Below are positions 1-35,696 of a stretch of 35,696 bases of DNA, one piece after another. The DNA is taken from contig KV454014.1 in assembly GCA_001661245.1 (NCBI GenBank), positions 413,559 to 449,254 on the forward strand, in the 5' to 3' direction. The position numbers were made by a program, and so were the translations under genes. The number at the start of each line of letters is the position of its first letter. Position 1 is the stretch's first letter. A model generated the notes under the pieces. That model made no database searches. It saw only the letters and a program-made list of their open reading frames with translations, and had not been told where the DNA came from. The stretch comes from Pachysolen tannophilus NRRL Y-2460 (Eukaryota).

Positions 1-2
1 GC

Positions 3-1643
3 TCTTTATTTGAATATATAAGACCTTCGTTGGATTATCCGACAAGACCAATTATTACCAATGATTCGTGTACTTTAGCAAGAGAGCATAAAGATTTTTT
101 CGCTTTGTACGATAAAAAAGTTAAAGGAAGGCGACCAGTACTACCAGGAAGAGTTGTTATGGTTTATATTAATGGTAGACGGCATACTTGGGTTGCACTA
201 GACTGGGTAATAAAGAAATTTCTTGAAAATGGTGACAGAATTGTTGTGATTGCCTCTGTTAACCCGATACATGGGGAGGGAAGAAGATCATTTAGTCAAA
301 CTCGTAGTAGATCTAGAAAAAGAGGATTAATTGAAACAAAGAAAAATACTACAGAACATATAAAAGATGTTGCATTAAACATTTTAAAATATTGTCTCTT
401 GTTAGCCGATGAAAATTTAATTGTCAAGATAAATGTGGAATTGTCCGTAGGAACAACAAAAGTAACATTAAAAGATATGTTCAAGTTATATCATCCAACT
501 GTAATAGTAACTGGTACTAAAAGAAATATTGATAGAACTCCGATGGTTGCTTGGAATTCAGCTAAAGTCACAGATAGATTAGTTTCAAGATTCCCTATAC
601 CAGTAATAATGGTTCCATCAAATAATATGGAAATTTTTGAATTTTCATTATTTGCTAAATTGAGGGAAAAATTTGCAAATTTTAATTGTGGAAACGAAGA
701 ATCTAAAGAAAATGTAAATGTTAAAGAGATTATTTCAAGAGGTAAAGACTTTGATTTTGAAAAATTAAATAAAACTTCATTTAATAAACTTATGGATGCC
801 ATAAAAGAGGATAATAAACTTTCATCAGTTTTAAATCCTGGTAATGAGATCAAAGTTAGTAAAAGTAGGAATGAAAATGATGTAGATGATGAGAGTGATG
901 AAAGTGATGCATATTCAAGTGAAAATGATTTGGATGATTCAATCTCGGATGCATTTTCAGAATTGTCAAAGACTTTTTCAGAAAGTGATTCCGTTATGGA
1001 ATTGAAAAAAGCTTGTCATAATATAGAAGTGGATTTGGATAAGAAATTGAAAGATCTTAAATCAAGTGAACCTTCAAAAGATTTGTATAAAGATTTATTA
1101 TCAACTGTTTCTCAGGCATCAAGACAAATGGGTATTAGAATGGCCGAAATCGAAAAAAGTGATGGTATGGGTGCTGCAATTGTTAGAATTATCACTGGTT
1201 TACCCGATAGGAAAGCCAAAAAATCAATGTTGGATGTAGCTGATGATCTGCCTCATCCAGGACTATCAAGATTTAAAACAGCAGGACAAGCAGTTTCAGT
1301 AGTACCCTCAATAAACATCTCAGGAGATCCAACTCTCGATGAGGAACATAACAATAGATTACGGCCAACACGTTCTTCTTTGAAATTCCAACTTAGCAGA
1401 ACAGACTCAGAAAGAAGAAAAATGAAGGGTAAAAATGATAATGATCGTCGGCCGTCAGCCGGAATGTTATTCCCAGACAACAGTGACCCAAATCTAGAAT
1501 TCCACAGAAACAAATTGCAAGTAACTTTCTCATCTCCAAATATAGAAAGCACAACTCACAACAGACGTAAAGTTGATCTGGAAAAGGACAAAATAAGATC
1601 CAAATTTTCACTAAGAAGTCTTTTCAAAAAATATTCCAAATAA
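3..1643 (+). CDS. Universal stress protein (USP/AANH-like) domain protein, 5'-partial
   Basis: The frame is open from the window edge (SLFEYIRPSLDYPTRP...), and the track start at 30 is TTG. Fungal USP-like pattern: VALDWVIKKFLENGDRIVVI...VELSVG...LYHPTVIVTGTK...RLVSRFPIPVIMVP, followed by an acidic low-complexity C-terminus. Confidence 0.7.
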   Translation, partial: SLFEYIRPSLDYPTRPIITNDSCTLAREHKDFFALYDKKVKGRRPVLPGRVVMVYINGRRHTWVALDWVIKKFLENGDRIVVIASVNPIHGEGRRSFSQTRSRSRKRGLIETKKNTTEHIKDVALNILKYCLLLADENLIVKINVELSVGTTKVTLKDMFKLYHPTVIVTGTKRNIDRTPMVAWNSAKVTDRLVSRFPIPVIMVPSNNMEIFEFSLFAKLREKFANFNCGNEESKENVNVKEIISRGKDFDFEKLNKTSFNKLMDAIKEDNKLSSVLNPGNEIKVSKSRNENDVDDESDESDAYSSENDLDDSISDAFSELSKTFSESDSVMELKKACHNIEVDLDKKLKDLKSSEPSKDLYKDLLSTVSQASRQMGIRMAEIEKSDGMGAAIVRIITGLPDRKAKKSMLDVADDLPHPGLSRFKTAGQAVSVVPSINISGDPTLDEEHNNRLRPTRSSLKFQLSRTDSERRKMKGKNDNDRRPSAGMLFPDNSDPNLEFHRNKLQVTFSSPNIESTTHNRRKVDLEKDKIRSKFSLRSLFKKYSK

Positions 1644-2082
1644 CTTTTCTTTTTTTTTGTCCCCTCCAATAAATGTACTATACTATATATATAAATTTCC
1701 AACAAACTCATTCTTTATAAATAGATGAGCCCATATATATATATACATATATAATATTCATATAATCATGTAACTTCATTAATATATAAACGAATACGAC
1801 TTCATTATCTCGTTCATCTGCTTGCTGTACAGTGATGCATAAAATGTAACTATCGCATTCCGCATAAAAGCAGTGAAAAAAAAAAAGAAAAAAAGTCTGC
1901 AAGCAAAAATACCATTATAAGAAGAGAATACTAGTTGTTGAATTGTTGATATATTTATGATTTCTGTGTCTATATTGTTTCTTTAGTGTTTTTATTGTTG
2001 TTATTGTTGCTGTTGTTGTTGTTGTAACTTTTAGCTATTGCTAGACATGAAATAAAAATTAAGTAATTGCAAATGATAATTT

Positions 2083-3318
2083 ATGATGGATGGCGACAGA
2101 GGGCTAGAGGTTAAACTGAAACCTTCTTTGAATTACAATTCAACGCTTGGCCAGAGTGTACAGAATCAAGGTTTTCAATCGAAAGCGAGAACATCTGTGA
2201 TGGCTTATTATGGGAAGAAATTTGTTCCGTTACTAGTTGTGCTTGGATTGGGATATCATAATTATTCTTACTGTTATCGTTTTTGTTGGACCGAGGTACA
2301 TGATCGTTTAAACCATCACTCTGTGTGTTATGGATTACTATTTGGATTCAATTTTATACAAGCAATATTATTGATTATATGGTTGGAGATTTTTATTGTT
2401 GGTCCAGGGAGATTGAAGTTACAAATACCGCCTTATGATTTGTCTATGTATTTTGATCAAACTAGAAATGATGTTAGTAGTCAGGGCGATTTTAATCGAG
2501 ATAAATTGATTTATAATAGTCAAATTTACATTGAAGCTCCAGATTTTTTCATTTGTAATTTCCAAGGGCTCCCATTTTGGTGTTCAAAGTGTAATTCATT
2601 GAAATTGATGAGATCCCATCATTATAATGGTTGTAATGCATGTATAAAGAGGTTTGACCATTACTGCATTTGGATAGGTGCAGTTATTGGCTCAGATAAC
2701 TACAAATTCTTTATATCCATCTTGATATGGTTCTTGATCTACTTCATCTTTACCGTTGCTAGTGTTAGCGCTTATGCTTCCGACATCAAGGACTATGAAA
2801 CAGTTAATTTAAAATATACGTTAAACCCAAATTTAATTTTCCTATATATTGTTGACAATTTTTGGATATTAATAGTATCTCTGTTATTAGGTTGTCATTT
2901 ATTTTCCATCAAGAGAAATGTTTCCACAGTAGAGGAATTACAGATTAGCCGAATGAAGAGACTGGCAAGAAAACGTCATAGAAAAAATAAATACAGTGAA
3001 GTAGAAGAATCAAAAGAAGTAGAAGATCATTTATATGTTAATGCTAAACATCCATTGCATCCAAAAGTACGATTTGTGGTGAGACTCACTGATAAAGATT
3101 ATCCATACAATAAAGGGTTTAATAGAAACTGGCGTGAAGTGATGGGTGATAATTTTTTGAACTGGTTTAACCCTATAAAACTCCCGAAAATGAAAAATCT
3201 GGTTCAAAATTTCCAAGACTTGATTGATAATGAAAATAATCTTATTAGTGATAATTTTAAAAAAGAAGTGTTGAAGAGGATAGATGAAGGAAATTGTGTA
3301 CAGTTTGGAAGCTACTAA
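2083..3318 (+). CDS. PFA5: DHHC-family palmitoyltransferase, DHYC variant (Pfa5-like)
   Basis: Cys-rich domain WCSKCNSLKLMRSHHYNGCNACIKRFDHYCIWIGAVIGSDNYKFF, four hydrophobic segments, STVE (TTxE-like) motif and PYNKGFNRNWREVMG (PaCCT-like) motif. DHYC without ankyrin repeats points to Pfa5. Confidence 0.8.
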   Translation: MMDGDRGLEVKLKPSLNYNSTLGQSVQNQGFQSKARTSVMAYYGKKFVPLLVVLGLGYHNYSYCYRFCWTEVHDRLNHHSVCYGLLFGFNFIQAILLIIWLEIFIVGPGRLKLQIPPYDLSMYFDQTRNDVSSQGDFNRDKLIYNSQIYIEAPDFFICNFQGLPFWCSKCNSLKLMRSHHYNGCNACIKRFDHYCIWIGAVIGSDNYKFFISILIWFLIYFIFTVASVSAYASDIKDYETVNLKYTLNPNLIFLYIVDNFWILIVSLLLGCHLFSIKRNVSTVEELQISRMKRLARKRHRKNKYSEVEESKEVEDHLYVNAKHPLHPKVRFVVRLTDKDYPYNKGFNRNWREVMGDNFLNWFNPIKLPKMKNLVQNFQDLIDNENNLISDNFKKEVLKRIDEGNCVQFGSY

Positions 3319-3633
3319 TGTAAAATATTATTCAATATATTCAACTAATTGTACAATTATATATTAATTATTTAACAGTTATTAGCATAAATACTACGAG
3401 GAATTTAGGTAAATACGTTATTGTCTGTTTATTGAACAAGAAAAAAAAATACAATACAAATTACAAGGTATCTGTGGTGTTTAAGAATATAAAATTAAAC
3501 GATTTGTTAAACTTATCAACCACATAACATAAAACAAGCAAAAATTTTAAAACTAAAATTCATAATGAAAATAAAAAGCACAAAAAAGCAAAGTTATTCA
3601 TCAATATCTTGTAAATGAAAAAAAAATTTTTTT

Positions 3634-6081
3634 TCAATTCTGAGATTCCGTATTATAGGTATTTATAAGATCATGTTCAACTTTTAACGTTTCAAATCTA
3701 TAATTTACTCTAATATCTGGGACATTAGTTTTTTCAATATCATTACCGTCTGGTCCTTCCATTGTAAAATTAGGACCTAACCAATGCCTTTTTAATTCAT
3801 ATTCAAATCCGCTTTGCATTACTGAATTTTTAGCCAATTCACATAAATCAACATTACTTAATTTGTAAATCTGAGCAGCCACTGAATACTCTTCAATCAA
3901 TGGTTCCCTAGTATAAGAAAATTGTAATGGATCATCTGTAGATAAAGAAACATTAAGACCTCTATGAAAATAATAGGGGAAAGGATTTTTATCATAGGTC
4001 AAGAATAACGCATTATTTGATAATGGTGACATTGCAATTGGAATTTGATCTAAATAATACAAGTATTGGATGTAAGGCAATTTCCTTAATAAAATACCAT
4101 GTGAAATACCTTCAGAAACCAAATATGAGTTTATAAGATGTTCAGGATCACCAGCTTCACCACAATGGGGTCTTAAAACTAATGTATTAAAACCTCTTTT
4201 TTGTCTCCAATAATTCAAAGAACAAATATTCGAAAATAAATAGTACAAATAATATGAATATGGAGGATTATTAGGTGAATCCCAATATTTTGGAGTTGGA
4301 TATTTTCTGTGAAATCTTCTATCTTGCTTAGACTCATCATCAACTGAATCAAAACCAACCACTCTTTGTAAAAAGACATGCAATTTAGGGTGAGAAGATG
4401 GATCTTTTGTCACCTCATATAAAGGTTGGAAAAGATTTATAATGATATCATGAAATGATGAAACCAAGTCACCATTCTTATAAACACTATACAATCTTGG
4501 AACTTGAATTAACCATCTAACATTATGCGTGAAAAGTTTATTATCGATAACCCATTCAGCCAATTTATCCCATTCAGTAATGCTTCTACCATAAACTGAA
4601 ATTCTAAATTCAGAAAACTGATATTTTGACTGTTCTAAATCGTCAAAAACTTCTTGAGTTATTTCTGCTAAATAACTTCCCTTAATATAATTATCAGTTT
4701 TTAAAAAAATTTCTCTTAAACGAGATTCACCAATTGGATTATATTTTAAATTGAATTTATCAAATCTTTGGAAAGTATCTTTATGAGCATGCATATCAAG
4801 GGTATCGATACTCAAATCATATGCGGTTAAATTTAAAGATTTAAACACTTCATCTAAAGTTAAGACTTTACCATCTCTAAATATCACTTTTTCATTAGAA
4901 CAATGACGAATCTTGTGTTTAATAAATCTTAATAAATGTTTTTGATTCATACAAGCCGAATGATGAACGTGAGTATCTACTTTTCTAACGTTATAAAAAT
5001 CTCTATGAGGATTTTTCTTTGAATCTGCAGTTTCTTGATATTCATTTAATAAAGTGTATAAATTCCATTTAGCATCCAAATATTGTAATCTTTTAAATGC
5101 AAAAGATTTTGCAGGTCCTTCTGATGCAATTGTAATAATTTTATCCAAATCTACATAATAATCTTTAATTGTAGGTACTTGTACTAAATTTTTATCAGGT
5201 TTCCCAGCTTCAGTAATTTGATAAACGTCTGAATCATCTAATTGAAATTCAATTGTTGTATCAACTCCTGGTATTTCACATTTGTTAAAATCAAATTCAG
5301 ATCTACCATTAGTTATTTTAGCTGTATCATTATCATTAAATTTTTTAGAATTATCCTGAAGTTTCCATGTTGGTTTTGGTGGCTCTGGGTAAATTTTCCA
5401 AGTACCATTTCTATCATTTTTAGGATTATCATTAAATCTTTGTAATGAAACACCTTGATATTTTCTTCTCAAACTTCTACAAAATTTCAAATTTTTAAAC
5501 AACAAAGACAATTCATCTGAAGGTGAATCAGATAAAGTATTATGATCATATTCACCTATAGCGCCCAATTTAAAATGAGATTCCGTATGTTTAACATTTT
5601 TTGGCAGTAAAGGTTCATTGGAAATTCCACGATTCGAAGGCTCCAGCGGTAATGGAGCTGGAGGAGGTGGCGGATTCACCACAGAATACTTCCTTGGATG
5701 GCTTATCGGTGCACCATTTGGGTGATGATGGTTCTCAACCGCTTCAAAAGCTTGTATCTTGGCATTATGCTCATTCATCATCTTATCTTCAGTATACGAG
5801 AAATGAGTCGAAATACTACGGTTCATATCAGCATCATTTAAACCATGCTCATCTTCATCTTCTTCTTCATCTTCCTTCTTGTCTTCCTCCTCCTTTTCCT
5901 TCTTGATATCAGGATTATCACCTGTTGGAGAAACTACAGCATTACTATTATGAGCCAGTAAATTATCTTTTGTCAACTCATAAGAACCTTTAAACGAATC
6001 TTTAAATAAATCTTGTTGGCGGCGAGCAACGTTCAATTCATCTCCACTCTTCGAAGATTTCTCAGAATCCTTATCTCCCAT
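3634..6081 (-). CDS. AMD1: AMP deaminase
   Basis: RDFYNVRKVDTHVHHSACMNQKHLLRFIK, RPHCGEAG and SLSTDDPLQF signatures. The track start at 6105 is TTG; the first ATG is at 6081 (815 aa). Confidence 0.97.
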   Translation of the reverse strand: MGDKDSEKSSKSGDELNVARRQQDLFKDSFKGSYELTKDNLLAHNSNAVVSPTGDNPDIKKEKEEEDKKEDEEEDEDEHGLNDADMNRSISTHFSYTEDKMMNEHNAKIQAFEAVENHHHPNGAPISHPRKYSVVNPPPPPAPLPLEPSNRGISNEPLLPKNVKHTESHFKLGAIGEYDHNTLSDSPSDELSLLFKNLKFCRSLRRKYQGVSLQRFNDNPKNDRNGTWKIYPEPPKPTWKLQDNSKKFNDNDTAKITNGRSEFDFNKCEIPGVDTTIEFQLDDSDVYQITEAGKPDKNLVQVPTIKDYYVDLDKIITIASEGPAKSFAFKRLQYLDAKWNLYTLLNEYQETADSKKNPHRDFYNVRKVDTHVHHSACMNQKHLLRFIKHKIRHCSNEKVIFRDGKVLTLDEVFKSLNLTAYDLSIDTLDMHAHKDTFQRFDKFNLKYNPIGESRLREIFLKTDNYIKGSYLAEITQEVFDDLEQSKYQFSEFRISVYGRSITEWDKLAEWVIDNKLFTHNVRWLIQVPRLYSVYKNGDLVSSFHDIIINLFQPLYEVTKDPSSHPKLHVFLQRVVGFDSVDDESKQDRRFHRKYPTPKYWDSPNNPPYSYYLYYLFSNICSLNYWRQKRGFNTLVLRPHCGEAGDPEHLINSYLVSEGISHGILLRKLPYIQYLYYLDQIPIAMSPLSNNALFLTYDKNPFPYYFHRGLNVSLSTDDPLQFSYTREPLIEEYSVAAQIYKLSNVDLCELAKNSVMQSGFEYELKRHWLGPNFTMEGPDGNDIEKTNVPDIRVNYRFETLKVEHDLINTYNTESQN

Positions 6082-6410
6082 ATTCAACAATTGATCAAAC
6101 TCCAATTCAAACCAGCTACTTCAACCAGATTTTTTTCCCCCATTGATTTAATTTATAAATATATATTAATCAAGTCAAAAACTTTTCATCAATTTCAATT
6201 TTATTGATTCCGGTAGTGTAACTCGAACAAAGTGATTTGTTAAATGTTGAATCAAATTGATGAAATCAATTTGACAAGAGAGGTGTTGATGATTTGTTGG
6301 GACGATATTAAACCAATCATAATTGAGATTTTTAGATAGAGATCTTGGTGTGGGCTTCTTGGAGTGTTTGTTTGCTTGTTTGTTTGTTTTTTGTTTGTCA
6401 TATATGAGCG

Positions 6411-9400
6411 ATGAATCCGTATAGTAGTAATCCTTTTAGTTCAGGTTCTCAAATAACTAGTTTGGGTCATAATGGGTTTGAAGTTTCTTTGAACTATATA
6501 AGTGGTATTCCTGATCCGAATATCATATTGGATCCACATTTGAAAGTTATTTTCAAGTCTTTGATGAAGAAAGATCATACTACAAAGGAAAAAGTGTTGA
6601 ATGAATTATTGCAGATATTATCCAATGGTTCGAGTGTCCATATGCTTGATGATTTAGTTGTAATAACTTGGGTTCAATTATATGCAAAATTATCTATTGA
6701 TTCTTCAAAGAATGTGAGGTCAATGTCTCATCAAGTCCAATCAAGGTTTGTTGTATTGTTAGGTAAAAATTATGCAAAATATTTAAAAGATACTACTCCA
6801 TTATGGTTAACAGGATTATTTGATCCTGAAAGATTAGTTTCAAAAACAACTACAACTTCTTTAATTGATGCATTTAAAGTTCAAGAAAAAGTGGATTCTT
6901 TATGGATTGTTTTCCATAAACAAATTTTGAATTATTGTTATCAATTTTTAAAATTTGAGCAAAAAGATACATTATCAGATGAAAGATTTGTTGGTAAAGA
7001 AAAAGCAGAACTTAAATTTATAAGGGTTTGTTCATGTTGTTTAAGAATATTAAATCATTTAATTCAATTGAAAAATTTGGAAATGGATGATGAAACAACA
7101 AAAGATTTTAAAAAAATTTTTAAAATAGATCAATTATGGGATTTTTCAACTTCTAAAGATTTAAATTTGAAAAAAATTTTCATAATTTTGATTAATAGTA
7201 TAATTATTAATAAACCAGAATTAGTCAACGAGAAAATATTTAAAGAAATATCCAAGTCGATAATTAACTCATTGAAATATAAAGAAGCAACAAACAATAT
7301 TGTTTATTCCTCAATTACTATACCAACTTTATCCGTTTTACTTTCATTAACTAAATTTAACAATAATTTTTGGGAATTAGGAGGGAAAAAATCAAAGGAA
7401 AGATTTATAAATTTTCTTAAATTAGGTTCTTGTTCTTCTAATGAATTGTATTATAAATTGTTATCAAATTTACTTGACTCCGTACCTGCAAACTTAATTG
7501 ATTTTTCTAACAAAAAAGAATTTGAAACAATATCAAAAATTTTATTAAAAGATGTGGAATCTGAAAGATTAATTCCGTTTAAAAATGCTTCTTGGAAGTG
7601 TTTATTACATGTTATTCTGAAATTTTACTCAATGTCCAATGATGATACTAAAGTATTTATTAACGATTTTATAAAATCATTCATCTTAGTTGGACTATCC
7701 ACAAAGTTATCAAAAGAAACCATTAATTCATATTTTGAATTTCTATTTTCAAGTAACATTGATGAAGTGCTGGAACATATAAATGGTGTCATTTTAAGAG
7801 CACTTCCAAATCAAAAAATTGAGTCTGAAGGGAAAGAACTTAACGGTGTCCTTATCGTTAATAATTTTATTCAAATTTTAAGTTTACCAAAAAGCACTTT
7901 ATTAGATAATCTAGTAAATTGTTCAGTAAAGTCACTAGATGAGATAAATGATACTGAAGAATATGTTCCTCCGAGATTATCGTTTGAAATTTTAAACAGT
8001 GTACTAACAAATAATTTAATATCATACAAAATCATCATCACAGACTTTATAGAAAATAAGTTGGTTTCTTTTGTTGAATCTAATTTTCTCGAAGAGCCAT
8101 TGACTTTATTAACCAATTATAATAATAGCACTGGATTCGTGGATATTGATATCTTAAATGAATGTTATAACAATTTCTTCAGCAAAGTTTTAATGATCGA
8201 TGAACTGTTAGTTCCTAAAGTGCTTTCCAAATTACCTAAATTAAATAAGGTAAATGCTGATAATTGTCCAGATGTAAAGCTGTATATTCACAATAAATCA
8301 GCTAATTTTGAATTTAATGACCATGAACCAAAAGAAGAGAATTTGATTTTTAAATTTTTAAATAAAGAAACTTTCAGTAACTTGTTCAGACAAGCAGATG
8401 ATACAGGAAATCAAGATTCTTTTGTGAAAGCATTTTTGAGTAATTTCGATAATCAAATACTTCTTGAATTTTTGAAAAGTCGTGATAATGACATTGCTTC
8501 AAGATTATTTAAATATTTATTCCAAACTATTAGTAACGGAAATTCTTTACAATTTTTAGTAAAGATCGAAGATAACTTTATGGATCTTGAAGAAATCTCA
8601 AATATTTATTTTACCAATTTGATTTCTTTTATTAAATCAAATTCCTTTAATCCTATCAATGATATTTTGAATCATATTTCCGAAAAATTTGGCAATAATG
8701 ACAAAATCTTACGGAAGATGATTCCAGAAAATACTGAAAGGTGGATTACTCTTGTTGATAAAGCTATTGGCAGCTTCCCAGATTTGAGATTATCAATTGC
8801 TAATTCTCTTGAGCACAATATTTTCCTTGTTTCTGCTGAAATTGAAAACGAATTTCTGTCGACTTTTGATTTTGAAAATTCTCTTGAATTAATCACATAC
8901 GGAAGATTTTTAATGAAATTGTTTAAGCAGAACGTTTTTGATGAATTTTTGTCTATTGAGGAGAAATGTGAGGTTTACTGTTTTTTGGCTGTGATTGGAG
9001 AAATTGCTACAGATTATAATTTTTTAAGTGATGATGAGAACATTGAAATTATGGAAATTCATTCTCAGTCAATCGAGTTATTCCTTTCAATCTTTTCAGG
9101 TTTTACCATTACTAAATTGTCTTCCATTATTTTTGATGAAGTAGAAGGCAATCCCGACTCCTTAGCAGACACAATCTTGAAATTTTTGAATACACAGATT
9201 AAAGGGAAAACAAATATGAATTTTTACTTTAATAGAGTATTCAAGATTTTATTATCACAGTTGATTGAACTGGAATCATTATCAAATTTTCAAGAAGTCA
9301 ATATCAATTATAACAAATTATTGGAGACTCCTTTAAAATTTGCAAGTTTTATTTTAAGTTCTAAAAAATTTTTAACATTAGATAAATTTGAAAGAATCAG

Positions 9401-11174
9401 AAATGTTCTAGCTTCAGGGTTGATAGGTTTGAAGAATGAGCAAATATTAACCAAAGGTTTATTGACTCTTACTCTTTTGAATAACTTCTTATTGGTTGAA
9501 AATGAAAGTGAAAAAAACCAAGATACTACTGCTTTTGTTCCTATACCTTTAAAAAGGTTAAATATGGTTCTTCGTGATTTGAATGGGTGGTTAGAATCAG
9601 AATTTGCGTTCGAAAAGGAGTTTATTGCAATAAGAATTCAACTATTGATTTTTGTTAATTCATATCTTAATATCAGTGATAGCTCCGAAGTCCTTGTAAA
9701 TAGTACAATGTTTGATTTTGCTTTTAATTTATTCCGTGAATCCATTGGAGTTGTTTCTGTGGAGCAGCAAAATATTGAATTACAAATGTTGGTTATTCCT
9801 TTGGAATATTTTGTCTTGAAAAATTTCATTATATTAAATAAAAATAGGGAAAGTATGAATGTTTGGGAAGATGAAATTGAAGGAACGTATAACGAGTTGG
9901 TAGATATCTTGTTAAATTCTCCAAATAACCAAAAGGATAAATCAAATCAACCTATTATCTTAATTCAAGATTTATTGGTTAGAATATTCAGTTCTATAAT
10001 TCCATTGAAAAAAATGGAAATTTTTTACGATGAGTTTTTCAACCTTGTTAATGGGAGAAATTTAATTATTCAAAGATTAGGCACTGATGTCTTATACAAG
10101 TTGATTTTAGAGAAACAACAAGCATTTACCATTGAGTATGAATTGCTGAAATCCAAGTTTAGTAAAAGTGACAATAATGAAGATGATGAGGATTTAAAGA
10201 AGGCAGTATTGCCTGAACAATTGTTATCCAATGTATTGAATCCACCCGAAGAATACATTGAATATGAGGATCGACCAGAAACAGCAAGATTTTTGTGGTC
10301 TTGGTATTTAATATTTGCACATTTTAAAGATATTACTCATGGTATCAGACTGGATTATACAAATCAATTGAAAGAGAAAGATTTGATTAATAAACTTTTA
10401 AATTTTGTTTTCCATCAAATTGATATTGTTGATGACAATGATTTCTTGAAACAATTAACAGAAGATTCCATTAAAAATTATCATGTAATTGAAAATGATT
10501 ATATTTATAGGAATGTTACAACTGAACTTAAGCATTTAATTGTTCATTTATATTATTTAACTTTCCAAAACTTGGGATCTTCAACATTAGCTTGGTTTGT
10601 CAATATCAGAAATAGACAATTGAAATCAAACATTGAGAAATTTTCCATCAAACATATCTCTCCAATTGTTATCAATGAGGAGTTAGATAGGGCCACAGAG
10701 GTAATATCCAAAAATATGAATGATGATGAAAACTTGTCTATTAGGATTAATAGAATTACACATGAAATTAAGTCTGTTTATTTGATTGATGAAAAAACCA
10801 TGGAAATGGTTATCAAAATCCCTTCATCATACCCTTTACTGAACGTTCTTGTTGAAGGTCCTCTCAGAATAGGTGTCAAGGAAAACCAATGGAGAGCATG
10901 GTTACTAGCATCGCAAAGAGTCATCACATCCCATAACGGTACCATTATCGACGCAATCGAACTATTCAACAAAAATGTCTCATTGCATTTTTCAGGCTTT
11001 GAAGAATGTGCAATCTGTTACTCCATCTTGCACTATCAGGACAGCAGCTTGCCAACAAAGACATGTACCACTTGTAACAATAAATTCCACGCAGGTTGCT
11101 TATACAAATGGTTCAAGAGCTCTGGTGCAAGTTCTTGTCCATTATGCAGAAGTACCTTCAATTTCAGAAAATAA
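6411..11174 (+). CDS. RKR1: Listerin/Ltn1 ribosome quality-control E3 ubiquitin ligase
   Basis: N-terminal FKSLMKKDHTTKEK and TLSDERF motifs, long HEAT-like body, RWD domain (YPL motif) and C-terminal RING CAICYSILH...CTTCNNKFHAGCLYKWFKSSGASSCPLCR. Confidence 0.96.
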   Translation: MNPYSSNPFSSGSQITSLGHNGFEVSLNYISGIPDPNIILDPHLKVIFKSLMKKDHTTKEKVLNELLQILSNGSSVHMLDDLVVITWVQLYAKLSIDSSKNVRSMSHQVQSRFVVLLGKNYAKYLKDTTPLWLTGLFDPERLVSKTTTTSLIDAFKVQEKVDSLWIVFHKQILNYCYQFLKFEQKDTLSDERFVGKEKAELKFIRVCSCCLRILNHLIQLKNLEMDDETTKDFKKIFKIDQLWDFSTSKDLNLKKIFIILINSIIINKPELVNEKIFKEISKSIINSLKYKEATNNIVYSSITIPTLSVLLSLTKFNNNFWELGGKKSKERFINFLKLGSCSSNELYYKLLSNLLDSVPANLIDFSNKKEFETISKILLKDVESERLIPFKNASWKCLLHVILKFYSMSNDDTKVFINDFIKSFILVGLSTKLSKETINSYFEFLFSSNIDEVLEHINGVILRALPNQKIESEGKELNGVLIVNNFIQILSLPKSTLLDNLVNCSVKSLDEINDTEEYVPPRLSFEILNSVLTNNLISYKIIITDFIENKLVSFVESNFLEEPLTLLTNYNNSTGFVDIDILNECYNNFFSKVLMIDELLVPKVLSKLPKLNKVNADNCPDVKLYIHNKSANFEFNDHEPKEENLIFKFLNKETFSNLFRQADDTGNQDSFVKAFLSNFDNQILLEFLKSRDNDIASRLFKYLFQTISNGNSLQFLVKIEDNFMDLEEISNIYFTNLISFIKSNSFNPINDILNHISEKFGNNDKILRKMIPENTERWITLVDKAIGSFPDLRLSIANSLEHNIFLVSAEIENEFLSTFDFENSLELITYGRFLMKLFKQNVFDEFLSIEEKCEVYCFLAVIGEIATDYNFLSDDENIEIMEIHSQSIELFLSIFSGFTITKLSSIIFDEVEGNPDSLADTILKFLNTQIKGKTNMNFYFNRVFKILLSQLIELESLSNFQEVNINYNKLLETPLKFASFILSSKKFLTLDKFERIRNVLASGLIGLKNEQILTKGLLTLTLLNNFLLVENESEKNQDTTAFVPIPLKRLNMVLRDLNGWLESEFAFEKEFIAIRIQLLIFVNSYLNISDSSEVLVNSTMFDFAFNLFRESIGVVSVEQQNIELQMLVIPLEYFVLKNFIILNKNRESMNVWEDEIEGTYNELVDILLNSPNNQKDKSNQPIILIQDLLVRIFSSIIPLKKMEIFYDEFFNLVNGRNLIIQRLGTDVLYKLILEKQQAFTIEYELLKSKFSKSDNNEDDEDLKKAVLPEQLLSNVLNPPEEYIEYEDRPETARFLWSWYLIFAHFKDITHGIRLDYTNQLKEKDLINKLLNFVFHQIDIVDDNDFLKQLTEDSIKNYHVIENDYIYRNVTTELKHLIVHLYYLTFQNLGSSTLAWFVNIRNRQLKSNIEKFSIKHISPIVINEELDRATEVISKNMNDDENLSIRINRITHEIKSVYLIDEKTMEMVIKIPSSYPLLNVLVEGPLRIGVKENQWRAWLLASQRVITSHNGTIIDAIELFNKNVSLHFSGFEECAICYSILHYQDSSLPTKTCTTCNNKFHAGCLYKWFKSSGASSCPLCRSTFNFRK

Positions 11175-11700
11175 ACCTGTTTTATAATCTCATTTTTTTT
11201 TCTTTTTTTTAAAAACTCCTCCGGCTACCGATATATACTTATATATATATAAATATATATAATCTTTAGATAAACCTTACTACTCTTTCTTTAAATCCAC
11301 TCTTGCCGTACTTCCGTCCTTCCGCTTCTCTTCGTTGTTATCGTTGTCGTCGTTGTCGTCATCATCGTCAAGTTTGACTGGTCAATTTTGCCCAGTGAAA
11401 AGTTTTGGTCGTGTTGCCATGGGCTAAATTTCCGTTTTAGGAAGTAGGTACACAAAACAGTTTTTAAGCCATAAAAAATTTCTGAATTAAATTTAGACAG
11501 CCTAGGAAAAGTATTAAAAGTTGGAATGAAAATTTCTTATTGTGAAGGTAGTATTGTTGTTGTTGTTGGAAGAAGATAATATATCTAGTATAATTGGAAT
11601 AATTTTGTGATTGTTATTGGCTGAAGATTTTTAGTTTATAAATATTTGTTTTTACTGTAGAGCAGGGAATAGGTACAATTGAATAATTGAAATACTAATA

Positions 11701-14412
11701 ATGATACCGCAAAATGCTTACCATTATTCACCTGGAACGGTATTAACTGTTGGATCTCATCGGGCAGTGATTAAGAAATACATTTCTGAAGGAGGATATG
11801 CTCATGTTTATACAGTGGATATTACACCATCTTATAATGGGAGTTCTGTTGCATGTTTGAAAAGAGTTGCAGTGCCTGATAAGGTAACTTTAAATATTTT
11901 AAGGGCAGAAGTTGATGCAATGAAAAGATTGAAAGGACATCGATATATTGTTTCATATATTGATTCTCATGCTGCAAGAATGTCAACAGGCGTTGGATAT
12001 GAAGTATTTGTATTGATGGAATATTGTTCAGGGAATGGGTTGATTGATTTTATGAATACTAGGTTGGTAAATAAATTAACCGAACCTGAAATTTTGAAGA
12101 TAATGTCTGATATTACAGAAGCTCTTTGCATTATGCATGCTTTAAACCCACCATTGATACATAGAGATATCAAGATTGAAAATGTGTTGATATCAGGAAA
12201 TGGTGATTATAAATTATGCGATTTTGGTTCTGCTTCCGGAGTCTTGAGACCTCCGAAAAATATTGAAGAATTTAAAATTTTACAAGAAGATATAATGAGA
12301 CATACTACTGCACAATATAGAGCTCCAGAAATGATTGATTTATATAAAGGTTTCCCAATTGATGAAAAATCGGATATTTGGGCCATGGGTGTTTTCTTAT
12401 ACAAATTATGTTATTATACAACACCTTTTGAAAATAATTCTTTAAATGGTAATGGCCATGCTGGTAATGGTGGAGCAGATTTGGCAATATTGAATGCTAA
12501 ATTCAGTTTTCCTCTTAAACCTGTTTATTCTTCAAGATTGAAAAATGTAATCAAAATCTTATTGACTCCAGATCCAAGATTGAGACCTACTGCACATCAG
12601 TTATTGGAAGAAATATGCAAGATTAGAAATGTTCCAGTACCTGCCATTAAAAAGAAAGAAAATGCTCCTCTGTTGCCAAAGAGGAAAATTCAAAGTTCTT
12701 CATCTTCTCCAATTACTGCGGCCACTACCGCTTCTACCGCTACTTCCGCTACTACTACTTCTACTGCTACTGTTGCCCAGCTGAAACCTTCACCTCCAGT
12801 ACCTAGTAAGGACCCATTTGCTTCAATTGATAGAAGTAAAGTTTTAAATAGTAATAGTACTTCTATATCAGCTCCATCAGCTGATAAGAATAAGAAGATT
12901 ACAAGTACAAAATCAAAAGTTTCGTTACCACACGTGAATAGTTTACCCGAAAAATCAGCATATTTTGATGGTCATCGTTACATATCAACTGAAACTCAAA
13001 CGGACCAGGATGGGTTTATTAGACCAAGACGAATATCACCATCTACATCTTCTCCGCCAAACCAACAGTCACAACAGAGGACATCGCAAGACCTTAAAAG
13101 AAGTCCTCCTAATCAACTCAATCATCACCGGAGACCTGTCAGTATGTATGTTTCTGATAATTATAAAACTTATAGTGGTTCTTCGGATAATATGGAGATT
13201 TTGAAAAATAAGATAACGGGCTCGATGGAAACAGTTGAACTTTCACCAGGATCCAACCAATATATTCAATCAAATATCGAATTTTTAAGAAATTTGAATA
13301 GACAAGATAGTGGTAAATCATGGAGACCTCAAAAAACTGGAGATAGTATTAGTTCCAGGAATGGTGGTGGTTCCATGTCTAGAAATAATACTGGGTTGAG
13401 AAGAATAAGTACTGGGTCTCAGAAAATTAAAAGAAATAGCATTTCAAGTATAAAGAGTATATTTACAGGAGATAAAAAGGAGAAAAAATCTGCTTCAAGT
13501 AGTAGGCATGCAAGTTCAACTCGTGTGAATGAAATGACCGAACATTCATTTAGAAGCAATGATTCTTCTTCTACAAATGGTGCAACATCCATTAATAATA
13601 ATCGATCCACTTCAGCAGATTCTCATTCAGTTTACTCTTCCACATCATCATCTAGTGGATCTTCATTCAGAAAAAGCTCTGATAGTATTTTAGAGATACC
13701 TGAAAAGGAAACTAGCCAATCACCGGTAAGAAAGACTGTTAATTCCAAGACTAAAGCTTCTGATCCTGGATTTTCAAAGATACCAAAGACTGGATCAATT
13801 CAAAAACGTGTACAAATGTTACTCAACCGTAAACAGGATCCACCCCCTGTAAAGACAGCCACCGGTTATGGGAAATATACAAGCTCAGAAGACGTATCAA
13901 CACAACCTCATACAACTTCTTCCTCTACCACATCTTCTAAATCAGAAAACTCGAAATTTAAAAAACCAGAGGTCAAAGTGGGAAACGTGTCCTCGTTAAC
14001 AACATCTTATCATCAGCAACAACAACTATCTCTTTCCAAAAATTCCACTGCATCTACCAACGCTACTATTACTCCACAATCGACTTACGATAAACCAAAT
14101 TATCCAAGTAATCAAACAACCCCTAAAATAGTATCATCCAAACCCCAGATGTCACCATTATCTCTGAAAAATCCACCACCTCCTAAACCGAAGAAACCAG
14201 AGTTTTTAAAATCCCCAAATATCGTACAACATCGTACAAACCATGAAGTGAGGAAAACTTTGTCTCCTAAAGCAGATTCAGGAGGGTTAAGAATTTCTAC
14301 CAAAAAAGAAGCAAATGGGAGAAGATTCAGCAACACAAGTGATTTGAGTATTGATGTGGATGTCGATGATTTAGAAAGACAATTCAGTCTAAAGTTTCCA
14401 AGTGCTGTATAA
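11701..14412 (+). CDS. PRK1: Ark1/Prk1-family (NAK) actin-regulating Ser/Thr kinase
   Basis: ISEGGYAHVY, ACLKRV, HRDIKIEN, DFGSA and TTAQYRAPEMIDLY motifs. The Ser/Thr-rich tail has a PPPPKPKKP SH3-ligand motif and ends DLERQFSLKFPSAV. Confidence 0.88.
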   Translation: MIPQNAYHYSPGTVLTVGSHRAVIKKYISEGGYAHVYTVDITPSYNGSSVACLKRVAVPDKVTLNILRAEVDAMKRLKGHRYIVSYIDSHAARMSTGVGYEVFVLMEYCSGNGLIDFMNTRLVNKLTEPEILKIMSDITEALCIMHALNPPLIHRDIKIENVLISGNGDYKLCDFGSASGVLRPPKNIEEFKILQEDIMRHTTAQYRAPEMIDLYKGFPIDEKSDIWAMGVFLYKLCYYTTPFENNSLNGNGHAGNGGADLAILNAKFSFPLKPVYSSRLKNVIKILLTPDPRLRPTAHQLLEEICKIRNVPVPAIKKKENAPLLPKRKIQSSSSSPITAATTASTATSATTTSTATVAQLKPSPPVPSKDPFASIDRSKVLNSNSTSISAPSADKNKKITSTKSKVSLPHVNSLPEKSAYFDGHRYISTETQTDQDGFIRPRRISPSTSSPPNQQSQQRTSQDLKRSPPNQLNHHRRPVSMYVSDNYKTYSGSSDNMEILKNKITGSMETVELSPGSNQYIQSNIEFLRNLNRQDSGKSWRPQKTGDSISSRNGGGSMSRNNTGLRRISTGSQKIKRNSISSIKSIFTGDKKEKKSASSSRHASSTRVNEMTEHSFRSNDSSSTNGATSINNNRSTSADSHSVYSSTSSSSGSSFRKSSDSILEIPEKETSQSPVRKTVNSKTKASDPGFSKIPKTGSIQKRVQMLLNRKQDPPPVKTATGYGKYTSSEDVSTQPHTTSSSTTSSKSENSKFKKPEVKVGNVSSLTTSYHQQQQLSLSKNSTASTNATITPQSTYDKPNYPSNQTTPKIVSSKPQMSPLSLKNPPPPKPKKPEFLKSPNIVQHRTNHEVRKTLSPKADSGGLRISTKKEANGRRFSNTSDLSIDVDVDDLERQFSLKFPSAV

Positions 14413-14877
14413 CTTGAACCGAAATATTACTTGTTTATATGAACTTTTCTTTTTTGACTAGCTATTGATCGATATACATAATTCTGCGTATGCATGATAA
14501 TCATTATAGTTTCAGATACATGATTTACAGCTTGTTCTCAAAAGATTCAAATTATAGTCAATAGTGAGTATAGCTTAGATTTTAATTTTAATTTACATCG
14601 GAGATCAAGAATTGATCCATCTCGTGAATAAAAAATGTTAATTTGTAGTAAAAATTCTAGTGCTAAAGAATCCTTGTTAGCTGCATGTTAAAACGGTCTT
14701 TAAAGGCTTACACAAAAATACCAAAAAGTGAATCCAGCAGCCAATTGAAATCTGGAAAACTGCGGTCCAAGACTTTAACTAACACAAGATTGATTATTGA
14801 TTATTGATTACCATACTTTAAAAAAAATAAGAATAAGTAGAAAAAAAAAAAAAAGAAAAAGAGATTCATTTCCCAAA

Positions 14878-15945
14878 TCATAAAGTGACAACAAGTTTTG
14901 TTGTTACTTTTTTACAAGGAGCACCATTTGTAATTCTGCTATCCATCCTTTCCCTTAGAGTTTCAAGAGCAAACTGGAAAGATTCTAAACCTTTTCCAAT
15001 AACCTCTGGTTCAGGAGAAGCAACATATTTTCCTTTTTCCAATACTTCTTCCAAGAATTTAAAGGCATATTTGCCAATATCACTATCAGGAAAAGGACTT
15101 GCAACATAAAATTCACCTGTAACACCTTCAACAGAATCTTCAGGTTCAATAGGACCAACACATGAAAGATAGTGTTTAACACCTTGAGATTTGCTAAGAA
15201 CATGAGCACAAAGTCTTGGAGACCCACGGTTGGTTCCCAAAGCACCAGCTACAGTCTTCCCTTCAAAAGCCTTGATCAAATCTTCAATAACCGTCTCACT
15301 TTTATAGTCAAAAACCTCACTAGCACCTAGTTTCTTGACATAGTCAAAATTCATTGGTGATGCAGTGGTAATGACCTTATATCCAGCAAATATAGCAAGC
15401 TGAATAGCATTACTACCAACACTCGAAGAGCCACCACCAATGAAAACATATTTACCAGTTGGAGCTATAGTTGGAGAAGGGTATTGAAGTCCACAATTCT
15501 TTTCATCAAATAATCCATAAGCTGCAGTAACAAACGGTAATGGAATAACACTGGCGCTTTCATACGAAATAGAACTAGGAATATGAGAAACAAGGTGTTC
15601 TAACACAGGAGAATAATCTTGGAAAGCAGAGCTCGTAGATCCACTACCTAACCCATTACAATAGGCTAACACACGATCACCCTTTTTAAACCTAGTAACA
15701 TCAGTTCCAACTTCAACAACTTCACCTGCAATATCACTTCCTAAAATATGGGGGAACTTAAGCGAAGGAAACAAATCAGTTCCTAATACCGGAATAACAC
15801 AATCCACTAAATTGATGGCCACTGCTGCATTTTTAATGAGGATTTCATTTGGTGCAGGCGACTTATATGGAGATTCGTAAATTTTTAAAGGCAATCCTTT
15901 ACCATCTAACCAAGCAGCTCTATTTACTGGTTTTACTGGTGACAT
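14878..15945 (-). CDS. MDR-superfamily NAD(P)-dependent oxidoreductase (enoyl-reductase-like / CipB-like)
   Basis: NRAAWL...PNEILIKNAAVAINLVD, ILGSDIAGEVVEVG, GGGSSSVGSNAIQLA nucleotide-binding motif and C-terminal KLVVTL. The GHE catalytic-zinc motif is absent. Confidence 0.9.
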   Translation of the reverse strand: MSPVKPVNRAAWLDGKGLPLKIYESPYKSPAPNEILIKNAAVAINLVDCVIPVLGTDLFPSLKFPHILGSDIAGEVVEVGTDVTRFKKGDRVLAYCNGLGSGSTSSAFQDYSPVLEHLVSHIPSSISYESASVIPLPFVTAAYGLFDEKNCGLQYPSPTIAPTGKYVFIGGGSSSVGSNAIQLAIFAGYKVITTASPMNFDYVKKLGASEVFDYKSETVIEDLIKAFEGKTVAGALGTNRGSPRLCAHVLSKSQGVKHYLSCVGPIEPEDSVEGVTGEFYVASPFPDSDIGKYAFKFLEEVLEKGKYVASPEPEVIGKGLESFQFALETLRERMDSRITNGAPCKKVTTKLVVTL

Positions 15946-16016
15946 TATTTTATAATTTATTTTCTTTCTTTTAAAAGCAAAAATTACTTTTAAACCTTTC
16001 TACAATAGAGCAACCA

Positions 16017-16308
16017 TTTAGAATTGATATGGGTTGACATGATTTAAATATGATTTTTAAAACGTATTTAGCGGAGTTAATGATGATTATTAATCAGATA
16101 GAATCATTTAGAAGAATGGTCTTTAGCTCTTGGAATTACTATTATAGAATAAATATCGTTATTTGCTAATTTATTTTATAGTATATAATAAAAGTATTAA
16201 ATCCGATGCAAATATAAATGTTGAAATATTGCAATTGATATTTTTATATAAAAAGTAAATTATCATTTAGGTAAATCCTGATACTATTTTCCATCAGAAG
16301 TTAAGTAA
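16017..16308. repeat. Copy 1 of a diverged direct repeat (promoter of the oxidoreductase gene)
   Basis: Collinear blocks shared with 18107-18476: TTTAGAATTGAT, CGTATTTAGCGGAGTTAA (16063-16080), AAATCCGATRCAAATAYAAA (16199-16218) and AATTATCATTTAGGTAAATCCTGATACT (16258-16285). Confidence 0.92.
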
Positions 16309-16478
16309 AGGTTACTGAAACATTCTAACAGTAACGGTAACTAAACTCAATTTAATGAAGTTCAATTAAAAATCTATAAATAATATATTTCTTGTACCTT
16401 TTATAATGAATGCTATATAATCTTGTTAAGCAATAGTACAAATGATATTTTATTTTTGGTAACTTAATTTCTATCAAT

Positions 16479-18059
16479 TCAATTAACATCGGTCCACCCG
16501 AACGGTGATCTGCTTCTCAAGTAAGCTCCATATTTATAAAAAATAAATGGCATAGGTATTAAAGCAGTTGCACAAAATGCTAATAACGTTGTAGCCCAAT
16601 GAATACCTAATTTTTCATACATTTGTAAAGTGAATAATGGGAATACACCAGCCATCACTGATCTAACTAAACTGTTAGCAGCCATTCCACTAGCAGCAAA
16701 TAGTCTATAAGCATCGACTGTATAAGTAAATATTCCAGTGAAAATTAATACGGTTCCAAAACCATAGAGTACAGAACCTATAAGTGGGCCTATCCAAAAA
16801 CAATTTGGAAATGATGTCCATGCCAAGATGAATAGACCAATTGAAATGAAAACTGAGCCTATCATAACTTGTGGTAACCTAAATTCGGGCTCATGTTTAC
16901 CGTTGTTTCTTTTTACTTGCATTTGGTAAAGTTTCTGAAGAAAAGGTGCTGAAGGTAATAAAAATACTATTCCTACAATTAATCCCATAAAGGATAAACC
17001 TTGACCAATGATTCCAAATCCATAAACTTCACTGAAAATATATGGGAATGAAACGAAAAACATATAAACAATTGCCATTATCAATCCAGAATAAAAACAT
17101 AAAGACAGCATCATTGGATCTCTTGTTAAGAGTAATAAAGGTCTCTTTGATGATAAAATAGTTGATTGAAACAATGTTAAAGGAGTTCTTTCTAAAGGAG
17201 CATACAACATTTCATTACCAGTTTCCTTTCTCAATCTAATTGCCTTTCTCTTTATCAAAACTGGTACATAAGTTTCAGGAACAAGTAAAATAACTGCAAC
17301 TAATACTGCACCAGAGAATATTAACATTACATGGAAAGTCCATTTGAAATATATAGAAGAATTTATAGCTGCTGATATCAATGGGCCTAAAGAAGGTCCC
17401 AAAAATGGCATGATTGAATAAACTACCATAGCTGTACCTATTTGATCTTTATCAAACATATCTGAAATTGTTCCAGATGAAACTGATAAAAAAGCACTTC
17501 CAGAAAATCCTGTCATAAACCTACTAAAAAGTACTCCTCCAATATTATCACAAAAAGATGCAATTAATTGAAAGCATACAACAAAAAATAAACCACCAAC
17601 ATAAGTCAATCTGCGTCCATGATATTCACTTATTGGAGAAAGAAATGTAGGCCCAAAACCAAACCCAAATACATATAACGATATTCCAAGAATTGAAACT
17701 TCATGACCAATGTGGAAATATTCCATGATATGGTCTGTAGCCATTGACCAACAAGATGAGATCATGGTGATACACAAAGCCGATAATGAAATAACCAAAG
17801 TTATTATCCATTTTCGAATAGAAGATAAATTTTTAGGATCTGCAAGATCATTTGGACCATCAAAACTCACTTCATTAGGATCTTTACCTTCAAATACCGC
17901 TAAAGATGGAATTTCTTCCAGAGGATTATAAACAGGTACATTTCCTTGATCATATGTATTCCTTTCTTGTTTTCCTACTTCTCTAGGTTCTTGTATTTGT
18001 AAGTCTGAATCTGAACTGGTTTTCTCAATTTCTTCTCTTAAGTCTATTATTGATGACAT
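16479..18059 (-). CDS. YHK8: MFS drug:H+ antiporter, DHA1 family (Yhk8-like)
   Basis: About 12 TM segments; FDGPNDLADPKNLS..RKW, SPISEYHGRR, VPETYVPVLIKRKAIRLRKETG, PEFRL and YTVDAYRLFAASGMAAN motifs, with C-terminal LRSRSPFGW. The track start at 18068 is TTG; the ATG is at 18059. Confidence 0.85.
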   Translation of the reverse strand: MSSIIDLREEIEKTSSDSDLQIQEPREVGKQERNTYDQGNVPVYNPLEEIPSLAVFEGKDPNEVSFDGPNDLADPKNLSSIRKWIITLVISLSALCITMISSCWSMATDHIMEYFHIGHEVSILGISLYVFGFGFGPTFLSPISEYHGRRLTYVGGLFFVVCFQLIASFCDNIGGVLFSRFMTGFSGSAFLSVSSGTISDMFDKDQIGTAMVVYSIMPFLGPSLGPLISAAINSSIYFKWTFHVMLIFSGAVLVAVILLVPETYVPVLIKRKAIRLRKETGNEMLYAPLERTPLTLFQSTILSSKRPLLLLTRDPMMLSLCFYSGLIMAIVYMFFVSFPYIFSEVYGFGIIGQGLSFMGLIVGIVFLLPSAPFLQKLYQMQVKRNNGKHEPEFRLPQVMIGSVFISIGLFILAWTSFPNCFWIGPLIGSVLYGFGTVLIFTGIFTYTVDAYRLFAASGMAANSLVRSVMAGVFPLFTLQMYEKLGIHWATTLLAFCATALIPMPFIFYKYGAYLRSRSPFGWTDVN

Positions 18060-18106
18060 ATATTTCAAGTGTTCCCCAGCATCTCAAGAAAGAAAAACAG
18101 ATACAG

Positions 18107-18476
18107 TTTAGAATTGATGAGACTTAAATATAATTTCCAATCCGTATTTAGCGGAGTTAACATTAATAATCAAATAGCAGTAGCATTGCATTTCCATTTT
18201 TTATAATAATCAAACTCTTGAAGTGAGTCACAATTATAAATTTTATATATATCGTTAGTTGTTATCCTATAGAATTAGTATTCCGAGGAGAAAAGAAATC
18301 CGATACAAATACAAACTTTTGCAAACGTGGTTTCCAGCAAATGTCGAAATCTTCGTCATTAATATTTAATTTAGAAAAAGGAAAAAAGATATTTATATCT
18401 AATTGAAATTATTTAATTATCATTTAGGTAAATCCTGATACTGTTTTTTATTAAAAGTTTTTTTTTTTTTTAGTAA
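18107..18476. repeat. Copy 2 of the diverged direct repeat (promoter of the MFS gene)
   Basis: The same blocks occur at 18107-18118, 18143-18160, 18296-18315 and 18415-18442, in the same order and orientation as copy 1. Confidence 0.92.
18470..18476. promoter_or_regulatory. Candidate Yap1/Cap1 response element (TTAGTAA = TTACTAA on minus strand)
   Basis: Exact YRE consensus ~410 bp upstream of a DHA1 transporter ATG. It is a short motif in AT-rich DNA, so chance occurrence is possible. Confidence 0.35.
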
Positions 18477-18480
18477 TTAT

Positions 18481-18943
18481 NNNNNNNNNNNNNNNNNNNN
18501 NNNNNNNNNNNNNNNNNNNNNNNNNNNNNNNNNNNNNNNNNNNNNNNNNNNNNNNNNNNNNNNNNNNNNNNNNNNNNNNNNNNNNNNNNNNNNNNNNNNN
18601 NNNNNNNNNNNNNNNNNNNNNNNNNNNNNNNNNNNNNNNNNNNNNNNNNNNNNNNNNNNNNNNNNNNNNNNNNNNNNNNNNNNNNNNNNNNNNNNNNNNN
18701 NNNNNNNNNNNNNNNNNNNNNNNNNNNNNNNNNNNNNNNNNNNNNNNNNNNNNNNNNNNNNNNNNNNNNNNNNNNNNNNNNNNNNNNNNNNNNNNNNNNN
18801 NNNNNNNNNNNNNNNNNNNNNNNNNNNNNNNNNNNNNNNNNNNNNNNNNNNNNNNNNNNNNNNNNNNNNNNNNNNNNNNNNNNNNNNNNNNNNNNNNNNN
18901 NNNNNNNNNNNNNNNNNNNNNNNNNNNNNNNNNNNNNNNNNNN
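18481..18943. other. Assembly gap (463 N)
   Basis: Run of N. Confidence 1.
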
Positions 18944-19034
18944 TTTTTTTTTAGTAATTAAATTAAAAAAAAAAAAAAATTTAAAAAATTTTTAAAACAA
19001 AATTTAAACAAAAAAAAGAGGGAACAAAAAGAAT

Positions 19035-20749
19035 CTAATTCTTCAAAACTTTTTTAACAATTTGTTCAACTTCATCCCAGTCATCAGTTGGGACTCTAGT
19101 CATTTCGACGTTACCAAAATAGTCCCTAATAGCCATCAATGTTTCATATGATTGTTTATCATGAACAAAAGATACACTTACACCAACTCTACCAAATCTA
19201 CCTGTTCTCCCAATTCTATGTAAATAAGTTGAAGGATCTGGTCTTCCCTGTCTATCAACTGGTAAATCATAATTTACTACCATTGAAACTGATGGGATAT
19301 CTATTCCTCTTGCTAAAACATTTGTGGTGATTAAAACTTTTGATCTACCTTCACGAAAATCATCAATTAATCTATCTCTTTCTGTAGTTTCTAAATCACC
19401 ATGTAATATTGTTACTGTATGTCCTTCTTCTTTCATTTTTTTATATAACATATTTGCAGTTTCTTTTCTTTGAACAAATATAATAGAAGATCCAATAGTT
19501 AATAATCCATATAATTCACACAAGACTGTAAATTTATGATTTTCATCATTACAATCCATATATAATTGTTTTATTGCATCAACATTTAATTCTTCATGTT
19601 TTAATTCTAAAGAATTTGCATTTGGTACAAATTTTTCAGCATATTTTCTAACTTTATCTGGGAAAGTTGCAGAAAATAAAACTAATTGAACATCTTTTTT
19701 TAATAATTTTTTTGCTCTAACACATTGATCACCTAAACCTTGTTGATCCAACATATTATCTGCTTCATCCAAGACAAATATTTTAACTTGACTTGTATCT
19801 ATTTGTTTTCTTCTTGCTAAATCAATAACAGTACCTGGAGTTCCAACAACTATATGAGAAGTTACAGCAGTATCTCTTGGTACAGCATTTGGAACTGCCA
19901 ATTGTGTTTTTATCTTTGTAAATTTACTCATTTCAGCAATAACTTCTAAAGTTTGCCTTGCCAATTCTCTAGCTGGAGATAAACAAATGGCTTGAACTGC
20001 ATTTACATTTTCATCTACTCTTGAAAGCATTGTTAATGAAAAAGCAGCAGTTTTACCAGTACCTGATTGAGATTGTCCAATAAAATTACGAGGAGGACTA
20101 GATAATAATAAAGGTAAAGCTTTTTCTTGAATCTTTGAAGGTTTTTGAAATTTCATTGCATATAAACCTTTTAACAATTCTGGTTTTAATCCTAATTCAT
20201 CAAATGATTTTACAGAATATAATGGAGAATTTGGATCTGCTTGTAAATCAACTAATTTAACTTTAACTTCATATGATGATTTAATAAGGTTAGATTCAAT
20301 TTCAGCTTGACCTTCAGATTCATTTCCATTTCCATCTCCATTTTTAGTAGTAGTTTTTATCAGTTCTTCCTTTGGTTTCTCATCAATAGTATTTCCAGTT
20401 GTTACAATTTTTTTTCCTCCATCTTTCTCAGATCCATTTATTCCATCATCTAATTTAGTTTCTCCCTCTTGTTGTTTTTCCAATGACAACGAAGATAACA
20501 AAGTTGCTGCATCAGTAGCTGCTCTTTCGTCTATATTAAAAAAAAAATACAAAAAATATTAATATCATTCTTTTTTATAAAATAATTAAAACTGAATTTA
20601 ATTTAAGCGCCGTTTAAATATATATATAAATCTTGATTTATTTTTTTTTTTGGATCCAATTACAAATCAATAAAATACTCAACCCATCATCAAAGGCGCT
20701 TTCAAAAAATCAAATCAATTCACTCATTCAATAATAACTTACCAGACAT
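19035..20749 (-). CDS. DBP5: DEAD-box mRNA export helicase; exons 20749-20743 and 20530-19035 (500 aa)
   Basis: [28 protein letters not shown] and [10 protein letters not shown] motifs. ATG TCT G|GTAAGT...TAG|AC GAA splices in frame to give MSDERAA. Confidence 0.96.
20531..20742 (-). other. Spliceosomal intron in DBP5 (212 nt)
   Basis: GTAAGT donor, TATTAAT putative branchpoint (20564-20558), T-rich tract and TAG acceptor. Splicing restores an ATG start. Confidence 0.88.
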
Positions 20750-20878
20750 ATTCAAATTCTTTAACTACTTTTTTTCTTTTCCCCAATCTCTTTAATAAAT
20801 TAATTTATTAAAAAGTATTTGTTCTTCTTGTTCTTCTTCTTCTTCTTCTTCTTTTTCCTGTTTACAATTTCTCAAATG

Positions 20879-21201
20879 GCGATGAATTTGAAAAAAAAAA
20901 AGAAAAATTTCCAATTTGAGCCTTTTTAATTTTGTAAACACGACACAAATTTAAGAAATTCAAAAATTAATAGGACTTGTTTTTACGCATGTGATAATAA
21001 CAAATAATGTTAATAATTATAGATTAATTTAAAAGAATGAAATTGTTAAATCATTTAAAAAATACTATAGACTTGTAGGTTAAAAGTTAAAGTATTATCT
21101 AGAAATAAATTTAAAATCAAACAAAAAGATTTCTCTAATGGTTTTGTCCAGAATAAGTAAATAACTCTCAGCGTAAACTCCATCACTAACTAAATTTTTC
21201 A
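20879..21201. promoter_or_regulatory. PAC-like (GCGATGA, 20879) and RRPE-like (AAATTTTTCA, 21192) elements in the DBP5/MRP1 divergent promoter
   Basis: Near-consensus matches to ribosome-biogenesis regulon motifs GCGATGAG and TGAAAAWTTT, with flanking poly(dA) tracts. Confidence 0.4.
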
Positions 21202-21384
21202 TTTTTTTAATTTTTTTTACCGATTTTTCACGTAAAACAAAAGAAGAAGAGAAAAATGTCCATAAAAAAAAAAAAATTTCAATCTAGGCGGGTATTATAT
21301 ATTGAATAGAACCAACTGATATTGGAAATTTTTTTTTTTTTTTTTGGCTTTTTTTTCTTTGGGGCCATTTAAGTGATTATTGTC

Positions 21385-22470
21385 ATGTTGAGAGTATCGG
21401 TATTGGGTAAAAGATGCTTGATGCCGTCTTTGTGCATTCAAAAGAGGTTAAAAAGTTATATTCCAATTCCTACAATTCCGCATATTGATTCTATTAAAGA
21501 TAATGGAATTAAAGGTTTATATTCTGAAAAAGGTTTAAATACAGTATGGTATAAGAAATTAGAAAAAAATGTTATTAGTTTGGAAGAATGTATTGAAGAA
21601 TCAAATAATTCTGATAATTTGAAATCTTCATTTATAGATAAACATACTAATACAAATTCTTCATTATCATTAGATTTAACAGAGATCAATAATCCTATTA
21701 ATAAATTATATACTTTATTAAATAAAACTGCAAAGAATGTTGAAGATTATGCAGTTTTTTGTTTTGCATCTCAAATTTATAATGATTATTTTGCAATTTC
21801 ATCTGTTGGTCCTAAAAGATTTGTTGAAAATTCTTCTTCTTCTTCTTCTTTTAATATTAATAAACCTGATGAAAATTCAATTTTTGAATCACCTAGTATG
21901 GATCTTTCTTTCCAAAATGAACCAATTGGACAATTAGAAACATGGATTACTGAATCATTTGGTTCTATAGTTGAATTTAGAACACATTTACTTAATACAA
22001 ATTTGGCTATAAAGGGTAATGGTTATACATGGTTAGTTATACAGAAAAGACATCAAAAGAGAGATTCATTTCCAATTTATGAAAATTTATATATTGTAAA
22101 TACTTATAATTCTGGTACTCCAAATGCTAAAATTACTGAGGGACAACTTTTTTCAGTTAAACATCAAATTGATGATTTAAAAGAAAAGGAAAAAACAAAA
22201 CAGGATAAAATTGATCAACAAGAAGAAAGAGAAAGATTACTTATAACAAATCTTCCAACATTAGAAGAAGCAAAAGAACAAGTGCATTTAGAAAATTCAT
22301 TCGAATATATCCCATTATTAGCTATAAATGGATCTCCATCTGCTTATTTACCAGATTATGGTGTATTTGGTAAAAAAATGTATTTAAATAACTTATGGGA
22401 CTGCATTGATTGGGAAATAGTTTCTAATAGAATCCCAGAAGATGCTAGAAAGACAACAGATACTCAATAG
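21385..22470 (+). CDS. MRP1: Mitochondrial small-subunit ribosomal protein mS43 (SOD-fold)
   Basis: KGLYSEKGLNTVW, SFGSIVEFRTHLLNTNLAIKGNGYTWLV, NTYNSGTP and YIPLLAINGSPSAYLPDYGVFGK motifs, with a basic presequence MLRVSVLGKR. The track start at 21373 is GTG. It lies convergent with PAL1. Confidence 0.92.
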   Translation: MLRVSVLGKRCLMPSLCIQKRLKSYIPIPTIPHIDSIKDNGIKGLYSEKGLNTVWYKKLEKNVISLEECIEESNNSDNLKSSFIDKHTNTNSSLSLDLTEINNPINKLYTLLNKTAKNVEDYAVFCFASQIYNDYFAISSVGPKRFVENSSSSSSFNINKPDENSIFESPSMDLSFQNEPIGQLETWITESFGSIVEFRTHLLNTNLAIKGNGYTWLVIQKRHQKRDSFPIYENLYIVNTYNSGTPNAKITEGQLFSVKHQIDDLKEKEKTKQDKIDQQEERERLLITNLPTLEEAKEQVHLENSFEYIPLLAINGSPSAYLPDYGVFGKKMYLNNLWDCIDWEIVSNRIPEDARKTTDTQ

Positions 22471-22974
22471 ATTTTATAACATTTGTTTTTTTTTTGTTTT
22501 TCTTTCTTTATTGTTCCCATCCAAAAAAATTTCAATTTTCTGTATATATTATTAGGTATGATTTTAATTCCATAATAAAAGCATATATTACTTAAATTCA
22601 AATGTAACAAATTCCCTTACACGTTGATATAATGAAGTCTGCCTTAAAAAGGACAGTAAAGCAAGAAAATAAAAATAATAAAAATAAAAAGAAGAAAAAA
22701 AAAAAAATAATAATAAAAAGATGGAAAAGAAAAAAGAAACTTTATAGTAAAACAAAAATTGTTAAATAAAAAAAGAGAGATGGAAAAATCACCCTCTATA
22801 GAAGACAATAACACCTGTAAAATAAAAATTCCAACAACGACGAAAACTATTACTAAAAGAAGATAAATAAAATCAAAATAAAATATATATAAAAAAAAAA
22901 AAAAAAAGAAAAAAAAGAAGAAGTAAATAGAAAAAAAAAAAAAAGCACCACAACTTAAATTTTTCTTCTTTTAC

Positions 22975-25686
22975 TTAACCTTTTCTTCTTATACTTTTAA
23001 CCCTATTGACTAAAGATTTCTTTCTACCTAAACCAGCACCCAAGTTGGTGTTTGCATCATCAATAATTGCAGTCTTTGATGCAGGTGCACCATCAAGGAA
23101 AGTGGAACTACCTAAACCTAGTGTAGTACTTCCATGAACAGGTGCTTGCTTGGTATTTGAATCAAATTGAATTATAGAAGGATCTGGACCTATTGTTGCT
23201 AAGGTGGCCTGAGATTTAGCAACTTTATCATTTAAATATAATGGATGTCCAACAGCAATTGCAGGAGGCAGCGGTGGTACAATAGGCAGTGGTAATCCTT
23301 GTGGTTTTCTAAGTATTGATGCAATTGGTGCAGATGATGTTGTATATATTTTATCTCCATCATCATCGTTATTAAAACCAAAAGCATAATTTATTTGCTG
23401 TGATTTAATATTAATAGGCCCTGTACCTTTAATAGTTGAATTTGGACCATCTACTGGAAATGCCAGAACAGGTGCATCTTTCTTACCTTTATTTCTTTGT
23501 GGAGTACAAGCATCAAATGGACCGTCATGATGGAAACTACCACCACCGAAAAAACCTGTAACATCCAACTTATCAATGGTATCAACGTTTTTAGATTTCA
23601 GAGTAACAGAATCTTTTCTTGATAATGATGATTTTCCATCTTTATTTGAAGAAGAACGATGGCGACTACTTCTATGTTCGCGATCACCAGTCAGATCTTT
23701 TCTTGAGCTTGAATGACGATGATGTCTTGACGAAGATGAAGTATAACGCTCACGATCACCATCACTATTTGATCTATGTTCCCGATTACTTGTTGTATGA
23801 TGATGTTCACGTCTTGAACTACCACGAACAGTAGCATCTTTTCTTCTTGAACTTGATACTAACTCATCATAATCTTCCTTTTCACGTGGATAACTACCAT
23901 TCCTAGCCAACTTTGGACCTACAATTTCTTCATAAGTTGGTGGTAAATCACCATTCCCATTACCTGTTGCCCTTGTAACTGGTGGTGGTGGCGAAACAAA
24001 ATCATCTTCAAATGAATAATTACGATAAATCGGTGACATTGAAGGCGACGTGCTTCTTTGAGGCGCGTGACTGCTGCCTGTTGAACTTATAGTTAATGCG
24101 TCAGCAAAAGGATTATTTGAATGTTTTGTTGGGTATGACATACTGTTTTAAAAAAAATAAAATAAAGAGTTAATATGAATAATGCCTTGAGGTGAAAATG
24201 AAAACACAAATCAAATCAAATCAAAAATAAAAAAAAAAATAAAAATAAAAATAATTGACGAAATTAACCTCTAACTTGACTGATTGTAATTTATTATAAT
24301 TATGGGACCCTAATAAAGAATGTTCTCAACAACTTTGCTTGTTATAAAATATGTATATGTTTTCGTGTGACAAAACAAATCAACTTTTATGAATGATGAT
24401 GAATAAATGAAAGTAAAGCAAAAAAAAATAGATAAAAATAAAAAAAAAAAAAAAAAAAAATAAGATCAACTATCCTCTCCTCTCCTCTTTTTATTGATAT
24501 AATGGAAAATCGATTGATTAATGAATATATATAAATATATATATCTATGATATATTATTGAAATTGTTTAATATAAAGTGATTATAATATGGAATCTAAA
24601 TCTTTCTTTTTACTTTTGTTTTAAATTTAGAAATTTGGGGGAAAACAAAGAAAATTGCCAAAAATGGGAAATTGGTACGCGCAAACACTACCAATGATAA
24701 TTCGCTTGCAATAAAAGAAATTGATGTTTATGATGATAATGATGATAATGATGAGAACGGAAACAAGGATGAGGATTAGTATGAGGATGAGATGATTTTA
24801 TATATCTTTATGACTAAAAAAAAAATATGTTTCTATCTTTATCTTATTATCAAGTATTTGTTCAACATTCATTAGTTTCATTGCTGTCTTGTGTTAGATT
24901 TCCGTTTTCTTTTATTCGTGACCGTTTATTTCCTTATTTTCGCTTAAAAAAGTAAAAAAACTAGAAAAGTGAGGCTATGACATAACAAGAAGAAGAAGAT
25001 AATGATGATGATATTGATATTGATATTGATGAATGAATGACACACTATATAAAAAAAAGCTAATTTTTCTTTCTTTCTTTCTTTGCTTTTCTTTCCCAAT
25101 GTGTGTTGATTTGATTGCTGTTGTTATCCTTTAGGTCCCTGTAATTATCATAAGATACAAAAGTGAGTTAGTTAACTAAGGAAAAAAAAGAAAAAAAATT
25201 TTGTACTTACGTAGTTGCTCCACCTGAATTTGAATGTAGTAAATTTGGTCTTCTATTTGATTTATTCATTCTATTAACAGTTAAAGTTGAACTATCGGAA
25301 CCGGTTCTAAATGGTTTTGAAGGTCTTTGAGGCTTAATATATATATCATCTGAATATAAGTCATCTTCTTTAAATTCCCCTTCATCTGCTAAAGTCTCCA
25401 ATTCTTGATTTTTAGTAACCCACTCTTCAAATGAATGAGTATTAATTGATACTCTATTTTTTACAAGCCTAGACCCCGGGTCATTTCTTCTATTATTATT
25501 ATTATTAGTTTGTTTGATCTCTGTTATTGTAGGAGTAGATAAAGAATGTGTCGACAGTCTATAATTGGCTAATCCATTTTGTACTTGATTTTGTTGTTGT
25601 GGTCTGAATGGATTATTTGTTGAAAGTCTTCTTCCTGATCCAGCCGAGGAGTGGGACAAATTCGAATGACTATACATTGATGCCAT
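22975..25686 (-). CDS. PAL1: Pal1-family endocytic/morphogenesis protein; full-length form exons 25686-25211 and 24142-22975 (547 aa)
   Basis: Exon 2 holds the Pal1 domain (KNVDTIDKLDVTG..GGSFHHDGPFDAC, AFPVDGPNSTI, T.GLGSSTFLDGAPAS, LGRKKSL) plus LPPTY. Exon 1 has STNNPFR and FEEWVTKNQ, matching the Pal1 N-terminus as I recall it. AC|GTAAGT...CAG|T ATG joins in frame. Confidence 0.88.
24143..25210 (-). other. PAL1 long intron (1068 nt, distal acceptor)
   Basis: GTAAGT donor at 25210, TATTAAC branchpoint at 24175-24169, T-rich tract and CAG at 24145-24143. The phase-2 junction is in frame. Confidence 0.82.
25139..25210 (-). other. PAL1 candidate short intron (72 nt, proximal acceptor)
   Basis: Same donor, with TAACTAAC at 25174-25167. 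The first downstream AG is TACAG, ending at 25139. Confidence 0.55.
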
Positions 25687-26177
25687 TACTTGTGGGGACA
25701 AATCAAAAAAAAAATCAAAAAAAAAGGGTAATTATTAATTTTCTATTATTAATATTAATGTCCAGAATAATGCGATATATGCTATTGTCTTGTTTTGTTT
25801 TATTTTAATTTTTTTTTTTCCAACTATCTTAATTGATTCATTTAATAATGACTAAGGGAAGAAAAAAACAAATATGCTTATAAACGAATGGAAAACAAAA
25901 CAAAATTGTTCTGGTTTTTTGTTAATAATTTATCAATATCCAACTTGATTATTAACTAACTACAGATATTAAAACCAAGAAAATAAAATTAGAATTTAAA
26001 AAAAAAAAAAAAAAATAAAATTTTTCTTTCTATCAAGATGAAAAGTTGATAAAATGTAAATATTAATTAAATTACCATTGAACCTTTGAACCTTACAAAC
26101 CGGTGAAAATTTTTTGACATTGGTAAAAATAAACAAAAACAACTCTTACCCTTTTAGGAAGAAAGTGGAAACCAAAG

Positions 26178-26183
26178 ACGCGT
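26178..26183. promoter_or_regulatory. MCB-like element ACGCGT upstream of PAL1
   Basis: Exact hexamer ~490 bp upstream of the PAL1 ATG, in CpG-poor DNA. Single copy. Confidence 0.3.
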
Positions 26184-27141
26184 CAAGAATTTTTACGTGT
26201 ATAATAAGCAATCTATAAATATATATATATATATATATGGATTGATAGATATTGGAAAAGAATTCGAAAGTCAAGAGATCAGATCTAATTACAACTTGCA
26301 TTGAAAGAGCCGAAAATTATTAGTCTTTTGGAGAGAAGAACTTTGATTTTCGTTATAAAAAAAAAAAAAAAAAAAAATTTTTTTTTTTTTTTCCCTTCAT
26401 ACTTTATTATTATTTTGAATTTAAACCCTTATTTATTTCCCTTTTTTCGCATAGATGATCTAGAATACTTACTACTTTCTAATCTTAGCTTTAACGGGTA
26501 TGTAACTGTCGACGTGTCAACGAAACAGAAAATGCCGTTCAGGTACAAAAGATACATAAATAATATAAAAGAGAACGCTTTATACAGATGATAACTTGAG
26601 CAACGTAAGCACTACTGAAACTTCTATTCAAGATATATCTCAAGACGTTAGATTTTTAAGCGTTTTCTTACCTTGAACTAAAAAATCTTTTTCCGGGCGG
26701 CTTTTCCTGTTAAATTTTACGGTATTTGAGGTGCCGATTAAATAAATAATAAATCTATTACTTTCTTTTTGTAAAAATATTAAAACTACTTCCGGGAATC
26801 TGAATCTATCTTTTTGATCCGATTTTTCCTTTGTTGCCATCTAGTAGTAACTCGGCTTCTGGACAATTATATAAATATATATAAATAAATATATATATAT
26901 ACATATATGTATATATATATGTATTTGTATAATAATAAGGCAGTTTCACCTGCTATGTTTTATATAACAGGCTATGCTAAGACATTAATTTCTCAAACTA
27001 AATCAAATTGATCAGGTGAAAATTTTTATGATTTAAATCTAATAAATTAGTAAAATTGTACAAGACTTAGTACGGAGAGGAAGGGCATACGCCTAAAGTT
27101 TCTTTCTTTCTCTGAAAAAAAAAAAAAAAAAAAATTTTTTT

Positions 27142-27930
27142 NNNNNNNNNNNNNNNNNNNNNNNNNNNNNNNNNNNNNNNNNNNNNNNNNNNNNNNNNNN
27201 NNNNNNNNNNNNNNNNNNNNNNNNNNNNNNNNNNNNNNNNNNNNNNNNNNNNNNNNNNNNNNNNNNNNNNNNNNNNNNNNNNNNNNNNNNNNNNNNNNNN
27301 NNNNNNNNNNNNNNNNNNNNNNNNNNNNNNNNNNNNNNNNNNNNNNNNNNNNNNNNNNNNNNNNNNNNNNNNNNNNNNNNNNNNNNNNNNNNNNNNNNNN
27401 NNNNNNNNNNNNNNNNNNNNNNNNNNNNNNNNNNNNNNNNNNNNNNNNNNNNNNNNNNNNNNNNNNNNNNNNNNNNNNNNNNNNNNNNNNNNNNNNNNNN
27501 NNNNNNNNNNNNNNNNNNNNNNNNNNNNNNNNNNNNNNNNNNNNNNNNNNNNNNNNNNNNNNNNNNNNNNNNNNNNNNNNNNNNNNNNNNNNNNNNNNNN
27601 NNNNNNNNNNNNNNNNNNNNNNNNNNNNNNNNNNNNNNNNNNNNNNNNNNNNNNNNNNNNNNNNNNNNNNNNNNNNNNNNNNNNNNNNNNNNNNNNNNNN
27701 NNNNNNNNNNNNNNNNNNNNNNNNNNNNNNNNNNNNNNNNNNNNNNNNNNNNNNNNNNNNNNNNNNNNNNNNNNNNNNNNNNNNNNNNNNNNNNNNNNNN
27801 NNNNNNNNNNNNNNNNNNNNNNNNNNNNNNNNNNNNNNNNNNNNNNNNNNNNNNNNNNNNNNNNNNNNNNNNNNNNNNNNNNNNNNNNNNNNNNNNNNNN
27901 NNNNNNNNNNNNNNNNNNNNNNNNNNNNNN
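27142..27930. other. Assembly gap (789 N)
   Basis: Run of N flanked by poly(A)/poly(T) tracts. Confidence 1.
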
Positions 27931-29491
27931 NAAAAAAAAAAAAAAAATTTAGGAATGAAATAAAGATTTTTTTTTCCATATTACTATTTCATGATACAAC
28001 TACAGCAGCTCTATATTTAAAAAAATTATTTTGCTTATATCTCTCAGCCAAGTATTAAAGCCATAGGCTTTTTCAATTGAACTCAATTCAATTCAATTCA
28101 ACTCGCAATTCCTTCCTATTCATCATTATATAATAATATATTGTAAAGACGGAAAATGGAATTTGGAAAAGTAATATAAATACGCCCCTGATGCATGTGA
28201 CGTATTCCAAACTGTATGATACTTTGCATTAGTGTTTTATGCATTACTGTAAACTTCAGTCGTCATGTCAATCGTCATCTGCGCTCTTAAAAAGTATTCA
28301 ATTCAGTTTGGAGTTGAATCATTCAAGAGACATATTTTAGTTTGGGTTGTGTTGTGTTGTGTACACAATTCGTCCAAAAAAAAAAAAAAATTTTTTTTTT
28401 TTTTAGTCGGAAATTGAAGCTTCTTTTCCTAAATGAATAATATTTCCATGAATTCTTTTGATATAATAATAATTTCTTTTTCTTTTATCCTACTCCCACT
28501 CAATCTCCATTCAAGAAATTTAAAAAATTATTGTCGAATTTAGAGTTTTTCTTTATTGATGTCTTATTCAGCAGATATTTGAATAAAGTTCTATTAAACT
28601 CAATTTCGACTTGGCCAAAAAAAAAAAAAATTAAGGCATGAGATATAATTTAAATATTAATGAATGCATGTAAGACATATTTCTCGGGCAGAAGATAACT
28701 TTCTACCAAGAAAAAATAAATAAAAAAAAAAAACAGTCTTTGGATACTATGGATATTAAGTATAAAATTACATTATGAGAAAAAAAATTTTTTTATTTTC
28801 TTTAAAAAATCCAAGAACTCCCGCTGAATTGTTGGAAATGAGAATTCGTTCTATATTTTTAATGAAAAAACTTAGTGCAATAATAATAATAATAATGATA
28901 ATAAAAGGAAAATTGGAGTAGACATTGAACTGAAGAATAATTTGATTGATCTTACATAATGTTTTTTCACATTTCTACTTTTATTTGTGAATCATTATCA
29001 AAACTTTTTTGATACACTTAAACGAGATCTCGTTTATGGACCAAAGACGTAGATTCTTTTTGTATTTACTTTTATATGCAAAAACTCTTATTAAAATTGG
29101 TATGAATAACAAAGCAAGCAGGTCAAAATTCTGGAATGTATTAACCAAGAATTCCTTGCAGAACTCAATTTTATGCATCCTGCATGTATTAGTATGCATG
29201 ATAATAGGGCTGCTCCAGACTATGCAAGATTGCTAAAAACTTTGCATTGTGCTCTCAATGAAAGACGCACGCTTAAATATTTGAATCTATGCAATAAGTC
29301 CGAACCCAAAAAAAAATAAAGTAAAATAAAAATAATGAAAAACTATTTAAATCAGTAAAACTAATTGCGAAGAGCAATAATATATTTGCAACTAACGAGT
29401 CACGGCTTTGTTTCGTTTCCCATTGCCACTACTGTTTCTCGAAACAAAATCAGTGATTTCAATCTAAAAGAGTTTATAATAAGGGAAGAAG

Positions 29492-29525
<34 letters not shown>

Positions 29526-31544
29526 AAATTTCTGGATGTAACCGTTTCAATGTAAAATAACTTGGATTCTATGGAAACCTTTTATATATATTATCTAAAA
29601 ACGTAAAAAAATTAATCATTTGATTATATAGCATTGGGATGAAAAATAATTTCAATTTTCTTTTTTTTTAATGTTAAAAGTGTTATTTAAGGCAAAAAAA
29701 AAGAAATAGAAATTGCTACCAATCAAGACCTAAATCACTAAAATAAGGCCGATTACATTCACAAATTTTTCGGGAATTCATTTTTATACGAACCGCAAAA
29801 ACAATTTGGGTCATTTAATACATTTATTTGCATTTGTTTTATTTTGCTTCTTCTTCTTTTTCCTTTTCCTCTTCTTCTTATTCTTCTTCTTTTCTTGTTT
29901 TGTAATCTTTGCTTTTGATGATCACGGGTTGCTTTCAATTAGTCTAACATTGAATTAATTTAAACCCAAAATTCCGCTTTAAGACTTTTTTGATACAGAT
30001 AAATCTTTATAAGATTGCGCAGAATCGTGGAAGGCATTGATTAAGAAAATAAATGAAAAATATTGACAAAATACGAGAAAAAACAAAGAAAAACAAAAAA
30101 TTAAAATAAAAAAAGAGATGGATGATGTTCGAAAAGCAACAATTAACTTTTTTGCACTATTTAGTAAAAATATTGTCTCACTAAAATTTTCCAAATAATC
30201 AACTTTTTTCTTTTTCTTTTTTTTTTTTTTTTCTTTTAAAAATAAGATAAAACTACTCAGAATAAATGCCTTTCGAGATACGGTAGACAGATTGATCACT
30301 GTAAGCTTTTTTAAACTTTCTCTTGCTTAGATTATGTTATCATTTTAAACAGTGAAAACAGTAGGATTTCCGCCATAATTATCATCATTTATGGTCGTGT
30401 TTCACTGGAAACAATTGGTAATTTTCTCTCGGATATTGAGGGAAAGACAAAAAGTTAAAAAAAATTTCAAAGCAAAAATTGAACATCTTGGATCAGCAGT
30501 ATATCTATGTATAGATGAATAAAGAGGTTCAGTGATTGACCAATTATGCTCATGTTCACAAAAAGAACTTATAAAATGACCTACTATTTAGTGGCATATC
30601 TCACCAAATTCAATTTGGCATTAAGCGTAGCTCGTAATTCCGAATTCTTTTACTTGCTTACTTATTTTTTTAGATCATAACCCTACTATATTAAAATTCG
30701 AGTCAATTTCTAAAAAAGAATCAAATTTAGATACACTTAACATATATTGCATAATTCTTTGATTAAGAAAATAGCTTTTCTAAACATTTAAAACAACATA
30801 CGTCCTTCATCTTCTTTCTCTTTTACCTCCTGCAAATTTTTGAATAACAACTGCTAACAAAAAAAAAAGAAAAAGAAAAAAAAAAAAAGAATGGTGTTAA
30901 ATACCAAGTTTATTTCATCGGGTATGTTCAGAACAAATGTCCTCTATTTATTTGGTCGAGCCAAAAAAAAAAATAAAAAAAAGAAAACATTATTTCCCAA
31001 AAATACTTTTAGATGCGGTATGTAGTAAAAGAGGTTTACTAAATCTTACATGTTATTACATTATGCATATGCACAATTTGTTATCGCTCAAAAATTTTTC
31101 AATTAATTTTTCATTTATTTTAAGAGGAAGATTTTCTAAACTTAGCATTTAACTCATAAACTTTCCTGTTGATCCAATTTTCGGGCAGTTTTCTTTTTCT
31201 TATTTTTTTTCCTTTTCTCTCTTTTTTTGCTTCTGTTTCTTGTGTTTTTTTTTTTTTTTTTTTCATTGAAATATCAGTCCAAACGATCTGTCTCAAAAAA
31301 AAAAAAAAAAAAAAATAGTTGACATTAATAATAAGTACATATCCATTTAATCTTTTTAGACTATTCTGTATGGCACCAAGATTCTTTGAAAAAGATAGGA
31401 ATATATGAATAAACCTCTTCCCATTATTATTAAAAATTCCTCTTTATTCGTTATTTTCTTTTTTTTTCTTTTTCTTTTTTTTTCTTCAAATTATTTCTGT
31501 TTCAGCAAACAACATCAACACATTTTCCAATTCAATAATCAGCA

Positions 31545-33049
31545 ATGAACAATACTGCAAACAGAAACCCATTTGGCATTCGGTAAGTTCTCACTCTTTT
31601 TTTTTTTCATTTTGGCTCGAAACTATTGTCACTCCACGGGAACAATTATCTAACTAACATATAACTAGGTTGCCTTCAATTTCATCATTAACTCATGAAT
31701 CTAATATTAATATTCCAGAAGCAAATTCTTCTTTGCTTAGAAAATTTGATTCACTGAGCGAAAGAAGTTCCAAGAAAGTTGAGGATTCTTCTTATGTTAC
31801 TTGTGCAACTTCTTTAGTGGAATTGGCTCGATCGAATAATGGAGATGGGTTTAGGAAAAATTCCATTATTAAGAGAGAAGAAGATTCGGTTTCCAAGAGT
31901 CCAAGAGAAATCAAGTTTCATTCTTCTTCAACAGATTTAAAAGGAGTATATCATCATAACGAATCTACAGATCAAAGTGTTTCTTCTAATTCTACTCCAG
32001 GGATTCCTCCACTTTCATCCAAATTAACTTCATTTTCATCTTATTCATCACCAAATAATAGCAGCAGTAATAGTAGTGCTAGTGCTAGTGCTAATGCTAG
32101 TCATAATACAGAAATGGGTTATAATGAAAAGTTGTCTAATTCGGTACAAGCACCAAGATCGTTAGTAGCGGCTCCTCCTCCTCCACCACCTCCATCAACA
32201 CTGGTACAATCACCTTATATGATTTCTTATTCGAATAATGCTGCTCCAGCTGCTCCAACTCCAATGTCAACACAAGGGTATTTCCAACCGGTTAATCACC
32301 ACCACCCTCTTTACCCTGGTCAAATTCCTTCCTATCAAATTCCAGCGTCACAATTAAATGATTCTACAATTCCAAAGAGGTCTCAAGTATCAAGACAAAA
32401 TTTACAATGTCAAAGGTGTGGTACTGCAGAGACTCCTGAATGGAGAAGAGGTCCAAATGGTTCAAGAACTTTATGTAATGCTTGTGGGTTATATCATGCT
32501 AAATTGGTCAAGAGAAAAGGTCCAATAGCAGCAGCAGAAGAAATTAAATTTAAAAAGATAAAACCTACAAGAAATTCCAGAAAGAAAAATACAATTAGAA
32601 GAAGTATTGCTATTGGTAATTATCATTATGATCTTATACCACCACTGATCCATGGACCTCAACAACAACCACCAATAGCACCACCACCTCAACATTACCA
32701 TCAAAACGTTAACACTAACGCTAACGCATACCCGCCTCAACCTATATATAACAATGGTACTTCATATTATCAACCGTTACCACATATTCAACTAGCTCAA
32801 CATCAACATCAACCGCAACATCAACATCAACCACAACTTCAACATCATCAACTTCATCATCAATTTCAACATCAACACCAACATCAACATCAACATCCAG
32901 TGACATCGCCATCTAATATATCTCCGCCATCTGTAATGGTACAATTTCAAGTCTCACCAGTTCATTCTTCACTGGTTCAAGGCTTTTCCCAATCCCAACC
33001 ATACACAGTGGGATTTTCTAGACAAAACTTACCACAAACAAGTCCTTGA
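31545..33049 (+). CDS. BRG1: GATA zinc-finger transcription factor, Brg1/Gat2-like; exons 31545-31582 and 31669-33049 (472 aa)
   Basis: C-X2-C-X18-C-X2-C finger CQRCGTAETPEWRRGPNGSRTLCNACGLYHAKLVKRKG..AAEE resembles Candida Brg1. Splicing gives MNNTANRNPFGIRLPSISSL (LPSI motif). The track start at 31670 is TTG. Confidence 0.85.
31583..31668 (+). other. Spliceosomal intron in the GATA factor gene (86 nt)
   Basis: GTAAGT donor, TAACTAAC at 31651-31658 and TAG acceptor. The phase-2 join is in frame. Confidence 0.9.
32798..32897 (+). repeat. Coding (CAACAT)n-type repeat encoding a His/Gln tract
   Basis: QHQHQPQHQHQPQLQHHQLHHQFQHQHQHQHQH in the GATA factor C-terminus. Confidence 0.9.
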
Positions 33050-33090
33050 GAAATTTTTTTTTTTAAAAACCACATTTGATTTTCCCTTTC

Positions 33091-33120
33091 TACAAGATTC
33101 TACAAGACTTTACAAGATTT
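33091..33120 (+). repeat. Three tandem 10-bp units TACAAGAYTY
   Basis: tacaagattc tacaagactt tacaagattt, starting 42 nt after the GATA factor stop codon. Confidence 0.85.
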
Positions 33121-34520
33121 GCTTAATTTATATTCCACATTCTCTTTACAATAATACTTAAAAAGTTATATCTATTTATTTATTTTTTTTTTTTTTGTTG
33201 TTGTTGTCGTTGTTGTTGTTGTGTTTTCAATCTTCATTCAAACCTTTGCTTTTAAAGGCATGTATTTTTAGAAAATTCGTTTCATTTCATTCAAATATAT
33301 ATATTTTTATATATATATTATTGTTTATACACTTTTTATTTCGTTCTTATTTTTTTTTTTACTTTCTTACAAATTTTGGTGTGACAAGAACTTTTACTTT
33401 TATTCTTTTTCCTATGTGGTTTAAAAGCATATTCAATGAAGTTGTACAGTGTTAAAAAGAAAATAGAATTGTATATTTTCCCAATCGAGTTTAATGTGTA
33501 TCTTTACAATCACTTTGGTTTAGGGGTAATTCTAATTAGAAATGCCGATTCAAGATAAGAATAACCCAGTAATAGTAATTTCAGATTCCAGTTTAAGGTA
33601 CCTACATTCTCTTTCTTAAATTTGATGAAATCAATTTTTTTGTACTGCTAATTTTTCTAATTAGTACTAATTTAGTAAAGAATTTTTAAATTATTTTTAT
33701 TATTATTATATTTCAAATGTTAAGTTTAGATCCAAATTATAAGAAAAAGAAAATATAGACATAAAATTCATTAAAATTTTAATCTAATTAAGTTTATAAA
33801 AAATTTAGAAACTGATTGATTTTCAATTGCAACTACGTAGTACATTTGACGTATGGACTTTAGTTCCAAAACGTTCTAGTTCTAGCAGAAATCTTGATCT
33901 TAAATATTGTGGCATCTTACCTATAGGCCCATTCACTAGTACAAAATAAAATTTATATATATATATATATATATTATATTTAATTAATTAATTATAATAT
34001 AATATTGAAATTTCTTTAAAATTCTTTAAATTTCTTCCTTCTTACTCAGATGAAACATGTTCGCCGTTACGAAGATGAAAAAAAACCAACTTAGTTTACT
34101 TACTTATTTTCTTTATTATCTCTGCACGGTGAGTAAAAACTCACTCACATTGATGAATAACCGCATTTCAATAAGTTAGTAAATGCAGAAACGATATAGT
34201 TTAAATTACACACAGGTTTATACATTTAGTGAAATTATTCTTTTTTTTTTTCATTATTATAATATATTTTAATATTATATTCACTTGGTTAAAAATTAAA
34301 ACTTTTTTTTTTTATTTTATTTTATTTTATTCTTTATAAAATGTAAGTTGTAATAGTCACCCACATAACTTAGTTAACACTTATAATTCACTATTTAATG
34401 CTAAGTCTGCAAGTGCATAGAGCTGCAACCCATTTTGATAAGCTGCAAAAAAAAAATGCGGAAAATGCGAATAACGCAAAAAAAAAAAAAAAAAAGAAAA
34501 AAATTCACCGGAAACCAGTA

Positions 34521-34567
34521 AGTAGTAGTAGTAGTAGTAGTAGTGGCGGCGGCGGCGGCGGCGGCGG
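34521..34567 (+). repeat. Compound microsatellite (AGT)8(GGC)7GG
   Basis: Read directly from the sequence. Confidence 0.97.
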
Positions 34568-34645
34568 AAACTCTAACTAACTTTAGCTTTTATCTCCATG
34601 TTTTACGTCAAAGGTAAAGGGAGTCTTCCGACTTCCATATTGTTA

Positions 34646-34717
34646 GCCATCCTAGTATAGTGGTAAGTACACCTCGTTGTGGCCGAGGAAACCCAGGTTC
34701 GATTCCCGGGGATGGCA
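34646..34717 (+). tRNA. tRNA-His (GUG), intronless
   Basis: Acceptor stem GCCATCC/GGATGGC, A box TAGTATAGTGG, anticodon arm CCTCG-TTGTGGC-CGAGG (GTG at 34679-34681) and B box GGTTCGATTCC. G-1 is not encoded. Confidence 0.97.
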
Positions 34718-34718
34718 A

Positions 34719-34744
34719 TTTTTTAATTTTTTTTTTTTTTTTTT
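34719..34744 (+). terminator. RNA polymerase III oligo(dT) terminator
   Basis: T6 immediately after the tRNA, followed by a longer T run. Confidence 0.85.
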
Positions 34745-34864
34745 ATAACCCAGCCAAAAAAAAAAATCAGGCCTAAATTCTATCACATATATATAATATA
34801 TATTAATATTAATATCAATTGATTAATCACTTAATCAATCAAAGCGGTCTTGATTATATTGAAA

Positions 34865-34943
34865 ATGACAATCAATGAATTACCTGAACTTTGTACGTAT
34901 TAAACTTAAATACCATATATTAGTATATTTCATGCAAATATAC

Positions 34944-34975
<32 letters not shown>

Positions 34976-35234
34976 GTATATATACTAATAATAATATTTT
35001 TTTTATCAAGTGAGTCATGATGAAATGAAAAAAAATAAAATTCCATTGGCTTATCGTGATAGATGTGCCAAGTTGTTGGTCCCATTGAATAAATGTCGCC
35101 AGGAAGGATGGTACATGCCTTGGAATTGTGTTGAAGAAAGACATGATTATGAAAAATGTCAATATTTGGATTTTAAAAGACGAGTCAAACAATTGGAAGA
35201 GATTAAAGAAAAAAGGGATCTGGCATCTAGCTAA
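34865..35234 (+). CDS. NDUFB7: NADH:ubiquinone oxidoreductase accessory subunit B18/NB8M; exons 34865-34892 and 35011-35234 (83 aa)
   Basis: Spliced product MTINELPELLSHDEMKKNKIPLAYRDRCAKLLVPLNKCRQEGWYMPWNCVEERHDYEKCQYLDFKRRV has the twin CX9C motif and the NDUFB7 pattern. Confidence 0.95.
34893..35010 (+). other. Spliceosomal intron in NDUFB7 (118 nt)
   Basis: GTACGT donor, internal (TA)n tract, TACTAAT at 34983-34989 and AAG acceptor. The phase-1 join is in frame. Confidence 0.9.
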
Positions 35235-35256
35235 GGAAAACTACAAGCTAATCACT

Positions 35257-35257
35257 T

Positions 35258-35288
<31 letters not shown>
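35257..35288 (+). repeat. (TTTA)8 microsatellite in the NDUFB7 3' region
   Basis: Read directly from the sequence. Confidence 0.9.
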
Positions 35289-35696
35289 TTATTTAACTTA
35301 TTCGAAATTTACAAATGATGGAAAAGAAACAAAATTGGAGACGGTGCTTTTTCTTACCATCTGCATTTTCAATCTATATCCCATACTTCTGTAGTTTTTC
35401 TTCTTCCAACCTCTCTCACTGGTTCTGCTGTTGCTCCTGTTGTTGTTGGAGTAAAGGGAAAATAACACAGTCGTGCATTAAGACACAAAATCGAGGGTAA
35501 CATCTTTGTGTACATTTATTTTTATTATACAAAAAGGTAAACAAAACCCATTTTTCTATTAATTTATTAATTCATATTATGTTGATGATATAGTATTCTA
35601 GAGACCAAATATAGATTATTCTATTCATTTGTATATTAGACTAATAAGATACTTGTTTGCCGTTGCCGTTGCCTTTTTTTTTTTTTTTTTTTTTTT

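Follow-up and report, generated by a model that had tools for sequence, protein, structure and literature searches.

Gene regulation is known to be rewired when a promoter is duplicated or captured, a process described chiefly in bacteria and, in animals and plants, for promoters derived from transposons. In yeasts, LTRs can supply promoters, as in the solo-LTR- or Ty-driven expression of adjacent genes, and a reductase and an efflux gene can come under common control through one divergent promoter, as in the Saccharomyces cerevisiae ARR2-ARR3 pair. Alien promoter capture was reportedly described by Usakin and colleagues in 2005 for testis-expressed repeats of Drosophila. To our knowledge, a whole native promoter copied before a non-homologous neighbour has rarely been described in budding yeasts, and a literal-term search of the literature found no clear case of this kind in that group.

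The closest described systems are the putative mobile promoters of prokaryotes (Nijveen, Matus-Garcia and van Passel 2012, PMC3575422), found by requiring that 50 nt or more between positions -150 and -50 from the start codon be at least 80% identical; the authors of that survey state that extension to eukaryotes had not yet been done. In yeast, joint control of export and detoxification is the work of trans-acting regulators. DHA1 genes are regulated by Pdr1, Yrr1, Stb5 and Yap1 according to the available excerpt of PMC4021133. The excerpt of PMC8518171 reports that YHK8 and FLR1 of S. cerevisiae are strongly up, alongside enzymes that detoxify furaldehydes, while cells adapt to hydrolysate, and that YHK8 and FLR1 deletions grow poorly. 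In lignocellulose hydrolysate, S. cerevisiae YHK8 thus responds jointly with FLR1 and aldehyde reductases.

We analysed a locus of Pachysolen tannophilus NRRL Y-2460 (GCA_001661245.1, contig KV454014.1, 413,559-449,254, forward); the window is this whole stretch of 35,696 nt. The helicase, exporter and reductase genes concerned all lie on the minus strand, and the features are as follows.

14878..15945, minus strand: reductase, 355 aa, MDR superfamily, quinone/enoyl-reductase-like (Pfam)
16004..16302, minus strand: duplicate control region, copy A, from -59 to -357 relative to the start codon of the reductase (alignment to copy B)
16303..16478, minus strand: exporter 3' flank, outside the repeat; between the stop codon and 16409 it resembles the exporter's paralogue
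16479..18059, minus strand: exporter, 526 aa, YHK8-type DHA1 major-facilitator transporter (Pfam MFS_1, 2e-37)
18094..18459, minus strand: duplicate control region, copy B, from -35 to -400 relative to the start codon of the exporter (alignment to copy A)
18481..18943, no strand: run of 463 Ns just past copy B, a probably spurious scaffold gap

Both gene identities given in the first-pass annotation, a DHA1 transporter and an oxidoreductase, were confirmed by Pfam, homologues and PDB relatives, the former as a YHK8-type exporter and the latter as an MDR-superfamily reductase. The reductase carries the GroES-like ADH_N domain (2.8e-15) and the Rossmann ADH_zinc_N domain (1.6e-08) of MDR-superfamily quinone/enoyl reductases, both above the Pfam cut-offs. 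In the PDB it is related to quinone oxidoreductases and to trans-acting enoyl reductases, most closely to a plant chloroplast quinone-oxidoreductase homologue (5a3j) and the LovC enoyl reductase (3gqv); its best non-self homologue is 52% identical, and in a tree it sits on a very long branch of 1.22 with its placement unresolved. Recent horizontal transfer of the reductase was considered and is unsupported (no CTG codons; GC3 of 0.206 vs 0.200 for the exporter). The exporter has the MFS_1 fold of the DHA1 family, and its closest named relatives are Yhk8p and drug:proton antiporters of budding yeasts (44-58% identity; nearest non-self protein 63% identical). As the annotation also held, the coding sequences of the pair are unrelated (ADH_N/ADH_zinc_N vs MFS_1).

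The central claim of that annotation, that the flanks of the oxidoreductase and the DHA1 transporter are homologous and collinear and lie where promoters lie, withstood analysis. A gapped local alignment of copy A to copy B scored 171 (224 matches, 55 mismatches and 15 gap events amounting to 107 gap columns), whereas 200 dinucleotide-preserving shuffles had a mean of 63.8, an SD of 8.3 and a maximum of 94 (z ~13). The copies are direct and collinear, face the same way with respect to the two minus-strand genes, and stand at nearly equal distances from the start codons of both. Judged by this alignment, the 5' flanks of the reductase and the exporter are true paralogues of one another.

This arrangement resembles each of the described systems in part. 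The Drosophila case reportedly likewise has a eukaryotic gene gaining a promoter copied from an unrelated gene, in tandem repeat families, whereas the Pachysolen case is a single pair of neighbouring single-copy genes. ARR2 and ARR3 use a single divergent promoter and the Pachysolen pair two tandem copies, and, in contrast to promoter donation by solo LTRs or Ty, no LTR features or extra copies were found at the locus. As in the cases of PMC3575422, similar upstream sequence stands before non-paralogous coding sequences (z ~13, differing Pfam domains), and our reading of such sharing, as promoter duplication or capture that rewires regulation, is the same. However, the best ungapped 50-nt window within -150..-50 has 39/50 identities (78%), below the 80% used there, and the best window anywhere (42/50, 84%, at 16254/18411) lies at about -310 to -400. 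Unlike the prokaryotic cases, this one occurs in a budding yeast, its unit of 300-370 bp has diverged much further, and its two genes are immediate neighbours. Like the Yap1, Pdr1/Pdr3, Yrr1 and Stb5 regulons, as far as the excerpts of PMC4021133 and PMC8518171 describe them, the locus joins an exporter of the same family to an oxidoreductase. In those excerpts exporters and detoxifying oxidoreductases are induced jointly via short AP-1-like and CGG-type sites, and the promoters are non-homologous with only short motifs in common, whereas in Pachysolen the whole promoter is one paralogous unit.

In two read sets, one contig runs continuously from the reductase through copy A to the 3' end of the MFS gene (14870-16617, 0 differences), and copy B lies on its own contig (17627-18471, 0 differences, also in two read sets). 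Since both junctions are covered with 0 differences by contigs from two independent studies, the duplication is not an assembly artefact. The N run has the same T-run and then AGTAATTA on both flanks, and the read-set contigs end within the T-run too; on this sequence, 18481-18943 is probably a spurious scaffold gap. Each copy occupies almost the entire intergenic spacer, with 176 nt from the distal end of copy A to the exporter stop and, provided that the N run is spurious, ~95 nt from the distal end of copy B to the helicase stop. Hence, a terminator of the upstream gene was possibly carried along with the downstream promoter, and part of each copy may have a role in 3'-end formation besides that promoter.

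The exporter has a lineage-specific paralogue on another scaffold (P0122, PACTADRAFT_75565, 84% aa identical). Their similarity covers the coding region, 11 nt 5' of the ATG and ~70-95 nt on the 3' side (to 16409). Since the similarity reaches no further upstream, the promoter and the coding region differ in their history. The exporter's 3' flank, 16303..16478, has no significant match to copy B or to other parts of the window. A run of A14 lies ~13 nt past the end of the paralogue's 3' similarity; such runs are very common in the genome, and it is no evidence that the paralogue is a retrocopy.

Within the copies, matches are concentrated in five islands, which occur in the same order in both and at similar distances from the ATG (copy A/copy B: -72/-48, -118/-84, -208/-190, -254/-237 and -313/-356). 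All are on the minus strand.

16017..16028, partner 18107-18118, minus strand: island 1, exact 12-mer, -72..-83 and -48..-59 from the ATGs
16063..16080, partner 18143-18160, minus strand: island 2, exact 18-mer with a CGG triplet
16153..16161, partner 18249-18257, minus strand: island 3, exact 9-mer ATATCGTTA
16199..16218, partner 18296-18315, minus strand: island 4, 18/20 block with a CCG triplet
16258..16285 (copy A) and 18415..18442 (copy B), minus strand: island 5, exact 28-mer holding TTAGGTAA

Four of these blocks had been reported beforehand, and all were found at their claimed positions (12-mer 16017/18107, 18-mer 16063/18143, 20-mer with 18/20 matches 16199/18296, 28-mer 16258/18415). 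The exact 12-, 18- and 28-mers occur twice each in the window and never as a reverse complement; ATATCGTTA has a single reverse-complement copy at 17676, within the MFS CDS. The further claim of conserved islands amid diverged spacers gained modest support: in 20,000 event permutations, whose result depends on how gaps are counted, a longest run of 28 had a probability of 0.022, falling to 0.004 when a run of 18 was required as well. Matches thus cluster modestly beyond uniform decay (p 0.02-0.004).

We found no third copy of the control region in the window (blastn, word size 7). Among the Logan contigs of runs X1 and X5, which come from two studies, no other contig aligned to copy A or the islands, at a required likeness of at least 80%, a level that lets copies as diverged as A and B (mutually <80%) escape, so that an older and wider family may exist. 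Depth over copy A was flat with one contig, the extra matches of copy B were only A/T-rich low-complexity stretches, and matches down to 21-34 nt were reported elsewhere on the stretch in the same two runs. Runs X6 and X7 (same study, other organisms) gave low-complexity matches only. The first-pass annotation had named a dispersed repeat or LTR fragment as what would overturn its proposal, and these searches indicate that the control region is not a young dispersed repeat. A MITE was rejected, as a terminal inverted repeat common to both copies is absent. Rfam and tRNA scans found nothing in or near the repeat, the window's only tRNA gene being tRNA-His at 34646.

For the Yap response element, the excerpt of PMC3111461 gives a 7-bp TTA(C/G)TAA or an 8-bp TTACGTAA-type site, and for Cgap1p the consensus MTTASSTAA. 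In both copies TTAGGTAA fits the TTASSTAA core of the latter, with the 5' A/C of the consensus unmatched. Five TTA-S-S-TAA cores occur in the window's 34,443 non-N bases, two of them inside the 28-mer islands. Copy A has no canonical 7-bp YRE, and the sole one in the exporter's 5' flank is at 18470, just past copy B and beside the T-run. In copy B, the bases just before the 18-mer of island 2 form CCG-N7-CGG. No Yrr1 site consensus was found in PMC10007725, and hence no Yrr1 site was assigned. The motif matches in the islands are short and generic.

On the gene strand, TATA-like heptamers occur within each copy (-235 for the reductase; -146 and -188 for the exporter). Upstream ATGs are present as well (reductase -72, -95 and -162; exporter -23, -104 and more); hence the location of the transcript start is uncertain, and we count this against the copies being working promoters. 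A small conserved ORF in the repeat was rejected: the ATG of the 28-mer opens ~32 codons in copy A and 4 in copy B.

The explanation we prefer, to which we give a little better than an even chance, is that a 0.3-0.4 kb promoter was duplicated locally in the Pachysolen lineage and gave the exporter and the reductase shared regulation. The entire intergenic control region would have been copied, leaving adjacent, co-oriented, non-homologous genes with a paralogous copy ahead of each. The copies would be the working promoters of the two genes and the islands retained candidate transcription-factor sites: a candidate AP-1-like (Yap/Cap1-type) 8-mer in the 28-mer, and, in both the 18-mer and the 20-mer, candidate CGG half-sites of zinc-cluster type. 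With such promoters and sites, both genes would answer one common signal, by analogy most plausibly a chemical or oxidative stress, and the exporter and the reductase are probably switched on together. For the origin, a one-step route is conceivable but doubtful. A replicative template switch would have placed a promoterless YHK8 coding copy, with limits of ~-11 to +70..95 as judged against its paralogue, between helicase and reductase and, in doing so, duplicated the entire resident intergenic promoter; the second promoter copy would then be a 300-370 bp target duplication, and the newly arrived exporter and the resident reductase would at once have come under one control.

Other explanations must be weighed against local promoter duplication. 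The two copies could be a neutral relic, a duplicated spacer that is decaying while the genes are regulated independently, with islands that are chance runs or short patches of gene conversion. Outside the six runs of at least 8 nt the aligned columns are ~72% identical, so divergence is unsaturated; AT-rich sequence also aligns easily, and the longest-run test reaches just p=0.022. Yet the 28- and 18-nt runs are jointly rarer (p=0.004), both copies have retained their position and orientation directly before intact genes, and the order and spacing of the islands were kept despite 107 indel columns between them. On balance we consider a neutral relic unlikely, if still credible.

A conserved element serving the upstream genes instead, whether it terminates transcription, directs 3'-end formation or acts as an insulator behind the helicase and the exporter, is suggested by the run of three minus-strand genes, which places each copy downstream of a gene as well; the 28-mer is 194 nt past the exporter stop and, with the N run taken as spurious, ~110 nt past the helicase stop. 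The homology, however, extends ~300 nt past the 28-mer, up to 35-59 nt from the downstream ATGs, and the spacing of the proximal islands is kept relative to these ATGs rather than to the stops upstream, which makes such an element very improbable as the whole account. Slimmer still is the chance of a decayed mobile element, either old solo LTRs or an LTR pair around an exporter retrocopy with the downstream LTR reading into the reductase. It would fit an exporter gene flanked by the two copies as direct repeats, and limits of paralogue similarity (11 nt 5', ~70-95 nt 3') that resemble those of an mRNA-derived copy. Against it, LTRs and solo LTRs come in several dispersed copies, and we found two in the window and no further ones there or, at a likeness of at least 80%, in the two read sets. 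Inspection of the sequence revealed neither shared TG...CA ends nor direct repeats or target duplications at the flanks. No polypurine tract adjoins copy A, where 16303-16340 is not rich in purines, and nothing next to copy B resembles a primer-binding site. Decay could hide such marks; the window's only tRNA gene is 16 kb distant. Two independent insertions in the same orientation, 35 and 59 nt before adjacent start codons, would also be a coincidence.

Local duplication of a promoter with shared regulation is thus best read as a known kind of event newly seen in budding yeast. Among the matches listed from the Pachysolen transcriptome literature, nothing concerned these two genes. If they are not co-induced, the locus is merely a decaying local duplication. 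If the one-step origin is true, yeasts could build co-regulated two-gene detoxification modules without a mobile element. If the genes are co-induced, the two copies would be a natural paralogous footprint, in which the five islands kept after long divergence mark candidate regulatory sites, in a yeast whose promoters have scarcely been studied. The pair would then also be a candidate exporter-plus-reductase tolerance module in a species that is studied for growth on lignocellulose sugars and was first isolated from tanning liquors.

The reductase and exporter genes lie in tandem on the minus strand of an AT-rich window:

14878-15945, minus strand: oxidoreductase (reductase), 355 aa, with ADH_N and ADH_zinc_N domains
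16479-18059, minus strand: major-facilitator transporter (exporter), 526 aa, with an MFS_1 domain

Among solved structures, the reductase comes nearest to a chloroplast quinone-oxidoreductase homologue and to the enoyl reductase LovC, and the named relatives of the exporter are Yhk8p and drug:proton antiporters of budding yeasts. S. cerevisiae has 12 DHA1 genes, YHK8 among them (PMC4021133, accessible text).

Gapped local alignment pairs 16004-16302 (copy A, 5′ of the reductase) with 18094-18459 (copy B, 5′ of the exporter) through 224 matches, 55 mismatches and 15 gap events (107 gap columns). We found a score of 171, compared to 63.8 ± 8.3 and a maximum of 94 for dinucleotide-preserving shuffles (n = 200), and a MAFFT alignment agrees that the copies are collinear. 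Hence, the homologous, collinear DNA that the first-pass annotation described 5′ of both genes is confirmed at essentially its coordinates. The identical 12-mer, 18-mer and 28-mer it reported were also recovered, each at exactly two sites in the 35,696-base window (reverse complement, 0), along with a 20-mer block identical at 18/20 positions. Since contigs from two public studies of the organism span 14870-16617 and 17627-18471 with 0 differences, this arrangement is not an assembly artefact.

Copy A extends from -59 to -357 relative to the reductase ATG and copy B from -35 to -400 relative to the exporter ATG. Exact runs of at least 8 nt occur in identical order and at similar distances from the two start codons:

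Exact runs common to both copies, with distance to each ATG
11 nt: reductase -72, exporter -48
8 nt: reductase -99, exporter -65
18 nt: reductase -118, exporter -84
9 nt: reductase -208, exporter -190
9 nt: reductase -254, exporter -237
28 nt: reductase -313, exporter -356

On the gene strand, TATA-like heptamers lie within both copies (reductase, -235; exporter, -146 and -188). Since both also contain upstream ATGs, sequence alone does not fix where transcripts start. In 20,000 permutations of the 294 alignment events, a longest run of at least 28 had p = 0.022 and such a run plus a second of at least 18 had p = 0.004; permuting columns, with gaps weighted by length, gave p < 1e-4. Hence, the pattern of conserved islands in diverged spacers, also claimed previously, is genuine but modestly supported, and the columns outside the exact runs are still ~72% identical.

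The islands hold motifs that are leads to candidate sites, not identifications. At the centre of the 28-mer is TTAGGTAA, which matches the TTASSTAA core of the Cgap1p consensus MTTASSTAA, its 5′ A/C being unmatched, and is similar to the adjacent-half-site Yap element TTACGTAA (both as given in the available part of PMC3111461). This AP-1-like core has 5 sites in the 34,443 non-N bases of the window, two of which are the islands. The 18-mer includes GCGGA and, with its preceding bases, reads CCG-N7-CGG in copy B and ACG-N7-CGG in copy A; the 20-mer includes one CCG. CGG triplets are a hallmark of fungal zinc-cluster factors. Single CGG half sites are bound in vitro by Pdr1p and Pdr3p, and a lone half site gives weak activation (bioRxiv 10.1101/2023.08.11.553033, accessible portion).

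The best non-self match of the exporter is a protein named as Pachysolen tannophilus NRRL Y-2460, which independently confirms the species. It is a paralogue on another scaffold (PACTADRAFT_75565), with the same length (526 aa) and 84% amino acid identity without gaps. Since the next-best homologue is 63% identical to the exporter and 64% to the paralogue, the duplication is specific to the Pachysolen lineage. Divergence between the paralogues is much higher in the first 60 residues than in the remainder. In the contigs, their nucleotide similarity is limited to 16409-18070, from ~11 nt 5′ of the ATG to ~70-95 nt past the stop; the 30 letters compared on each side are unlike the window, with diverged matches left unplaced. 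Because the similarity ends 11 nt before the ATG, at one of the two loci the promoter has a different history from the coding sequence. Codon 318 of the exporter (17106-17108), one of its two CTG codons, encodes Ala under the CUG-Ala code and is Leu in the paralogue; among 58 homologues, the five commonest residues there are 19 L, 16 M, 8 A, 8 F and 2 I, mostly Leu/Met/Phe.

For the reductase, the best non-self match among 5.8 billion proteins is 52% identical. Organisms are named for 16 of the 119 non-self matches listed (13 filamentous ascomycetes, 1 Mucoromycota and 2 Ktedonobacteria-type bacteria), and no budding yeast is among these 16. Its branch length is 1.22, with unresolved placement, in a tree of 120 sequences. 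There is no sign of recent horizontal transfer, codon usage being fully native (no CTG codons; GC3 0.206 vs. 0.200 for the exporter). The reductase could be a relict gene or have been acquired long ago.

The first-pass annotation had also raised a dispersed repeat or LTR fragment. Using blastn with 7-nt words against the window, both copies matched only each other and A/T-rich low-complexity sequence. We also placed Logan contigs of two public read sets of the organism (X1 and X5) on 14700-18480 at 80% likeness, where matches down to 21-34 nt were reported elsewhere in the region. In both sets, copy A has flat depth with one contig, and extra matches to copy B are poly-A/T stretches (e.g. 18375-18398 and 18442-18472). 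Contig breaks fall solely within the exporter coding region, with which the paralogue has long identical words in common, and in neither copy. One contig in each set links 16643 to 17212, skipping 568 nt with a shorter side of 24 letters; rather than a deletion allele, this is probably a different member of the transporter family matching here. Hence, a young or island-bearing third copy is absent from these contigs at 80% likeness, a placement blind to copies as diverged as A and B, so an old, wider family may exist. Reading the copies and their surroundings revealed no common TG...CA ends, flanking target duplications, polypurine tract or primer-binding-like sequence; no common terminal inverted repeat was found, an Rfam scan gave no match at the copies, and the sole tRNA gene of the window is 16 kb off. 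That the copies are decayed LTR-type sequence, possibly either side of a captured exporter retrocopy, is the least probable of the accounts considered.

Upstream of copy B lie 463 N, followed by a DEAD-box helicase gene that shares the strand and whose 3′ end comes first. This N run (18481-18943) is flanked on either side by an identical T-run then AGTAATTA, and a second (27142-27931) by an identical A-run plus TTT, so the two appear to be spurious gaps, introduced in scaffolding where contig ends overlap at homopolymers, rather than missing sequence. Around the second, 25700-32100 (~6.4 kb) has no ORF of at least 100 aa, except an artefact spanning the N run, and is dense in long runs of poly-A, poly-T and (TA)n. 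If the first gap is spurious, the helicase stop is ~95 nt from the end of copy B; the exporter stop is 176 nt from that of copy A. Each copy would then occupy nearly its entire spacer and may also include 3′-end signals of the upstream gene. That the copies are instead a 3′-end or insulator element serving the upstream genes is very improbable. A neutral relic of local duplication is conceivable, if rather unlikely.

Reuse of promoters 5′ of non-paralogous genes is documented at large scale in prokaryotes, and proposed but unsurveyed in eukaryotes (PMC3575422). Copies A and B agree with this in concept, although over the -150 to -50 interval they share 39/50 positions, below the 80% over 50 nt used there; further upstream they share 42/50. 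In yeasts, drug and stress regulons join the same gene families, but through short motifs in non-homologous promoters (PMC4021133 and PMC8518171, accessible text). A literature search for yeast genes that are non-homologous yet preceded by homologous or duplicated promoters found nothing relevant, which is weak evidence of absence. In the available text of PMC8518171, YHK8 and FLR1 are strongly up in S. cerevisiae adapting to lignocellulose hydrolysate, with furaldehyde-detoxifying enzymes, and yhk8 deletion causes poor growth there. On balance, we somewhat favour a native promoter that was duplicated and now lies 5′ of both exporter and reductase, whose retained islands would supply the two genes with common inputs; by analogy with S. 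cerevisiae, these probably belong to a response to chemical or oxidative stress.

What the first reader, a model, noticed from the sequence alone, without database searches (positions are those of the whole stretch)
22975..25686. PAL1: one 5' splice site, two competing 3' splice sites 1 kb apart (candidate alternative splicing)
Seen: exon 1 ends AC|GTAAGT at 25211/25210. A proximal set (TAACTAAC 25174-25167, TACAG ending 25139) defines a 72-nt intron and gives a 184-aa protein ending TDLKDNNSNQINTHWERKAKKERKKN* (stop 25062-25060). A distal set (TATTAAC 24175-24169, CAG ending 24143) defines a 1068-nt intron and fuses in frame to the Pal1-domain exon (547 aa). Intron retention stops at once, at the TAA inside the donor. 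Known: NPF motifs bind EH domains, and alternative 3' splice sites making two proteins are documented in budding yeasts for SKI7/HBS1. I do not know of such a report for PAL1. Inference: the short form keeps one NPF and gains a polybasic tail but lacks the Pal1 domain and the LPPTY motif. It could be a competitor isoform or a poison/NMD switch that tunes Pal1 levels. As I recall, S. cerevisiae has intronless PAL1 and an intron-containing paralog (YHR097C/PAL2).
Basis: partly seen in the sequence, partly recalled or inferred. Interest (0 to 1): 0.8.

Follow-up and report, generated by a model that had tools for sequence, protein, structure and literature searches.

The report
PAL1 long intron with masked decoy
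This is the endocytosis gene PAL1 of the yeast Pachysolen tannophilus; its old 1-kb intron holds a second, nearer splice acceptor that a long RNA helix probably hides, so the proposed alternative splicing is possible but unproven.

Summary
The window is Pachysolen tannophilus. The distal splice (1068-nt intron) is the public gene model PACTADRAFT_50029. It is also an ancient phase-2 intron, found at the same position in 7 other budding-yeast PAL genes fetched here and described in print for C. albicans PAL1 and S. cerevisiae PAL2. Exon 1 is homologous to Pal1 N-termini.

The proximal set (AACTAAC, then CAG 29 nt later) is real and is the only ACTAAC in the intron. As a usable short intron it is not shared by the 7 relatives. 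[quoted passage not shown] The motif also sits inside a 52-bp long-range helix (-41 kcal/mol; 0 of 300 shuffles reach it). That helix pairs it with a segment 85 nt upstream of the distal branchpoint. Such a helix would hide the proximal sites and bring the distal branchpoint near the donor.

A second unexpected feature is that the 727 nt before the exon-2 ATG hold no ATG. This is the longest of 1,237 such runs in the window. It hints at an internal promoter making a 388-aa Pal1.

No RNA data could be had, so use of the proximal site remains untested.

The parts
25211..25686 (-). PAL1 exon 1. It starts at ATG 25686, or at ATG 25677 as in the public model. It holds the first NPF motif and ends in phase 2.
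   Evidence: P0001 begins MYSHSN. BLASTP to Pal1 N-termini gives E 1e-9 and 4e-5. Of 120 homologues, 28 start with the same MY.H.N...NNPFR motif.
24143..25210 (-). The 1068-nt phase-2 intron of the public model, with GTAAGT donor at 25210-25205.
   Evidence: The junction ...GGATT|MSYPTK is seen in P0001. The same position and phase occur in 7 other PAL-family genes. No Rfam family lies in it.
25167..25174 (-). Proximal branchpoint-like TAACTAAC, with branch A at 25168, 42 nt from the donor G. It is the only ACTAAC in the intron.
25139..25141 (-). Proximal CAG acceptor, 29 nt after the proximal branch A. It closes a 72-nt intron.
25060..25138 (-). Reading frame opened by the proximal splice: 25 codons, then TAG at 25062-25060. 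It contains no GT, so it cannot be a middle exon.
   Evidence: read by eye.
25116..25178 (-). 5' arm of the long-range helix (intron positions 33-95). It covers all 8 nt of the proximal branchpoint and the G of the proximal AG.
   Evidence: (inverted repeat I2).
24261..24334 (-). 3' arm of the long-range helix (intron positions 877-950). It ends 85 nt before the distal branchpoint.
   Evidence: The helix has 52 bp (13 GC, 34 AU, 5 GU) and -41.0 kcal/mol. In 300 dinucleotide shuffles the best value was -30.8.
24142..24867 (-). Sense-strand stretch with no ATG, running up to the exon-2 ATG. It holds TATA-like boxes at 24804, 24543 and 24533 and a T21 tract at 24460-24440.
24169..24175 (-). Distal branchpoint TATTAAC, with branch A at 24170, 27 nt before the acceptor G.
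   Evidence: Degenerate branchpoints are used elsewhere in the window: TATTAAT in the DBP5-like intron and TACTAAT in the NDUFB7 intron.
24143..24145 (-). Distal CAG acceptor, preceded by a U-rich tract. It is the first AG after the distal branchpoint.
22975..24142 (-). PAL1 exon 2. ATG 24141 lies one base after the acceptor. It holds the second NPF, LPPTY and the Pal1 domain, with the stop at 22977-22975.
   Evidence: Pfam PF08316 E 7e-49 at residues 187-359. 99% identity to P0001.

Best explanation
The locus is the single PAL1 gene of Pachysolen tannophilus. It carries the old phase-2 intron that splits the PAL family just before the second NPF motif. The productive splice joins 25211 to 24142 and gives the 544/547-aa protein.

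The intron is long, and its 5' part (25178-25116) pairs over 52 bp with a segment (24334-24261) that ends 85 nt upstream of the distal branchpoint. I infer that this helix does two things. It shortens the path from donor to distal branchpoint from about 1035 nt to about 117 nt, as zipper stems do in long S. cerevisiae introns. It also buries the AACTAAC/CAG pair, which would otherwise be a good short intron.

The proximal pair is thus best read as a cryptic acceptor set that is normally masked. It also sits at the steric lower limit for donor-to-branchpoint distance. Any use of it would give a transcript with an early stop and about 2 kb of downstream RNA, which is an expected NMD substrate.

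Shown here: the sequence features, the homology, the conservation of the intron, and the statistical strength of the helix. Inferred: that the helix forms in the cell, that it masks the proximal sites, and how much proximal splicing leaks through.
For: 1. The public model uses the distal splice.
2. Eight of 8 resolved PAL-family genes have a phase-2 intron at this position: Pachysolen, L003, L004, L005, L006, L007, L012 and L014. In the 7 relatives the branchpoint next to the productive acceptor is TACTAAC, or TACTAAT in L012.
3. Passages of PMC10672141 give a 529-nt intron for C. albicans PAL1, with exon 2 starting at Met99 and the second NPF at its start. Passages of PMC6404604 describe S. 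cerevisiae PAL2 as spliced.
4. TATTAAC fits this species' usage. Other introns in the window use TATTAAT (DBP5-like), TACTAAT (NDUFB7, Pfam E 2.5e-28) and AACTAAC (GATA factor).
5. Helix energy is -41.0 kcal/mol. The same arm against 569 other windows of the same strand gives mean -18.5, sd 5.0, and none but the true partner reaches -41.
6. In 300 dinucleotide shuffles of the rest of the intron the best duplex has mean -22.2 and minimum -30.8; 0 of 300 reach the observed value, z -6.4.
7. The helix appears in both the MFE and the centroid structure of the whole intron.
8. All 8 nt of TAACTAAC and the G of the proximal AG are paired.
9. Passages of PMC12350175 report that cryptic 3' splice sites in S. 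cerevisiae introns are enriched in stems, that zipper stems are common in long introns, and that at least 42 nt are needed between donor and branchpoint.
Against: - No transcript data exist here, so neither junction is observed.
- The proximal motif is the only ACTAAC core in the intron. In 6 of the 7 relatives an ACTAAC core marks the true branchpoint (L012 has TACTAAT), so by sequence alone the proximal site looks the stronger.
- The 3' arm is made about 780 nt after the 5' arm, and the 5' part alone has no significant local structure (z -0.33). The proximal sites are therefore exposed during transcription, and fast co-transcriptional splicing (recalled knowledge) could use them.
- The total linker of the helix is 32+85 = 117 nt. 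This exceeds the 85-nt limit in the zipper-stem definition of PMC12350175.
- Equivalent helices are not significant in relatives: L003 6 of 120 shuffles, L004 24 of 120, L012 22 of 120, L006 97 of 120, L007 120 of 120.
- ACTAAC recurs within the first 66 nt of 3 of 8 PAL introns (P 1.6e-4, with the window chosen after seeing the data). This hints that the upstream motif may be kept for a purpose.
Confidence: 0.6

Rival explanations
1. Regulated alternative 3' splice-site choice. The proximal and distal acceptors truly compete. The balance is set by transcription speed, temperature or helix stability, and it tunes Pal1 level through an NMD-sensitive unproductive mRNA. Less likely, it yields a 184-aa NPF-only protein.
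For: - The proximal set is consensus-like, with ideal spacing of 29 nt and no intervening AG.
- It is transcribed about 780 nt before the masking arm and is unstructured on its own.
- A helix that decides between two acceptors is a ready-made switch.
- ACTAAC lies close to the donor in 3 of 8 PAL-family introns.
- Supplement file 7 of PMC4607428 lists a predicted alternative acceptor 20 nt upstream of the annotated one in S. cerevisiae YHR097C.
- Non-productive alternative sites are widespread in S. cerevisiae, per the title and abstract start of PMC3983031 in the listing.
Against: - No junction reads are available.
- No comparable short intron exists in the 7 relatives. The upstream ACTAAC is only 14-18 nt from the donor in L003. 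In L014 neither genome-wide table lists a junction for it.
- The branch A is 42 nt from the donor, at the steric minimum quoted in PMC12350175.
- The tail is low-complexity and has no database counterpart.
- PAL1, PAL2 and YHR097C each occur 0 times in the main text of the survey of proteome-diversifying splicing in budding yeasts, PMC7491326.
Confidence: 0.2
2. An internal promoter inside the intron. Exon 2 would also be transcribed on its own and translated from ATG 24141 into a 388-aa Pal1 that lacks the first NPF region. This can coexist with either splicing model.
For: - There is no ATG on the sense strand for 727 nt before ATG 24141. This is the longest of 1,237 ATG-to-ATG runs on both strands of the window (next longest 477 and 473), and among the eight longest runs listed for each strand it is the only one that ends at a long ORF.
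- Dinucleotide shuffles expect 7.0 ATGs; 2 of 50,000 have none. The block-shuffle P is 5e-5. The other five orderings of A, T and G occur about as expected.
- An in-frame ATG lies 1-7 nt after the acceptor in 6 of 8 resolved genes, but not in L004 or L014.
- ATG-free stretches before that ATG in relatives are 200, 273, 217, 238 and 157 nt, with P 0.027, 0.003, 0.11, 0.049 and 0.14; Fisher's method gives 2.4e-4. L019 gives 306 nt (P 0.012) and L020 112 nt (P 0.35). The two genes without the Met give P 0.14 and 0.36.
- TATATAAA at 24804, two TATATATA boxes near 24540 and a T21 tract lie in the stretch.
- 79 of 120 database homologues start a few residues before this NPF, though many of these may be gene models that missed exon 1.
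Against: - No start-site data exist.
- A 727-nt leader would be very long for a yeast, and a promoter close to the ATG would not need so long a desert.
- The signal in relatives is modest, and two of the seven P values are above 0.1.
- In S. cerevisiae PAL2 a stop in exon 1 is a null allele (passages of PMC6404604), though that gene has no Met at the start of exon 2.
- AT-rich DNA offers TATA-like words by chance; their excess was not tested.
Confidence: 0.3
3. Gene fission. The old intron has become an intergenic spacer. The upstream unit makes only a 159- or 184-aa NPF protein and ends near 25050-24900. The Pal1-domain gene runs from its own promoter. TATTAAC...CAG would then be a decaying relic of the old acceptor.
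For: - The distal branchpoint is the only one among the 8 genes that has lost the C at position 3, whereas the proximal one is consensus-like.
- TATATA at 25051 and AATAAA at 24930 and 24916 follow the proximal stop.
- The ATG desert precedes exon 2.
Against: - Exon 1 keeps every conserved Pal1 N-terminal block.
- The donor, the phase, the U-rich tract and the first-AG rule at the distal acceptor are all intact.
- The strong helix that brings the donor and distal branchpoint together has no role in two separate genes.
- TATTAAC-like branchpoints work elsewhere in this genome.
- The terminator-like words were not tested against chance.
Confidence: 0.08
4. The inverted repeat is the pair of ends of a foldback or MITE-like element of about 918 nt that landed in a once-short intron. 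The proximal branchpoint and acceptor would be accidental passengers in its terminal repeat.
For: Two imperfect inverted arms of 63 and 74 nt flank about 780 nt of AT-rich DNA. Removing 25178-24261 would leave a 150-nt intron, by my arithmetic.
Against: - The arms have no other copy in the 35.7-kb window.
- No target-site duplication is visible by eye.
- Relatives also have long introns at this site: 280-283, 547, 729, 733, 927 and 1082 nt. Length is therefore ancestral and needs no insertion.
- The whole genome was not available to count copies.
Confidence: 0.07

Closest known systems
PAL1 of Candida albicans (C3_01890C) and PAL2/YHR097C of S. cerevisiae: intron before the second NPF motif
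   Same: Two exons. The first NPF is in exon 1, the intron sits just before the second NPF, and exon 2 opens with Met in C. albicans (passages of PMC10672141). PAL2 has a 5' splice junction just after codon 41 (passages of PMC6404604). The loci fetched here show the same position and phase 2.
   Different: The Pachysolen intron is about 1 kb, against 529 nt (C. albicans, from the paper) and 124 nt (L014). Its productive branchpoint is TATTAAC rather than TACTAAC. It also carries a consensus-like branchpoint plus acceptor 37-72 nt from the donor, and a 52-bp long-range helix.
Zipper stems and stems that occlude cryptic 3' splice sites in S. cerevisiae introns (RPS17B, RPS23B; PMC12350175, passages read)
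   Same: A stem links the region after the donor to the region before the branchpoint. It starts more than 10 nt from the donor and ends more than 20 nt from the branchpoint. A cryptic YAG lies within the paired region.
   Different: The total linker of 117 nt exceeds the 85-nt limit of that paper's definition. The helix is far longer (52 bp) and spans about 780 nt. It also buries a whole cryptic branchpoint. The evidence here is prediction only, with no probing.
Non-productive alternative splice sites removed by NMD in S. cerevisiae (PMC3983031), and the alternative acceptor listed for YHR097C (PMC4607428, supplement file 7)
   Same: An alternative acceptor inside the intron leads to an early stop.
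   Different: Those sites are seen in RNA-seq. The YHR097C one is 20 nt from the annotated acceptor and shares its branchpoint. Here the two acceptors are 996 nt apart, each with its own branchpoint, and no reads exist.
SKI7/HBS1 and YSH1/SYC1: alternative 3' splice sites giving two proteins in budding yeasts (PMC3597508 seen in a listing only; PMC7491326 passages read)
   Same: One donor, two acceptors, and two reading outcomes.
   Different: In those genes both products are conserved proteins and both acceptors are conserved across species. Here the short product has no conserved coding sequence beyond exon 1, and the proximal acceptor is not shared by relatives.
APE2 RNA thermosensor for 3' splice-site choice (recalled, Meyer et al. 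2011; the paper itself was not found or read, though the search words occur in papers listed)
   Same: RNA structure decides which AG is used.
   Different: In APE2 the structure lies between one branchpoint and its AGs, over tens of nucleotides. Here it would choose between two branchpoint/AG pairs 1 kb apart.

Membership tests
Pal1 family (Pfam PF08316) | Pal1 domain scoring above the curated cut-off | tested here: met
   Exon 2 scores E 7e-49, 166.5 bits against a cut-off of 25, at residues 187-359.
Pal1 family (Pfam PF08316) | Two NPF motifs and a PPxY motif upstream of the domain, as in yeast Pal1 and Pal2 | tested here: met
   P0001 has NPF at residues 22 and 166 and PPTY at 223. The paper passages describe the two NPF motifs.
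PAL-family conserved intron | Phase-2 intron directly before the second NPF, with an exon 1 homologous to Pal1 N-termini | tested here: met
   Eight of 8 resolved genes are phase 2 at this site. Exon 1 BLASTP gives E 1e-9 and 4e-5.
Alternative 3' splice sites giving two proteins (SKI7/HBS1 type) | Both junctions observed in RNA | not testable with these tools
   No RNA run was listed. The laid runs are genomic contigs.
Alternative 3' splice sites giving two proteins (SKI7/HBS1 type) | Both branchpoint/acceptor sets conserved in relatives | tested here: not met
   The distal set is conserved in 7 of 7 relatives. No usable proximal set gives a like product in any of them. These relatives are distant; close relatives could not be fetched.
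Alternative 3' splice sites giving two proteins (SKI7/HBS1 type) | The short product exists as a recognisable protein | tested here: not met
   No protein of 86-277 aa similar to exon 1 was found; 16 candidates, none with E <= 0.001.
Zipper stem (definition of PMC12350175) | Stem of at least 6 bp, starting at least 10 nt from the donor and ending at least 20 nt from the branchpoint | tested here: met
   The stem has 52 bp, starts 32 nt after the donor and ends 85 nt before TATTAAC.
Zipper stem (definition of PMC12350175) | Total linker of 42-85 nt between the stem, the donor and the branchpoint | tested here: not met
   The linker is 32+85 = 117 nt. It works like a zipper but falls outside the stated limit.
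Zipper stem (definition of PMC12350175) | Formation in vivo, shown by chemical probing | not testable with these tools
   Only thermodynamic prediction and shuffles are available.
NMD-targeted unproductive splice form | Early stop codon with a long downstream region | tested here: met
   The stop is at 25062-25060, followed by about 2.1 kb to the end of the gene.
NMD-targeted unproductive splice form | The junction accumulates in upf mutants | not testable with these tools
   No data are available.
Alternative intronic promoter | AUG-free leader ending at a conserved start codon | tested here: met
   A 727-nt ATG-free run, the longest of 1,237 in the window. Met follows the acceptor in 6 of 8 genes.
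Alternative intronic promoter | Mapped transcription start inside the intron | not testable with these tools
   No RNA data are available.

The most novel reading that the evidence does not exclude
The Pachysolen PAL1 intron is a three-way control element:
1. A consensus-like branchpoint/acceptor pair near the donor is open to the spliceosome while RNA polymerase covers the next ~780 nt. Its use yields an early-stop, NMD-prone mRNA.
2. Once the 3' arm is made, a 52-bp helix shuts this pair and hands the donor to the distal branchpoint, so output of full-length Pal1 depends on elongation rate or temperature.
3. A promoter inside the intron makes a short Pal1 from the conserved Met.

The recurrence of AACTAAC close to the donor in 3 of 8 PAL-family introns would then mark an old regulatory decoy branchpoint.
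Probability: 0.12. Interest if true: 0.65.

Novelty: new member of a known kind. Interest (0 to 1): 0.4.

Why it matters
The gene and its intron are ordinary and already annotated. The useful result is a clean natural test case. One donor faces two complete branchpoint/acceptor sets 1 kb apart in a budding yeast, with a statistically strong helix placed exactly where it could choose between them. If the helix acts as inferred, it extends the known role of intron stems to distances and sizes not described in S. cerevisiae. Those known roles are bringing splice partners together and hiding cryptic sites.

The ATG-free kilobase and the Met kept just after the acceptor in several yeast lineages raise a second question that can be tested directly. 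Do PAL1 genes make a second, N-terminally short endocytic protein from inside their intron?

Tried and rejected
- RNA evidence: no RNA holder was listed. The four runs laid are genomic contigs that run through the intron and show no intron-skipping joint. The one joint listed (22719 to 25705, side 20) lies in low-complexity flanks and is not a splice.
- Whole genome: none is held, so I could derive no genome-wide splice-signal consensus and could not count copies of the arms.
- Earlier findings of this scan: three look-ups returned nothing.
- snoRNA or other RNA gene in the intron: none at gathering threshold. There were only two sub-threshold matches, on the opposite strand (E 0.15 and 0.53).
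- Three-exon model with 25138-25063 as a middle exon: rejected, because that stretch has no GT.
- Local hairpin hiding the proximal sites before the 3' arm is made: not significant, z -0.33, with 66 of 200 shuffles folding as well.
- Conserved zipper helices in relatives: not significant in 4 of 5 and weak in L003. In one search I compared the best of many windows with single background windows. That comparison is not fair, and replace it.
- Stand-alone exon-1 proteins or a 184-aa model in the protein collection: none.
- Supplements of PMC3983031: file 7 lists only the canonical YHR097C junction. Two supplement files of that paper and one of PMC4607428 are pictures and were not searched.
- Close relatives of Pachysolen (CUG-Ala clade): none appeared. 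The best non-self protein hit is 45% identical, and the best metagenome locus is 50% identical over the domain.
Full report
**What is there**

- Exon 1 runs 25686-25211 and the donor GTAAGT is at 25210.
- The proximal set is TAACTAAC at 25174-25167 and CAG ending at 25139, with a stop at 25062-25060.
- The distal set is TATTAAC at 24175-24169 and CAG ending at 24143, followed by ATG at 24141.

The three products have the stated lengths: 159 aa unspliced, 184 aa for the proximal splice, and 547 aa for the distal splice (and my count).

Pfam finds the Pal1 domain only in exon 2 (E 7e-49). The best database hit to exon 2 is PACTADRAFT_50029 of Pachysolen tannophilus NRRL Y-2460, 544 aa and 99% identical. 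Its sequence reads ...NSGGATT MSYPTK.... That is the distal splice, started from the second ATG (25677). The 1% difference is CTG read as Ala (table 26). The distal intron is therefore already in the public annotation.

**The intron is old**

Among the 120 best homologues, 28 begin MY.H.N...NNPFR like exon 1. A further 79 begin a few residues before the second NPF, like exon 2.

A scan of metagenome contigs with a Pal1 alignment returned 80 loci. In L003, L004, L005, L006, L007 (L008 is the same gene) and L012, an exon-1-like ORF is followed by a donor, an intron and an exon 2 that starts just before the second NPF. The donors are GTATGT, GTAAGT or GTACGT. The introns are 280-283, 547, 729, 733, 927 and 1082 nt.

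L013/L014/L016 carry a PAL2-type gene with 41 codons plus 2 nt, GTATGT, a 124-nt intron and then NNPF. This matches the description of S. cerevisiae YHR097C in passages of PMC6404604. L010/L011 carry a colinear gene without an intron. By recall it is S. cerevisiae PAL1.

All 8 resolved genes are phase 2 at this site, by my count. Passages of PMC10672141 say that C. albicans PAL1 has a 529-nt intron, that exon 2 starts with Met99, that the second NPF is at its start, and that this architecture is kept in most Candida orthologues. Exon 1 of the window matches Pal1 N-termini by BLASTP (E 1e-9 and 4e-5).

**The proximal set**

- It is the only ACTAAC core in the intron. In 6 of the 7 relatives the ACTAAC core marks the branchpoint next to the productive acceptor; L012 has TACTAAT.
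- Shuffles place an ACTAAC plus AG at 30-100 nt from the donor in 3.1% of cases.
- No relative has a usable proximal pair that would give a similar product.
- ACTAAC does lie within 66 nt of the donor in 3 of 8 introns: Pachysolen at +37, L014 at +38, and L003 at +14 and +18. The Poisson-binomial P is 1.6e-4. I chose the window after seeing the data, so this is a lead only.
- For YHR097C, supplement file 7 of PMC3983031 lists only the canonical junction. Supplement file 7 of PMC4607428 lists a predicted intron ending 20 nt short of the annotated one. That is a different alternative acceptor from the one the upstream motif would imply.
- The branch A of the Pachysolen proximal site is 42 nt from the donor G. 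Passages of PMC12350175 state that at least 42 nt are needed between donor and branchpoint in S. cerevisiae spliceosome models.

**The distal set is plausible in this species**

Three other introns in the window are supported by reading frame and by Pfam hits to their downstream exons:

| Gene | Window span | Donor | Branchpoint | Acceptor |
|---|---|---|---|---|
| DBP5-like | 20742-20531 | GTAAGT | TATTAAT | TAG |
| GATA factor | 31583-31668 | GTAAGT | AACTAAC | TAG |
| NDUFB7 | 34893-35010 | GTACGT | TACTAAT | AAG |

The DBP5 N-terminus match is from recall. TATTAAC differs from TACTAAC by a C-to-U change that keeps a G-U pair with U2. That point is textbook knowledge and was not tested here.

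**A long-range helix**

- The whole-intron fold pairs positions 34-95 with about 880-960, in both the MFE and the centroid structure.
- The inverted-repeat search lists the core of this pairing as I2.
- RNAduplex gives -41.0 kcal/mol for 25178-25116 with 24334-24261: 52 pairs, 13 GC, 34 AU and 5 GU.
- Against 569 other 120-nt windows of the same strand the mean is -18.5 (sd 5.0), and only the true partner reaches -41.
- Against 300 dinucleotide shuffles of the rest of the intron, the best duplex has mean -22.2 and minimum -30.8, so 0 of 300 reach the observed value (z -6.4).
- All 8 nt of TAACTAAC and the G of the proximal AG are paired. The helix starts 32 nt after the donor and ends 85 nt before TATTAAC.

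This is the layout of a zipper stem that also hides a cryptic site. Both patterns are reported for S. cerevisiae introns (PMC12350175 passages). The 117-nt linker exceeds that paper's 85-nt limit.

Several results weaken the reading. The 5' part alone is not structured (z -0.33). Relatives show no comparable helix: L003 6 of 120 shuffles, the others 22 to 120 of 120. The arms have no other copy in the window.

**An ATG-free kilobase**

No ATG occurs on the sense strand from 24867 to 24142 (checked by eye). This 727-nt run is the longest of 1,237 runs on both strands of the window; the next longest are 477 and 473. Among the eight longest runs listed for each strand, it is the only one that ends at a long ORF. 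Dinucleotide shuffles expect 7.0 ATGs, and 2 of 50,000 have none. The other orderings of A, T and G are near expectation.

In 6 of 8 genes an in-frame ATG follows the acceptor within 1-7 nt. ATG-free stretches before it in relatives are moderately long: P 0.027, 0.003, 0.11, 0.049, 0.14, 0.012 and 0.35. The two genes without the Met give P 0.14 and 0.36. Fisher's method on the first five gives 2.4e-4.

I read this as a hint of transcripts that start inside the intron and are translated from the exon-2 Met. It is an inference with no RNA support. The length of the desert is more than a nearby promoter would need.

**Verdict**

The distal splice is the known, conserved, productive one. The proximal set is a real and good-looking cryptic site. 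Its use is untested, and the sequence context suggests it is masked.

No report of PAL1 or PAL2 alternative isoforms was found in three searches and one survey:
-;
- the term counts in PMC7491326, where PAL1, PAL2 and YHR097C each occur 0 times in the main text.

The exception is the supplement row. Supplements I could not read are two picture files of PMC3983031 and one of PMC4607428. The supplements of PMC7491326 were not opened. Any of these might bear on that claim.

Noticed in passing
L014 5621-5745; L003 5259-5300: ACTAAC lies close to the donor in two other PAL-family introns. L014 has GTAACTAACAG at +38 in the S. cerevisiae-type PAL2 intron. L003 has GACTAACTAACAG at +14. With Pachysolen that makes 3 of 8 introns (P 1.6e-4, window chosen after the fact). 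This may be an old decoy or helper branchpoint.
   Followed up: partly
window 24141; L003 5995; L005 604; L006 1442; L007 5869; L012 1220: An in-frame ATG sits 1-7 nt after the intron acceptor in 6 of 8 PAL-family genes. Its spacing to the NPF motif varies (3-9 residues). That pattern fits a start codon better than a structural residue.
   Followed up: partly
window 20531-20742 (-): A DBP5-like DEAD-box gene has a 7-nt first exon (ATGTCTG) and a 212-nt intron with a degenerate branchpoint, TATTAAT. This shows that the species tolerates weak branchpoints.
   Followed up: partly
window 34893-35010 (+): An NDUFB7 (B18) gene has an intron that uses GTACGT, TACTAAT and an AAG acceptor. Pfam hit PF05676, E 2.5e-28, lies on the second exon.
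   Followed up: partly
window 31546-31668 (+): A GATA zinc-finger gene has a short first exon (MNNTANRNPFGIR) and an 86-nt intron with GTAAGT, AACTAAC and TAG.
   Followed up: partly
window about 27100-27950: A run of N (a masked stretch or assembly gap) produces the false 310-aa ORFs at 27047-27988.
   Followed up: no
window 24815, 25181, 25716, 25726-25730: Genomic contigs of four public runs differ from the window. They have one extra A (+ strand) in three homopolymer runs and three substitutions just upstream of the PAL1 start. None of these touches a coding frame or a splice signal.
   Followed up: no
window 11701-14409 (+): A 903-aa protein kinase has an N-terminal kinase domain and a long low-complexity tail. 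By recall it resembles the Ark/Prk actin-regulating kinases of endocytosis. It lies 8.5 kb from PAL1.
   Followed up: no
window 159-1643 (+): A 494-aa ORF has no Pfam family at E <= 0.001.
   Followed up: no
window 34646-34717 (+): One tRNA gene (Rfam RF00005, 60 bits).
   Followed up: no
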